Shown here piece by piece: positions 1-64,000 of a stretch of DNA of 64,000 nt; positions within the stretch are counted from its first letter, which is position 1; every line of letters starts with the position of its first letter. Under the pieces are notes generated by a model. That model was not told where the DNA came from and searched no databases. It saw nothing but the letters and a program-made list of their open reading frames with translations. Source of the stretch: an uncultured Phycisphaerales bacterium. GTDB taxonomy: Bacteria > Planctomycetota > Phycisphaerae > Tepidisphaerales > Tepidisphaeraceae. Where the stretch lies: positions 160,001 through 224,000 of the forward strand of contig CAVWVQ010000001.1 in the NCBI GenBank assembly GCA_963758525.1, in the 5' to 3' direction. Made by a program: the position numbers and the translations under genes.

Positions 1-462
1 GCCGTCGCCGAAGAGGGTGCCGTTGGGGACGACGACGCCGGCCCTTCCCGGCTTCGGCTGGCGGCGCAGCTTGCGCATGATGAGCTGCAGGAAGAGGAGC
101 GCGGTTTCGCTGGTCTGTTTGTCGGCGGGGAAATTGTTCTGGATGCCGCGTTCTTCCTCGCCGCCGAAGGGGGGATTGGTGAGGATGATGTCGACGCGGT
201 CCTTGTCGCCCAGCTCGGAGCTTCACGTCCAGGCTGTTGCCGGGGGAAATGCGCGGATAGTCCATCCCGTGCAGCAGCAGGTTCATCTGCGCCAGCAGGT
301 ACGGCAGCGACTTGGCTTCCCCGCCGAGAATGCTTTTTCTTTGCAGCGTCTCGCGGTCCTGGACAGTCTTGGCCTGTTTTTCCAGATGCGCGTACGACTC
401 GACCAGGAATCCGCCGGTGCCGCAGGCGGGATCGAGGAGCGTCTCGCCGAGGCGCGGGTTGG
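1..462 (-). pseudogene. hsdM: Type I R-M methyltransferase (HsdM) fragment, N-terminus missing, runs off window start
   Basis: Minus strand reads NPRLGETLLDPACGTGGFLV (motif I) ...LAQMNLLLHG... then, after a frameshift near 220, DIILTNPPFGG (motif IV) and AGVVVPNGTLFGDG. No N-terminal domain; the next gene abuts it directly. Confidence 0.85.
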
Positions 463-480
463 CGCAAACGGCGGTGAATG

Positions 481-1251
481 TCATACACCTCCTATTGCAT
501 ACCGGCCTCGCCCGAGAAAACGAAGCAACCTAGCGTCACGGAGTACTTGGAGCTGTTGTCGAATCTTATCACGTATATGCGAATTCCCGGGGTGTAGTGA
601 AGCCAATTCGCTCTCTTTCGAATAGACCTCGGACAAAGTAAATGTCTGCTTACCGAGAGACTCGACTGCGCGGAGGACGTCTAGCGTCCAGCCCCGGACC
701 GACGGGCGTAACGATGCGAGAGGTTTTGTGGCTTGGTAGATACGGCGTACGGCACCTGGGTCTTCCAGCTTTTCATTTGCGACTATCCGAATCTTTCCTT
801 CTCTCGCGATTTCGCTGAGCAGGATGTTACACCCGATCCACCCGACCCGTCGGGCCGTAGCGGCGAGAGGCTTGCGTCGCTCGACGGCGGATTCGGCAAA
901 AAAGAAATGCGGCACCAAAAGTAGGTTCCCCACCTTCCAGTCCGCCGTGTATTGCATCACTAGAAGGTTGGGCGTTTTGTCATCGCGAATTGCCTCAATC
1001 ATAGCTGCATAGCCCGCATCTGGGATGCGGCGCTCGTTCCATACCCGTGACGCCTTCAGCTGATACCGAGCGGTGCATACAGGGCATGTGAAGTCGGTAG
1101 CTTTTGCATTGCAGGGCGCCTGCACCACCGATGGACTCTCACATGCAGCGCAAAAGAGGTTGTTTGTTGCCCATGCTTCGGTAATGCATCGCGCACGCTG
1201 CGAATTGCTGAAATATCCATCGCCAAATGAGCGATCCATCTCCAGGAGCAT
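481..1251 (-). CDS. DpnI / Dam-replacing family modification-dependent restriction endonuclease
   Basis: SQRARCITEAW, CxxC...DFxCxxC...YQLK, DAGYAAM, ERRKPLAATARRVGWIGCNI, and C-terminal winged helix HPGNSHIRDKIRQQLQVLRD. Confidence 0.88.
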   Translation of the reverse strand: MLLEMDRSFGDGYFSNSQRARCITEAWATNNLFCAACESPSVVQAPCNAKATDFTCPVCTARYQLKASRVWNERRIPDAGYAAMIEAIRDDKTPNLLVMQYTADWKVGNLLLVPHFFFAESAVERRKPLAATARRVGWIGCNILLSEIAREGKIRIVANEKLEDPGAVRRIYQATKPLASLRPSVRGWTLDVLRAVESLGKQTFTLSEVYSKESELASLHPGNSHIRDKIRQQLQVLRDARLLRFLGRGRYAIGGV

Positions 1252-1286
1252 TTAGCCCTCAATCAGTCCGCAAGTTCAAACGCAGA

Positions 1287-1577
1287 TTACCGTATGACTT
1301 GGATTTCGATGAATGCATCAAAATCGGCGGTGTGTGCTAGATAAAAATTGCCGCCGATCTCTTCGATCTCGCCAGCAGATTTTGGATTCTGCATCTCCCA
1401 TCGCTTTGACTCTTGGAGCGACATTTTCTGACCATGAGTTGCCACAAGCCGGGTGTACGCAGTAACGGCGGCACCAACTTCCCGAGTGACGAGATCGACA
1501 TACGGAATTCCTCCGACGCTCGAATAGACAACCAAGACCTCGTCCGCCTCTGGGCTTCTTAGTTTTTTACAGTTCAT
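1287..1577 (-). CDS. Hypothetical protein
   Basis: 96-aa ORF with GGAGG RBS, lower GC like the neighbouring nuclease gene. Confidence 0.5.
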   Translation of the reverse strand: MNCKKLRSPEADEVLVVYSSVGGIPYVDLVTREVGAAVTAYTRLVATHGQKMSLQESKRWEMQNPKSAGEIEEIGGNFYLAHTADFDAFIEIQVIR

Positions 1578-1786
1578 GTTGTCCTCCGAATGCTCGGCGC
1601 TCGCGACCTATGACTACTAAACTGCCTCCCCTTGCATCGATTTGGCTGGGTGAATGTAGAACCCCTCGAGTGTGTCAGATAAATCCTGCAGGGCGTCGGG
1701 ATAGGCGGAAGACGCGATTAGAAGCCTGTGGCGGTGCTCCTCAACGACGTGGCGAGCAGAATGACGGGAGATAAATTTCGCCGGAC

Positions 1787-3037
1787 TCATACGTGTAGCT
1801 TATCCATACCCTCGGACGACACAAAGAGCCCTGCGCCGGAGCCCTTGCGCAATGAAATCAGTCGTTCGAAGTCTTTGGCCTGGTATTCGTCGTCGGGGAT
1901 CTCGCGGCCGTAGCGGTCGATGTCCCCGGCGGTCGGTCGCCAGCCGGCGGCGTCTACGCTGGTGATGATGCGGTGGACGCGATACGGGGCGAGAAAGCCG
2001 TCGTCGATTCCCTGGCGGAGGCTGTAGGTGTAGATCGAGTTGCCGAAGTATTGGTAGGTGTCGACGTTGTCCTGGCGCTTGGGCGTGGCAGTCATTCCGA
2101 TCTGAAAGGCCGGCTCGAAGTATTCGAGGATTTCCCGCCAGGAGCTTTCGTCGTTGGCTGAGCCACGGTGACATTCATTGATGATGATCAGGTCGAAGAA
2201 GTCGGCGGGATATTCCCTGTAGAGGCCGGGGCGATTGGCGTCCTTCGCGATCGCCTGATAGATCGCGAAGAACATCTCCCGGCCCCTGTTGATCTTCCCG
2301 TTCTCGATCTTGAAGCGGGCGTCGCCGAACGCGGCGAAGGTCTTGGCCATCGGATCGTCGACCAGGACGTTGCGGTCGGCCAGGAAGAGAATCTTCGGCT
2401 TGCGGTATTCGCCGGTACGGTTCCAGCGGGATTCCCAGAGCTTCCAGGCGATGTTGAACGCGACGACGGTTTTGCCTGTGCCCGTGGCCATCGTCAGCAG
2501 GATGCGCTTCTGCCCCTGCAACACGCACTGCACGGAGCGGTTGATCGCGATCTGCTGGTAGTAGCGGGGAACCTTGCCGCTCGTCTGGTTGTATGGCTCC
2601 AGCAGCGTCTTCTCGGCTTCGCTCTTGAGTCCCGCGCCGCGCGTATACCGGAGCCAAAGCTCCTGCGGCGAGGGGAACGCATCCAGCACCTTCTCTTTGC
2701 CGGTGAGGTAATCGAACTCGACGATCTGATGCCCGTTGGTCGAATAGGCGAACTTGAGGCCCAAGACCTCTGCGTAGGCTTTCGCCTGCTGGAGTCCTTC
2801 GCCAGCCGGTCGGTCTTCGGATTTGGCTTCGACCAGCGCGATCGTGAAATCGCGCGTGTATTGCAGGAGAAAGTCCGCCCGTTTCTTCTGCTTCCGGCGG
2901 ACTTTGGTGCCGATCAGAACGATGCGGCCATCGGTGAAGCAATGTTCCTGGGCGAAGGAGTGCGGAGCGTCGTCCCACCCCGCCGAGCGGAGTTGGGGGA
3001 CGATCAATCGAGTGGAGGTATCGGCTTCGGTCAGCAT
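1787..3037 (-). pseudogene. hsdR: Type I restriction subunit HsdR (EcoAI-like), C-terminally truncated
   Basis: EADT, ADFLL...VEAK nuclease motif, PRYYQ, MATGTGKT, IIINECHRG (Walker B D to N), GMTATP. Similarity ends after ERLISLR at about 400 aa. Confidence 0.85.
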
Positions 3038-3913
3038 CCAGCCCTTTTTGTCAGGGCGAGATCATATCGCGAGATTGCTATGCCTCATAGAGCCGGCGAT
3101 GGCCCTCCCTTGGTATGCCCGGAATCGAGGGAAGAAGCGCAATTTCCCCTCCGTTGGCAGAATCCGGGACGGCGCGAGTACGCTCTGTCCCGGCGTGACT
3201 GGCGAGGCGATGTCTCCGGCGACCACGCCGGGGCAGAGCTTTAGCGCCGCCCCGGATTCGGCCATGGGAGGAAGCAACTACGGCCTCTCTTCTGCACGCC
3301 GTTTGGGAAAGATAATGTGCCAAAACGTGCCATTTCGTGCCACTTTACGAGGTAAAGCGGAGGTCGGGGCTTTCTGATTGAAGTGCTTCTGATCTATCGG
3401 GGGTTTGTGGTAAGCGCGGACCGGATGGATCAATTCCCACGGATTGCAATCCGTTGGCTTTGGAGATTCAGAAGAGACATCGGGCTGCGGCTCAGCGCAG
3501 TGCAATTCCGGCGGACGGTCCGTCGGTTTTGGGAGATTCACAATCAAAGTGGATTGCCGTCTGCGGAATCGGTTAGGAACTGGTTGAACGGACAGTCCAT
3601 CATGGACAGCGGAGAGCGACCGGCGGGGATTCTCGCGGAAGTCGAGGAATGGTCCGCACGGCGGCTCGACGCTGTCATCGATTCGAGGCGTACCCAGGAG
3701 CCGCCGAGCGGACCCTACGGCTTTGGAACAGACGGAAGCGTTGTTAGCGGAGAAACCGGAGGCCAATCAATGTCGCACGGGGGCGAGCGAAAAGGATACC
3801 GTGATGCAATCACAACAGATCGGCGTGGACAGCCGCAGGTTCAGCACCACGGCGCACTCCATTGACGACGCACGCAGACCATGGCCGAGCGCATTGGAAT
3901 CAAAGAGCGAATG

Positions 3914-4036
3914 GCCACAAAAACACAAAAACACAAAAAGGGAAAGAGAGAGGCGACGCGCAACAGCAGAGAGTGAAACCGGAAGCTGCTTTCGTACCCA
4001 GCATCTCTTTTTTTGTGTCTTTTGCGTTTTTGTGGC
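3914..4036. repeat. Intergenic palindromic element (CACAAAAA repeats with inverted counterpart)
   Basis: gccacaaaaacacaaaaacacaaaa ... tttttgtgtcttttgcgtttttgtggc. Confidence 0.7.
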
Positions 4037-4337
4037 AATCACTCTTTGGGCTGGCGCGGCTGGAGACCGGCGGAGGAGGCGCATGGTACACAGCAATCGC
4101 GCGGGGAAAACCCGTTTTCAGCGAACGGCGCGCAACTGTCGCGCGCGGTGTCGCGCCAGCCTGGAGAGCATCCCGCGGAAGGAAAAGGAGTTGCGCGGCG
4201 GATGCGACATGCGGCGCTGCAAAATCTGTCGCGCGGTGTCGCATGAGCGGGGAGAAGGGTTTTTTGTCGGATGCGGACCGTCATCGGCGCGGCGCACTGT
4301 GCCGCGCTGCAACGCTCCGGACAGGCTTCGGGAGGCA

Positions 4338-5750
4338 TTAGATATCGAAATACATGCAGAACTCGTACGGATGCGGCCGCACGCGGATCGCGTCAACCTC
4401 GTTCTCTCGCTTGTACTTGATCCAGTAGTGAATCACATCAGCCGTGAATACGTCCCCATTGAGCAGAAAATCGTGATCGTTTTCCAATTCATTGAGCGCT
4501 TCGTCGAGCGCACCGGGCGCGGATCTGATCTTGGCCGATTCTTCCGGGGTGAGATGGTACATGTTTTTGTCGAGCGGGTCGCCGGGATGAAGCTTGTTTT
4601 GAATTCCGTCGATTGCCGCCATCAGCATGGCACTGAACGCGAGGTAGGGGTTGCAACTGCTGTCGGGGCAGCGGAATTCAATGCGCTTGGCTTTGGGCTT
4701 TTCGCTGTACATCGGAATGCGCACGGCGGCCGATCGATTTCGGCTGCTGTAGACGAGATTCACGGGCGCTTCATACCCCGGCACCAGCCGCTTGTAGCTA
4801 TTGGTTGTGGGATTGCACAACGCGCACAGCGCGCGGGCATGGCGGAGAATTCCGCCGATCGCGTAAAGGCCAATATCGCTCAGCCCGGCATATTTGTTTC
4901 CGGCGAACAGCGGCTTGGCGCCCTTCCAGAGCGAAAAATGCACGTGCATTCCCGAGCCGTTGTCCTGGAACAGGGGCTTGGGCATGAATGTGACAACCTT
5001 GCCGTGACGGGCGGCAACGTTCTTGCAAACGTACTTGTAGTTCATCACGTTGTCAGCCATGGTCAGCAGATCCTGAAATCGCATGTCGATTTCGCACTGC
5101 CCTCCGGTGGCTACTTCGTGATGGTGCATCTCCACGGGAATTCCCAGGTTCACCAGCTCCGCGACCATTTCGCTGCGAATATTCTGCATCGAATCCATCG
5201 GCGGCGTTGGAAAATATCCCTCCTTCAAGCGAATCTTGTAGCCCAGGTTCAGCGGATCCTCATCGCCCCGGCCCCAGACGCCCTCGCGCGAGCCGACGTA
5301 ATATTTCGCAAAATTAATTCCCTGGTCGTAGAACGCCTGATCGAAGATGAAGAATTCCAGCTCCGGCCCGAAGAACGCCGTATCGGCGATTTTTGTCTTC
5401 TTCAGAAATTCCACCGCTTTGCGAGCGATCGAACGCGGGTCGCGGGAATATTCCTTTTTGGTGATCGGATCGCGGACGTCGCAGATCATCGACAGCGTCA
5501 CGTGCTGCATGAAAGGATCGATCTTCGCGGTGTCGGCAACGGGGAGCAGCAGCATGTCGGATTCGTTGATCGCCTGCCAGCCGCGGATGGAGCTTCCGTC
5601 AAAACCGAATCCATCGGAAAAGCTGTCGAGGGTGAGTTCACTGATCGGCGAGGTGGTGTGCTGCCACAGGCCGGGAAAGTCCATAAAGCGAAGATCGATG
5701 AACTCCACGTTCTTCTGCTGACAGAGCTTCAGTACGTCGCGAGGGGTCAT
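4338..5750 (-). CDS. glnA: Glutamine synthetase type I
   Basis: [55 protein letters not shown]. Confidence 0.98.
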
Positions 5751-5808
5751 GGTCGCATGCTATCCCGCGGGCTTCCGAAATCCAACCGCCGCCCCTATCC
5801 TGCTGGCG

Positions 5809-6201
5809 ATGCCGATCGTTGGACATGGGATAGACATCGTGGAAACCTCGCGCATTCGCCGGATGGTGGAGGAGCATGGGCATCATTTTCTCGACCGCGT
5901 CTACACGCCGTTGGAGCAGGCGTACTGCGCCCGCAACCCCAAACGGTATTTCGAGCACCTCGCCGGCAGGTTCGCCGCGAAAGAGGCGGTGCTGAAAGTG
6001 CTCGGCACGGGCTGGCGCGGCGGAATTGCCTGGACCGATGTGGAGGTGCAATCGCAACCTTCCGGCCAGCCGACGATCCACCTGACCGGCGAATCGTTGC
6101 GGATTGCGACTCAACAAGGGATCGTGCGCTGGCACATCAGCATCAGTCATATCGAGACTCACGCGACGGCCAGCGCCATCGGGCTGCTACATCGCGCGTG
6201 A
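5809..6201 (+). CDS. acpS: Holo-ACP synthase
   Basis: GHGIDIVE, LAGRFAAKEA, HISISH. Confidence 0.96.
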   Translation: MPIVGHGIDIVETSRIRRMVEEHGHHFLDRVYTPLEQAYCARNPKRYFEHLAGRFAAKEAVLKVLGTGWRGGIAWTDVEVQSQPSGQPTIHLTGESLRIATQQGIVRWHISISHIETHATASAIGLLHRA

Positions 6202-6335
6202 AGACGCCAGGTCCCGTAGGGGACGGCCCGATGACAGATCGGTGTCAGCCGCTGCAACAGCGGCTGGCGAGTAAAGCTTCGAGAGCTTGCTGCGGGCACA
6301 CAATAATTCTGTTACGTTGCCCGTTCTCAATCCTT

Positions 6336-7415
6336 ATGAACAGCCGTTCGCTCGCGACTTCATTTCTCTTATTGCTGTGCATCTCAGTTGTGAGTGCAGA
6401 GCAGCGATCGTATGCCGGGTCAGTCACTCGCGATTGGACGCAGTATCCCGCGATAGTGTCCATCCCTGCACCCAAGCACCTCTATGCGCTGGGCGACGTT
6501 CACGGTGACTACGACCGACTGGTCCAGCTTCTGGCGGCAGGAAAGATTATCGATGGAGTTCCCGCGTCCCCGGCAGCGGTTCATTGGTCGGCCGGCCATG
6601 CGGTTCTCGTATGCACCGGCGATCTGATCGACAAATATGACCACGGCATCGAAGTCATCGCAGTGATGAGGTCGTTGCAGCAGCAGGCTGCCGCGGAGGG
6701 CGGAGAGGTCATCGTTACGCTCGGCAATCACGAAGCCGAATTTCTCGCTGCGCGAGGCGACGACAAGAAGTCAGCGGAGTTTGCCGGCGAACTCAAACGG
6801 GCTGGCGTCTCGCCGGCAGACGTGGCGCTCGGACGTGATCCGGGCGGCATCGGCGCATGGCTGCGGAATCTCCCGGCGGGCGCCAAAGTGGGCGACTGGT
6901 TCTTCTGCCACGCGGGCGACACCGGAGGAAGAACGCTGGCCGATTTGGAAAGCGAAATTCAACAGCAGGTGACCGCGCAGGGGTGGAGCGCGCCGATCCT
7001 GGCCGATTCCAGCTCCATGCTCGAAGCACGAATGCATCCGCGCCCATGGTGGGACTCCGAGGAGCCGAAGCTCAAGGATATCGCCAAGCCGGAGAAAGCG
7101 AAAAAGGGCAAAAAGGAAGTACACGAGACCGGCGATGCCTCGGAAGAACATCGCTTGACGAGCTTCGTCGAAGCGCTTGCGCGCGTCACCTGGTCTTTGG
7201 CCATCAGCCTGGCAGAGTTAGATTTCTCGACGGCACGGAGCGGGCCGAGGGGCAGATGTACAGCAAGTACGACGGTCTGGTGTTCATGATCGACACCGGG
7301 ATGAGCCGGGGGGTCCAGAGCGGGCGCGGCGCTGCTGCAGATCGAGCCAATCAGCAAACATCCATCAGCAACGGCGCTGTACTCCGACGGGGCCACCGCA
7401 TTGCTCTGGCCGTGA
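6336..7415 (+). CDS. Secreted calcineurin-like metallophosphoesterase (frameshifts near 7180 and 7330)
   Basis: Signal peptide, GDVHGD, TGDLIDK, LGNHE, FCHAG, then VFGHQP and IDTGMS in shifted frames. Confidence 0.85.
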
Positions 7416-7433
7416 GCAACAACGTGCATCGCT

Positions 7434-8152
7434 TCATCGCTGAGCGCCCAATTCGCGAACGGCGTTCCTGAGCCGTTCGGCGACGGTTTCCCAGCCGACT
7501 CGGTCGTTGGATACGTCGGCAAATCGCAGAGCGTTGCCGATGCGAAGTCGAATTTTGACAGGTCGCGGCAGCCGTCGATCTGGCGGAAGAGCCTCGAAGG
7601 TTCCATCCAGATGGCATGGGACGACCGGCACGTTGCTGGCGGCGAGCAACCCGCCCACTCCCGCCTTGAATGCACCCAGGGAGCCATCCCGGCTGCGCGT
7701 CCCCTCCGGGAAGAGAATAAAGACGCATTCCTCATCGCCGAGGCGTTGGCGGAGTTCGTCCAGCGCGTGGCGTCCCGCGCTGCGCCGCCAGACCGGCAGC
7801 GCATTGAGTGCGGCCGCGGCAAACGCCGACGAAAAAGGGGTTTTGAAAAAAGTGTCGCCGGCCGCGATGGGAAAGACGTGATCCCGCATCGAGCGCGACA
7901 ACTGCGACGCGAGCACCAGGGCATCGAGGTGGCTGCTGTGATTGGCGACCACGACAAACGAGCCAGTCGTCGGAAGCCGCTCGCGGCCGATGACGATCAG
8001 ACGATGTGCCGTCCGAAGATAGGTCCGCACGAGCATCCACCACAGTCGCTGGGTGGCCGTTTCGACCAGCCCGCTCTCGCGCCGCGGGCTTTTGAGCGCA
8101 CCGACGCCGTGAGCCCATGATCGCGCGCGGGTTGGAGTTTCCAGGGGTCCAT
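7434..8152 (-). CDS. 1-acyl-sn-glycerol-3-phosphate acyltransferase family (frameshift near 8095)
   Basis: ANHSSHLD, FPEGTRS. Confidence 0.9.
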
Positions 8153-8186
8153 GTGCGGTGTGCGTTACCAGGTTGTCGCACTCCCT

Positions 8187-8270
8187 CAGGGTTCAGGGTG
8201 TCAGGGTTCAGGGTTCAGAAGAGATTCGAGCTGCTGATTCCTGAACCCTGAAACCCTGAACCCTGAACCC
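8187..8270. repeat. Heptamer tandem repeat with inverted arm, (CAGGGTT)n ... (AACCCTG)n
   Basis: Read directly, intergenic. Confidence 0.8.
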
Positions 8271-8296
8271 CCAACCGAAGGGTTCCAAAACGGCCT

Positions 8297-9305
8297 CTAA
8301 CCGCCGGTGATAATGCGCTGGTCTCCGGCTACGCCAAGGATGCCGTAGTATCCGACAAAATGAAACACCGCGGGGGCGACGAGGATCAGGCTGTCGAAGC
8401 GGTCGAGCAGTCCGCCATGGCCCGGGAAGAGAACGCCCATGTCCTTAATATCAAGATCGCGCTTGATCGACGAAATCAACAGGTCGCCAAGCTGGCCGAG
8501 GATGCTGATGATCAGCCCGAGTGCGACGAGGCGATACCAGTGGTCGATGACGGTGTTGCGAAAAACATAGTGCGCGATGAAAGCCGCGAGTCCCGTCGTA
8601 AGCACCACCGCCCCGATCGCGCCACCCAGTGTTTTGTTGGGGCTGGTGTGGGGTGCGAGCTTGCGATTGCCGAAACGTTTCCCGCTGACATAGGCGAAGA
8701 CGTCATTGAGTTCGACGGTCATCACGATCCAAAACAGGATCGGGCGATAGCGCGCGTTATTGGCAAAGTAGCCCAGATGCCCGAAGCAGGAGCCGAACAG
8801 CGCGAACGCCAGCACCCCCAGCGCCACCCGCTGGATATAGCCTTTAGGCCGATCGCTCAGAATCGCGACCCCGGCAATTGCGCCGACGGTGAGCGGCCAG
8901 AGCGCCACGAAGAATGCGTACCAGTTGTCCAGTACCGAGAACGTGACTGCGAAAATCCCGAGTGCGACGATCAAGCTGACCGCCCGTTCGCGAAACAATC
9001 CCGTGGCCCGCGCGAACTCTCGATAGCACATCATGCTGAGAATGCCGACCCCGATGATCGTCCAGAACGCCCCCAGAAGAACCGGCACGATCATCAACGG
9101 CGCCAGCACGAGCCAGGACGTATACGCGCTGCCATAAGTCGTTCGTGAGCTTTTCTGAGAGTTTGTTTCTCCGCTGCAGGAATCGAATGACCACCGGCGC
9201 GGCGAGCAGCGCTGTGACTGCCGCGAGTGTCAGCGTCACCGTGAGCGGATCGTCGAACGCAGATTTCCAGCCGAAGAGGCGGTCGAGGGCGGCATGACTC
9301 AGCAC
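8297..9305 (-). CDS. Phosphatidate cytidylyltransferase family (frameshift near 9125)
   Basis: ELNDVFAY, SPNKTLGG, GDLLISSIKRDLDIKDMG..PGHGGLLDRFDS. Confidence 0.92.
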
Positions 9306-9318
9306 GATCGCATTCTGG

Positions 9319-9736
9319 CTATTTGTTCGCTCGCGGAAAGCCTCTGTCCCCAGTTCGCACTTCGAAACCGAGCCGCTGCGCAATTGCGCGGATCAGGCAG
9401 TCGCTCATCTGCCGTCGGCGCCCATCCGGTGGAAACGCGCTCGGCGATCTGCCGTGCCAGCTGCCAGTCGGTGATGCTGATTGCTCCCTTGTCGACGAGT
9501 TCGAACCGGCTCAAGAACGACTTTGCCAGTTTGAGTTTCGCGCTGTCGGTCTGACCGCATAGATATTCGATGTAAACGGGCGTGACGATCGCTCCGGCAT
9601 CCTCGATCTCAATCAATTCATCTGCCCAATTCTCTGCATGCTTTGTTGATACCGTGCGGGACCCGTCGCGAAAGCGGGAATAGCACCGCGTCCAATGATT
9701 GATCAGGAGATTGGTATCCAGAATCCGCCGCCGCAC
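9319..9736 (-). CDS. PIN-domain (VapC-like) ribonuclease (extra base near 9432)
   Basis: ILDTNLLI, VYIEYLCG; removing one base gives MSDCLIRAIAQRLGFEVRTGDRGF. Confidence 0.8.
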
Positions 9737-9738
9737 GC

Positions 9739-10185
9739 TCAGCCCACTTCCGCGAGGCTTGAAAGCTGATGCAGGTGTCTATTCCAGTTCTTTGCAAGAT
9801 CTTTCAAAATTCCTCCGAGTTCGCGAGCATCGACCTGTCGAACCGCGCTGCAAACAATTGAAATCTTCCTGGCCGCACCGATCTTGCTCTCGTAGCGATA
9901 CGGCCAATCTCCGGGGTCGATACCCGCTGGTATTTGTTGCGCTGCAGCCAGCAGAGCGGCTTTAATTTGCGGAGCATGTTCGGCGAGCCACTGTCTGGCG
10001 CCGTCCCCTCCTGACGGCAGAACCATGCCGCTGCAACGGACATCGACATACCACCGAATGGCAGGATCCGGCTCGTCGCCGCTGCCGGCATTGAACCGAG
10101 TCAGAACCGAATTTCCGTTGACGTCGACCCCGCTTCGAACGCCGGAATCCTGCCGCGTCTGGATGAAGAAAGTAATGGTAGCCAT
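9739..10185 (-). CDS. Hypothetical protein directly upstream of the PIN gene (possible antitoxin partner)
   Basis: 148-aa ORF, 2 bp from the PIN start codon. Confidence 0.65.
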   Translation of the reverse strand: MATITFFIQTRQDSGVRSGVDVNGNSVLTRFNAGSGDEPDPAIRWYVDVRCSGMVLPSGGDGARQWLAEHAPQIKAALLAAAQQIPAGIDPGDWPYRYESKIGAARKISIVCSAVRQVDARELGGILKDLAKNWNRHLHQLSSLAEVG

Positions 10186-10192
10186 GTCTTGG

Positions 10193-10801
10193 TCAATCCT
10201 TTTGCTTGTTCGCACCCAGCTCCTTGGCGATCTCGCTTTCCAGTTCGTCGAGTTTGCCAAGCTCCTGCTTTTCGGCCGCCAGTACGTCCGCCTGGATCAT
10301 CCGGTCGATCTCGTCGTCGCTGACCAATTCCTCCTTGGTCGAGCCGGCAGATCCGGCGATGGCGGTCTGCTCCATCGAGTCGAGAAAGAGGTCCATGCGC
10401 TCTTCCATGCTCCCGGCCTGGGAGACGGCGCGTTCCCACTGCGCCTGTGTCTGCGTAAGGTCCATCTCGCCAAAAACGCGACCGATCTCGCGGGCCATGA
10501 GGTTCATCGACTCGGCGAACTGCTGACTCGCCTGCGCCTGTTGTTGAATCAGCATCGCGTTCCTGATGGCGAGCAACTGCCGTTCGAGCATTTTCTTAAC
10601 GACGGCGGTCTTCTTCAGCGCCCCGCGGATAAACTGATACTGATTCTCATCGCCGATCTTCTTGGCATGCTGCGCGTTCTTGATGAAGTCGTCGGCGAAC
10701 TTCTCCTGCTGGCGGATCGATTTCTCAATGGAGCGCATGCCCGAGCGAATCCGCATCTCCCGTTCCACCCGGCGTTCGTCTTTGTTTTTGAAGAGGCCCA
10801 T
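10193..10801 (-). CDS. ESCRT-III / Snf7-like helical protein
   Basis: MGLF start, basic N-terminal hairpin, AKKIGD turn, acidic C-terminal half with DDEIDRMIQ; about 200 aa. Family call is pattern recognition only. Confidence 0.6.
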   Translation of the reverse strand: MGLFKNKDERRVEREMRIRSGMRSIEKSIRQQEKFADDFIKNAQHAKKIGDENQYQFIRGALKKTAVVKKMLERQLLAIRNAMLIQQQAQASQQFAESMNLMAREIGRVFGEMDLTQTQAQWERAVSQAGSMEERMDLFLDSMEQTAIAGSAGSTKEELVSDDEIDRMIQADVLAAEKQELGKLDELESEIAKELGANKQKD

Positions 10802-10865
10802 ATGCGGAGAATGTACCTGATTCCGGCCTCCTTCCGTAGCGGAAATCATGGTAAGCGGGCCATCG

Positions 10866-11008
10866 GGGTGTGGCGCTCGAAAGTGGCGATCGGCTCCGAG
10901 TAGGGCGGGATTCATCCCGCCGATTTGTTGACCGGCTGAGAAAACGGCGGGATGAATCCCGCCCTACGATCGCAAAATCTGCAATCGCCACAAATAAAAG
11001 TTACACCC
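10866..11008. mobile_element. 143-bp MITE with REP-like core, copy 1
   Basis: GGGTGT...ACACCC ends; flanks ggccatcg / agccatcg (7 of 8 duplicated). Confidence 0.85.
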
Positions 11009-11066
11009 AGCCATCGTCTGGTTTTCGAAAACGAAAATGAGAAAGCGATCGGTTCTGCGGCCATTC

Positions 11067-11099
11067 AAAAAAAGACGGTCGCCTGATGGGCGACCGTCT
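11067..11099 (-). terminator. Rho-independent terminator
   Basis: AGACGGTCGCC-catca-GGCGACCGTCT followed by a T run on the minus strand, 30 bp after the stop at 11129. Confidence 0.85.
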
Positions 11100-11128
11100 G
11101 ATGGCGAAATTGCTGGCTGCTTTTAGAA

Positions 11129-13150
11129 TCAGCCGTGGGCTTTGACCGTGATGGTGATCGGCGTGCTGGAGAAGATGTTGTCCAGCTTGTTGGTCTCGGC
11201 GATGGCGTCGCCGGTGTCGACAATCGCGACAACTTTGTAGGTCCCGGGCGTCGTGCCGACGGGATACCTGAAGGCGAGTGGAACGCCGACAAACTTGTTG
11301 GTCTTCAGTTTGAGCTTCACGCGAGCGGTTTTGAGCGTCGTCACCTCGGTGGCGACGGTGCCGTCGGTGGTGAGCAGCAGGGCGACGTTGACGAAGCCGG
11401 TGGCCGTTCCCGTGCCTCTGTTGAAGATGCGGATAGCGGCGCTCGCGGCGGTTCCCGCCCGCACGGCTTTAAACCTGTTGGTGAAAACGCCGGTGAGATT
11501 GACGGTGGCGCTGCCGCTGGACGCTGAGGTGTTGATGAAGTTGATGCCGGCGACAGTCTGCCCGGCGGCGACGCTGACGCTTTGCACCCCCGAGGCGGGT
11601 AGCAGCGTCTGCTGGCCCGGTGCGGTTTCCGCGATGCTGAAGGTGCCGTCGGTCAGCCCGGTGAGGGAATAGGCTCCCGAGCTGTCCGTGGTGGCGCTGG
11701 GTTCGCCGGCCTCGAAGATCTTGTCACCGTTGAGATCCGCGAACACGGTAGCGCCGGCAACGCCGGCGAGTGTTGCGTTTTTCACGGTCCCCTGGACGGT
11801 ATTGGGGAGCGTGACTTGGAACGTTCCCAGTGTTGCGGCGGCTTCCTGATTGCCGCTGACGTCGGAGAGGGGGACTGCGCCGGTCTTGACGGTGTAGGCG
11901 CCATTCGCAGTCGGGCCGGGAATCTGGTAGGTCACCACTTCGCTCGAAGCGGACGTGAGTCCGGTGGAGACGAGCGTCGCGCCCTCGGTCGTACCGCCGG
12001 GGAGCTGAACCAGCAGGTTGTTGTTGCCGACGGTCGCGGCGTTGATCAAGCCGTCATCGCTGTAGGTGACGGTGAACTGATAGGGAGAAGAACTGCTCGC
12101 CTGGATCGAGGGAGCGGAAGTTAGCATTGCAGTCGGACGCGTGGTGTCTGCCGTGACACTGAACGAGCCAAGCGAGCCCGCGGCGACGAAGTTGCCGTTC
12201 ACGTCGCTGACCTGGTTGGTGTTGAGGCTGATCTGGTAGGCGCCCGCCTGCGTCGGGGCGGCAACCTGATAGGTCGCGGTGACGCTCGTGTCATCCGTCA
12301 GTCCGGTCGAAAGCAGCGTGACGCCGGGCGTCGAAGTGTTGGGAGCGGTGACGGTGATGTTGGAAGCCGCGAGCGTGGCGGTGTTGATCGCGACACCGCT
12401 GTTGTAGGTGACGCTGAACTGATATGGCGCGATCTGCGCCATGCACGGTCGGCGTGTTCCCCAGAATCGCAGTCGGCCCGGTCGACGGGATGACGGTCAG
12501 ATCCTGGAACGTCGCGGTCGCGAGAGTCGTCGGGGCGTTTTGCGAGGCGACGGCAAGCCCGACCAGCACGCGGTTGCTGGGAAAGCTGACGGCTGCCGTG
12601 GCAAGGCTTTGAAACGTCACTCCGTTATCAGTCGAGTAGGACGCGTCGACGTTGCCCGCCGTGCGTGTGAGCCGTAGAAGTTCGGAAAAGCTGCCCACTT
12701 GGCCGGGGTTGTTGTTTCCGCCGGTGGTGGCGTTGAACGCGCGGGAATTGACGAAGACCGATCCGTCGTCCCGCGCGCCACAAACACGTTGGCCGCGTCG
12801 GGAAGCAACGACGTGCGGATGTCGAGCCCGGCCAGCGATTCCCCGCTGTTGGCACTGTCGCTGTCGATCTTCACGGTGATCGTTCCGTCGCCGTCCAACG
12901 GCTCGTACACGTAGTGGAAGGCATCCGACCCTCCGATAATATCGTGGCCCGCGCCGGTGACGGTGATGATTCCGGTGTTGCTGTCATAGCTGTCGGACCC
13001 GCCTGCGGGCGTACCGATATCGGCTCCCATCAGCGGCGCCGGGATCGCGGAGAGCAGGAGGCGCGACTCCAGCGCTTCCAGCAGGCACTGGCACGCGACG
13101 AGAAGACGGCCCTGGGCCGAACGCGACGACTGAAACTGCTGACTGTACAC
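11129..13150 (-). CDS. Secreted LEPR-XLL protein with beta-sandwich, SdrD-B-like and CARDB-like regions (frameshifts near 12437 and 12775)
   Basis: LLEALESRLLLS, VFADLNGDKIFEAGEP, IAETNKLDN; paralogous to the next gene. Confidence 0.8.
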
Positions 13151-13438
13151 TGGAAAATCCTCCTTGCAGGACGCCAATCGATCACCCGGTTTCCCGCGAC
13201 GATGCGCGAAACGTCTGTTCTCGGCAGTTGCTTGATTATTCCAAAACGGCAACGGGCGTTTGGTCATTCAAGCAGACCGTCGTGCGCGGAAGGTCGCAAT
13301 GCATCCGTTCCTCGCCGATTAGAAGAGGCTCCTCGTCAAGCGCCGCCTGCGCCACATTGTTCGATGTTTATCGGCGAAGGCTCGCTCGCGGCTTCATGCC
13401 GAATGCGAGGTCACAAATGTTTAGTGGATCAGCCGGGG

Positions 13439-13542
13439 GTTAGCCGCAACGCGCAGCGGAGCGCGTATTCGAACGATAAACAGCGCAATATTAACCTCTC
13501 GCAATCCCGCAAATACGCGCTCCGCTGCGCGTCGCGGCTAAC
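13439..13542. repeat. Long palindromic REP-like element
   Basis: gttagccgcaacgcgcagcggagcgcgtatt ... aatacgcgctccgctgcgcgtcgcggctaac. Confidence 0.8.
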
Positions 13543-13590
13543 CGGGCACATTCTGGAACGAACCCGATTAACTCGCGCCCGACGGCGTTT

Positions 13591-15636
13591 TCAGGCGGTC
13601 GGAATCGCGACGCTGAAGGTCGCGAGCGTCCCGATGGCGACCTGGTCGCCCAGGAGATTCGCAGCGCGATCGATGGACGTCTTGATCGTATAGGTTCCGT
13701 TCACACTGGGCGCGGGGATTTTGTAGGTCGCGACAATCTTGGAAGCGGCAGTCTTCACGCTGGAAGCAAGAAGCGTCGCTTCGACGGACCCGTCGGGAAA
13801 CACAACGACCCAGTTGTTGTTGCCGATGCGAAGCGGATTTACCAGGCTGCCGGTCGCGGTGTAAGTGACGGTGAATTTATAGGGAGCTTTGGACTTGTGG
13901 GAAACCTTCGGGGCCGACTTGAGACTGGCGACGATGAAGTGCGTGCCGACGCTGCCCTGGGGCGTGATGTCGATGGCCGAGCTGGAAAAGACGTTGTCGA
14001 GTTTGTTCGACTCGGCGACCGCGTTGGCGGAATCGACAACTGCAAGGACCTTGTAGCTTCCAGTCGGGCTGAGGGGATACGTAAAGCTCACGGGCACGAC
14101 GACGGATTGCCCGGCGCCGAGATTGAGCTTGACGGATTTGGTATTGAGCAGAGCGACCGCGCTCGAGGCGGTGCCATCGGGGGTGAGCAATTCGGTGACG
14201 TTCACCGTCTTAGTGATTCTGGTCTTGCCGTTATTGATGATGCGTACCTTCGAATTGCTCAGGGAGCCGGCTTGAATCGAAGTGGGAAAACTGGTGACGA
14301 AAACGCCGGTAAGGTTCGTCGTCGAGCCGGCTGTGTTGGCGGCGGTGTTGACGAAGTTGACGTTGTTGACAGTCTCGTCGCCGGAGAGCGTGACCGTGTC
14401 CGAGCTATTAGGCAGCGTCTGCTGGCCGGCGGGAGGAGTTTCAGTGATGGAGTAGGTGCCGTCCGACAGGCCGCTGAGAGAGAAGGCCCCTGACGCGTCG
14501 GTGACGGCCGAGCGCTCGCCCGTGTCAAGCACTCCATTATGGTTGGAATCAACGAAGACAGTGGCGCCGGCGATGCCGCTTAATTGCGGGGTGCGCACCA
14601 GTCCGTTGACGGTATCCGAGGGAGCGACGCTGAAGGTCCCGAGCGTTCCGCCGGGAATCTGAGTTCCGTTGATATCGGTGACCGGAGTGTTCCCTGTCGT
14701 GATGGTGTAGGTGCCGTTGGTGGTCGGCGGGTTGATCTGGTAGGTCGCCACGATCGTCGACGCGTTCGTCAGGCCGGTGGTAATGAGCGTGGCTGGTTCT
14801 GTCGATCCGTCAGGAAGCTGCACCACCCAGTTGTTGTTGCCGACGGTCGCGGCGTTCACCAGATTGCTGGAGTTGTAGGTGACGGTGAACTGATACGGCG
14901 TGGTCGTGTTGGCGGAGACCGCGGGCGCCGAAGTGAGCGTTGCGGTGGTGCCGGTCGCGGGCACGACGCTGAAATTGGCGAAGGTAGCCGTGGCGAGCGT
15001 GGCGGGCGCGGTTTGGGAGGAGACGGCCATTCCAACCAGCACGGTGTTGGAGGTGAAATTGATCGTTTGCGTGTCGAGCAGTTGATAAGTGTTGCCGCCG
15101 TCAGTGGAATAAAACGCCTTGACGGTGTCTCCGGTGCGGGTGAGCCGCACAAATTCGGGCAGGGTGCCGGGAACCCCGTTGTTGTCATCGTTGCCCAATT
15201 GGTTGTCCACGAGGCGCGAGTCCACGAAGACCGATCCCCCGTCTCGAGCGGCGACCCACATGTTGGCCGAGGTGGTCGACAGCGAGTTGCGAATGGTCAG
15301 ACCGGCCAGGGAATGATCGGTGTTGGCGCTGTCGGAGGTCACCTGAACGGTGACCGTCCCATCGCCGGTGAGAGGCTGGTAAACGGTTTCGAAGCCGTCC
15401 GCGGCACCGAAGATGTCGTAACCAGCCCCGGTAATCGTATACGTATGAGTGGTGCTGTCGTAGGTGGCTGATCCGCCGGTCGGCGTGCCAACTTCGGCGA
15501 CCGCAAGCGGAGAAGGGATCGCCGAGAGGAAGACGCGCGATTCGAGCGCCTCCAGGACGCTGCGGCAACCGAGGGCTAAACGTGAATGAAGAGAACGACG
15601 GCGTTGAGCGGAACTGATCACTGGTGCTTTCTCCAT
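13591..15636 (-). CDS. Secreted LEPR-XLL protein, paralog of 11129-13150
   Basis: VLEALESRVFLS, VFVDSNHNGVLDTGE, VAESNKLDN, repeated PYxFTVTY...VGNNN module. Confidence 0.85.
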   Translation of the reverse strand: MEKAPVISSAQRRRSLHSRLALGCRSVLEALESRVFLSAIPSPLAVAEVGTPTGGSATYDSTTHTYTITGAGYDIFGAADGFETVYQPLTGDGTVTVQVTSDSANTDHSLAGLTIRNSLSTTSANMWVAARDGGSVFVDSRLVDNQLGNDDNNGVPGTLPEFVRLTRTGDTVKAFYSTDGGNTYQLLDTQTINFTSNTVLVGMAVSSQTAPATLATATFANFSVVPATGTTATLTSAPAVSANTTTPYQFTVTYNSSNLVNAATVGNNNWVVQLPDGSTEPATLITTGLTNASTIVATYQINPPTTNGTYTITTGNTPVTDINGTQIPGGTLGTFSVAPSDTVNGLVRTPQLSGIAGATVFVDSNHNGVLDTGERSAVTDASGAFSLSGLSDGTYSITETPPAGQQTLPNSSDTVTLSGDETVNNVNFVNTAANTAGSTTNLTGVFVTSFPTSIQAGSLSNSKVRIINNGKTRITKTVNVTELLTPDGTASSAVALLNTKSVKLNLGAGQSVVVPVSFTYPLSPTGSYKVLAVVDSANAVAESNKLDNVFSSSAIDITPQGSVGTHFIVASLKSAPKVSHKSKAPYKFTVTYTATGSLVNPLRIGNNNWVVVFPDGSVEATLLASSVKTAASKIVATYKIPAPSVNGTYTIKTSIDRAANLLGDQVAIGTLATFSVAIPTA

Positions 15637-15823
15637 GGCGGCCGCGCTGCCTGACGGAACCGACGGCCCGCGACATCGCGAGCAAATCGTCAGTTTTCCG
15701 CGTCCAACCGCGTGTGAGCCGCGATTGAGACGCTGCCGCAAGCAGACTGATGGAATACGGGGTCGATCATAGCGTGGATAATGGCGCGCGTCAGGAAATT
15801 ATCGTGAGCGTCACAGCCGGGGG

Positions 15824-15966
15824 GGGTGTGGCGCTCGAAAGTGGCGATCGGCTCCGAGTAGGGCGGGATTCATCCCGCCGATTTGTTGGCCGGCTGAGAA
15901 AACGGCGGGATGAATCCCGCCCTACGATCGCAAAATCTGCAATCGCCACAAATAAAAGTTACACCC
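15824..15966. mobile_element. 143-bp MITE, copy 2
   Basis: Same sequence as copy 1 with one substitution; acagccgg on both sides, with extra Gs on the left. Confidence 0.85.
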
Positions 15967-16100
15967 ACAGCCGGGCCGGCCTAATGCCACTGGGGCGGGC
16001 GGTGTCTTGGACAGTCTGGACAAGCTTCGCCGAGTTGCGCTCTTGATTTGTTGAAACCATCACGTACACTTTCCACTGTAAAGCTCATCGGGAGACTCGC

Positions 16101-16712
16101 ATGCACTTGGATGACGCGCTGGTGCAGATCGCACAGATACGAAGGCAGTTGGCCCGCAGCGAGGTCTTTCGCGGATATCGGGCCGCGACGACCGCGTTTT
16201 CCGGCGTCGTCGCGCTGACGGCGTCGCTCGTGCAGGGGTGCTGGTTGCCGGACACGCTGGGAGCGTATCTCTCGCTGTGGATCGGCGCGGCGGCGCTGAG
16301 CGTGGCGGTCGTTGGCGCCGAGATGTATGTCAGTTGCCGCCGAGCGCAGTCTGCAATGCGAAACCAGATGACCTTCTCGGCCGTCGAGCAGTTTGTGCCG
16401 TCGCTGGTCGCCGGCGGATTGCTGACCTTTGCGCTAGTGCGGTTCGCCCCTGACACTCTCTGGCTGATGCCGGGATTGTGGGCGGTGTTGTTTGGGTTGG
16501 GAATTTTTGCCTCCCGCCGCCTGCTTCCGCGCGGGGCCGGTGCGGTGGGATTCTGGTATCTGCTGACCGGCTTATGCTCGGTGGTTTGGGCTTCGCAATC
16601 CCGCTACGAGTTTTCCGCCTGGCACATGGCCATCATGTTTGGCATCGGGCAACTGATAGCGGCGGGGATGTTGTACTGGAACCTGGAGCGCGCCAATGGC
16701 TGGAACCGATGA
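16101..16712 (+). CDS. Integral membrane protein
   Basis: About 6 hydrophobic segments; first gene of a three-gene cluster. Confidence 0.8.
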   Translation: MHLDDALVQIAQIRRQLARSEVFRGYRAATTAFSGVVALTASLVQGCWLPDTLGAYLSLWIGAAALSVAVVGAEMYVSCRRAQSAMRNQMTFSAVEQFVPSLVAGGLLTFALVRFAPDTLWLMPGLWAVLFGLGIFASRRLLPRGAGAVGFWYLLTGLCSVVWASQSRYEFSAWHMAIMFGIGQLIAAGMLYWNLERANGWNR

Positions 16713-17085
16713 TTCCGTTCGCGAGGCCGGGCGGTACGCGTACGACGGCTTGGAACGCCTGCTTCATGAGCGGGCGCGCTTGAGCATTCTCTCGTCGCTG
16801 GCGGCACACGCTGACGGTCTGCTGTTCAATGATCTCAAGTCCCTCTGCTCCCTCACGGACGGAAATCTCAGCCGGCAGTTGCAGACGCTTCAGGAAGCGG
16901 GATTGGTGGAGGTCTGGAAAGGGTTCAAGCGAAACCGCCCGCAGACGCTGTGCCGAATCAGCGAAGAAGGGCGTCGGCGATTCCTGGAATATGTGAATGT
17001 GCTGGAAAACGTGATTGCCGATGCGGTGCGGTCAAAATCGCACGCCGACCGAAGCGTCGCGCCGCGCAGGGTCGCGCCGGCATAA
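16696..17085 (+). CDS. Winged-helix transcriptional regulator (MarR/ArsR-like)
   Basis: LHERARLSILSSL..FNDLKSLCSLTDGNLSRQLQTLQEAGLV. Confidence 0.9.
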   Translation: MAGTDDSVREAGRYAYDGLERLLHERARLSILSSLAAHADGLLFNDLKSLCSLTDGNLSRQLQTLQEAGLVEVWKGFKRNRPQTLCRISEEGRRRFLEYVNVLENVIADAVRSKSHADRSVAPRRVAPA

Positions 17086-17168
17086 TTTTTTTGCCGGGTC
17101 GCTTTACAGTACAAAGTATTCTCAAGTAGGAAGTTTGGTGTCTCGGCCTCTTCCTGGATCGTACGCTC

Positions 17169-18847
17169 ATGGGCAATTTGCTGACGACCATCGCGACCCT
17201 GCTGGATAATTCTAATCACTCGTCGAAGGGAAATCTGATGTCAGAAACAGTTGGGATCAGTCCCATTACTGTGTGGCGGCGGAGTTGGGTTCTGCTGGCG
17301 ATCGCGACGCTGTCGTCCGCCATCGCGGCCGATCTCTTCTTCTACGGGCATCCGCTCGGCTGGACCGTCGGCGCCTACCTTCTGCTGCTGACCGTCCTGC
17401 TGTTGCTTCGGCTGTGGCAAGCGCGTCAGCCGCGTTCCGCGGCACTGCTGCTGCTGGCGGTCTGCGGTTTGGGATTCGGGCTGGTTGAAGCGCCGACGCG
17501 ATTCAATATCGCCTGCGCGATTGCGGCGATCGGAACATTCGCGCTTGCGCTGCGGATTCCGACCCGTTTTGGTGCGCCTTCCTGGCTCGCGCGGTGGGGC
17601 GTCCTGCTGATAGCGCCGCTCACCCGTCCGCTCCACGACGCCGGGCGGGTGGCACGTTGGATTGCCCGTCATCCGCGTTCCGCGGCGAAGCCGCTGCGCA
17701 CCGCCGGCCTTTGGATGGCGCCGGTCATTCTTGGCTCACTCTTTGCCGGAATTTTCGCGATCGCCAATCCGATTGTGGAACATTGGCTGACAGCGACTTT
17801 CGACTGGCTCAATAAACTGCTGGCACAGCTCGACGTGCTGGTTCAGCCGGATCGGGTCGGACTGTGGGTGCTGGCATCGGCCGTCACATATGCGCTGTTG
17901 CGTGTCTCGCGGAAGCGACGGCGCCGATCCGATGCGGCCTCAGTCGCGCGCGTAATTCTGCCGGTCTCCGGACCGATGGCGTTTATTCCGGAGACCGCCA
18001 TCGTCACGCGCTGCCTGTTGGTCTTCAATCTGGTTTTCGCGGTGGAGACGGCGCTCGACATGATCTATCTCTGGGGCGGCCGCGCGTTGCCGGCCGGGCT
18101 GAACTACAAAGAGTATGCGCATCGCGGCGCATATCCGTTGATCGCAACCGCGCTGCTTGCCGGAGTGTTCGTTCTCGTCACCTTTCGAAACGACGCGGAC
18201 ACAAAAGACAGCCGCGCCGCTCGCTGGCTGGTCTACGGGTGGATTGCGCAGAACGTTCTGCTCACGCTGTCGGCGGCCTGGCGTCTGTGGCTCTACGTGG
18301 ATGTCTCGTTGCTGACGCACTGCGCCTTGCCACGTCCATTTGGCTTCTGCTCGTCGCCGCCGGGCTGGTGAGTCTCATCTGGCGCATCGTCCGCCGTCGC
18401 GATAACGACTGGCTCATTCGCATCAATTGCGCGATGGCGGCGTCAGTGCTTTATGTCTGCTGCTTTATGAATTACGACGGATTTATCGCGTCGTGGAACG
18501 CCGACCATTGCGATTTCTTGCGGCACGGAGCCACCGCCGCGGGCCTCTCCTACTTCGCAACGCTGGGCGAGGAATCGCTCCCCGCGCTCCGCCGGCTGAA
18601 ACCGACGCTCGACACGCCCGAAGCGACCGCCGCCGCCAACGGCATGATCGAAGGCTTCAGCGATCAGCTTGCCGACGAGCTCGACGATTGGCGCGGCTGG
18701 ACCTGGCGGCGGGCGCGCCTGCAGGCGCAGTTTCCCGCTCCCAACGCCTTGACACGCGCATCCTATCGCGCCAGCCGCTCACTGCCCGGCCGCGGCGCCG
18801 ACGGCTGGAACAACACCGATCGAAGCGTGTGGTCCTATGGACGATGA
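17169..18847 (+). CDS. DUF4153/DUF4173-like membrane protein (frameshift near 18320)
   Basis: FAIANP, YKEYAHRGAYPL, LYV...LT(R)LRL, WRGWTW. Confidence 0.75.
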
Positions 18848-18913
18848 TCCGCGCGCATCTGTCCCGAAGTTCGATGGACACTCCCCGGCTCAAACATTAC
18901 GATTGGCCCATTC

Positions 18914-18987
18914 GTTCCCGTAGCGCAATTGGATAGAGCGTCGGCCTCCGAAGCCGAAGGTTGCAGGTTCGACCCCTGCCGGGAACA
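18914..18987 (+). tRNA. tRNA-Arg(CCG)
   Basis: Acceptor GTTCCCG/CGGGAAC, D arm with GG, anticodon stem TCGGC-CTCCGAA-GCCGA, T arm GCAGG-TTCGACC-CCTGC; no encoded CCA. Confidence 0.95.
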
Positions 18988-19108
18988 GTGGAAAACAAGG
19001 GGTTTTTGAAAGGCGGGCGGCTTGGGGACTACCGGGATGGCCGGCGATCGATGCTCATTTTGAATTAGGTGGCGGCGAAGATTCGCAAAATAGGGACCAG
19101 GGAACAGA

Positions 19109-19400
19109 ATGACCGCCGCACTCTTTATCGGATTCTTGGGGTTGGTGACAGCGGTGGTCGTCGTCGTATCAGCCCGCTTCCTTACCCGTCCGGATCGCTT
19201 TTCGCGTGCTGGCCGTGCTTTCGATCTGGTTCATTTATGCCGGCTTGCTCGGATATTTCGGAGTCGTCAAGAAGACGGCGATGCGCCCCCCGGGATTCAG
19301 CCTTCTTCGTGCCCCTTGCCGTGGTGCTGCACGTGCTTGCCATGCGAGCGATCGGCATCCGGCTGCGCTGCGAAGCTTCGGGTGCGGTTACGGCTGATCG
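19109..19400 (+). pseudogene. Degraded membrane-protein fragment
   Basis: Hydrophobic segments split over frames (MTAALFIGFLG... / VLSIWFIYAGLLGYFG). Confidence 0.35.
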
Positions 19401-19591
19401 GGCGGAGCCGCTGGGCTTGGCCCTGAAACGATACATCTCGTGTTGTGCATTTCCGGTAGCCGCGGAGCGGGCTGGATCGCGTACAGACATTCAAAGTCCC
19501 GGATCGGGTTCCACTTTTTGATCGCCCGCGACGTTTTCTGCCTATGATCGGATCGACTGCAGAGGCCGTTTTCTTTACTCGGAGATGGACC

Positions 19592-20167
19592 ATGAAAGAA
19601 TCCACGTCGCATCGCGCTTCACCCCGACATTCCGTGCAACCCAAAGAGCCGGAAATCCAGGCGTATAATGCCGTCGGCGAGATGCCGATCGCGCTGGCCG
19701 GATCGGCACGCAAGGAAAGCGTCGACAACCTGAACCAACTGCTCGCCGATCTGATCACGCTTCGCGATCTGTACAAAAAGCATCACTGGCAAGTGTCGGG
19801 GCCGACGTTCTATCAGTTGCACCTGCTGTTTGACAAGCACAACGCCGAGGTGGCGGAGCTGGTTGACGCGACTGCTGAGCGCATCCAGACGCTCGGCGGC
19901 GTCAGCATTGCCATGGCACACGATGTTGCCGAAACGACGTTGATCCCCAGGGCGCCCAAAGGTCGCGAATCGGCTGACTCGCAGATGCGACGCCTGCTGC
20001 ACGCGCACGAAGTGATCCTCGAAGAGTCAAGATCCATGGCCCGCATCGCCGCAAAGTCCGGCGACGACGGCACCAACGACTTGATCGTCAGCAGCGTCAT
20101 TCGGACCAACGAACTGCAGGTCTGGTTCGTCGCAGAACACCTGGCTCCGTCGACTCGGCAGGAATGA
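19592..20167 (+). CDS. dps: Dps DNA starvation protection protein
   Basis: KKHHWQVSGPTFYQLHLLFD, DATAERIQTLGG. Confidence 0.95.
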   Translation: MKESTSHRASPRHSVQPKEPEIQAYNAVGEMPIALAGSARKESVDNLNQLLADLITLRDLYKKHHWQVSGPTFYQLHLLFDKHNAEVAELVDATAERIQTLGGVSIAMAHDVAETTLIPRAPKGRESADSQMRRLLHAHEVILEESRSMARIAAKSGDDGTNDLIVSSVIRTNELQVWFVAEHLAPSTRQE

Positions 20168-20245
20168 TCGCACTTCCGGGAACCAAGGATTAAGCGACCG
20201 ATATTGCTCATGTCGTAAGTTTGCTGTGCTCCATTTGAATGATTC

Positions 20246-20878
20246 ATGCTTGCCCCCGACCCAAAGTTGACTGAACCGACTCCGCGCGGGTCGGGCACGA
20301 CCGCCGGGCATGCGCCGCAGGACGTAGCACGCGATGGCAACCGCCTCATCGTCCCTCGGGGCGGTGACATTTCCGGATTGTGCCTCTGCTGCGGTCAAGC
20401 GTCCGCCGGGCGGATCACGTGCCATCTGCGCCGCGCCAATGGCGGCGTGTTTCACAAAAGCACGGGCAGCTCGTCGGGAAGCAGCTTGCTGCTGATTTTG
20501 GATTTACTTGAACTCGTCCTGTTTTGCCTGATGTTCGTGACCGATCTCCCGGCCTCGCGAAAGCGAAAGCTGACCTACGGCCTGTGCGCCAAGCACCTCA
20601 GCAAACGCAGGTGGATGCGGACGAGCGCTCCCGTGGTTTTTCTGCTTGGCGTGGTGTTGCTCGGCTATATGTTTACACACACGTCTGCGCCAGCTTATAT
20701 CGGCATTCCCGCGGCAATCGTCGGGATTGGATCGATCGCGGGGGGGCCGATGCTGTATTTCATGTCTCCCCGTCCCTCACTGGCCGGAGAAAATCCGCAG
20801 TATCTGTGGTTGAAGGGAGCCGGCAAGGCTTTGCTGGATCAATATCCCCAGCAGAAGAAGAGCACGCCCAACGTCTAA
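20246..20878 (+). CDS. Hypothetical membrane protein with CxxC and CxxH motifs
   Basis: CLCCG, LCAKH, transmembrane segments. Confidence 0.7.
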   Translation: MLAPDPKLTEPTPRGSGTTAGHAPQDVARDGNRLIVPRGGDISGLCLCCGQASAGRITCHLRRANGGVFHKSTGSSSGSSLLLILDLLELVLFCLMFVTDLPASRKRKLTYGLCAKHLSKRRWMRTSAPVVFLLGVVLLGYMFTHTSAPAYIGIPAAIVGIGSIAGGPMLYFMSPRPSLAGENPQYLWLKGAGKALLDQYPQQKKSTPNV

Positions 20879-23285
20879 GCCGGGGAGTTCATCGCCGCGG
20901 TCCGGCCGGCGAGGCTTGCGACGACGGCCACGAGCTCAGCCGGCTCGACAGGCTTGGCGACGTGCGATTGATAGCCGGCGCGCACGCGCGGGTTCTGTCT
21001 TCAGATCTGGCGAATGCGGTCAGCGCCGCAGCCGGTGTGTGACCTCCCTGGGCGCCGGAAAGCTGGCGGACTTTGCGAATCAGCTCGTATCCGTCCTCGA
21101 ATGGCATCCCGATGTCGCTCACGAGCACCGCTGGACGCTTGCGCAGCAGGAGTTCCATGGCTTCGGCTGCGGACGAGGCGACGATCACGTCCGCCTTGCA
21201 TTCCTGGAGTACGCGGGCAACGAGATTGCGGGCGTCCTCCTCGTCGTCAACCACAAGCACAGACACGCCGGCAAGCGCATCGTGCTCACAAAACACCTCA
21301 GGCGTCTTGCCGTCCAACCGGCGCGGGTGTTTGCGATCCTTCGCAGGATCGCTCGCGAGAATCACCATCAGCGGCAGCGCGACGACAAACGTCGCTCCCA
21401 TCCCCTCTCCGGCACTATCGGCGCACACTCTGCCGCCGTGGAGCTCGACAAGATTCTTCACGATCGCCAGGCCAAGTCCGAGTCCTCCGTGCCGGCGGGT
21501 CGTCGTTGAGTCGGCCTGTCGAAACCGCTCGAAGACGTACGGAAGAAAGTCCGCTTTGATTCCTGCGCCGGTGTCGGTCACCGTAATCTCGACGTGGCTG
21601 TTGACCCGTTCCAGCGCAACCTGCACCTTGCCGCCTTTGGGCGTGAATTTGACGGCGTTTGACACAAGATTCCAGACCACCTGCTGGAGCCGGGCTGGAT
21701 CGCCGCGCACCGGCTCGATGTGCGTATCGACCACCTTTTCCAGCCGGATTTCCTTGGCCTCGGCGGCGGGGCGAACCGCCTCAATGGCGGCGTTGACGAC
21801 CTCGCCCAGATTCAGTTGCTGCACGTCGATCCGAAGTTTGCCGGAGATGATTCGGCTCATGTCGAGCAAGTCTTCGATGAGCTGCGCCTGCACTCGGGAA
21901 TTACGCTCGATGACCGCCAGTGCCTCGTCGAGCTCCGGGTCGTTCTGCTTGCGCCGGCGGAGAATCTGCGACCACCCGAGAATCGCATTGAGCGGCGTCC
22001 GCAATTCGTGCGACAGGGTCGCGAGAAACTCGTCCTTCAGCCGGCTCGCACGCTCGGCATCCGTTCGCGCCGCTCGCTCCGCGTCCAGCAGCCGTTCGCG
22101 CTCTTCCGCAGAACGTTTCTTGTCGGTGATGTCCTGAGTGACCCCTGTCAGCCGCACAGGCGTGCCATCAGTTGCACAGATCGGCCGGCCGCGGGCGAGG
22201 ATCCAGTGCCGGGTTCCGTCGGGCCAGATGACGCGCATTTCGGCCGCGAAGTCGTCCTTCCGTTCGATCGCACGTTCGGCTTCAACTCGGGTAGGCTCGC
22301 GATCTTCAGCAACGATCGCTTCCCACAGCATCGCATAGGTGAACGTCGCGCCGGGCAAAAGACCGAAGTGCGCCCGGCAACCATCGGAACAGGCCAGCTC
22401 GCCGGTCAGCAGGTCCACCTGCCATGTTCCCAACCGTCCCGCTTGCAGCGCCAGGGTTAGCTGCTCGCGGCCCTCGCGAAGCGCTTCCTCGGCGCGCTTC
22501 TGCTGCGAAATATCAGTGTTCGTCCCGAACCAGAGCACGATCTGGCCGTCATTTTTGAACGGCATTACCCTGGTCAGGAAGGGACGGAACGTTCCGTCGG
22601 CACCACGCAGCGGAAATGTCATGTCAAATGGGCGCCCGCTCGCGATCGACGCCTGCCATTCTTCCATCACGGCAGGAAGGACCTTTGGATCATGGACACT
22701 CTGCCAACCCCATCCCTCCATTTCGGATTGAGTGGTTCCGGTGTAGGCGTGCCAGCGTCGATTGTACCAGAAAATCCACCCGTCGGGGTTGGCCATCCAG
22801 GCGAGCTGCGGGATGAAATTGGCCATCGCCTCAAACCGATTCTGCACCTCGCGGATGGCATCGATCTGCTGGCGTATTAAATATTGCCGCTCCCGGCCTC
22901 TGACGGCCGCCTGCACGGCGCTGACCACCGAGCGCGTCGGCGCCGGTCGCTCCAGGAGCGTGACGTTGGTCAGAGAGCGGAGGACCCGGGCGGCCGCCGG
23001 CGCGCTCCGATCGCCTCGCATGAGCAGGACAACGGGAATGTCCGACCAGGCTGGCTGCGCTTCCAATTTCGCGAGCAGCGCGTCCAACCCTCTGGCGCCA
23101 AAGGCCTCGTCGGTCAGAATGATCGCACCGACTCCTGCATCGATTTCGCAAGTGAGCTGCAGAAGGTCGGGGCAGACGATGCAGTGCAGGCTCTCCGCGG
23201 CCAGCAAAGACCGCGTGATCTCGCCATCTCGGGCCGTCGCCGCCGCCAGCAGCACACGCGTTTCTGAGTCTGATCGCACGCTCAA
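20875..23285 (-). CDS. Hybrid sensor histidine kinase (pseudo-receiver, two PAS, HisKA, HATPase, receiver; frameshift near 20985)
   Basis: LSHELRTPL, NAVKFT, GGLGLGL, VLVVDDE, SDIGMP. Confidence 0.95.
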
Positions 23286-24793
23286 AGCCCTCGGGTCGGA
23301 CTCGCAAGAGAGGCCGGGGACTGGGATGAAGACTCGACGGGTACGCCGGTCAGGATTCCCCGGAACTGCGTTAGCGGATCGCTGAGATGGATGCCGTTCC
23401 CGTCAAAACGCAATTCACGGATGCTTTCTTCGTGCGCGCCGCTTCGCTTTTTCAAAACAGAGATCGCCTTTTTCACTCTTCCCGCGTATTCGAAGTAGCG
23501 GAAAAGCACGACCGAGTCCGCCAGATAACTGGTGTCGACGGGCGACTGCATGGTCGTTCCCAGCATGCCGTGCTGAGCAACCACCATCAGCGTCGTCACT
23601 CCGCGCCGGCCAAGATACGACAGCACCTCGTGCAGCTGCGCGGTCAAGAACCGCTCGTCCGGCATCGCGTGCATGTAGCCGTTCAGGCTGTCGATGACGA
23701 TCACGCGGGCGTGATCATTTTCAACGGCCTGTCGAATCCTGAATGCGAATTCTCCCGGCGACAGCTCTGCCGGATCCACCTGATGGATGCGAACCTCGCC
23801 CGACTTGCTCCCTTCGAGCAATTTAGTGCCGAGCGCTTCCGTTCGAGCCTCAAGAGTCGCGAGGCTTTCGTCAAACGCGAAGATCACGGCATGATCGCCG
23901 CGCGCGGCCGCCGCAATCGCGTATTGCACCGCGATCGTCGATTTGCCCGATCCGGCAGGCCCCATGAGCAGCGTGCTCGTGCCACGCTCCGGTCCGCCGC
24001 CCAGCAGAGCATCGAGGGCCGTCACTCCGCTCTTGATGCCTCCGCGCTGGAAGGGTTCGTGGTGCTCGGAGGCGATCAGCCGGGGGAACACTTCCAGCCC
24101 GCCGCGCGCGATTGAAAAATCGTGGAAGCCGCCGCGATATTCGGTCCCTCTGAACTTCACCACCCGCAGCCGACGACGAGAAGCGCCATAGACGGGCGAG
24201 AGCTGCTCGAGGTTTACGACGCCGTGCGCAATGCTTTGCAGTTGCAGATCAGAGTCGTCCGATGTGCGGTCGTCCAGGAGAAGCACCGTGCATTTGCGGC
24301 CGATGAAGAACTGTTTCAATGCCAGAATCTGGCGCCGGTAACGCAGTGAACTCTGCGCCAGCAGCCGCAACTCCGACAGCGAATCGAATACCACCCGGGC
24401 CGGGTTAATGTTCTCGACCACCTGGAGGACTTTGCGGGTCGTCTCTGTCAATTCGACCTCGGACGGGTGATACATCGTCACCTGCTGAGCGATGTCCAGA
24501 TCGCGCTCATCGGCGATGAGTTGCATGATCTCGATGCCGTCCAGCGACCACCCGTGGGACGTGGCACTGGCAAGCAGTTCTTCCTTGGTTTCCGACAGCG
24601 TAATGTAAAGACACTTCTCGCCGTGTTTGCTGCCCTCGATGAGATATTGCAGTGACAGCGTGGTTTTGCCCGAACCGGGATCTCCTTCGATCAGATAGAG
24701 GCGATGCTGAATGAATCCACCGTGCAGAATATCGTCTAATCCGACGATGCCAGTCTGAGACCGTTCCGTGCTCGGCACCCGGGCCTTCCTCAT
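23282..24793 (-). CDS. KaiC-like double RecA-domain ATPase
   Basis: GDPGSGKT and GPAGSGKS Walker A motifs, SYLADSV, VLKKRSGAHE. Confidence 0.92.
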   Translation of the reverse strand: MRKARVPSTERSQTGIVGLDDILHGGFIQHRLYLIEGDPGSGKTTLSLQYLIEGSKHGEKCLYITLSETKEELLASATSHGWSLDGIEIMQLIADERDLDIAQQVTMYHPSEVELTETTRKVLQVVENINPARVVFDSLSELRLLAQSSLRYRRQILALKQFFIGRKCTVLLLDDRTSDDSDLQLQSIAHGVVNLEQLSPVYGASRRRLRVVKFRGTEYRGGFHDFSIARGGLEVFPRLIASEHHEPFQRGGIKSGVTALDALLGGGPERGTSTLLMGPAGSGKSTIAVQYAIAAAARGDHAVIFAFDESLATLEARTEALGTKLLEGSKSGEVRIHQVDPAELSPGEFAFRIRQAVENDHARVIVIDSLNGYMHAMPDERFLTAQLHEVLSYLGRRGVTTLMVVAQHGMLGTTMQSPVDTSYLADSVVLFRYFEYAGRVKKAISVLKKRSGAHEESIRELRFDGNGIHLSDPLTQFRGILTGVPVESSSQSPASLASPTRGL

Positions 24794-24924
24794 CTTCGCG
24801 TCCTTCGAAATGAGCCCTCAAACTTCCTGCCGCTGCTGATATCATTTGCCGTAAAAACACGGAACGGCAAAAATCGCACGGCGTGCGTGGCTCGCCGCCG
24901 ATTTTGGGTGAGAATGGCCGCGCG

Positions 24925-25243
24925 ATGGCAGGCTTGCGACTCGTCGACATCGCACTCGACAGCATTCCATATGCGGGCGGCGCAACAACTTGCGACGCGC
25001 TCGGGATGGGTCTTCCGGTCATCAGCGTGGTGGGAACAGCGGCGTTCGCGCGTGGCGGGCTCAGCATTTGGTCAAATCTTGGGCTGCCGGAATTTGCAAC
25101 CGCGTCGCAAGAGGTACGTGTGGTTCAACTGGCCCAAGACCAGCCCCCTCTTTCGCAATTGCGCAACTCTGCGAAGCCGCCTGCGGCGGTCGGCAATCAT
25201 GACCGACCGGGACTTTGCTAGGGATGTTGAACGGAACTTCTGA
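24925..25243 (+). pseudogene. C-terminal remnant of a SPINDLY/O-GlcNAc transferase (GT41) family gene
   Basis: VDIALDSIPYAGGATTCDALGMGLPVISVVG..FARGGLS; frameshifted, no N-terminus. Confidence 0.75.
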
Positions 25244-25349
25244 TCCATGATTAAATGGTTGCATACGGCTGCGGGAAAGATGTAGGCTGATGCATATTGG
25301 GGTGAGCCATCATTTCCGCAGCAGATCTTGCGGCGTAGAATAGGACAAT

Positions 25350-25994
25350 ATGGCGGTACGAATTATTCTTGTCGACGATCATCACATTGTGCGCCAGGGG
25401 CTGCGGACGCTGGTTGGTTCGCACGCCGATTTCGAATTAGTGGGGGAAGCCGGCAATGGTCGCGAGGCGGTGCGCCTTGCGCGGGAGTTGAGCCCGGATG
25501 TGATCGTGATGGACATCTCCCTGCCCGAGCTCAACGGCGTCGATGCGACGCGCCAGATTCTGGCGATCGTTCCATCGGTTAAAATTGTCGCGCTCAGTGC
25601 ACATATCGATAGCCGCATGGCGTCCCACATGATCCACGCCGGGGCGCATGGATTGGTTCCAAAAGATGCGGCATTCGAGGAGTTGCAGCGGGCAATTCGC
25701 GTTGTCATGACGGGGAAAATCTATGTGAGCCCGCAACTGCGAGTACAGATCGACACGACGTCGCCGGCATCGGCGCGGAACAACGGCGGGGTCTTCAGCA
25801 AAATTACTTCTCGTGAGCGTGAGGTGCTGCAGTTGATGGCCGAGGGAAAATCAACAAAGCAGATTGCCTCCGACTTGTCGTTGAGCGCGAAGACCGTGGA
25901 AACCCACCGTCGGCAGTTGATGGGGAAGCTCGGGCTCGACAACGTCGCGGAGTTGACCAAATACGCCGTTCGAGAAGGACTGACATCGCTGTGA
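25350..25994 (+). CDS. NarL/LuxR-family response regulator
   Basis: ILVDDH, MDISLP, REREVLQLMAEG, KTVETHR. Confidence 0.96.
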   Translation: MAVRIILVDDHHIVRQGLRTLVGSHADFELVGEAGNGREAVRLARELSPDVIVMDISLPELNGVDATRQILAIVPSVKIVALSAHIDSRMASHMIHAGAHGLVPKDAAFEELQRAIRVVMTGKIYVSPQLRVQIDTTSPASARNNGGVFSKITSREREVLQLMAEGKSTKQIASDLSLSAKTVETHRRQLMGKLGLDNVAELTKYAVREGLTSL

Positions 25995-26055
25995 GAACTC
26001 GCCGCTCCGTCGAAACTTTGCCTGGCGTATTCTGCAGCACCCCGAACGGCGAGGA

Positions 26056-26295
26056 TCAGTGAGCGGACTGAATGGAGCGGAATACCGGCAGCAACGCCAC
26101 CAGGCGATGCTTCCGCCAGATGTCATTCAGTTCCCGATCGTCGGCATGATGAACCCGGCAGGAGGCTCCGTGGTGCGGACCCACAAAGGCGCAAGTGCGA
26201 TCGCGGGCCACGAAGAGCACTTGGTCCCCAAGATCAAAGCGGTCAAGTTCTGAGGACGTGTAATCTTTCCACGGTGTGGTAAATCCAGTAGTCAT
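26056..26295 (-). CDS. Small hypothetical protein
   Basis: 79-aa ORF, no recognisable motif. Confidence 0.4.
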   Translation of the reverse strand: MTTGFTTPWKDYTSSELDRFDLGDQVLFVARDRTCAFVGPHHGASCRVHHADDRELNDIWRKHRLVALLPVFRSIQSAH

Positions 26296-26413
26296 GGCGT
26301 TGATATCCGAATTTGACAAGCCGCTTTTCTCCCTGAGGGAAAGTTAGCAAGCATCTTTTGTTCTGAATAGTCGGGAAGTCCCTGATTTTGTATGAGCATT
26401 TGATTGAACTCTG

Positions 26414-27436
26414 ATGAAGACTATTTGCAGGAGTGAAACTATGTCGGCGCGCTCGACGTTTCTACCGCGGCTGAGTTTGGGGCTGCCCCTTTTGATGTTT
26501 TGCGCGTTGACCATGGGCGATCAGGACAAGGTTCTGCAGTTCAAGAGCGCCCTCAAGACACAGATCAAAGGGAAGGATCATCTGGTCGTGCTCTCGAACC
26601 TCCCGCGCGGCCGCACAGCGCGGTTGGTCGTCGCCAATGCCGACCCTGCGGGGCCGTACGCTCCCGTACCCGATCAGGCGCAACTGATCCAAGGCCTCAA
26701 GCCAGGCGACTTGATTCAAGCTTCCTGGGACACGGCCGGCACCGTCAATACCATCAGCGCCATTGCCCGCTACACGCCCAAGCCGGGTGAACTGATGCCC
26801 AACGGCTACATCTTTGTCAAAGCGGAGCAGAAGGATAAATCAGACGATCTGAACATCGTGCTGAACAAGCTCGGCGAGATTACCAATGCGACTGTCGCTG
26901 CCGAGAAAGATGAGAACGGTGATGTCCGACACGACGCATTCATCCAGACCACTCTGGACAGCCTGCATCAAGGGGATTCGGTGTGGGCCGATCTAACGAC
27001 AGAGGCATCTCCGACCGTGATCGCGATGCTTCCGTACACCGACCCCGCTGCCGGGAAGCTGGTGAAAATCGACACGACCGACCTCAACGGCCAGCGCGTC
27101 GCGACAGTGCAGATCGACGCTGGCGGTACAGCAATCTCGGCGATCATTCCCGGCAAGCTCGTCAAGGGCAAATGGGTCGTCAATTCCCGGCTCATCGCCG
27201 CCGCCCACCGCTGCAAGCCGGGCGCACCCATTCTCTATCGAGTCCAGAGCGATGGCTCGGGAACGTGGCTGCGCGATATCCAGCCGCAAGCGCAGCCCAA
27301 CCAGCCCGTCGCCCGCCAGGGAAACCAGGACAACGGCAGCAACGTCGACGCCAACGGCGTTCCCAAGGGGCGAACCATCGGCGGAGCCGGCCTGGTCCCG
27401 GGCGTCGGCGGCGGAATCGGAATCGGAGGGTTCTAA
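26414..27436 (+). CDS. Hypothetical secreted protein with three internal beta-rich repeats and a Gly-rich tail
   Basis: Signal-like N-terminus; LKPGD / LHQGD / CKPGA recurrences. Confidence 0.7.
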   Translation: MKTICRSETMSARSTFLPRLSLGLPLLMFCALTMGDQDKVLQFKSALKTQIKGKDHLVVLSNLPRGRTARLVVANADPAGPYAPVPDQAQLIQGLKPGDLIQASWDTAGTVNTISAIARYTPKPGELMPNGYIFVKAEQKDKSDDLNIVLNKLGEITNATVAAEKDENGDVRHDAFIQTTLDSLHQGDSVWADLTTEASPTVIAMLPYTDPAAGKLVKIDTTDLNGQRVATVQIDAGGTAISAIIPGKLVKGKWVVNSRLIAAAHRCKPGAPILYRVQSDGSGTWLRDIQPQAQPNQPVARQGNQDNGSNVDANGVPKGRTIGGAGLVPGVGGGIGIGGF

Positions 27437-27506
27437 GCGCAGTCTCATCGCCCCCTGGACGCCTACGCAGCTGTAGGTTCTTGATTTCCTCAACCCGATT
27501 TCAGGA

Positions 27507-28754
27507 CTACTGCGCCGTCATCCCCTTCACACACACCAACTGCGCATACGTCCGCGCGAACAAACACCCGTCGGCAATCGCCGGCGTGCTGTGACACTTC
27601 TCACCCAGCTCGGTTCTGCCCAGCAGTCGATAATGATCCGATGCCGACAGGGCGATAACCGATCCCTTTTTGGTCGTGCAGAAGAGCATGTCGCCGGCGC
27701 AGACGGGGGAGCTGTAAAAGCTTCCGCCGATCCGTTGTTGCCAGACGACGGCGCCGGTGGAAGCCCGGCAGCAGGAGAGATTGCCGCCGTCGGTCAATAC
27801 AAAGAGGAGGTCGCCGCGAAGCAGGGGGGTCGGAACGTAAGGCGCGCCGGCAGTGATCTTGTAGGCGACCTGTGCTCCCGCGCCAGCATCGGCCGGCGCA
27901 CGGGCGGCGACCAGGACGTGGCCGCCGGAGCCTTCGCCGCAGGTTGCGAAGATGAGCCCGTCGCCGGCGACGGGAGAGGAAATCGTTCGTGAGTTGAAAA
28001 CATTGGGAAGGGCCCACTCCACTTTGCCGGTTTGCGGATCAACCGCCGTCACTCCCTCGCCCTTGCTGGTGAAGACCGCCAGCGGCGACGCGCCGTCGCG
28101 GGAGAGAAGCACGGGCGTTGCCGCGGAGAAGCTCTGGCTGTTGCGTTTGAGCTTCCAGAGGATCCTGCCGCTGGAGCGGTCGATGCCGAAAAGAAAACTT
28201 TCGCGCCCCTCCTGATCGTCGCCGAGGAGAACGACATCGCCGACCACGATCGGCGAGTTGCCGCCCCCATGCTGGCTGATGAACGGGCCCAGATCGTCTT
28301 TCCAGAGTTGCTTACCGTCGTGGTCAAACGCGAAAAGCGTAAATTCCTCCGGCGTGTTCCAGCAGACATACACGCGATCGGCATCGACCGCCGGCGTCGA
28401 GCTGGCGTAGCTGTTGTCCTGATGCTGGTGAAACAAATGCGTCGGAAACTTGCTTTGCCAGAGCGTTTTCCCATCAGACGCCGAGATGCCCAGCACGCTG
28501 CGCTCGGCCGTCGCGTCATCCGCGCAGGTGATAAACAGCCGATCGCCCCACAACACCGGCGAAGAATGTCCGCCGCCCGGCAGGGTGATTTTCCAGCGAT
28601 AATCTTTTTCGGTCCACGTCGCGGGGATCTTCGTCGAGGAATTGATGCCGCTTCCGTTCGGGCCGCGAAAGCGGGTCCACTCCTGCGCACGAGTGGCGCT
28701 GGAGGCCAGAAACATGATCATCAACGCAGGACAGATGCGGGAGGTGATTCGCAT
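27507..28754 (-). CDS. PQQ-binding-like beta-propeller protein
   Basis: WTRFRGPNGSG, GGHSSPV, YASSTP, YSSPV, STPAIADG. Confidence 0.9.
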   Translation of the reverse strand: MRITSRICPALMIMFLASSATRAQEWTRFRGPNGSGINSSTKIPATWTEKDYRWKITLPGGGHSSPVLWGDRLFITCADDATAERSVLGISASDGKTLWQSKFPTHLFHQHQDNSYASSTPAVDADRVYVCWNTPEEFTLFAFDHDGKQLWKDDLGPFISQHGGGNSPIVVGDVVLLGDDQEGRESFLFGIDRSSGRILWKLKRNSQSFSAATPVLLSRDGASPLAVFTSKGEGVTAVDPQTGKVEWALPNVFNSRTISSPVAGDGLIFATCGEGSGGHVLVAARAPADAGAGAQVAYKITAGAPYVPTPLLRGDLLFVLTDGGNLSCCRASTGAVVWQQRIGGSFYSSPVCAGDMLFCTTKKGSVIALSASDHYRLLGRTELGEKCHSTPAIADGCLFARTYAQLVCVKGMTAQ

Positions 28755-28815
28755 TACACCATTGTACCTGATGGGGGAACGGTCGTTGTGAAAAGGGCCT
28801 GGGTGCCTTGATGTC

Positions 28816-28958
28816 GGGTGTGGCGCTCGAAAGTGGCGATCGGCTCCGAGTAGGGCGGGATTCATCCCGCCGATTTGTTGGCCGGCTGAGAAAACGGCGG
28901 GATGAATCCCGCCCTACGATCGCAAAATCTGCAATCGCCACAAATAAAAGTTACACCC
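28816..28958. mobile_element. 143-bp MITE, copy 3
   Basis: Perfect 8-bp target duplication ttgatgtc on both sides. Confidence 0.9.
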
Positions 28959-28970
28959 TTGATGTCACAT

Positions 28971-29027
28971 TTGTGGTGCAGGCTTCCAGCCTGCCTCTGG
29001 TGAGCAGGCTGGAAGCCCGCACCACAA
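28971..29027. repeat. REP-like palindrome
   Basis: ttgtggtgcaggcttccagcctgc ... gcaggctggaagcccgcaccacaa. Confidence 0.8.
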
Positions 29028-29062
29028 CGTCCGCAACTCCAACGTTTCGAACTGCCCGAAGT

Positions 29063-30265
29063 CTACACCGAACCCGCACTGGCAGCAGGCGCGACGGACT
29101 CAATCGGGCCCGATTGACGCACCAGATCGATTCCCCGGGCGACGGCGTACTCCAGGTCCGGGCAGATGTTTTCGAGGCGCATGATGCTGTCGATCTGAGC
29201 GTCGATCAACATGCGGTATTGTCGCGGCGTGATGCCGGAAAGCACCAGCCGCCGACCGCTGCGGCGCAGACCGGCGATGGCCGATTTAAGATCGAGGACG
29301 GCATTTGCATCCAGGCGGGTCAGCGGACTCAGTGCCAGAATAATCACCCGCCATCGCCGGGGGATTCGCGATGCCCAAATCTCGAAATCCGGGGCGCGGT
29401 GCATCTGCCGATTGCTTCGACAGGAAACCCGCCAGATCCCCAGCTCAGGAGGAAGCAGTGATTTGAGGATGCCCAACATTTTCAACTCCGGATCGCCCAA
29501 CAGATCCATCTCGCGTACGTCGGCGATCGGCGTGCGCCAGTCGACCAGAAAGATCCAGACAAGAAAACCGATCGGAAGCGCCAGCGCCACTTCGCCAAAT
29601 TTCAGATAGCAGGCTGTCCCGATCCCAGCGCCCAGCAGGAACGATCCGAAAATGCTCGCCAGCAGCGCCACGCGCCCGAGGCTGGGGTGACGCTGAGAGA
29701 CGCGAAGCACGCGACCGGCACGCTGCCACCGCCAGGTGCGCAGCCGATCCCAGAGCCACAGGCAAAATGCGACGCCTTCCAGCCCGAGATCGGTGGTGAC
29801 GCCGGTCAGGTGCGTGGTGCGGACCACAGCGCCGGAGATCTTGGTGATGGTGGCGTTCTGCAGGCCCATCGCCAGCGAGGCCAATCCGGCCGTGAGGTAC
29901 AGTCCGCCAAGAGAGTGGTGTCGATGCGCGTGCAGGGCGATGGTGAAGAACGTGAGCAATAGCGCTTCAGCCATCATCGGCGGGATGTACTTCGATGCCA
30001 TTCCGCGGCGCTTCGCGGTTTCGGTCATGAGCGCCGATGCGATCGCGCCGAAAAGAAACATGCCCCAGAGATATCCGGCAAAGAGCGCGCCGCGCAGGTC
30101 GCCGCTGATGAGATGGTGTCCGATCAGTGTGGCGGTGCCGGTGACGTGGGAAACGAACGACCCGCACGCCATGAACGCGATGACATTGGTGTATCCGCCC
30201 ACCCACGACAGAGAGATCGCCAGGCGTGATTTCTGACGGAATGAGTAGGCGCTGGCGGAAAGCAT
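29063..30265 (-). CDS. YoaK/DUF1275 membrane protein fused to a C-terminal STAS-like domain
   Basis: FVSHVTG, AMGLQNA, VRTTHLTGVTTD; C-terminal LDANAVLDL..RRLVLSGI. Confidence 0.85.
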   Translation of the reverse strand: MLSASAYSFRQKSRLAISLSWVGGYTNVIAFMACGSFVSHVTGTATLIGHHLISGDLRGALFAGYLWGMFLFGAIASALMTETAKRRGMASKYIPPMMAEALLLTFFTIALHAHRHHSLGGLYLTAGLASLAMGLQNATITKISGAVVRTTHLTGVTTDLGLEGVAFCLWLWDRLRTWRWQRAGRVLRVSQRHPSLGRVALLASIFGSFLLGAGIGTACYLKFGEVALALPIGFLVWIFLVDWRTPIADVREMDLLGDPELKMLGILKSLLPPELGIWRVSCRSNRQMHRAPDFEIWASRIPRRWRVIILALSPLTRLDANAVLDLKSAIAGLRRSGRRLVLSGITPRQYRMLIDAQIDSIMRLENICPDLEYAVARGIDLVRQSGPIESVAPAASAGSV

Positions 30266-30558
30266 GGATTTGACGTAAGCCCCGATCGTTTTGGCCCGAT
30301 CGCGACGGTCAGCTATCTTATCGACAGATCGGCTTTATTGGACGACAACGTGGGTATTATGGTCGGTGTATTGCAATTGCCGATAACATCTTTCGCCACC
30401 GGGCGCAACTCGCGGAATCAGCGGACGCGGATCGAGGATCATCAAAGGTTCACATTTCGCAACGATCTGATCCGCTGTGACGGGGCGGCATTTTTCTGTC
30501 AGAGCGTCGGACGCGACGAAGCGTTGGCTGTGATCACGCGGTATACTGCCTGCATCTC

Positions 30559-31515
30559 ATGTTGCTTCAGACCAACAGTTACGTGGTGCCAAAAGACAAA
30601 CGCAGCGAGCATGCGCGGCTCGTGCGCCGCTTCCGCCAGTCGCTGGCCAGGCTGGGCTGCGAGCACTTCGAGGTCTACGAGCAGGTCTCGCAGAACTGGA
30701 GCGGCCAGGATGCGGGCGGGCGATATGTCCAGATCATGCGCTTCCGCGACCGCCGTCATCAGATGGAAGTGCAGGCGGCCGAACGCTCCGACCCGATGGC
30801 GCAGGCATTGATTCAGGAATTTTGCGAGCTGATCAATTTCCCCTTTCAGCAGCAGCAGGGTTTGTTCGCGGTGGGATTTTACAACAGCGTGCTCCCAGCA
30901 GTCTCGTCGCGCGAGCCGGATGCGCCGGGCGAAGCCGCTCCCCCGACGGCCGACGCCGACGCTGCGGAAGAATCTCCCGCGGTCGCGCCCCTGCCCGAAC
31001 CGCCGCCAAGGCGTGCCAACGGCCGGGGCGGCTTGCCGCCGCGCAGCGGTTCCGCAGCGCCGCGGCCCGCGGTTGCCCCGATCTTCTTCGAGAACGCCGT
31101 CGCCGAGCCGGCCCCATCGCCTCCCGGTCCGAAGCTGAACGCCGACGAATTTGATTCGGGGATTACCGATCTGTCCGACTCGCATCTGATGCAGCTCGAT
31201 TTGCCTGCCGCGGAATCCGACGAGGCCGGGGCTAAAATTCCTTCTGAGTCCGCAGAGCCCGCCGAGTCGCACGACAGCCCCGCCGCAATCGACCGTGCCG
31301 AGCCGCACTTTCTCGATGAGGATGACGAGCCGGGCCCGCCGCACGATCATCTCGAAGGGCGCGATGAAATTGAGCCGCACACCGACGGTGACGTGCATCG
31401 GCGCGACGCCTCCGCAACGCACTCTCACATGCGTCTGGTGCAGGATGATTCGAGCGAAGAATCAAACGTGGAGCTGTTTGAGCGCGACGAGCCGGTGAGT
31501 CCATTTGGAAATTAA
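30559..31515 (+). CDS. Hypothetical protein, small alpha/beta N-terminal domain plus acidic disordered tail
   Basis: Ordered first ~110 aa, then Pro/Asp/Glu-rich. Confidence 0.7.
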   Translation: MLLQTNSYVVPKDKRSEHARLVRRFRQSLARLGCEHFEVYEQVSQNWSGQDAGGRYVQIMRFRDRRHQMEVQAAERSDPMAQALIQEFCELINFPFQQQQGLFAVGFYNSVLPAVSSREPDAPGEAAPPTADADAAEESPAVAPLPEPPPRRANGRGGLPPRSGSAAPRPAVAPIFFENAVAEPAPSPPGPKLNADEFDSGITDLSDSHLMQLDLPAAESDEAGAKIPSESAEPAESHDSPAAIDRAEPHFLDEDDEPGPPHDHLEGRDEIEPHTDGDVHRRDASATHSHMRLVQDDSSEESNVELFERDEPVSPFGN

Positions 31516-31596
31516 GACCCCTGAGGATGGTCCGCACGGCGGCTTCGAGGCGTGCGAGCGGACCCTGCGCAGCCCTCACGATTCACGTCAAAGATG

Positions 31597-32400
31597 CTAC
31601 GTTACCGGCAATGATTCGCCGAAGAGCACATACCAGTTTCGCCGGGCATGCTCTGCGAGTTGCGGCTCAGCCAAAAAAGAGGCACCTGAGTGTTTTAATC
31701 GCGTTGCGAGTTCGGCTTTATCAATCGTTCCCAGCGCAGCGCGCAGGTCATCCAGATCCTTATCCCGCGGGCTGAAAAGTTTGCTCAACAGCACATCGCA
31801 GGAATCGACCAGGAAGACGTCAAGTTTGTCGAAGCGCCCGAGCGATCGAAGGCGTGTCTCCCAACCGACTGGCAGGAAATGCGACTGGAAATGAGCGAGG
31901 TGCAACCCGTAACGTCGCAGGAGATTGTCAAAGAGGGCGTGTCGATCAACCAGGGACGCCGGGAGACCGTCGACAATATGGATGTCGTCGGTCTGCCTGC
32001 TGAGCACGTGGCACAGAATCAGCGACGTCGAGCCCCCGATTTCCAGCCGGGACGGATGATCGATCTGGGAGCCGAGATCGCGCAGAAGCTGCAAGATGGT
32101 TTCAGGCTTGGTAGCGTCCGTGATGCGCCGGGCAAGTGAAGGGAAGCCGGCGGCCCCAAGATCTGCGAGCTGAAACTGCTCGAGCCGCGGAGATTCTGGT
32201 GATCCTGCAACCCATCGACTGAGTCGATCCGGCCCCCAATGCGCTGCCAGCGCCTGTAGTCCGTCACGAATCAACAGTCGTGTGCGGAAGTCGGGGTGTT
32301 CCTCGCCGACCTGATCCTCGATCGCGGTTGCTAGGTCCGCCGCCTCAATCGGCAGTCCGCTGCGAGCCAATCCCCAAAGGGTTGGTTTGAGCGTTGTCAT
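31597..32400 (-). CDS. DUF6036-like nucleotidyltransferase protein
   Basis: IGGSTSL..SRQTDDIH, LPVGWETR, SKLFSPRDKDLDD. Confidence 0.7.
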   Translation of the reverse strand: MTTLKPTLWGLARSGLPIEAADLATAIEDQVGEEHPDFRTRLLIRDGLQALAAHWGPDRLSRWVAGSPESPRLEQFQLADLGAAGFPSLARRITDATKPETILQLLRDLGSQIDHPSRLEIGGSTSLILCHVLSRQTDDIHIVDGLPASLVDRHALFDNLLRRYGLHLAHFQSHFLPVGWETRLRSLGRFDKLDVFLVDSCDVLLSKLFSPRDKDLDDLRAALGTIDKAELATRLKHSGASFLAEPQLAEHARRNWYVLFGESLPVT

Positions 32401-32538
32401 AACCTTTAGTAGTTTGTTCCATCAGAATTTGCGATTCTGTCAATCTGCGGTAGGGCGATTGATCCCGCCGCGGTTTGAGACACGCGGGGATGAATCACGC
32501 ATTACACGCGCAGCTCGGGGAACAGCCCACCAGACCGA

Positions 32539-32673
32539 TCAGACAACCTGCACGGCGCGCCCGACGCGGCGCTTGCGGTTGATCATCTGACGGCCCTTCT
32601 TGGTCTTCATTCTGCCGCGAAAACCGATGTTGCGGGCGCGCTTAATCTTGCTGAGCTTGTGGGGGTAATGCAT
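32539..32673 (-). CDS. rpmH: 50S ribosomal protein bL34 (absent from the ORF track)
   Basis: MHYPHKLSKIKRARNIGFRGRMKTKKGRQMINRKRRVGRAVQVV. Confidence 0.92.
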   Translation of the reverse strand: MHYPHKLSKIKRARNIGFRGRMKTKKGRQMINRKRRVGRAVQVV

Positions 32674-32812
32674 GTCCTGTCTCTTTCCTGACTCTCGCTA
32701 TAGGGCCTTGCGCGATCAGCGCTTCCAAACACTATTTTTCACGGCCGCCCAGAGGCTGCCAATCCTTTTCACATCGCGTACTGGCGCGTTCAAGCTCTTC
32801 AATTCGACCGGC

Positions 32813-35506
32813 TCACCGCGAGGCGGTGGGGCCTTCCACCTTCACGAACACGTTCTGAAAGGCCTGATTGCCCTTGGAATCGGTTGCCCGCAGGGTGACC
32901 TGATGCGTCCCGGTCGCCAAGCCTTTGATGTCAAAACTGATGGATTCAGTGGGACTGTCGTAGATGTTACTGACTGGAAGCACCAACTGCCAGTCCTTGC
33001 CCGAATCGACGACGTAATCGACCGCCGCAACGGTGCTCGACTGGTCCGCAACGGTCAGGGCCAGATGCACGGCCGCGCCGCTTTGCTTCCATTGAATGTC
33101 GCCGACATCGGGAGGTGTATTGTCCACCACGATCGGGTCGCTGACGCGCGACGCCGTCTTTCCCTGGCCGGGGGCGTTGGCGCCGGCATCGGAAGCGACC
33201 ACTTTGATCTGATAGCGACCATCCGCCACCAGCCGGGTGTCCCATTGGAAAGTATTATCGGTCAGCCCGTCACGAAGCAGAATCCACGGGAGATCGGAGC
33301 CGCGGCGGAAGTAGAGGGAATAGGAGAGCGGGTCGCTATTGGGGTCGGATGCGTCCCAGACCACATTGACCACCGGTTGCGGTTCCACGCGCCGCGCATC
33401 AATCGGCGCCGGCGGTGGAGGGCTGCCCGCCTGCGGAGATGCCTGCTGCTGCGCCGCCGCGGCGGCGCTCTGCGCCGCGGCATCCGGTCCGCTGACCAGC
33501 CGTATCGATTTGATCTGCGGCGCCAGGTTCGGCATCTGATACGCGACGGTCACGTCATCAACGATCGGTGACTTCGTGCCGTCTTTGCTGCTGAGCGTCA
33601 GGCGGTATTGCATGAATCGCGCCGAGGGTGAGGTGACCGGCAGAAAATCGTGCGCGGAGACGTCGTCGGTCCACTTCGACCAGTCCTTGTCGGACGCCTC
33701 CTTTACGTTGCCGCTGCGCGTGCTGACCATCAGCGTGGTGCCGGCGGGAAGCGAGCCGTGAAGCTGCATTTTTCCGAACCGGCTGATTTGCGTGGCGTCC
33801 AGAACCGAGCTGATATACGTGCCGCGGGTGGCAAAGCCTTCGCTCATCGTGGCGATGCTTCCGACATTGGCCATGCCGACATAGAGCTGCCCGTCATGCG
33901 CGGCCAGGAGGCAGGTTACCTGTTTGGCATCGACTTTTGCCAGCGCCACGGTTTCCCCGGCGTCCGGATCGACCTGGAAAATCTGCCCTTCGCTGCCCGT
34001 CGCGATCAGCAGTGTCCCATTATTTTCCACCATCGCCAGCACAAGCACCTGCTGGCGGAAGACCTCGGTGACAAAGCCGTCCCGATCGATCTTGTAGACA
34101 GCGTTGCCCTCCGGCTTGGCTTCGCCGGTCCCGGCGGTGTCGACGGGAGGCTGTTTCGTCACATCGGGGCTTTCCGAGGGCGCGGTCTCGGGCTGGGCTT
34201 TGGGAAGGGTGGCCGAATCGTCAGGAGTGTCTGCCGCGGGCGCATCGCCGGCTCCAAGGACGCACTGGATGACCGGCGGGGTCTGACAATTTCCAGGCGA
34301 CAACGGACCGACTGCGTTTACATGCCCGCGATTGCAGGCTGGAAGCTTTCTCGACAATGTGCTGCTCGGAAATTCGCCCATGCTCACGACCGGCTGGCGA
34401 AGGCGAAGCGCGGCGTGCTGCTTGGGAATCGGATCAGGCCGGCCGGGATTGGGATCGGGCGGGGCCGGCTTCTTTGGCGCTTCGGGAGGGGCTGCCGGGA
34501 TCGGAACCCCGGTCTGCCCTCCCTCGGGCCGGCCGGTTTTGTCCTGGGCATCAGGATTCTGCGGCGGAGCGGGCGGTTCCTCGCGCGCCTCGCCCGTGGC
34601 GGCATACAGATTTCCTTTTTGGTCCAGCGCCAAGGCCGTGATCTCCGCCTCGGGCGCGTTGTACACGACAAAACTTTCGCCGGTGTTGCGATTCACGCGG
34701 TAGACCAGCCCGTGAGGGTCGGTGCCAACGTAGAGCATCTCCTTGCCGTCTGAAACGAGGCTCAGCAGGTTGTTCTCCGCCGTTTCGAGCAGGACTTTCG
34801 ACGAGCCGTCCGGTTTAATCTGAAAGAGTTTTCCGGTGGGCCCGGTGGCTGCATACAGATTGCCATCGAGAGTCGCCGTCAGCGACCAGATATATTGAAC
34901 GCCGTCGGCGGAAAAAATCTCCCGCGGCTTATCGCCCGGCTTATCGATGCGCAGGATCTTTCCATGTTCGCCTCCGGTTCCGACCAGCAGCGCGCCGGCC
35001 TTGTCCACCGCCAACGAAAGCACGTCCGTCGCGTCAGCAATCTGCGCCGCGGTGCTGACCTTCTGATCCTTCACCTGCAGCAATACCGCGTTAGGCCCGG
35101 TCCCGGCGTAGATCGTGCCGTCGGGCGCTTCAATCAGCTTGTTCACCGTGCTGATGCGCGGATCTTCGTCTAAAAGCGTCTTGACCGCTCGTGAAAGCTT
35201 CAACTCGCCGAGGTTGGTCGCGACCACGCTGTCGAGCGTCCCGCTCTTGAAGTCGGCCTCGCTCGTTTGCGTCCAGTAGCTGGTGCTGACCGCCAAAGCC
35301 GGCGCAGCAAACATCGCAAGCAGACCGAGCACCGCCCACCATGGTTGCCGGCAGGAGGAGCCGGAAGCGATCGATGTGCGCCGCGAGAAGCTCGTCACGA
35401 AGTTCTTGTAGGGTCGACGTACTTGCCCGCCGCCTGGAAGGGGAGAAGAGGTGGGCGGGTACACCCGCCCTGCATTTTGATTCTCTCTGGGGGAGTGCAG
35501 CGTCAT
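32813..35506 (-). CDS. Large secreted beta-propeller protein, partner of the S55 peptidase (start uncertain)
   Basis: Repeated DGxxYAxTGPxG blades, TRSGN..WSKW, C-terminal Ig/FN3-like region. Confidence 0.8.
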   Translation of the reverse strand: MTLHSPRENQNAGRVYPPTSSPLPGGGQVRRPYKNFVTSFSRRTSIASGSSCRQPWWAVLGLLAMFAAPALAVSTSYWTQTSEADFKSGTLDSVVATNLGELKLSRAVKTLLDEDPRISTVNKLIEAPDGTIYAGTGPNAVLLQVKDQKVSTAAQIADATDVLSLAVDKAGALLVGTGGEHGKILRIDKPGDKPREIFSADGVQYIWSLTATLDGNLYAATGPTGKLFQIKPDGSSKVLLETAENNLLSLVSDGKEMLYVGTDPHGLVYRVNRNTGESFVVYNAPEAEITALALDQKGNLYAATGEAREEPPAPPQNPDAQDKTGRPEGGQTGVPIPAAPPEAPKKPAPPDPNPGRPDPIPKQHAALRLRQPVVSMGEFPSSTLSRKLPACNRGHVNAVGPLSPGNCQTPPVIQCVLGAGDAPAADTPDDSATLPKAQPETAPSESPDVTKQPPVDTAGTGEAKPEGNAVYKIDRDGFVTEVFRQQVLVLAMVENNGTLLIATGSEGQIFQVDPDAGETVALAKVDAKQVTCLLAAHDGQLYVGMANVGSIATMSEGFATRGTYISSVLDATQISRFGKMQLHGSLPAGTTLMVSTRSGNVKEASDKDWSKWTDDVSAHDFLPVTSPSARFMQYRLTLSSKDGTKSPIVDDVTVAYQMPNLAPQIKSIRLVSGPDAAAQSAAAAAQQQASPQAGSPPPPAPIDARRVEPQPVVNVVWDASDPNSDPLSYSLYFRRGSDLPWILLRDGLTDNTFQWDTRLVADGRYQIKVVASDAGANAPGQGKTASRVSDPIVVDNTPPDVGDIQWKQSGAAVHLALTVADQSSTVAAVDYVVDSGKDWQLVLPVSNIYDSPTESISFDIKGLATGTHQVTLRATDSKGNQAFQNVFVKVEGPTASR

Positions 35507-35639
35507 GAAAAACTCCGGGCGAGGGTCAGGGGATGGGTCGGAGACAGACGTTTCATAAAACTACTCAAGGCTCAGGACTTTTTGCAGATCTTCGGCGCCG
35601 GATGCCGGTCCTGGACGGTCAAGCCGGAAGAGGAGCGAT

Positions 35640-35760
35640 TGGGGATTGCAAATCGCAAATCGCAAATTGCAAAATTTGGAAAGGCGGCCACGGCCCCGTC
35701 CCCAATTTGCAAGTTGAAATTTGAAATCTCAAATTTGCAATTTGCAATCCTCAATTTGCA
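35640..35760. repeat. Heptamer repeats (AAATTGC / AATTTGC type) with inverted arms
   Basis: gcaaatcgcaaatcgcaaattgc ... aatttgcaatttgcaatc. Confidence 0.75.
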
Positions 35761-37817
35761 GCTCCCCCCGAATGCTCCGCCGGCGCGACGGCGGGGGGGC
35801 TTCCCTTATCGGCCTTGGGCGCCTGCGGCTCGTTGTTCTGCGCCTTTCCCGGATGCGATGCGCCAACGGTCACTTTCGGGCTGGTGTCAATCGTGATGGC
35901 AAACTCCGCCGACCCGCTCATCACGTCGTCGGTTGGAATCACCTTCACCGTCGAGCTGACAAATGCCGTCGTCGCGCTGCGGCCCGCGCCCAGCAGAATC
36001 TGTCTGCGCGATGATGGAAGCCGCTGCAGCGCCGTGCGCCCGATCGCCACTCCGTCCGGCTGCCGTACCAAACGCACGTAGAGCGCGTTGTCGCGGATTT
36101 TCGCAAGGTCGTGCAGCACCGAGAAAACGTCATCCACCTTCTCAGCGGTGAAGCGGAACGGCTGCGACTGCTGCTCATCCTGCACGTATCGCTGCGCGTC
36201 GGAGACGATGAGCCGATACGTTCCCTTCGGCAGATCGCGCGGCAATTCCATCTCGATCGGCAACGTTCCCTCATTGCCCCAGAACGGCTTGTAGGTCGCG
36301 AAGCCCTTGAGCATTTCCCCGGGGCGATATTTCTCCTTTGGAACGGTGATGTCGATCAATTGAGCCGCGTGCGGCGTCCCGCTGATGCGGATGGTGCCGC
36401 TCACACGCCGGATCAGAACGCGCTGAAACGGATTGTCCGCCGCCGTCACGATCGGCGTGCCGACTTCCCCAAACAGATCGGCCGCGGCGGCGTTTGCCGC
36501 GCGGTCCTGAATCCGCAGCGTCTGTCCATTGGCAAAGTCCATGACCAGGTCGTAATCGACCGTGTTGTATTGCGGCAGATCGTTGGGTCCCGTCAGTGCC
36601 GAGCCAAACGCCACGCCCGCCACCATCGGCGTCAGTTTCGGATGCAGCGCGCTTTGGAAGTGATACGACCGCGTCGGCGAGCCATCGGCATAAGAAACCA
36701 CATAGTCCATCGGCACCATCGGAGGCACCGCGCCCACGTGCCCGGCAACGCCCACCGACATATCCGTGGTCAGTGTCCCGCAACCTTTTGACATGGAGCC
36801 GAGCTTGAAGCTTGTCTGCAGGTTCGCGATCACCCCCTGAATTTCCCCGCCGCCCATCGGCAGGGCGATCGATCCTTCATTATTGAACGGATGCCCGAAC
36901 CCGAACATCCGGTCGCCCAGCACTTCGGTCACCGTGCCGATGGCTGTCAGATCCGCATCTCCCGTGAGCAGGGGAACGGCCAGCACCGAGCCTGGCTGCA
37001 ACGGCAGACCGTTGCCCTGCGGCGACGATCCGCCGCCCGATTGAAGCATCGTCAGCCCCATCGACTTGAACGCCGGCGTCAGCTCGTCCATCAGCCGCGT
37101 CGAGATTCCTGACGCCATCAGCGGGGTCGTCAACGGCCGCAGCCGCGGGAGCGATTCGCCATTGCCGGCAAGCGGTTCGTTGCCCGTCGATGCCTCATCG
37201 ACTCGCCCCAGGCCGGCCAGAAGATGATGCACCGATCGATATCGTGCCTGCATCATCAGCGCCACATTCGTCATCGACCATGCCGCCCGGCCCGCCGCCG
37301 GAGCATCATCGGTTTTAACCTGGCCGTCACCGGTTGCCGCGCTCTGCGAAGTCGTCGGCGACGGCTTCGCCCCCGGCAACGCCAGCATGTATTCGATCGG
37401 CTGGACGCCCGCCACCGGATCTTTCGTCAACGGCCACCCGTACGCGAATGCCCCGATCATCCGATCGCGACCCCGCGCGTCCCGCAGGTAAATCGGCGAG
37501 CCGCTCATCCCCGCGATGCTCCCCGCATGCTCCAGGAAATCTCCCTTGCAGCGAATCAGCACCACATCATCCTGCGGATTGAAATTTCGCAGGATCGAGA
37601 GCACTTCGATGTCAAACTTTTCGATCTTCGAGCCTTGAAACACGCTCAGCCCATACCCGGTCATCCCCGGGCGAACCTCTGAAATGCGCATGTGACGGCC
37701 CGGGTCAAACAGCGCCGGAGCGGGCGTCTGCTGCTCGATTTGCGCCTCGGCTCGCACCGATCTGCACAGACTCAACCCCAGCACCAATGCCACCGTCGCA
37801 AGACACACAGACTTCAT
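35751..37817 (-). CDS. SpoIVB peptidase S55 domain protein
   Basis: GMTGYGLSVFQG, IAGMSGSPIY, IGAFAYGW, FGFGHPF. Confidence 0.92.
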   Translation of the reverse strand: MKSVCLATVALVLGLSLCRSVRAEAQIEQQTPAPALFDPGRHMRISEVRPGMTGYGLSVFQGSKIEKFDIEVLSILRNFNPQDDVVLIRCKGDFLEHAGSIAGMSGSPIYLRDARGRDRMIGAFAYGWPLTKDPVAGVQPIEYMLALPGAKPSPTTSQSAATGDGQVKTDDAPAAGRAAWSMTNVALMMQARYRSVHHLLAGLGRVDEASTGNEPLAGNGESLPRLRPLTTPLMASGISTRLMDELTPAFKSMGLTMLQSGGGSSPQGNGLPLQPGSVLAVPLLTGDADLTAIGTVTEVLGDRMFGFGHPFNNEGSIALPMGGGEIQGVIANLQTSFKLGSMSKGCGTLTTDMSVGVAGHVGAVPPMVPMDYVVSYADGSPTRSYHFQSALHPKLTPMVAGVAFGSALTGPNDLPQYNTVDYDLVMDFANGQTLRIQDRAANAAAADLFGEVGTPIVTAADNPFQRVLIRRVSGTIRISGTPHAAQLIDITVPKEKYRPGEMLKGFATYKPFWGNEGTLPIEMELPRDLPKGTYRLIVSDAQRYVQDEQQSQPFRFTAEKVDDVFSVLHDLAKIRDNALYVRLVRQPDGVAIGRTALQRLPSSRRQILLGAGRSATTAFVSSTVKVIPTDDVMSGSAEFAITIDTSPKVTVGASHPGKAQNNEPQAPKADKGSPPAVAPAEHSGGAAN

Positions 37818-37953
37818 GTGCACCTCAATCAAATCCAGCGCCGAGGCTCGCTCCCAAACGGACCATACCATCGTAGTGGCCCAGCCATTTGCCAGCAATG
37901 GCGGCAAGAGCTCTTGCCCGCTCCCGCCTTTGTCTACTCTTTGCTTTCCACCC

Positions 37954-39035
37954 TCAAATTTCCCGCGCAGCGAGCCGATCGAGCGGGCTGGTTACCGCCG
38001 TCGCGGGCTTATTCATCACGTGCGTGTAGATCATGGTGGTCTTGAGGTTGGCGTGCCCGAGCAGTTGCTGCACCTGGCGGATGTCATAGCCTGCTTCGAG
38101 CAGATGCGTGGCAAAACTGTGGCGAAAAGTGTGCGGCGAAACACGCTTGCTCACCCCGGCGCGCCGTGCCGCCGCGGCGATCGTTCGTCCCAAAACCCCC
38201 GGATGCGCATGCCAGCGAAACCCGCGGCCCTGCTCGTCGCGACGAAGCGTCGCGCTGGAAAAGACAAACTGCCAGCGCCAATCCACCTCCGCCGACGATA
38301 TTTTGTTGGCCACCGGATCGGGCAGCGCCACGTACCCGCCTCCCTTGACCACATCGCGCCCGTGAACGGTTCGCACCCGCCGGCACCGCTCCGCCAGGGC
38401 CGCGCGCGATGACGTCGGGAGCATCACCATTCGGTCCTTCTGCCCCTTTCCGTCGCGGATGATGATCTGGCCCCGATCAAAGTCGATGTCGCGCAGCCGC
38501 AGCGTGCAGCATTCCATCACCCGCATCCCCGTCCCATAGAGCAGTTCCGCCATCAGCCGATGCATCGATCCCGAGCGGATCGCGTCGAGCACCACCGCGG
38601 TCTCATCGGCACTGAGGACCGTCGGCACCCGCGCCGGCCGCCGCGAGCGCTCCGCGGCGAATCTGCCCAGATGATCCTCCGGCACCTCGCCCGCGAGAAC
38701 CTGCTTATAAAGAAAGACAATCGCGTTGGTCGCCTGATTCTGGGACGAAGCGCTCAGGCGTCGATCGCGCGCCAGGTGGGTCAAAAATGCCTCGACGTCC
38801 GCCGCTCCCAGTTCCCGCGGATGGCGCCAGCGGACCCCCGAGGTCGACGGCGCAACCATCGCCGCCGACGAATCATCCATGGCAAGGAACTGATCGATCG
38901 CGTCCAGCGGCTTGGTTTCAGCCGGCTGGCGCAGTAGCGCAGAAACTCTCGAATCCATCGCTGATAACACTCAACGGTTTTCCGCGCCAGGCGCAGCCGG
39001 GCCGCCACCTCGCCGACGCGCTCCAGCAACATCAT
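37954..39035 (-). CDS. intI: Integron integrase (apparent frameshift near 38930)
   Basis: YGTGMR, GKGQKDR, HTFRHSFATH, LGH, TTMIYTH; integron-specific insert GYVALPD...WRWQFVF...RWH; N-terminus LLERV...WIREFLRY in a second frame. Confidence 0.93.
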
Positions 39036-39042
39036 GCATCCT

Positions 39043-39113
39043 AACCTAGCGCATGAATTCGTCCTGTCAATATTCCGGCGATAGTTGACACAGGCTGCGA
39101 AAATAAAGATGAT
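39043..39113. promoter_or_regulatory. Back-to-back candidate Pint and Pc promoters
   Basis: Minus: TTGACA(39070-39065)-16-TAGGTT. Plus: TTGACA(39085-39090)-17-GATGAT. Both conserved in the second platform copy. Confidence 0.6.
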
Positions 39114-39139
39114 TCTGGAACCGCGAGGGATTTCCTGTA

Positions 39140-39180
39140 ACCGCTATAGGGACCCCAGCGCGTGAGATTTGTAGTTCTCC
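39140..39180 (+). other. attI site of integron 1
   Basis: gtgagatttgtaG|TT; identity with the second platform ends exactly after GTT (39174-39176). Confidence 0.85.
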
Positions 39181-39196
39181 CGCACAGGCGCCTCCC

Positions 39197-39514
39197 TTGG
39201 AAGCGACCATCGAAATCATCAACACGCGCCCGGAACGCAGGCGGGTCTGGATCGAGCCTTGGTGCTCGGAACACTTCCTCGCGGCCGACCAGCAGCTCGG
39301 TATCATCATCGAGCACGCTTCAGAACCAACCTTCGATGTTCGGGAGGACGAGAACGTGACGGTTGTTTGGCTGAACCAACACACGGCGGCTTACATCTTG
39401 GACCACGGCGTGCGCCGCCACATCCTAGACTGCTGGTGCGAAACGCCGGCGTCGCCTACCGGAGGTGCGGGAGAACCAGCCGTTGCTGTGGACGGGCCCG
39501 CGTCGCGTCGTTAG
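39197..39514 (+). CDS. Cassette 1 hypothetical protein (reads into its attC)
   Basis: ORF between attI and attC1. Confidence 0.65.
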   Translation: MEATIEIINTRPERRRVWIEPWCSEHFLAADQQLGIIIEHASEPTFDVREDENVTVVWLNQHTAAYILDHGVRRHILDCWCETPASPTGGAGEPAVAVDGPASRR

Positions 39515-39579
39515 CTTATTCTTTATCCGCGTTCTTCCGGCGCGTCGCGTTGCCCGCCACAGAACGTCATCCGTTATCT
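39470..39579 (+). other. attC 1
   Basis: GGAGAAC-cagcc-GTTGCTGT...ACAGAAC-gtcatcc-GTTATCT. Confidence 0.9.
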
Positions 39580-39594
39580 GCCTCGGTGCTCGCC

Positions 39595-40386
39595 ATGTCC
39601 AAGCGATTCTCGACAACCATTGCGGCCGTCGCTCTGCTCGTCTCGGTGTGCCTTGCCGGCATCCGATCCGAGGGCAAGTACAGCGGCGTAGTCATCTTCG
39701 ATCGTTGGGGTGGGTGCACGCTCTACAGCGGCATCTACGTCATGTACGTCTCCGAGGGCGTCAAGGAGCAGCTGCGACCGGAGGCAGGCAAATGCGTGCA
39801 GCTTGACGCGACGAAGGTCGAGCAGCCGATGAATCCCGGCGATGGATTGATCAAGCAGTTCAAACTTCTCGGGGCCGCTCCCGCTGCTAAGGAGTGGGAA
39901 TCGCCGGAAGGATTGAAGCTCACCGTTGTCCGAGCCTTCGAGGATGGAAACGCGCCGGAGTTCATCATTCAAGTCGAGAATGTCAGCGATAAGCAGAGAA
40001 CACTTCGCATGGACTCCCTCGCTCCGACGCTGCTTGCTGCGAAGACAAAGGGCGGCGATCGGTGGAGCCCGTCCGACGGACCTTCGGCTGCGGTTGTCAC
40101 GCGCCAATCATTTTGGATCGGCACCGACGGGCCCCGTATGCAAGGGGCCAATGAGACCTGGCAATGGAAGGTCGTTGCCCCGCAGAAACTGGTCGAGAAA
40201 GTATCGCTAGATCCAAAGGCGGTTTTCGAGCTGCGATTGTCGTTCAAACTTCCGCCCGGGGAATATGAGTTCCTGGCTGGCTACGGCGGCGGCACGCATG
40301 ACGGTCAGTGTATCGCTTCAAATCTCATTGGCTTCGATGTGAAGGAAGATGGCACAGCGGTCCTGGCGAAATCGGCCGGCAGATAA
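39595..40386 (+). CDS. Cassette 2 secreted hypothetical protein
   Basis: Signal peptide MSKRFSTTIAAVALLVSVCLA; stop codon inside the R'' box. Confidence 0.8.
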   Translation: MSKRFSTTIAAVALLVSVCLAGIRSEGKYSGVVIFDRWGGCTLYSGIYVMYVSEGVKEQLRPEAGKCVQLDATKVEQPMNPGDGLIKQFKLLGAAPAAKEWESPEGLKLTVVRAFEDGNAPEFIIQVENVSDKQRTLRMDSLAPTLLAAKTKGGDRWSPSDGPSAAVVTRQSFWIGTDGPRMQGANETWQWKVVAPQKLVEKVSLDPKAVFELRLSFKLPPGEYEFLAGYGGGTHDGQCIASNLIGFDVKEDGTAVLAKSAGR

Positions 40387-40481
40387 CCACGCACTGGAAC
40401 GGACCGGCCGGGCAGAACGGTCCTTGTATTTCGAGAGATGGTCGAGCGCCCGGCCGGCCGTTCAATGCTGATCCGTTATAC
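40381..40481 (+). other. attC 2 (second subtype)
   Basis: AGATAAC..ACTGGAACGG..CCGTTCAAT..GTTATAC. Confidence 0.85.
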
Positions 40482-40498
40482 AGCACGAGGAGCTCTCC

Positions 40499-40834
40499 AT
40501 GTCAATTGCATATTGGTGGATTCCGAACATTCTCGCCGCGGTCGGTCTCGCTGTCTGCATCACTCAAGGCATTCGTCGTCACAGCCTCGGCCTCCTGCTG
40601 TTCGCTCTTTATTTTGCTTACAATCTTACGATCGCCGTTGTCGCGGCTGTCCGGCAACATGAGCAGGACGCCGAGTATGTTCGCAACTTCGTCGCTCGCC
40701 AGGTAGGTCCCAACACGTGGACGGCACCGGTGCTGCACAGCAGCGTGAATTTGGCGGCTCCGTTTACTCAGGCGTTGTTGGTTGTGGCGGTGATCCTCTT
40801 ATCGCGTCGTCTGGCAACCCGGCGTGCTGTATAA
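40499..40834 (+). CDS. Cassette 3 small membrane protein
   Basis: GAGGAG RBS, three hydrophobic segments. Confidence 0.8.
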   Translation: MSIAYWWIPNILAAVGLAVCITQGIRRHSLGLLLFALYFAYNLTIAVVAAVRQHEQDAEYVRNFVARQVGPNTWTAPVLHSSVNLAAPFTQALLVVAVILLSRRLATRRAV

Positions 40835-40938
40835 CCAGCCAATGCTGTGGACGGCCCCGCGTCGCGTCGAAAGTATGTCTTTGGTATAATGTCCCCCGGC
40901 GCGTCGCGTTGGCCGCCACAGATTGTCATCCGTTATGC
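40829..40938 (+). other. attC 3
   Basis: GTATAAC-cagcc-AATGCTGT...ACAGATT-gtcatcc-GTTATGC. Confidence 0.9.
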
Positions 40939-41285
40939 CCCTTGAGCCCTCCCGAGAACTAGTCCTCAGGAAGATCCGCGACTGCTTCCCAAATCCGCAG
41001 TCCGCGGCCGACGCTTTGGAGATCATCGACTTATACGGGACCAAGGACTCGCATCGTGAGCGAGAACGAGTTCAGCTCGCGATGCTCATGCAATCTCATG
41101 GCGACCTTGGGCGGCTTTGGCAACTTGAGGAGTTGGCCGACCGTGACTTCCGGGACGCGCTGGTTGGAGCCGAGTTCCCAGAGCAGTTCCAGGCACCGTT
41201 CAAAACACCGCCCGAGGAAATGGCGGCCATTCGGCAAAGGGATCGTGCGCAATACGAAGCGTGGCTGCAGTCCGGCGGGGCATAA
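40935..41285 (+). CDS. Cassette 4 hypothetical protein
   Basis: ATG inside the core site; ERERVQLA..GDL..DFRDAL..AEF motif. Confidence 0.75.
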   Translation: MPLEPSRELVLRKIRDCFPNPQSAADALEIIDLYGTKDSHRERERVQLAMLMQSHGDLGRLWQLEELADRDFRDALVGAEFPEQFQAPFKTPPEEMAAIRQRDRAQYEAWLQSGGA

Positions 41286-41390
41286 CCAAACACTGCTCTG
41301 GACCGTCCCGCGTCGCGTCGTATGATTGTCCCCGATCCTTGCGTCCCCTCGCGCGTCGCGAGGACGGCCAGAGAGTGTTATCCGTTCTCC
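41280..41390 (+). other. attC 4
   Basis: GCATAAC..CACTGCTCTGG..CCAGAGAGTG..GTTCTCC. Confidence 0.88.
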
Positions 41391-41403
41391 CGCCTCTGCA
41401 CTC

Positions 41404-41889
41404 ATGTCAGATGCCACCGACGAGTTTCGCCGCAAGCACCTCGACGAGGGTAACGGCGTCCGTTGGCCCAGCGGCGACGCCGCGAAAACGGACGTCGCCC
41501 AAACATTGCTCGGCATTCACTGTGTCGGCACCTGCGACTACTGGTATCAATTCGCCGCCGACCTGATCCAGAACCCGCAGCCGGAAAAACCGTATGTCAG
41601 GGCTTGGAATGACGCCGCCAAGAAAGACCGCGCGTACCGCGAAGCTTTTTCCACGTTCAATGATGAACAAAAGCAGGTTGTTCTGCGGCTGCTCCGGCAG
41701 GTCGTCAACGGGACAATGTACTCGGCGCTCGTGACGCTAGATCAGTTTCCGCACGCCGATGTAGTGATCCAGTTTGTCAATCGAGAAGATGATGCCGTGT
41801 ACACCGTGCAAGTGCTGCCAGGCGAATTCAACCTGCATGAGCGCTGGCATCAATGGGTAAAGGAGTTCTCTGATTTGCCGCAACCGTGA
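41404..41889 (+). CDS. Cassette 5 hypothetical protein
   Basis: 161-aa ORF bounded by attC sites. Confidence 0.78.
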   Translation: MSDATDEFRRKHLDEGNGVRWPSGDAAKTDVAQTLLGIHCVGTCDYWYQFAADLIQNPQPEKPYVRAWNDAAKKDRAYREAFSTFNDEQKQVVLRLLRQVVNGTMYSALVTLDQFPHADVVIQFVNREDDAVYTVQVLPGEFNLHERWHQWVKEFSDLPQP

Positions 41890-41909
41890 CGGCAGCGGAA
41901 CGGCCGGCG

Positions 41910-42018
41910 GGAGAACCAGCCAATGCTGTGGACGGCCCCGCGTCGCGTCGAAAGCTTGTCTTTGGTATAGTGTCCCTCGGCGCGTCGCGTTGGCCGCCAC
42001 AGATTGTCATCCGTTGAA
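41910..42018 (+). other. attC 5, core site interrupted by an intron after GTTGAA
   Basis: GGAGAAC...ACAGATT-gtcatcc-GTTGAA. Confidence 0.88.
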
Positions 42019-43954
42019 ATCGGGGTAGGGAAGGCCGGTTTCCCGGCCTCCCCTCCCGCCGAACCGGACTGGCGGTTCTCCCGCATCCGGCTCTCCAGTC
42101 AGTGGGTTCCCGTTCGAGCGGGTTGACAGGCCAAGCGATGGGCTTGTAACAGCGAGAAAAGTCCCAGCTTGGCAAAGTATGCATTGGGCCAGCGGTAGTG
42201 GTCACGACCACCGCCACGTCCACGCCCGCCGTGGCGTCGCCGCAAGATGCTTCGCAGCCTCATACGGATCCACGCGTCCAGCGGAGCGAACGTCTCGCGT
42301 CGGCTGTGTTTGAAGTAGCCAAACCAGCCACGCAGCGTCTGATTGACCGTGCCGATGATGCAGACCATTCGAGTGCCGTTCCGACGTTGGGTCTTTTCAC
42401 GAATGGTGTCTTTGAGTTTCTTGAGGCTCTTGCTCCGGGGTTCTCTTTGACCTTGGCCAAAGTGATAGCCCAGGAAGTCGAAGCCCTTTTGTCGCTCATC
42501 GACGATTCGTGTCTTCTCCGGATGCAGCGTCAGACCGGCTTGCGCCGTCCATCGTTGCACCTCGGCCAGCGCCCGCTCGGCCTCCTCTTGGCTCTGACAC
42601 AGGATCACAAAGTCATCCGCGTAGCGCACCATCTGGAATCCCTGCCGGGCCATCAGATGGTCCAGCGGGTCCAGATAGACGTTACTCAGCAGTGGGCTGA
42701 GCACCGCGCCTTGCGGCGCGCCGGATGCGGGCGTCCACTGGTCCAGTCCTTCCAGCACGCCTTGCGTGAGGAATGATTCGATCAGTTTCAGCACTCGTCC
42801 GTCGGCCACCTTCTGGCTCACCCGCTCCATTAACTGCCGGTGCGGGATCGTGTCAAAGTAGCTTTTCAGATCCGCGTCTACCACGTACCGGTATCCGTCG
42901 TCCAAAAGTTTCTGCACGTGACGCAGCGCGTCTTTGCATCCCCTTCCGGGGCGAAAGCCGTAGCTGTGCTCGTGAAAGTCCTTCTCGAAGATCGGTTCCA
43001 GCACGTGACGCAGCGCGCCCTGAACCACGCGGTCCTGCACAGTCGGTATCCCCAGCGGTCGCCCCTGGGCGCTGCCGGGTTTGGGGATGTAGCACCGGCG
43101 GATCGCCTTGGGCCGATACGTCCCGGCCCTCAGTTCTTCCGTCAGATGCTCGATGTGCTTTTCCACATGGCGCTCGTACTGCTTCACCGTCACATGGTCC
43201 ACGCCTGCCGCTCCCTTGTTGGCCGCCACCTTACTCCATGACGACCAGAGGTTGCTGCGTTTGTAGACTTTATCAATCAGGCTGAACCAGATGCCTCCTT
43301 TGACCCCTTGTTCAAGGGCCTGCAACATGCGCGCTGTCCAGACCGATGGTTCCGCCCATGCCCATCGCGAGCCTGCGCCCGCGATGCGATGGGATTCTTC
43401 GGCTTGCTTAGCCCCGAGTCGGGGCACTCGCGCCGATTGTTGTTCCATTGGTCTATTCATCCCGCATCCACTTTCCTGCGTCCCTTGGCTCCACGCCCGT
43501 TAAGGCGTTTCGTCGCTACTACGGACGCTCTGACTCCTGCCCCGGCGGCTCTTCGACGCCGACTGGTTACGGCGTATGAACTCCGTTCGCTTTCCGGAAC
43601 AGGTCTCCCTGCTTCACGCACCAGCACTTCCAACCATTCCGACTCCAATCACCCTCACGGCCCCGGCATCGCTTTACGAGAGGCTCGTCGCCTCTCTGCA
43701 CGTTACCCTTCAGCTCACCGGGCTTCCCTTGAAAGATGCATCGCTCCCTCGCGGGTCTGGACTTCGCCACTTTTAGGCAGGCTCGTCACCGTTTCAGGCC
43801 GAATCGAGTTCACTTGTGTTTCGGACTGGTCGTTCACCTCCAGTTGCTCTCCACCTGGCCTCACGGCCACGCAGTTACTTTCAGTTACGGGCTGGAGAAC
43901 GCTATGCCCGGAGAGGACTTGCACCTCTCTATGCTGGTACGCTCGCAGGCGCAC
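42019..43954 (-). mobile_element. Group II intron, full length, copy 1
   Basis: 5' GTGCG; domain V GAGCCGGATGCGGGAGAACCGCCAGTCCGGTTC; domain VI ending CCCTACCCCGAT; internal RT. Confidence 0.95.
42099..43460 (-). CDS. ltrA: Group II intron reverse transcriptase/maturase without HNH domain
   Basis: GAAGVD, RPLGIPTVQDR, SYGFRPGR, PQGAVLSPLL, YADD, FDFLGY, RGWFGYF. Confidence 0.96.
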   Translation of the reverse strand: MNRPMEQQSARVPRLGAKQAEESHRIAGAGSRWAWAEPSVWTARMLQALEQGVKGGIWFSLIDKVYKRSNLWSSWSKVAANKGAAGVDHVTVKQYERHVEKHIEHLTEELRAGTYRPKAIRRCYIPKPGSAQGRPLGIPTVQDRVVQGALRHVLEPIFEKDFHEHSYGFRPGRGCKDALRHVQKLLDDGYRYVVDADLKSYFDTIPHRQLMERVSQKVADGRVLKLIESFLTQGVLEGLDQWTPASGAPQGAVLSPLLSNVYLDPLDHLMARQGFQMVRYADDFVILCQSQEEAERALAEVQRWTAQAGLTLHPEKTRIVDERQKGFDFLGYHFGQGQREPRSKSLKKLKDTIREKTQRRNGTRMVCIIGTVNQTLRGWFGYFKHSRRETFAPLDAWIRMRLRSILRRRHGGRGRGGGRDHYRWPNAYFAKLGLFSLLQAHRLACQPARTGTH

Positions 43955-44242
43955 CTAAACCGCTGCGCGGTGGGCAGTCGCCCGGCGTTCGGTACTCTAA
44001 GCATTGCCGCAGCCTTCTCTCTGACGAGCGATTATCAGTTTGCGACACCGCCTTTTTTGTCGGAAATATGCTATGAATACAATCCCCTGTAATAATGTAT
44101 GCGCACGGTTTTTCGGGCTAATTGCTCCCGTGCGTTGACGTCCAAAATCGGTTCAGTTCAACAGACTTTATCCAGCGTGCGACAAGCGGTCGCGAGTACC
44201 GGCGTCGCTGGCGCACGCTGGATAAAGTCCTCTTCGTTATCG
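43955..44242 (+). other. ORF-less cassette body plus atypical attC 6 (44156-44242)
   Basis: R'' GTTCAAC, 18-bp perfect inverted repeat, R' GTTATCG; AT-rich promoter-like interior. Confidence 0.75.
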
Positions 44243-44253
44243 GGCACAAGACG

Positions 44254-44811
44254 ATGCCGACCAGCGAATCCATGCGTGGTGCGTTCGCGACCGATGCGGG
44301 CATGCACGCCCTCTGGTCGCCGGAAGCCTTTTCGCAGGTCCATGACTACCAAACGTGGGCGCGGGAACTGGAGGATGACGCAGACATAACACGGCACATC
44401 TCGGCCGGCGACTTCGTCCCGATCAACATCGGCCGAGACATGGTCGCGGAGGTAGAGGTGCGTATGAGCAGCGCGGGCGTGGCTGCGCTTTCGGAGCGAG
44501 AGCGGCGATACCTGTTCCTCGCCTCCGAGCCGTACCGCTTCGTCTCCCGCGGGGCGGTCGCGGTCGGCGGAATCGAGCATGTTGCCGGGGAGGTGACGCG
44601 GTCGACACGGGCGATGCCGTTGGCGGCCGGGCAATGGTCCGTTGTCGTGCACATGATCAACTGGGACGACGAGCCGGGCGCATTCGCGTCCCCGGGCAAG
44701 CCGGCGGTGACGGCCCTGCCGGACTACCTGGTCACGATCAGTCCGGCCGTAAAAGGCCAAGCCTTCCGCGCCGAGCTGCGTACCTTCCCGCCGCCCGGAA
44801 GTGCCCGATAA
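44254..44811 (+). CDS. Cassette 7 hypothetical protein
   Basis: 185-aa ORF; cassette ends GTTATCGGGCAC / GTGCCCGATAAC. Confidence 0.78.
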   Translation: MPTSESMRGAFATDAGMHALWSPEAFSQVHDYQTWARELEDDADITRHISAGDFVPINIGRDMVAEVEVRMSSAGVAALSERERRYLFLASEPYRFVSRGAVAVGGIEHVAGEVTRSTRAMPLAAGQWSVVVHMINWDDEPGAFASPGKPAVTALPDYLVTISPAVKGQAFRAELRTFPPPGSAR

Positions 44812-44860
44812 CCAGCCAATGCTGTGGACGGCCCCGCGTCGCGTCGAAAGTTTGTCCTTG
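44806..44860 (+). other. attC 7, left half only
   Basis: CGATAAC-cagcc-AATGCTGT...gtttgtccttg, then switches to TTGAA plus intron. Confidence 0.85.
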
Positions 44861-44865
44861 TTGAA

Positions 44866-45194
44866 ATCGGGGTAGGGAAGGCCGGTTTCCCGGCCTCCCC
44901 TCCCGCCGAACCGGACTGGCGGTTCTCCCGCATCCGGCTCTCCAGTCAGTGGGTTCCCGTTCGAGCGGGTTGACAGGCCAAGCGATGGGCTTGTAACAGC
45001 GAGAAAAGTCCCAGCTTGGCAAAGTATGCATTGGGCCAGCGGTAGTGGTCACGACCACCGCCACGTCCACGCCCGCCGTGGCGTCGCCGCAAGATGCTTC
45101 GCAGCCTCATACGGATCCACGCGTCCAGCGGAGCGAACGTCTCGCGTCGGCTGTGTTTGAAGTAGCCAAACCAGCCACGCAGCGTCTGATTGAC
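44866..45194 (-). mobile_element. Group II intron 3' fragment, copy 3
   Basis: Matches 42019-42347; broken at the Y1 element. Confidence 0.92.
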
Positions 45195-45195
45195 T

Positions 45196-45990
45196 GGTGA
45201 GGAAAGGGGGTCATCAGCCTTTTCTGCCGATTGAGTTGATGGTATGCTGGTGGAATGGCCCGTAAACCCCGATTCTCTCCCGGCGGTTTGGTGTATCACG
45301 TGATGAACCGCACGCCGGGACGCGTCGAATTGTTCGAAGCTTCCGGCGACTATCAGGCGTTTGAGAAGGTGCTGATTGAGGCGCTGGATCTGCATCGGGG
45401 GATGCGGCTCTGCGCCTATTGCCTGATGCCCAACCATTTCCATCTGGTGCTCTACCCCAAGACCGATGGCCAATTGTCCCGCTTCATGCAATGGCTCACC
45501 ATGACCCATGCCGCCCGCTGGCATGCCCATCGCCACAGCGTGGGGCGGGGGCATCTGTATCAGGGGCGGTTCAGGAGCTTTCCCATTCAGCAGGACGGCC
45601 ATTTTCTGAGCGTCTGCCGCTACGTTGAGCGGAACGCATTGCGGGCCAATCAGGTTGCCAAGGCACAGGACTGGCGGTGGAGCTCGCTATGGGCCCGGGA
45701 TGATCGCAGCAGTGCGATCGCTCCTTTTCTGGCTCCCTGGCCGGTGGAGAGGCCGGCCCGATGGGTGACGCTGGTGAACCGGGCGGAAAGCGAGGAGGAG
45801 CTTGCCGCGTTGCGCCGCGCGGTTGCCCGCGGCCGGCCGTACGGCGATGATCGCTGGTCGCAACGGACGGCGAAGGCGCTGGGCACGGAAAGCTCGTTGC
45901 GCCCGATCGGCCGTCCGAGCAAATCAAAGTCGCGAAAGAAAGGCTGATGGCGGATGCCGGAAGATTGGCTTATGACCCCCTTTCCTCACC
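45196..45990 (+). mobile_element. Y1/RAYT-like transposase element with 24-bp terminal inverted repeats
   Basis: ggtgaggaaagggggtcatcagcc / ggcttatgaccccctttcctcacc (23 of 24 match). Confidence 0.85.
45255..45947 (+). CDS. HUH Y1 transposase (REP-associated tyrosine transposase-like)
   Basis: YHVMNR, AYCLMPNHFHLVL, GHLYQGRF, RYVERN, WRWSS. Confidence 0.92.
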   Translation: MARKPRFSPGGLVYHVMNRTPGRVELFEASGDYQAFEKVLIEALDLHRGMRLCAYCLMPNHFHLVLYPKTDGQLSRFMQWLTMTHAARWHAHRHSVGRGHLYQGRFRSFPIQQDGHFLSVCRYVERNALRANQVAKAQDWRWSSLWARDDRSSAIAPFLAPWPVERPARWVTLVNRAESEEELAALRRAVARGRPYGDDRWSQRTAKALGTESSLRPIGRPSKSKSRKKG

Positions 45991-45994
45991 CGAC

Positions 45995-46280
45995 GCGCTC
46001 AGGCGTCGATCGCGCGCCAAGTGGGTCAAAAATGCCTCGACCTCCGCCGCTCCCAGTTCCCGCGGATGGCGCCAGCGGACCCCCGAGGCCGACGGCGCAA
46101 CCATCGCCGCCGACGAATCATCCATGGCAAGGAACTGATCGATCGCGTCCAGCGGCTTGGTTTCAACGGACTGGCGCAGTAGCGCAGAAACTCTCGAATC
46201 CATCGCTGATAGCACTCGACGGTGCTCCGCGCCAGGCGCAGCCGGGCCGCCACCTCGCCGACGCGCTCCAGCAACATCAT
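45995..46280 (-). pseudogene. intI: 5' fragment of a second intI
   Basis: Near-identical to 38750-39035 with scattered substitutions; ends at the Y1 element. Confidence 0.9.
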
Positions 46281-46426
46281 GCATCCTAACCTAGCGCATG
46301 AATTCGTCCTGTCAATATTCTGGCGATGAGTTGACACATGTTGCGAAAATAAAGATGATTCTGGAACCGCGAGGGATTTCCTGTAACCGCTATAGGGACC
46401 CCAGCGCGTGAGATTTGTAGTTATGC
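46281..46426 (+). other. Second promoter region and attI
   Basis: Copy of 39036-39176, ending gatttgtaG|TT at 46420. Confidence 0.88.
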
Positions 46427-46431
46427 ACCCG

Positions 46432-46800
46432 ATGAGCACCGCCCACCAAGACATGCTCGCCGGCGGTTGCGTGTCCATTTGGCTCGGCGACATGGCCGAC
46501 GAGGACGAACTCGACGCATACCTCGGCGAGGACTTCGCCTCCGACTTTGGCTTCGACATCCACGAGCCGAACGGGCCGGAGTACGACATTCAGGATTCGA
46601 CCGACGTTCGTTCGCTGCTGGAGGGGTTCTCGCAGTGGCGGCAATTCGTCGGCGCGGCGGTGGCGGCCGCGGCAGACGCAGGCATCACCGAGGCGACGAC
46701 CGCGGTAGTGTTCTACTCCCTCAAGTACGACCCCGATCTGGCCAACAATCCGGTCGCCCCGCTGCGGTTCATTGGCACGGTTCCGCTGTCGGCCGCGTGA
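46432..46800 (+). CDS. Cassette 8, Imm22-like immunity protein
   Basis: VSIWLG..ELDAYL..FASDFG..LLEGFS pattern; acidic. Confidence 0.65.
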   Translation: MSTAHQDMLAGGCVSIWLGDMADEDELDAYLGEDFASDFGFDIHEPNGPEYDIQDSTDVRSLLEGFSQWRQFVGAAVAAAADAGITEATTAVVFYSLKYDPDLANNPVAPLRFIGTVPLSAA

Positions 46801-46820
46801 CTCGCGGCATCCCGGCGGTT

Positions 46821-46927
46821 GCATAACCAGCCGCTGCTGTGGACGGGTCCGCACGCGGCTGTTATCGTTCGTCCTCCAACGTCTGTCGGCGCGTGCGTTA
46901 CCCGCCACAGAGCGTCAGTCGTTATGT
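46821..46927 (+). other. attC 8
   Basis: GCATAAC-cagcc-GCTGCTGT..ACAGAGC-gtcagtc-GTTATGT. Confidence 0.9.
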
Positions 46928-46937
46928 GCCTCGTCGC

Positions 46938-47210
46938 ATGAGCAGTCCGCCACCCACCATCGACGGTGCCCGTGTCCTCTGGTGGGCATGGGCGGGCGAC
47001 CAGCCATTCGGAACATCCGGCGACATCGAAGTTTTCGGGTTCGCGATCTGCCAGTACGAGTCCGGCAGCCTTTACCGCTTTAGCTGCGATCGAAATTGGG
47101 AAACGGTGAACGACTCTGATCATTGCGACGTCGAGGAAGCGAAGGCGCAAATTCCCCAGAACTATTCGGCAGCCGCCGACAGAATCCACTGGCAGTCGGC
47201 CGGCACATAA
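46938..47210 (+). CDS. Cassette 9 small hypothetical protein
   Basis: AICQY..YRFSCDRNWE motif; stop inside R''. Confidence 0.75.
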   Translation: MSSPPPTIDGARVLWWAWAGDQPFGTSGDIEVFGFAICQYESGSLYRFSCDRNWETVNDSDHCDVEEAKAQIPQNYSAAADRIHWQSAGT

Positions 47211-47312
47211 CCAGCCGTTGCTGTGGACGGGCCCGCGTCGCGAATATATTCTCTTCTAATCTGGCGGTTGTCAGCGCGTCGCGTTGCCCGCCACAGAACG
47301 TCATCCGTTGAA
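47205..47312 (+). other. attC 9, core site interrupted by an intron
   Basis: ACATAAC...ACAGAAC-gtcatcc-GTTGAA. Confidence 0.88.
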
Positions 47313-49248
47313 ATCGGGGTAGGGAAGGCCGGTTTCCCGGCCTCCCCTCCCGCCGAACCGGACTGGCGGTTCTCCCGCATCCGGCTCTCCAGTCAGTGGG
47401 TTCCCGTTCGAGCGGGTTGACAGGCCAAGCGATGGGCTTGTAACAGCGAGAAAAGTCCCAGCTTGGCAAAGTATGCATTGGGCCAGCGGTAGTGGTCACG
47501 ACCACCGCCACGTCCACGCCCGCCGTGGCGTCGCCGCAAGATGCTTCGCAGCCTCATACGGATCCACGCGTCCAGCGGAGCGAACGTCTCGCGTCGGCTG
47601 TGTTTGAAGTAGCCAAACCAGCCACGCAGCGTCTGATTGACCGTGCCGATGATGCAGACCATTCGAGTGCCGTTCCGACGTTGGGTCTTTTCACGAATGG
47701 TGTCTTTGAGTTTCTTGAGGCTCTTGCTCCGGGGTTCTCTTTGACCTTGGCCAAAGTGATAGCCCAGGAAGTCGAAGCCCTTTTGTCGCTCATCGACGAT
47801 TCGTGTCTTCTCCGGATGCAGCGTCAGACCGGCTTGCGCCGTCCATCGTTGCACCTCGGCCAGCGCCCGCTCGGCCTCCTCTTGGCTCTGACACAGGATC
47901 ACAAAGTCATCCGCGTAGCGCACCATCTGGAATCCCTGCCGGGCCATCAGATGGTCCAGCGGGTCCAGATAGACGTTACTCAGCAGTGGGCTGAGCACCG
48001 CGCCTTGCGGCGCGCCGGATGCGGGCGTCCACTGGTCCAGTCCTTCCAGCACGCCTTGCGTGAGGAATGATTCGATCAGTTTCAGCACTCGTCCGTCGGC
48101 CACCTTCTGGCTCACCCGCTCCATTAACTGCCGGTGCGGGATCGTGTCAAAGTAGCTTTTCAGATCCGCGTCTACCACGTACCGGTATCCGTCGTCCAAA
48201 AGTTTCTGCACGTGACGCAGCGCGTCTTTGCATCCCCTTCCGGGGCGAAAGCCGTAGCTGTGCTCGTGAAAGTCCTTCTCGAAGATCGGTTCCAGCACGT
48301 GACGCAGCGCGCCCTGAACCACGCGGTCCTGCACAGTCGGTATCCCCAGCGGTCGCCCCTGGGCGCTGCCGGGTTTGGGGATGTAGCACCGGCGGATCGC
48401 CTTGGGCCGATACGTCCCGGCCCTCAGTTCTTCCGTCAGATGCTCGATGTGCTTTTCCACATGGCGCTCGTACTGCTTCACCGTCACATGGTCCACGCCT
48501 GCCGCTCCCTTGTTGGCCGCCACCTTACTCCATGACGACCAGAGGTTGCTGCGTTTGTAGACTTTATCAATCAGGCTGAACCAGATGCCTCCTTTGACCC
48601 CTTGTTCAAGGGCCTGCAACATGCGCGCTGTCCAGACCGATGGTTCCGCCCATGCCCATCGCGAGCCTGCGCCCGCGATGCGATGGGATTCTTCGGCTTG
48701 CTTAGCCCCGAGTCGGGGCACTCGCGCCGATTGTTGTTCCATTGGTCTATTCATCCCGCATCCACTTTCCTGCGTCCCTTGGCTCCACGCCCGTTAAGGC
48801 GTTTCGTCGCTACTACGGACGCTCTGACTCCTGCCCCGGCGGCTCTTCGACGCCGACTGGTTACGGCGTATGAACTCCGTTCGCTTTCCGGAACAGGTCT
48901 CCCTGCTTCACGCACCAGCACTTCCAACCATTCCGACTCCAATCACCCTCACGGCCCCGGCATCGCTTTACGAGAGGCTCGTCGCCTCTCTGCACGTTAC
49001 CCTTCAGCTCACCGGGCTTCCCTTGAAAGATGCATCGCTCCCTCGCGGGTCTGGACTTCGCCACTTTTAGGCAGGCTCGTCACCGTTTCAGGCCGAATCG
49101 AGTTCACTTGTGTTTCGGACTGGTCGTTCACCTCCAGTTGCTCTCCACCTGGCCTCACGGCCACGCAGTTACTTTCAGTTACGGGCTGGAGAACGCTATG
49201 CCCGGAGAGGACTTGCACCTCTCTATGCTGGTACGCTCGCAGGCGCAC
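47313..49248 (-). mobile_element. Group II intron, full length, copy 2
   Basis: Apparently identical to copy 1 at offset 5294; all listed ORF translations inside it match. Confidence 0.95.
47393..48754 (-). CDS. ltrA: Group II intron reverse transcriptase/maturase
   Basis: Identical 453-aa protein to copy 1. Confidence 0.96.
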   Translation of the reverse strand: MNRPMEQQSARVPRLGAKQAEESHRIAGAGSRWAWAEPSVWTARMLQALEQGVKGGIWFSLIDKVYKRSNLWSSWSKVAANKGAAGVDHVTVKQYERHVEKHIEHLTEELRAGTYRPKAIRRCYIPKPGSAQGRPLGIPTVQDRVVQGALRHVLEPIFEKDFHEHSYGFRPGRGCKDALRHVQKLLDDGYRYVVDADLKSYFDTIPHRQLMERVSQKVADGRVLKLIESFLTQGVLEGLDQWTPASGAPQGAVLSPLLSNVYLDPLDHLMARQGFQMVRYADDFVILCQSQEEAERALAEVQRWTAQAGLTLHPEKTRIVDERQKGFDFLGYHFGQGQREPRSKSLKKLKDTIREKTQRRNGTRMVCIIGTVNQTLRGWFGYFKHSRRETFAPLDAWIRMRLRSILRRRHGGRGRGGGRDHYRWPNAYFAKLGLFSLLQAHRLACQPARTGTH

Positions 49249-49536
49249 CTAAACCGCTGCGCGGTGGGCAGTCGCCCGGTGTTCGGTACTCTAAGCATCG
49301 CCGCAGCCTTCTCTCTGACGAGCGATTATCAGTTTGCGACACCGCCTTTTTTGTCGGAAATATGCTATGAATACAATCCCCTATAATAATGTACGCGCGC
49401 GGTTTTTCGGGCTGATTGCTCCCGTGCGTTGACGTCCAAAATCGGTTCAGTTCAACAGACTTTATCCAGCGTGCGACAAGCGGTCGCGAGTACCGGCGTC
49501 GCTGGCGCACGCTGGATAAAGTCCTCTTCGTTATGC
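49249..49536 (+). other. ORF-less cassette body plus atypical attC 10 (49450-49536)
   Basis: Copy of 43955-44242 with 6 substitutions. Confidence 0.75.
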
Positions 49537-49540
49537 AGCC

Positions 49541-50014
49541 ATGGCATGTCGGAGCAAACAACTTACCGCCGCAATGGACTTCGCCTTCGCAGAATTGAAA
49601 CGCCTCGGCGGTAAACCTGACCATTTGCCCGAACCGCTGCGAATCGTCGTCATCATCATCTCGGCTCAAGGCGTGATCGATAACGGCGGTCTGCAATACT
49701 TCCTTGAAGAGGACTTCCCGAACAACCCGCCGTATTCGGTTTTCGTGGATGCGTACCGGACGATAGGTGTTGGAGCCGCTGCCGACGCCATTGCCGCGGC
49801 TGTCGCCTTATTCCCATTCTCCGAGCCTCATCTCTTTAAGAAGAAGCGAAACGAGTTTCTGGATTCATTTAACGACGAGGACGACGAGCCGGTTGATAGT
49901 CCCTTTGAGCCGCTGTCGGACCAGCTGTGTGGTAATCAAACTATATGGCAAGCGCTGGACGCGTATGTCGGTCGGCATAGCCTTGCCTTCCAACAATCCG
50001 GCGGCGGTCGGTAG
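49541..50014 (+). CDS. Cassette 11, DUF4375/DMP19-like protein
   Basis: QGVIDNGGLQYF..AYRTIG; acidic. Confidence 0.75.
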   Translation: MACRSKQLTAAMDFAFAELKRLGGKPDHLPEPLRIVVIIISAQGVIDNGGLQYFLEEDFPNNPPYSVFVDAYRTIGVGAAADAIAAAVALFPFSEPHLFKKKRNEFLDSFNDEDDEPVDSPFEPLSDQLCGNQTIWQALDAYVGRHSLAFQQSGGGR

Positions 50015-50017
50015 GCT

Positions 50018-50127
50018 GCATAACCCGCCAATGCTGTGGACGGCCCCGCGTCGCGTCGAAAGTTTGTCCTGGGTATAGTGTTCCTCGGCGCGTCGCGTTG
50101 GCCGCCACAGATTGTCATCCGTTCTCC
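50018..50127 (+). other. attC 11
   Basis: GCATAAC..AATGCTGT..ACAGATT..GTTCTCC. Confidence 0.9.
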
Positions 50128-50143
50128 CGCAGGAGCGTTCCCA

Positions 50144-50578
50144 GTGACCCCCACCGAATCGGACACCGAACTGCGCCGTCGAGTCGGCGTTCCGCTCGAC
50201 AGTCTGGCCGTCCGGCAAGGCATCGAAGCCATGCTGGCCTTTTACGCCGATCAGCGAGCCGACGGCGTCCACATGGACGAAGATGGCGACATGCTTTTAT
50301 TCCAATGGGGCGTGTATAGCTTCTCGGGACCTCCGACTTTTCAGCTTAATCTGACTCGGCAATTCATCTTGCCAGATGAGGACGAGCCGTACCAGCTTTC
50401 GCTGACTTTCCATCATGCGCCTTCCGATCAAATGAAGGCGTTGGAGGCAGGAAATCGCTGGTGTCATTCGACCGATGATCTGCCGGAATTCAGGACGTTC
50501 ATCGATCGTTCGGCAGCAGTCGCAGCAGCAATGGGTTCTCAACCGCTCAAGGTGGATCTCACGTTCAGCCAGTGTTGA
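50144..50578 (+). CDS. Cassette 12 hypothetical protein
   Basis: AGGAG RBS with GTG start; DGDMLLFQWG..LTRQF motif. Confidence 0.78.
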   Translation: MTPTESDTELRRRVGVPLDSLAVRQGIEAMLAFYADQRADGVHMDEDGDMLLFQWGVYSFSGPPTFQLNLTRQFILPDEDEPYQLSLTFHHAPSDQMKALEAGNRWCHSTDDLPEFRTFIDRSAAVAAAMGSQPLKVDLTFSQC

Positions 50579-50601
50579 GATCATCCGCCATCCGGCCTGC
50601 G

Positions 50602-50711
50602 GGAGAACCAGCCAATGCTGTGGACGGCCCCGCGTCGCGTCGAAAGTTTGTCCTTGGTATAGTGCTCCTCGGCGCGTCGCGTTGCCCGCCACGGAACGTC
50701 ATCCGTTAATG
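50602..50711 (+). other. attC 12
   Basis: GGAGAAC..AATGCTGT..GTTAATG. Confidence 0.88.
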
Positions 50712-50727
50712 CTCCAAAGGTCTTCCG

Positions 50728-51258
50728 ATGGGATTCCGCGTGCAACTGATCGCTGTAACGGGGAAGGAACCGCGTGCAATCCAGCGGGACTACGGCGTCC
50801 TGCCCTCGGGTGATCGCGAAGAAATTCCCGAGTCCCCGATCGTCGGAGCAGCGCTGCCAAACGACGTCTATCTGCTGTACATCAACGACCCGAGCAAGAT
50901 CATTCCTGATGATAAGGTCTTCGCTCGTCTCTCAGAAGGCGCGTCGCTGGTTGCCTGTTACGCCAACGAGACCGTAATGAACAGCTATAGCTGCGGTTGG
51001 GCAAACGGCGCAGAGAAGTGGTCTGTTTTCCACGACGCCCAACAGGATATCAAACACCTTGAAACGAGCGGGAATCTTCCGCCGGAGTTCCACGCCATTC
51101 GCGATCGACTTTTCGCGGAGCAAGAAGGCGGTGATGGTGGCACTGACTTCGTTTTCGATATCCCAGTCGAGTTGTTTGCCGCTCTTGGGGGCATCAGATA
51201 CGACCATGACATTCCGGGTGCGGGACCTGACCCGTGGGAAATTCTGGACCCGCAGTAG
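50728..51258 (+). CDS. Cassette 13 hypothetical protein
   Basis: ETVMNS..WANG..WSVFH..FDIPV..GIRYD. Confidence 0.8.
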   Translation: MGFRVQLIAVTGKEPRAIQRDYGVLPSGDREEIPESPIVGAALPNDVYLLYINDPSKIIPDDKVFARLSEGASLVACYANETVMNSYSCGWANGAEKWSVFHDAQQDIKHLETSGNLPPEFHAIRDRLFAEQEGGDGGTDFVFDIPVELFAALGGIRYDHDIPGAGPDPWEILDPQ

Positions 51259-51268
51259 CAGCGGTGCG

Positions 51269-51365
51269 GGATAACAAGTCGCTGCAGCTGACCAGGGCCG
51301 CATTATGGTTCTTCGAGCGCCACTGCCCTTGCAGCGGCCCCGGCAGGTGAGCTTGGTCGCTATAC
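51269..51365 (+). other. attC 13 with mutated core (GCT instead of GTT)
   Basis: GGATAAC-aagtc-GCTGCAGCTG..CAGGTGAGC-ttggtc-GCTATAC. Confidence 0.75.
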
Positions 51366-51383
51366 GCTCGCGGCCGCAAAGCG

Positions 51384-51866
51384 ATGAACGTACTTCAAGT
51401 CGATAGTGCTCGCCCCATCAAAGGCTGCTCATCTGCCGCGGAAGCGATTTCGGCGGCGAAGGGAAATCCGCGGCAGCCGAAGGCACGAGCGGACGGCGCG
51501 TTGCTTGCCGGTCAATCTTTCGTGGGTGGACGCGCCACGTATTCGCGATGGTGTCTTGAGTTCACCGGACCAAAATTTGTTGACATCATTTGTGGCAACG
51601 ACGAGGTCGAGTGGCAAGTCACGCAGGAACCGCCATCCTTTGAAGATTTGTCCGAGGCGCATGCGCTTCAATGGACGTCAGGCATCGAAAGCACAATCGA
51701 TCCATCGGCGCTGTTTGCGAACCGCGCAGGTGCGGAGTTCTGGCAACTTTGGGTGAACGAAGCAGGCTTTTATGTTTATCTTCGTCGAAAGTTGATCCTG
51801 AACTTTCACGCAGTGCGCAGCGTTGATGATCGGTCGTGCATTCTCGCGGTGTGCGAGGACGACTAG
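51384..51866 (+). CDS. Cassette 14 hypothetical protein
   Basis: 160-aa ORF followed by a degenerate attC. Confidence 0.72.
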   Translation: MNVLQVDSARPIKGCSSAAEAISAAKGNPRQPKARADGALLAGQSFVGGRATYSRWCLEFTGPKFVDIICGNDEVEWQVTQEPPSFEDLSEAHALQWTSGIESTIDPSALFANRAGAEFWQLWVNEAGFYVYLRRKLILNFHAVRSVDDRSCILAVCEDD

Positions 51867-51872
51867 CGCGAG

Positions 51873-51945
51873 GTATCACCCAACGCCGCACTGGACCGGC
51901 CCGGCGGAACGGGTCCTCGTGATTCGAGAGTTGGTCGGCGCCGGG
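51873..51945 (+). other. Degenerate truncated attC 14 (attC 2 subtype)
   Basis: GTATCAC, then sequence similar to 40390-40455; right end missing. Confidence 0.6.
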
Positions 51946-52039
51946 GAAACCGAGGGTGCAAGCACCCCCGGCGTTCGGGGAGTCGGCAGGTGCCTGCAGC
52001 AACGTTGCGGCTATGGCAGAACGAGCGGTGGTCATTGAT

Positions 52040-52173
52040 GGAACGCACGACGCTGAATTTGAAAGCCGCGCGGTGCTGGCACACTCGGTTCTTCGACTTT
52101 CCGCGAGACGACGCCCCGGCGGCACGCTACGATGCGCGAAGCCGCAGTCGGGTCAGTTCAACAGACGTTATCC
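52040..52173 (+). repeat. Atypical attC-like hairpin, copy A
   Basis: gctgaatttga ... tcagttcaacagacGTTATCC; repeated at 52750-52865. Confidence 0.6.
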
Positions 52174-52202
52174 CGCAAACGACGAATATTGGAGATCCGA
52201 CG

Positions 52203-52742
52203 GTGTCACACCTCCACGCGCGAAGCAGCGCTGCTACCCTCGCAACCTTCATTGCTCTGCTTGGGGGATGCGCAGCATCAGCGAACAAGGGTGCCGCGAC
52301 AGTCGAAGCAAAACCGTCGCTCGAAGTTCCATACGCTGTTTCCTTTGAAGGCGCCCAAGACGTATTCGGCCGAAACGCCGTCGGTGATGCGATTGTGGTT
52401 ACCGCAGTCCACGGAACCGCTGCAACGATCGCGATTGGCAATACCTATCGCATTGACGGAGCATATACCTTGGCATCACACGAGCAGGCGATGCTCGCAG
52501 CATTCGCGACGGCCACTGTGCCCGACGAACCCCATCGACAAATGATCGCGGGGCAGTCACTCACGATCAAAAAAGGGTCGGGGACTTTCACGCTCTTCCT
52601 GAAGGTAGAGGATCCCGAATGCCCGCATGTCAGTTTTTATCCGAGCGGCGGCGGTGAGAGCTTTGCGGGAGAATACTTTGGTACAGGTAGCTTCATTCCG
52701 CCTGAATCCTGGCGGCTTAAGACCCAAAGCGCGGTACGCTGA
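52203..52742 (+). CDS. Probable last cassette, lipoprotein
   Basis: Lipobox LLGGC; PHVSFYPSGGGESF. Confidence 0.7.
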   Translation: MSHLHARSSAATLATFIALLGGCAASANKGAATVEAKPSLEVPYAVSFEGAQDVFGRNAVGDAIVVTAVHGTAATIAIGNTYRIDGAYTLASHEQAMLAAFATATVPDEPHRQMIAGQSLTIKKGSGTFTLFLKVEDPECPHVSFYPSGGGESFAGEYFGTGSFIPPESWRLKTQSAVR

Positions 52743-52749
52743 CGGGAGC

Positions 52750-52865
52750 GGGACGCTGAATTTGAACGCCGCGCGGTGCTCGCACCCTCGGTTCTTCGAC
52801 TTTCCGAGAGACACTGCCCCGGCGGCACGGTACGATGCGCCAAGCCGAAGCGGGTTCAGTTTGGC
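52750..52865 (+). repeat. Atypical attC-like hairpin, copy B (degenerate)
   Basis: gacgctgaatttgaa..ctcggttcttcgactttccg..gccccggcggcacg.tacgatgcg shared with copy A. Confidence 0.6.
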
Positions 52866-52962
52866 ACACCTCATCCATCGTGCGAAAACCCCGAGGAGCG
52901 GCGTTCAGTTGCAAGCAATCTCACTTGCCGGATAATCCATGCGGGGCGGTGAGCCCTGTAGC

Positions 52963-53955
52963 ATGGATGCCAAGTTGTTGGAATTTGCCCGGCAGGTGAT
53001 CGAGACTGAGGCGGGGGCGGTGCGCGGAATGCTGGCCGCGCTGGATGAATCGTTTTTGCGGGCAGTGCAACTGATCGTCGATTGCCCGGGCTCGGTGCTG
53101 GCCAGCGGGATCGGCAAGGCGGGGCATGTCGCCCGGAAGCTGTCGGCGTCCTTCAGCAGCACGGGCACGCCGAGCCATTTTCTCAACCCGGCAGAAGCGC
53201 TTCACGGCGATCTGGGGGCGATCCGCAAGGGGGACGTGGTTCTGATTCTCTCGCATAGCGGGGAGAGCGACGAAATCCTGCGGATGATCAGTGTCATCCG
53301 CAAGCTGGGCCATCCGATCATTGCCATTACCGCGTCGGGCGAGAACGCGCTGGGGCGTTTCGCGGATGTCGTGCTGAAAACGGGGAAGATCGAGGAGGCT
53401 TGTCCGCTGGGGTTGGCGCCCAGCGCATCGACGACGGCGATGACGGCGCTGGGGGACGCGCTGTTTCTCACGGTGATGCGGGCGCGGAACTTCACCGCCG
53501 ATGACTTTGCGATCTATCATCCCGGCGGACAACTGGGGCGGAAGCTGATTCGCGTTGCCGAGGCGATGACGTTTCGATTGGGCGAGAATCTCCCGGTGGC
53601 ATCGGATCGGTTGACGGTGGGGCAGGTGCTGCATGCGGTCAGCTCGATCAAGCGGCGCAGCGGCGCGGTGATTCTGGTCAATGACCAGGAGACGGTGAGC
53701 GGCATTTTCTCGGACGGAGACCTGCGGCGGGCGTTGACCGACGATGACGGCTCGGCGCTGTCGCGGCCGATCAGCAAGTATATGACACGCGACCCCAAGC
53801 GGATCGGCGGCGAGCAGCTTGCCAGCGAAGCGATCGGGCTGATGCGGCGATTTCGCATTGACGAGCTGCCGGTGGTCGATCAGGCTGACCGGCCGATCGG
53901 GCTGATCGATATTCAAGACCTGGTTGTATTGCGCATGCTGGACGTGGAAGCCTGA
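52963..53955 (+). CDS. kdsD: Arabinose-5-phosphate isomerase, KpsF/GutQ family (SIS plus two CBS)
   Basis: GIGKAGHV, EALHGDLG, EACPLGLAPSASTT, HPGGQLG, SDGDLRR. Confidence 0.93.
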   Translation: MDAKLLEFARQVIETEAGAVRGMLAALDESFLRAVQLIVDCPGSVLASGIGKAGHVARKLSASFSSTGTPSHFLNPAEALHGDLGAIRKGDVVLILSHSGESDEILRMISVIRKLGHPIIAITASGENALGRFADVVLKTGKIEEACPLGLAPSASTTAMTALGDALFLTVMRARNFTADDFAIYHPGGQLGRKLIRVAEAMTFRLGENLPVASDRLTVGQVLHAVSSIKRRSGAVILVNDQETVSGIFSDGDLRRALTDDDGSALSRPISKYMTRDPKRIGGEQLASEAIGLMRRFRIDELPVVDQADRPIGLIDIQDLVVLRMLDVEA

Positions 53956-53967
53956 TCGATCGCACTC

Positions 53968-56900
53968 ATGCGGACTTACGTGCTTATCTTCGCCACGGTC
54001 GGACTGCTCGGCAGCGCGTTCTATCTTTATTGGCATCTGCAGCCCAAGACACTGGCGCAACAGGATGTGGTGCATCCCGCGGAGATCGCCACGAAGCCCA
54101 CGACCGAGCAATATCAGGGCGTCAGTGTGGGCTCCCGCCCGTGGGTCAAAATGATCGACTCCAGCGGGAAAGTTTCATCTCAATATCGCGCGGATGAATA
54201 CCAGCCGCGTCCGGACGGGACGGTGCGGATGATCCTGCCGGAGGCTGACTTTTTCCTTGGGGAGCATCAGCGGCTGCACGTAACAGGAGCGGACGGCAAC
54301 GTCGTCATGCACGGATCTTCCAATGCCGGGATCGGCGCCAGCGGCTCGCAGCCCAGCGGGAAACCCAGCCGCGGGCGTCTCAATGACGTGATCATGACAC
54401 TCATCGACGAGACGGATCCGGCAGATCCGCTCACCAATTTGACGATGACGACGAACAATATTGAGTTTGACAACGATTCGTTCCTGATCACCACCGGCGG
54501 ATACACCGCGTCTGACGGGACGCGAATTTCTCCGGACCAGGTGCCGGTGAAGGTGCGCGGCGAATACGACTTTGACGGCCGAGGCCTGACGCTGCGATGG
54601 AACGATCAGGACGATCGCCTGGAGATGCTGGAAATTGCACACGGCGAAATGCTGCGGATCAATCATCCGTCGAATCAAAAAGGGCAGCCCGGCGCCGGCG
54701 CGAAGACGCGTCCGACGACCGAGCCGGACTCCGGAAATCTCACTTCCGCCAGCGGAGCTTCGGGAGAGCGCGGGAGTGAAAACCCTAAGTCCGATCCGAG
54801 CCCCGATGCGCCGCAGTCCAAGACACGCGAGGAAACTGCCGCTCCACTCATCTCCCCGAACGCCGGGCGGGGTGGCCATGAGCCCGCGAAGTCTGCCGTG
54901 GCTGCTTCAACCAGCCCATCGTCCGTCTCGAAGAAGCGACCCAAGGCGAGCCGTCCGGTGTATCTGGCGACGTTTGAAGATGCGGTGCGCATCACGCAGG
55001 GCAATGAAATGCTGATGACGGGCGACTTGCTGCGGATGCACTTCAAAATGAAGGAAGAAAAAAAGGCCGGCACCACCCGGCCGAGCGAGACGAAGCCGGC
55101 GCAGACGACGCAGGGCGGTGCGAGACCGGATGACGCACTTCGACCCGCTGAAAGCGCGGAGGCTCAGACTCGGCGTTGTCAGCGTGAATGCGCATCGACG
55201 CTGCTGCCCTTGCACAATTCGATCTCTGGACCGCCCGTGATGCTTGTCGATGCGCCCGCGAAGTCGCGCGGGCCCGCGCTGGCGGACGTTCCGATCGTGG
55301 TGCGGTGGACAGGGAAGCTGAAAATGATTCCCGAGCCCGTCGCGCCGCCGCGCCCGGTGTTGCCGGGGGATGCGATCATGGAACTGGTTGGCATAACCTC
55401 GCCGGTGCATGTGTTTCGCACCGCAAGCGAAGATTCGCCCGCCACCGAGGCGCATTGCGCCATGCTGACCTACGTCACCGCCGACGAAAGCGCGCTGCTC
55501 GTGGGTTCGCAAGCACTCGGCCAGGTTCAATTGGTGCGCAGGGCGTTGCCCATCTCGATGGAGGACGATCCTGGTCCGCCGACGATTATTACCACCGATG
55601 TGCTCGATTATGTCGGCAGCGCGCATTTCGCGACACTGAGCGGCAGGGGCCATGCGATCATTCCGGCGGCACAAAATCCGGGCGAAAAGCCGGCCGCGAT
55701 TGACGCGACCTGGTCAAAGCAGGCGACATTTGATTTTCTGCCGCGCACCAATGATGAGATGGCAATCAAAGACGCGACGTTCGCCGGCGATGTCGTGATC
55801 ACCCATCCGCAGCTTGGTCTGACCGCGCAGCTGTTGACGCTGCTGTTCGACGCGCCGGCGGGAACCGGCGCGAAATCGACGACGGGGCAGTCGCCGGCTT
55901 TAAGCGAAGTGAGGGCGACGGATCCTGGCGATCATGTACATTGCGAACTGATCGACGCGGCGGGGAAGAAGCAAACCATCAACTGCCAGACGCTCGACCT
56001 GCGGACGGCGCGCACGAATGACAATCGCGTGCTGGCCCGGCAAGTGGATGCCGCGGGCAATGTCCACGCGTCCGACGGCGCGCAGAAGCTCGACTGCGAT
56101 CGCGTGCAGATGCTGCTGCGGCCGGCGAATGGCAAAGCTCGAGCCGCGCAGGAATCGGCGGGGGGCGTCGATACGTCGTCGGTCGAATTGGAGCGATTGG
56201 ACGCGCGGGGAAGCGTGAAAGTGACCTCCAAGGACGGATCGGTTGCCCGCTCGGATCAGTTGCTGGTCGCCAACGACCCCGACGGCCCGCACATGATGCT
56301 CACGGGCGATTCGCTCTGCAGAATCACCGACGTCAAAGCCAACGAGCTGACGGGCGAGAAGATTGTCATCCAGCCGAAGCGGCAATTGGCGCACGTCATC
56401 GGTCCTGGAACGCTTCACACCATCGGGGAGCAGGCGAAGGGCTCGCCTCCCGGCACGGCGGCGCGCAAGATGGACGTGATCTTTTCCGACGGCGCCGATC
56501 TCGACGCGGCGGGCAATCAGATCAACATGCGCGGCAAAGTGGTCGCGACGATGCCGGACTCAGACGGCACAATCAACACCGCGCAGGGCGACCGCGTGCA
56601 CATCGATCTGCGGACCAAGCCGGCGCCCGCAACGCAGGCCGTCGCGAGCACCAGGCCTGCCGCCACCACGCGACCGGCGGACGATCTGAACCTGCTGGGC
56701 AATAAGGAGCCGAGCATGATCACGCTAGACGGCAATGCCGTCGTTGCATCCAATTTGTCGGATGCGACGGGAGTGCTGCGGCAATTCGAACTCAAAGCGC
56801 CGCGCATCATCTACGCGGTTTCCGGCGCCCAGGACATTGCCGATCACACGCTGCTGGTGCCGTCGGCCGGAGTCATGCTCGTCCGGGACCATCGCAATCC

Positions 56901-57399
56901 CACGACAGCGCCCGCCGGCGGCGACGACGCGGGACTCGGAAGCGGGCGGGGCGCGACGGCGTTCAAGTGGACCCGCCGGCTGACTTACAACGAAGATACC
57001 CGCAAGGCGATCATGAACGGCGATGTGCTGGTCGTGCATGAATCGGACAACGCGAAGGAGCTGCCGGTCCAGCTCACCGCGGACCAGGTGACCGCGCTCT
57101 TTCAGCCCGCGTCAGGGAAGAAAACCCCGACCACCCAGCCGGCCGGATCGCAGGCGCTGGAAATGAAGAGCATGGAAGCCGTCGGCAACGTCGTGGTGAA
57201 CCGCGGCCCCACGCAGATCAACGCGCAGCGGATTTATATCGAGCCGGCCAGTCACTGGATGACGGCGCAGGGAACGTCGCAGTCGCCGGTGACGATCATC
57301 GACGAAAAGGGGACGCAGTCGAGCACCGACGAGGTTCGGTGGAATACGCAAACGTGGGACTTTGTGATGAAACACGCAGGCGGAGAAGCCAGGCGGTAA
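53968..57399 (+). CDS. Large membrane-anchored LptC/LptA(OstA)-like repeated beta-jellyroll protein
   Basis: N-terminal TM, repeated AxGNVxV / GDVVI motifs; follows kdsD as lptC/lptA usually do. Confidence 0.6.
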   Translation: MRTYVLIFATVGLLGSAFYLYWHLQPKTLAQQDVVHPAEIATKPTTEQYQGVSVGSRPWVKMIDSSGKVSSQYRADEYQPRPDGTVRMILPEADFFLGEHQRLHVTGADGNVVMHGSSNAGIGASGSQPSGKPSRGRLNDVIMTLIDETDPADPLTNLTMTTNNIEFDNDSFLITTGGYTASDGTRISPDQVPVKVRGEYDFDGRGLTLRWNDQDDRLEMLEIAHGEMLRINHPSNQKGQPGAGAKTRPTTEPDSGNLTSASGASGERGSENPKSDPSPDAPQSKTREETAAPLISPNAGRGGHEPAKSAVAASTSPSSVSKKRPKASRPVYLATFEDAVRITQGNEMLMTGDLLRMHFKMKEEKKAGTTRPSETKPAQTTQGGARPDDALRPAESAEAQTRRCQRECASTLLPLHNSISGPPVMLVDAPAKSRGPALADVPIVVRWTGKLKMIPEPVAPPRPVLPGDAIMELVGITSPVHVFRTASEDSPATEAHCAMLTYVTADESALLVGSQALGQVQLVRRALPISMEDDPGPPTIITTDVLDYVGSAHFATLSGRGHAIIPAAQNPGEKPAAIDATWSKQATFDFLPRTNDEMAIKDATFAGDVVITHPQLGLTAQLLTLLFDAPAGTGAKSTTGQSPALSEVRATDPGDHVHCELIDAAGKKQTINCQTLDLRTARTNDNRVLARQVDAAGNVHASDGAQKLDCDRVQMLLRPANGKARAAQESAGGVDTSSVELERLDARGSVKVTSKDGSVARSDQLLVANDPDGPHMMLTGDSLCRITDVKANELTGEKIVIQPKRQLAHVIGPGTLHTIGEQAKGSPPGTAARKMDVIFSDGADLDAAGNQINMRGKVVATMPDSDGTINTAQGDRVHIDLRTKPAPATQAVASTRPAATTRPADDLNLLGNKEPSMITLDGNAVVASNLSDATGVLRQFELKAPRIIYAVSGAQDIADHTLLVPSAGVMLVRDHRNPTTAPAGGDDAGLGSGRGATAFKWTRRLTYNEDTRKAIMNGDVLVVHESDNAKELPVQLTADQVTALFQPASGKKTPTTQPAGSQALEMKSMEAVGNVVVNRGPTQINAQRIYIEPASHWMTAQGTSQSPVTIIDEKGTQSSTDEVRWNTQTWDFVMKHAGGEARR

Positions 57400-57470
57400 A
57401 TGGCCTTGCGCGATCAGGCGCTATCGATCACCGCTTTTAGAAGCGGGTTCAGAACGCCCGATTCACCGCG

Positions 57471-57554
57471 CCACGCCGAGTCTGAGGTACTCCGAAGGCT
57501 CGGATTTCCTCGGCGCTCGATCCGAGCCTTCGGGGTACCTCAGACTCGGCGTGG
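57471..57554. repeat. Long palindromic REP-like element
   Basis: ccacgccgagtctgaggtac.ccgaaggctcggat ... atccgagccttcgg.gtacctcagactcggcgtgg. Confidence 0.8.
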
Positions 57555-57984
57555 TTGTAACGCACGGAGTCCGACTATGGACTGGCGCTCAACGCACGGC
57601 GCGGAGCAATGGAGGACCTTCGGATTTGCGTTTACCAGTCGTTCGTCTGGCCGCCGAAGGAACCGCCGACAGTGGAATGGCTCTGCGAAATGCCGCGCGT
57701 GGATGGCAGAATCTTGCCGGAAACCCACTTCAAGCCCACGAGCATCCCAATGCATGCCACGAAAAACCACGGAAGCTTCATGCGTCGCCGGCGCGGCACG
57801 CAATAACGTTTATCACGTTTATCGCGGTTATCGATTTTCTCCATCTTATCCATGATGCACTTTCTCCCTCGAAGCGCGCGGCAGATTACTGATCCAGCAA
57901 CTTGAAATCAAGCAGGAAATGCCTGTTTTTAACGGGTTTTCAGCGTTGAATCGGCACGGCGCGGGACCATTCCGAATGCGCCAG

Positions 57985-58543
57985 TTAAACGCCTTCGAGG
58001 ACCTCGATGGTCATTGAGCCGTAAATGCGGACGTCGCGGCGTGCAAGGGGCGCCAAATCGAGGGTATCGGCGGCGTCATGCCGGAAGAGCACGGTTCCCT
58101 GGCGAGCGAGATGGTCTTCCGCCAGCCGAGCCGCGAGCGCGCAGATCGCCGGGCCGTTCGGCAAGAAACCGATAGGGGGGGTCGAGAAAAACCAGGTTCG
58201 CCCGTTCAGAGGTTGCCCGGTCGGCACTCTGAAACCATTTGAAGAGGTCCAGGGCAACGATCGTGCTGTGATGCGCGAAACCCAGCGTGACAACGTTTTG
58301 CCGAAGCAGGCGCACCGCCGAGCGGTCCGATTCAAAAAAAGTCGCGTGGGTCGCGCCGCGGCTCAGCGACTCGAGGCCCATGCTGCCCGTCCCGGCGAAC
58401 AGATCGAAAACGCGCGCGCCCTCGATGCGCGGCGCGAGCATGTCGAACAGAGACTGCTTCACGCGATCGGTGATCGGCCGAGTGGCATCGTTGGCTGGCG
58501 AGAGCAGCCGTCGCCCACGATGTGTGCCGGCGATGATTCGCAT
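57985..58543 (-). CDS. rsmD: 16S rRNA m2G966 methyltransferase (frameshift near 58140)
   Basis: MRIIAG, TRPITDRVKQSLF, DLFAGTGSMGLESLSRGA, FLDPPY. Confidence 0.93.
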
Positions 58544-58623
58544 GAAAATACTCTAACTCCAGCGGAGGGTCGGGCGAACCATCGGCGGGTATCGAAATAT
58601 TATCGTTGCGCTAAGCCTCCGCT

Positions 58624-58678
58624 GTAGCACAGCCGTCTCGGCTGTGATCTTGGGCCACAGCCGAGACGGATGTGCTAC
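58624..58678. repeat. GTAG-type REP doublet
   Basis: gtagcacagccgtctcggctgtg ... cacagccgagacggatgtgctac. Confidence 0.8.
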
Positions 58679-58984
58679 GAAAAATCAACCCCCATCCTAA
58701 CCTTCTCCCGGCGTACCGGGAGAAGGGATCGGAACGGGTCCGGGCTTTAGCCGTGCGAAGAGGAATGAACAGGTGCCGAGGCGCGTTCGAGGTTGCGACA
58801 CGGTGCTAAGTTGAGCCCATCTTCATATCCACGGTCAGCCCTGACGCGCAGGGGAGGCATGTTCTGAGCGATCGCTCAGAAATCGTATCGGTTTTATAAG
58901 CCGCATTCGCTCGCAATTTCCAGCGTTACCTGCTTCACTGCTCCGGCGGGCATAACCAAAACACATTTGGGAAAGGGAAGGGCG

Positions 58985-60718
58985 ATGGAAGCACGAACGT
59001 GGAAGCTGATGGGATCTGGCGGAAGGAACTTGTTTGTTCCGGTTTTCCTGGTCATGGCCGTCGCGGTCGGATGCTCCAAGCAGGATGCTTCGACGCCTGC
59101 CGCATCTTCGTCGGACGCTCCGCAGGCGACGAACGTTCCGACGGATCCCAACGCGCTGCAGCTCACGTTCGTCTACGGCTCGGAGAAAAAAGCGTGGATC
59201 ACGGATGTGACGGACGCGTTCAACAATGCGGGGAACAAAACGCCGGATGGCAAACCGATTCAGGTGAAAGCCATTCCGATGGGATCGGGCGAGTGCGTCG
59301 ATTCGGTGCTCGATGGAAGCACGCAGGCCGATATCATCAGCCCCGCGTCGGGCGCCTTCATCAAGCTGGGCAACGCGCAATCACGCAGCAAGATGGGAAG
59401 TGATCTGATCGGGTCGACCGACAATCTGGTGCTTTCCCCGGTGGTGATTGCGATGTGGAAGCCGATGGCCCAGGCACTGGGTTGGGGGAGCAAGCCGGTC
59501 GGCTGGGCGGATATTCTCGCCGTCGCCAAAAATCCCGATGGCTGGGCAGCATATGGACACCCCGAATGGGGCAAATTCAAATTCGGTCACACGCATCCCG
59601 ATTACAGCAACAGCGGATTGATCTCCTCCCTGGCGATCGTCTACGCCGGCACCGGCAAGACCAAGGGCCTGACGCTCGACGATGTTTCCAATCCAGCAAC
59701 CGGGCAATTCATGTCGGAGATTGAATCGGCCGTGCAGCACTATGGCAGCTCGACCGGCTTCTTCGCCGACAAAATGGAGTCCGGCGGGCCGGGGTATCTC
59801 AGCGCGGCAGTGCTGTATGAAAGTCTCGTCTGCGATTCGTACAAGCTCAAGGATTCGCTGCCGTTTCCGCTGGTCTGCATCTATCCGAAGGAAGGGACGT
59901 TTTGGAGCGATCACCCGGTCGGCATCGTGCAACGGCCGTGGGTCACTGACGATCGCAAGGCAGCGGCGAAAGTCTACATCGATTATCTGCTGGCCAAGCC
60001 GCAGCAGGAAAAGGCGCTGACCTACGGCTTCCGTCCCGCCGACCCGTCGGTGCCACTGGCCGCGCCGATCACGGCGGACTTTGGCGCCGATCCGAAAGAG
60101 CCGATGACCACGCTGGACGTTCCCTCCGCCGACGTGATGAATGCCATCCTGCAGCTTTGGCATCAACATAAGAAGGCAGCCAACATCGTGCTGGTTTTCG
60201 ACACGTCGGGCAGCATGAACGACGACAACAAGATCAGCAGCGCCAAGGGCGGCGCGGCGCAGCTTCTGACGCAACTGGATGATGCCGATCTGGTGTCATT
60301 ACTGCCGTTCAGCGGCGCGTTGCGATGGTCCGGCCAGGGAATCTCCATGCATACCTCGCGCCAGCAGGCGCTGAATGTTGTCGACAATCTGATTGCCGAC
60401 GGGGGCACGAGGCTGTACGACTCGATCGACGCGGCGGTGCAGTATCAGGTTTCCCATCCGACTCCAGATCAGATCCAGGCGGTAGTGGTGTTGACTGACG
60501 GACAGGACACCGACAGCGCGATGAACCTCGAGACGCTGATCCGACACGTGCAATCACATGGCGAGCACCAGGCGATTCGAGTATTTACCATTGGCTATGG
60601 GCACGATGCCGATGAATCGGTGTTGAAGAAGATCGCCGACGTGACGGGCGCGAAGTATTACAAGGGGACGCCGCAGAACATCAAGGAAGTGTTTCGCGAC
60701 ATCGCGACGTTCTTTTGA
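58985..60718 (+). CDS. Lipoprotein with solute-binding domain fused to vWA
   Basis: Lipobox AVGC, YGSEK, FGHTHPDYSNSG, DTSGSM MIDAS, LTDGQD. Confidence 0.9.
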   Translation: MEARTWKLMGSGGRNLFVPVFLVMAVAVGCSKQDASTPAASSSDAPQATNVPTDPNALQLTFVYGSEKKAWITDVTDAFNNAGNKTPDGKPIQVKAIPMGSGECVDSVLDGSTQADIISPASGAFIKLGNAQSRSKMGSDLIGSTDNLVLSPVVIAMWKPMAQALGWGSKPVGWADILAVAKNPDGWAAYGHPEWGKFKFGHTHPDYSNSGLISSLAIVYAGTGKTKGLTLDDVSNPATGQFMSEIESAVQHYGSSTGFFADKMESGGPGYLSAAVLYESLVCDSYKLKDSLPFPLVCIYPKEGTFWSDHPVGIVQRPWVTDDRKAAAKVYIDYLLAKPQQEKALTYGFRPADPSVPLAAPITADFGADPKEPMTTLDVPSADVMNAILQLWHQHKKAANIVLVFDTSGSMNDDNKISSAKGGAAQLLTQLDDADLVSLLPFSGALRWSGQGISMHTSRQQALNVVDNLIADGGTRLYDSIDAAVQYQVSHPTPDQIQAVVVLTDGQDTDSAMNLETLIRHVQSHGEHQAIRVFTIGYGHDADESVLKKIADVTGAKYYKGTPQNIKEVFRDIATFF

Positions 60719-60735
60719 CGCAGGAGTATTCGACC

Positions 60736-61994
60736 ATGGCCGATACCACGCAAAGCCCGGACGGTCCAAAGCTGACGTTCATCGGCAAGCTGTTTGTGCT
60801 GCTGGTGATCGCCGGCAGCTTCTGCGGCGCGTACTACCTCTTCTTTCAGGGCCATGGCAAAGAGGCCGTTCCGAATGCGACGAGTGGATCGGGCAATGCG
60901 CCGACCCCTGCCGCGTCCGGCGGCTCAGCGCCGACGCCCGCTCCGCTGAATCCAGTGACCATCGGCGTGGCGTATGGATCGGAGAAGGAGAAGTGGCTGC
61001 TGCAGGTGGTTGACGATTTCGCGAAGACGCCCCAGGGGGCGAACATCAAGGTGAATCTCATCAGGAAAGGCTCCATCGAAGGGCGCAGGAAATCCTGCGC
61101 GGCGACGATGCCGCCAAAAAGATCAATGCGTGGGCGCCCGCAAGCTCGCTGTACAAACAGGCCTTTGTGCAGGACTGGCAGGACAAGTTCGGAAACAACC
61201 CGATTCTCAAGGAGGAGCAGCTTGCGTTGACGCCGATGGTGTTTGTTTTCTGGGACGAGCGATATCAGCCGTTCGTGCAGAAATATCACGAGGTGAACTT
61301 CAGGACGATCGGTCAGGCTCTGAACGAGAAGGGGGGCTGGGACGCCATCGCCGGGAAAGCCACCAACTGGGGATTCTTCAAGTTTGGTCACACGCATCCC
61401 ACCAAATCCAACAGCGGCCTGCTGACGCTGGTGCTGATGGGTTATGACTTTCGCGACAAGAGCCGCGGACTGACGTTGGGCGACATTACGGCTCCGGATT
61501 TCCAGGACTGGATGAACGGCATCGAGCGCGGCGCCAGCGACACCGTGGAAAGCACCGGCACGCTGATGCGCGACATGGTCCTCAAGGGACCCAGCACCTA
61601 TGACGCGCTGTTTGTCTATGAAAGCGTCGTGATCGACTACCTCAAAAGTGCCGAGGGACGTTCTGGGAGACTGCATGTTGAATATCCGAAGTACAATATG
61701 TGGAACGACAACCCTTATTACATCCTCGACGCCCCATGGAGCACTCCTGACCAGCGACAGGCCAGCCAGGTTTTTCTCGACTATCTGATGAGCGAGCCGG
61801 TGCAAAAGCAGTCGCTGGTTCACGGTTTTCGGCCCGGGGATCCCAATGTTCCGATTAAGTTTCCAGAAAGTCCCTTCGTGCAATACGAATCGTACGGACT
61901 GAAGGTGGACCTTCCGGTGGTGTGTGAATCGCCCAAACCCGAGGTGATTCAGAATTTGCTGGTAGGATGGCAAAGAAGCAATGGGGACCGATAG
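60736..61994 (+). CDS. Membrane-anchored solute-binding-fold paralog (frameshift near 61083)
   Basis: YGSEK, FGHTHPTKSNSG, VYESV, HGFRP. Confidence 0.85.
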
Positions 61995-62052
61995 GCCGGC
62001 ATGCTGAAACCAGAAGCCCGAATGTTGAAAATGAGTACAGGAGACTCCGCTC

Positions 62053-62813
62053 ATGTTTGCTCGCATCGCTAATCTCTTCAAGGGCTTTATGAGCCTCTTT
62101 ATTTCCGGCGTTGACGCAAGAACCCCCAGGCGTTGCTCGAGGTGGAGAAGGAAAATCTCCGCAAGCAGATTGCGCGCTACAACGACGGGCTGGCTTCCCA
62201 TGCCGGGCTTTGCGAGCGGCTGATGACGCAGGTGAAGAAACTGGAGAATGAAGAGCGCGACCTCCGCTCCCGCGCGTCGGCGAATCTCAAGGCGGGGAAT
62301 CGCGATCTGGCAGGGCAGTATGCGCTACGCCTGCAGACGGTGACGCGCGAACTGGAGGAGAATCGCACCCAGGCCACGCAGGCCGAGCAGACTTATAAGA
62401 GCCTGGTCACGGCGCGCGACGTGGCGATCAAGGCGGCCAAGGACAAGATCGAATCCCTGCGGCAGAGTCTGGACGATCTGAAGGTGAAGAAGGCGATGGC
62501 GGAACTGACCGAGATGGCTTCGGGAATGGTGTCGAAGATCGGTGGATCGGGCGATACGCTCGATCGTCTGCATTCGATGGTGGAAGAGGACCGCGAAAAA
62601 GCGGCAGGTCGCGTGCGCGTCGCCAGGGACAGCTTCAATACCGCCGACATCCAGCTAAAGGAATCCGAGCAGAAGGCGCTGGCCGATCAGGCGCTGGCGG
62701 ATTTTGCTTCGCGGGAGGGCATCGCGCTGGAGGCGAAGGACTCCACTGCGGTCAGCGCCGAATCTCTCGACGGGGATGGCGCCAAGAGCATGGGCCCCGT
62801 GAAGGAAGGCTGA
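62053..62813 (+). CDS. PspA/IM30 family protein (frameshift near 62115)
   Basis: MFARIANLFKGF..NPQALLE..AxLKAGNRDLAGQYA; long coiled coil. Confidence 0.88.
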
Positions 62814-62820
62814 CCGCCGA

Positions 62821-63636
62821 ATGTTTCGTTACCTCAAAGCCGCTTTCCTCATTCGTCCGGTGGTTCCCGGACTGGGGGCGCTGCCGCTGAACGCTTTGCT
62901 GGTCGCGGCGATGATCATCCTGGGGTTTGGCCATCCCGCGTTCTGGCTCCTCGGTCTGGGGCTGGAGACGGCGTTTCTGGTGGCTCTTTCGACCAATGCG
63001 CGATTTCAGAAGGTGGTCGATGCGATGGCAATCGACATGGTCGAAGGGGACGCCGAGTCCAAACGGCGGGGGCTCATCCAGGAGCTTTTCGTTCCCGAGC
63101 AGCGGCGCATGGCCGACCTGGATGCCAAGTGCAAGCGGGCGGCCGATCTGGCGCGCGGGCAGGGCGTCGAAGACTACATCATCGACAGCAATAGGGACGC
63201 GCTGAACAAACTCGCCTGGTTGTATCTGAAACTCCTGCTGGCCCGGCAATCGCTCCGGTCGCAGGAGAGCGCGGCCAACGAACCGGAGTTGCGGCGGCAA
63301 ATCGCCCAGCTTCAGCGCGAGGCGGGCGATACGAAAGTCGGCGCGGCTCTGCGCGAATCGAAATCGGCGACATGCCAGATCCTGCAGAAACGGCTGGAGA
63401 ACTCGCAGCGCCGCGACCAGTCGTTGCAGGAAATTGAAAGTGATCTGACGCGGATCGAAGCGCAGGTGGACCTGGCGCTGGAGAACGCGGGCATGAGTGG
63501 GCAGCCGCAGGCAGTCTCGTCGAATATTTCGCTGGTGAGCCAGTTGCTGGAGCCCGACCTGTTTGGGCAGTCGCAATCCGCGGTCGCGGATCTGGATCAG
63601 GCGTTTGGAAAAGAGACCGCGCGGGAAGGCGCCTGA
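62821..63636 (+). CDS. Membrane-anchored coiled-coil protein
   Basis: Two TM segments, NARFQKVVD, helical C-terminus. Confidence 0.8.
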   Translation: MFRYLKAAFLIRPVVPGLGALPLNALLVAAMIILGFGHPAFWLLGLGLETAFLVALSTNARFQKVVDAMAIDMVEGDAESKRRGLIQELFVPEQRRMADLDAKCKRAADLARGQGVEDYIIDSNRDALNKLAWLYLKLLLARQSLRSQESAANEPELRRQIAQLQREAGDTKVGAALRESKSATCQILQKRLENSQRRDQSLQEIESDLTRIEAQVDLALENAGMSGQPQAVSSNISLVSQLLEPDLFGQSQSAVADLDQAFGKETAREGA

Positions 63637-63642
63637 CCATCT

Positions 63643-64000
63643 ATGCCCCCGATTCCCCCGACATCCTCGCGACCCGCTCCCGCGCCGCTGGTGCTTGCAC
63701 CCGGCGCGAGTCTTCCCAAATGGGCGTCCGACCTCATCGCGCAATACGAAAGCGACGCGGCGAGTCAGTTCATCCTGTATGGAAACGTCGGCGATCGGAT
63801 GGTGCTGCCGGTAGGGGAGAGGCCGGAGCTTGGCTCGCTGCAGGATTTCCTGTTGCGGGGATTGCTGCCGCGGTTTGACGTGGTGCTGAGCTACGATCTG
63901 GGCAATGGAATTCGCGTCGAGAAAGGGGAGGAGATTTTCGCGCAATGGCCGCTGATTAAGGAAACGCCGCAGCTCCCCCGCGCCCCCCGGCAGGCGATCG
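63643..64000 (+). CDS. Probable AAA+ ATPase, N-terminal part (runs off window)
   Basis: LPKWA...SQFILYGNVGD...VLSYDLGNGI; the Walker motifs are not within the window. Confidence 0.6.
   Translation, partial: MPPIPPTSSRPAPAPLVLAPGASLPKWASDLIAQYESDAASQFILYGNVGDRMVLPVGERPELGSLQDFLLRGLLPRFDVVLSYDLGNGIRVEKGEEIFAQWPLIKETPQLPRAPRQAI

What the first reader, a model, noticed from the sequence alone, without database searches (positions are those of the whole stretch)
43955..49536. Identical introns in diverged host cassettes
Seen: the two 1936-bp introns appear identical, but the ~285-bp flanking cassette bodies differ at 6 positions, all transitions (for example cctGtaat/cctAtaat, gtaTgcgcAc/gtaCgcgcGc, gctAatt/gctGatt). 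Inference: the empty cassette duplicated and diverged first, and the intron then homed into each copy or was homogenised by gene conversion. That would imply recent, site-specific activity.
Basis: partly seen in the sequence, partly recalled or inferred. Interest (0 to 1): 0.7.

Follow-up and report, generated by a model that had tools for sequence, protein, structure and literature searches.

The report
Intron homes to IS91-cassette end hairpin
The two identical introns are copies of a mobile self-splicing intron that likely jumped recently and separately into one exact spot, a small DNA hairpin at the end of an IS91-type jumping element that travels as an integron cassette, and related introns in distant bacteria sit at the same spot.

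Summary
Observation confirmed: introns 42019-43954 and 47313-49248 are identical; the 286-bp bodies differ by 6 transitions (Fisher p=4e-6). The genome holds four full copies (0-2 differences) and ten copies of the target, four filled, six empty. One copy sits in a different host, and two short-read runs show the same intron in a body variant that is empty here. Repeated recent retrohoming is the best reading (0.75).

The ORF-less 'cassette' is a miniature of an integrase + IS91-transposase element packaged as an integron cassette. The intron is not IIC-attC: AGC triad, protein outside class C, inserted at the R' side. It belongs to an unclassified hairpin-targeting clade; its EBS1 pairs with TTTAG behind the element's left-end hairpin. 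Three sub-clades (here, Burkholderiaceae plasmids, Desulfobacterota-type genomes) hit that end at shifted registers and are not one clade. I did not find this in nine literature searches; the scan noted related intron/IS91/attC links in other genomes. Identical young copies are ordinary; the target specialisation is the novelty. Raw reads were unavailable.

The parts
42019..43954 (-). Group II intron copy 1 (1936 bp, GTGCG...AT), antisense to the cassette array
   Evidence: Rfam RF00029 at 42019-42095; boundaries fixed by 6 empty target copies in the genome
42099..43460 (-). Intron-encoded RT/maturase, 453 aa, YADD, no endonuclease domain
   Evidence: Pfam RVT_1 + GIIM only; TIGR04416 above cut-off
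43772..43776 (-). EBS1 (CUAAA) in the domain I loop; pairs with IBS1
   Evidence: Position; covariation of this loop with the exon across relatives
43955..43971 (-). Target: IBS1 TTTAG (43955-43959) behind a 5-bp DNA hairpin (43959-43971); left end of the miniature element
   Evidence: Sequence; same motif at all 10 element ends in the genome
42014..44236 (+). Miniature (ORF-less, about 290 bp without the intron) IS91-type element as an integron cassette, copy 1; intron inserted after its first 5 bases
   Evidence: Shares its 25-bp left end and its right end plus attC type with the integrase+IS91-transposase element at C2:272503-274988; tandem empty copies on C2
44149..44242 (+). Right inverted repeat (44149-44162) and attC-type hairpin of the miniature cassette
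   Evidence: Bottom-strand fold; invariant in all 8 copies
47313..49248 (-). Group II intron copy 2, identical to copy 1; ORF 47393-48754
47308..49530 (+). Miniature cassette copy 2 with intron; body 49249-49530 differs from copy 1 at 6 sites
41910..42018 (+). attC of the preceding cassette; its R' box (GTTGAA, 42013-42018) is the intron's 3' exon
44237..44860 (+). Cassette D (ORF 44254-44811, no Pfam match) with a half attC; also follows the filled miniature on C2
44861..45194 (-). 3' fragment (329 bp, 44866-45194) of a third identical intron copy with the same 5-base 3' exon, joined to the half attC
45196..45990 (+). REP-associated-type Y1 transposase (45255-45947) between 19-bp terminal inverted repeats; truncates the third intron copy and the second intI
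   Evidence: Pfam Y1_Tnp, NF047646 below cut-off, repeats
37954..39035 (-). Integron integrase intI, with a frameshift near its 5' end; attI-like site near 39174
   Evidence: TIGR02249 above cut-off; reading frames; attI position inferred from sequence shared with 46390-46422
45991..46422 (-). Truncated second intI 5' part and attI-like site (96.5% identical to the first): copy 2 lies in a second, fused integron

Best explanation
A young endonuclease-less group II intron likely retrohomed several times, independently, into one exact bond at the left end of an IS91-type element whose full-size and miniature forms sit in this genome's integron arrays as cassettes. Shown: identical or near-identical intron copies, filled and empty copies of the target, the host's relation to an integrase + IS91-transposase element, and family-wide covariation of EBS1 with the exon and enrichment of a hairpin before the insertion site. 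Inferred: the intron RNA pairs EBS1 (CUAAA) with TTTAG on the element's bottom strand while the protein reads the adjacent 5-bp DNA hairpin, as class C introns do; it reverse-splices into single-stranded DNA and is copied by its RT. The miniature cassettes had multiplied and drifted apart before the intron arrived, so bodies differ and introns do not. Once inside, the intron likely also moves passively with the cassette, since most of the R' box survives.
For: Four full introns differ by 0-2 of 1936 bases, eight bodies by 1-6 of 286. Ten target ends in the genome: 4 filled, 6 empty; 0 of 16 other hairpin+TTTAG|T sites filled. C3 copy lies in a truncated full-size element that shares only 20 bp of exon with the miniatures. 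Contigs of two short-read runs match the intron without a difference and join it to a body with the 43978-G allele, found only in empty copies in this assembly. Seven metagenome contigs carry 86-95% identical introns with the same EBS1 at the same bond, 5 of them in front of the element's integrase leader or gene (these were selected by the junction). EBS1-exon pairing of 4 or more bases in 55 of 65 rows against 4.5% in swapped controls; perfect hairpin of 5 bp or more at 34 of 47 distinct sites against 6.9% of random flank positions.
Against: Body haplotypes are star-like, so a single insertion into the consensus type followed by duplication cannot be excluded on topology alone; it needs homogenisation of the intron. 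Window copy 1 and the C2 copy share a 2851-bp block with the next cassette (intron 1/1936, body 3/286, cassette D 2 substitutions + 1 indel in 620), so that pair may be one insertion. No promoter that could transcribe the intron was found and no RNA or splicing evidence was obtained. No genome among 140 family and 400 phylum relatives carries this EBS1 region, so specificity of this sub-clade outside G000 rests on junction-selected contigs. The two short-read runs come from one study and are shallow (depth 2-7).
Confidence: 0.75

Rival explanations
1. One insertion, then spread of the filled cassette by integrase-type or homologous recombination, with gene conversion keeping the long intron copies identical while the short bodies drift.
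For: Window copy 1 and the C2 copy share a 2851-bp block including the next cassette and one derived body allele. The third, truncated copy carries the cassette's first 5 bases at a half attC, which fits recombination of an already filled cassette. A 1.9-kb repeat is a better conversion substrate than a 0.3-kb one (general knowledge).
Against: Does not explain the C3 copy in a different host with 20 bp of shared exon, nor the filled 43978-G haplotype. Conversion tracts would have to stop within 24-32 bp of the junction each time. Without conversion about 7 silent changes would be expected in the ORF alone; 0 seen.
Confidence: 0.15
2. Assembly or polishing collapsed slightly different introns into one consensus.
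For: Raw reads of the source could not be inspected; some other 1.2-2 kb repeats in the assembly are also 100% identical.
Against: The C2 and C3 copies each keep a private SNP; many other repeats are resolved at 96-99.9%; independent short-read contigs reproduce the intron sequence. Collapse would not create the empty copies or the C3 host.
Confidence: 0.04
3. The intron targets attC sites as such (like IIC-attC introns); the link to IS91-type elements is incidental.
For: The insertion lies inside the R' box of an attC, antisense to the array, in all five copies in this genome.
Against: No other attC of the arrays is filled; the recognised 5' exon is the element's end, not the attC stem. Close relatives L141, L142 and L145 and the Burkholderiaceae copies occupy the element end without an attC on the 3'-exon side.
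Confidence: 0.06

Closest known systems
Group IIC-attC introns (S.ma.I2 type; PMC3001079 passages, PMC7923331 parts 1-3 of 7 read; example fetched as L159)
   Same: Endonuclease-less RT, short EBS1-IBS1, no EBS2, DNA hairpin before the site, insertion into the bottom strand of an integron array, antisense to the cassettes.
   Different: IIC-attC inserts at TTGT/T in R'' after the attC stem and has a CGC triad; this intron inserts at TTAG/T in R', uses a separate 5-bp hairpin, has an AGC triad with a 5-nt D5 loop, and its protein falls outside class C.
'Unclassified' U1/U2 and g6 intron types of Miura et al. 2022 (PMC8919778; passages, section 7 and rows of supplementary Table 3 read)
   Same: A member of the same protein clade (pBN3, NZ_CP022993, 52% identity) is labelled Unclassified there; U1/U2/g6 are reported to insert just after predicted terminators.
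   Different: The paper names no IS91 or cassette target and the table does not split U1-U3, so the sub-type could not be assigned; the hairpins here are not U-tailed terminators.
Class E and CL1 introns in cassette arrays (Sonbol and Siam 2021, PMC7923331)
   Same: Non-IIC introns inside integron or CALIN arrays.
   Different: Those are other protein classes, partly fragments, one in the cassette orientation; no defined recurring target was shown.
IS91-family elements with an upstream tyrosine recombinase (ISShvi3; ISSod25 group recalled from ISfinder)
   Same: Integrase gene followed by an IS91 transposase; ISShvi3 next to an attC forming a cassette is reported once in Shewanella (PMC9229058, passages); a palindrome beside GTTC at the upstream end matches the terIS description (PMC13181058, passages).
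   Different: Here the element carries its own conserved attC type, has 14-bp inverted ends coinciding with the R boxes, and spawns ORF-less miniatures (8 in this genome; others in L087, L089, L091, L101, L106, L108).

Membership tests
Group II intron retroelement | GUGYG...AY ends, domains V/VI, RT/maturase ORF in domain IV | tested here: met
   ends fixed by empty sites
Group II intron retroelement | Splicing and retrohoming activity | not testable with these tools
   Only inferred from copy pattern; no RNA run was laid
Group IIC / IIC-attC | Protein within bacterial class C | tested here: not met
   41-row clade (SH-aLRT 99) separate from the six class C / IIC-attC rows (SH-aLRT 99); quick tree, few references
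Group IIC / IIC-attC | CGC catalytic triad in domain V | tested here: not met
   AGC here and in relatives; CGC in the class C references
Group IIC / IIC-attC | Insertion at TTGT/T in R'' after the attC stem | tested here: not met
   TTAG/T in R'; reference shows TTGT/T
Group IIC / IIC-attC | Short EBS1-IBS1, no EBS2, DNA hairpin before the site (works-like features) | tested here: met
   (no EBS2 signal above control in 41 rows)
Classes E / F (IIE, IIF) | 5-nt loop in domain V | tested here: met
   feature from PMC3753933 passages
Classes E / F (IIE, IIF) | EBS2-IBS2 pairing and protein in class E or F | tested here: not met
   (one E and two near-identical F references only)
Unclassified U1/U2 type (Miura 2022) | Clusters with proteins labelled Unclassified; insertion after hairpins | tested here: inconclusive
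   pBN3 member lies inside the clade, but other Unclassified references fall elsewhere and U1-U3 labels are not in the table; g1 and g6 references were not obtained
Integron gene cassette (host) | Unit bounded by G|TT of one R' and its own attC; found at several array positions, also in tandem | tested here: met
Integron gene cassette (host) | Excision and integration by IntI | not testable with these tools
   The only intI found in the assembly is frameshifted
IS91 family (host) | Y2/HUH transposase of IS91 type in the full-size element | tested here: met
   NF033538 above cut-off on the C2 element; that copy is frameshifted
IS91 family (host) | terIS: sub-terminal palindrome next to a GTTC-like cleavage tetranucleotide | tested here: inconclusive
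   Palindrome + GTTC or GTAC present in all three host groups, but conservation runs 2-3 bases further and is mirrored at the right end, which fits a recombinase binding arm equally well

The most novel reading that the evidence does not exclude
Hairpin-reading group II introns outside class C have specialised, at least twice independently, on the termination end of recombinase-bearing IS91-type elements: all three sub-clades insert into the bottom strand inside the 4-base cleavage motif (after base 1, 2 or 3), the strand that IS91 releases as a single-stranded circle. The intron would use the host's own rolling-circle or cassette-excision intermediate as its single-stranded substrate, ride the element and its miniature cassettes between integrons and species, and by splitting the end signal change how the host transposes.
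Probability: 0.25. Interest if true: 0.75.

Novelty: new variant of a known kind. Interest (0 to 1): 0.5.

Why it matters
Identical young intron copies in older hosts are expected of an active retroelement and are not surprising. What matters is the target. It shows a second route by which introns enter integron arrays, distinct from IIC-attC, through a selfish IS91-type cassette and its miniatures. It gives a natural series (three EBS1 registers on one conserved DNA end, plus many other hairpins) for testing how non-class-C introns read DNA hairpins, and a testable link between endonuclease-less homing and single-stranded transposition intermediates. It also explains one kind of 'gene-less cassette' as a non-autonomous mobile element.

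Tried and rejected
Raw reads: none served; only Logan contigs at depth 2-7, which cannot phase copies or test collapse; small-share runs were not used as habitat evidence, and a 20-base empty-site joint in X6 and X4 is too short to assign to this organism. EBS3: no alignment column stood out (top columns 47, 46, 45 of 54, confounded by kinship). EBS2: none above control. Promoter or terminator in the miniature or intron 5' part: none by consensus scan. GC skew too weak to place the replication strand. Search for this EBS1 region in 140 family and 400 phylum genomes: only G000; 19 of 400 class genomes hold only distant relatives, 65-79% identical. Viral contigs: one distant relative without its 5' end. 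Fold used a badly chosen stretch and says nothing; the attC fold is. The MFE fold of the intron 5' region (z -2.8) was not used to assign domains. g1 and g6 references could not be pulled from the supplement. The careful tree did not finish; quick trees were used. Rejected: IIC-attC membership; special meaning of 'all transitions'; attC as the recognised structure; the Leon-Roy cassette-formation model (no gene is being captured here).
Full report
Observation. The two introns (42019-43954 and 47313-49248, minus strand) are identical over 1936 bases; the 286 bases that follow differ at six positions, all transitions. Fisher p is 4.3e-6 for 6/286 against 0/1936 and 0.010 against the 326 synonymous sites of the ORF. 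A third identical piece, the last 329 bases, lies at 44866-45194.

Setting. The window is G000:C1:160001-224000; the host is probably a planctomycete, inferred from the nearest intron proteins (Humisphaera, Tepidisphaerales). It holds an integron: intI at 37954-39035 (TIGR02249 above cut-off; frameshifted near its start), a run of attC-bounded cassettes, and a second truncated intI with its own attI-like site. A Y1 transposase between 19-bp inverted repeats joins the two arrays and cuts off the third intron copy. Copy 1 is in the first array, copy 2 in the second.

The genome-wide picture. There are four full introns: the two here, one on C2 and one on C3, the latter two with one private non-synonymous SNP each. 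The ORF-less body occurs eight times: three filled, five empty, two of the empty ones in tandem. Bodies differ pairwise by 1-6 substitutions in a star-like pattern, and no derived allele unites the three filled ones. The empty copies fix the insertion at TTGAA/CTAAAC, five bases inside the cassette, in the R' box of the preceding attC.

What the host is. The first 25 bases of the body also begin a 2.5-kb unit on C2 that encodes a tyrosine recombinase and an IS91-family transposase (that copy is frameshifted) and ends in the same type of attC. Its ends are 14-bp inverted repeats that coincide with the R boxes. The same left end occurs in 12 of 140 family genomes; among the 30 loci fetched (25 from other genomes) are full elements and internal-deletion derivatives of 0.3-0.95 kb bounded by attC sites (L087, L089, L091, L099, L101, L106, L108, L111, L112, L115), and others not preceded by an attC. 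The 'empty cassette' is therefore a non-autonomous miniature of an IS91-type element that lives as a cassette; it descends from a relative of the C2 element, since only the ends align. One such element as a cassette is in print (ISShvi3, PMC9229058, passages). Which enzyme moves it is not shown.

What the intron is. The protein has RT and maturase domains and no endonuclease. Domain V has an AGC triad and a 5-nt loop, unlike class C references (CGC). In a quick tree of 57 proteins it lies in a 41-row clade (SH-aLRT 99) apart from class C including a IIC-attC example, and from single D, E, B and F references (long branches, few references). One member of the clade, on plasmid pBN3, is labelled Unclassified by Miura et al. 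2022 (supplementary table), who report that unclassified U1/U2 types insert after predicted terminators. Of 111 related loci examined, 65 gave an automatic 5' end; with the window copy, 65 rows had at least 6 exon bases. A domain I loop pairs with the last 4-6 exon bases in 55 of these 65 (4.5% in swapped controls), and a perfect hairpin of at least 5 bp precedes 34 of 47 distinct sites (6.9% of random flank positions). Rows include multiple copies from one genome and a few mis-called ends, which were kept. No EBS2 signal was found. So the clade works like class C, a hairpin plus a short EBS1, without being class C. Here EBS1 CUAAA pairs with TTTAG directly behind a 5-bp hairpin.

Specificity. 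The genome has 335 TTTAG/T sites, 26 with such a hairpin; ten are element ends (four filled, six empty) and none of the other 16 is filled. Seven metagenome contigs, found by the junction and so selected for it, carry 86-95% identical introns with the same EBS1; five show the element's integrase leader or gene next to it. Unselected evidence comes from relatives found by protein similarity: five of five Burkholderiaceae plasmid copies inspected sit at a homologous end (hairpin then TTAGT/AC, one base further), empty versions of that element exist, and L077 and L078 (Desulfobacterota-type genomes) sit two bases further along the same kind of end in front of an integrase gene, L075 apparently likewise. 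Most other members of the clade use unrelated hairpins. Holding the eight end-targeting proteins together is rejected (p-AU 1e-36; the group was named after the first tree was seen), which points to at least two separate origins, or an ancestral target lost many times. The end matches the published description of terIS, a palindrome beside GTTC, and IS91's functional intermediate is the bottom single strand (PMC13181058, passages); all three registers fall inside that tetranucleotide on that strand. Against this label, conservation continues 2-3 bases beyond it and is mirrored at the right end, as expected of a recombinase binding arm.

Order of events. The C3 intron sits in a truncated full-size element that shares only 20 exon bases with the miniatures, which recombination between cassettes cannot easily produce. 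Contigs from two short-read runs of one study cover the intron without a difference and link it to a body carrying 43978-G, the haplotype of an empty copy in this assembly. Both point to separate homing events: at least two in this genome, probably three or four. Against: window copy 1 and the C2 copy share a 2851-bp block with the next cassette, so they may be one insertion; and conversion cannot be excluded. Collapse is unlikely because other repeats are resolved and two copies keep private SNPs, but raw reads were not available. No promoter for the intron was found. With the intron in place the predicted attC stem of the circular cassette keeps a 6-bp R box but loses the extended arm (-32.1 against -41.4 kcal/mol for stretches of slightly different length).

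Literature. Searches. 'group II intron' + 'IS91' + 'terIS' gave 0 papers; one search gave three, of which I read only PMC7923331 (parts 1-3 of 7). Also seen: PMC12584367 (part 1 of 8), PMC3552965 (parts 2-3 of 4; supplements listed, not read), PMC3753933, PMC3001079, PMC7306698, PMC9229058, PMC13181058 (passages), PMC8919778 (passages, section 7, table rows; its supplementary figures, which define U1-U3, were not seen), PMC4028801 (supplement list only). The library lacks most subscription papers. The ISSod25 grouping and homing of other introns into insertion sequences are recalled, not from a call. Earlier notes of this scan describe intron/IS91/attC associations in other genomes; I could not check whether they concern this lineage or this end.

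Verdict. The identity of the copies is ordinary for a young retroelement. The less ordinary result is the target: a hairpin-reading intron outside class C that homes to the end of cassette-borne IS91-type elements and their miniatures, with parallel cases in distant bacteria. New variant of a known kind; interest 0.5.

Noticed in passing
G000:C2:272503-274988; L091, L099, L101, L108, L111, L115: Integrase + IS91-transposase elements built as integron cassettes with their own attC family; their 14-bp inverted ends coincide with the R boxes, and their recombinase scores best against the integron-integrase model (below cut-off). They may be self-mobilising cassettes.
   Followed up: partly
window 44808-44865 and G000:C2:about 274988-275030: Two element copies follow half an attC site, as if recombination had used a secondary site in the middle of an attC.
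   Followed up: no
window 37954-39035 and 45991-46305: Both intI copies share the same 5' frameshift, and no other intI was found in the assembly, although the arrays look recently reshuffled; the C2 array has only an intI remnant.
   Followed up: partly
window 45196-45990: REP-associated-type Y1 transposase between 19-bp terminal inverted repeats; it joins a cut intron to a cut intI, suggesting an adjacent deletion that fused two arrays. About ten related sequences occur in the genome.
   Followed up: partly
L086, L094, L097, L103: The same left end follows an AT-rich site and precedes a different reading frame that was not identified, suggesting larger composite elements.
   Followed up: no
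L145, L147: Tandem or nested arrangements of same-site introns with short spacers that recreate the target end.
   Followed up: no
G000:C3:2745193-2745877, 832840-832914, 870454-871755: Fragments of a related intron (74% protein identity) and a full intron of another class elsewhere in the genome.
   Followed up: no
window 10866-11008, 15824-15966, 28816-28958: A 143-bp palindromic repeat in three near-identical copies (99-100%), possibly a small non-autonomous element.
   Followed up: no
window 46408-46800 and 49541-50014: Cassettes encoding an Immunity-22-like and a DMP19-like protein.
   Followed up: no
miniature cassette, window 43955-44149: All ten substituted sites and one 9-bp deletion among the eight copies fall in the first 166 bases, six of them in a 32-bp stretch; the attC part is invariant.
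   Followed up: partly
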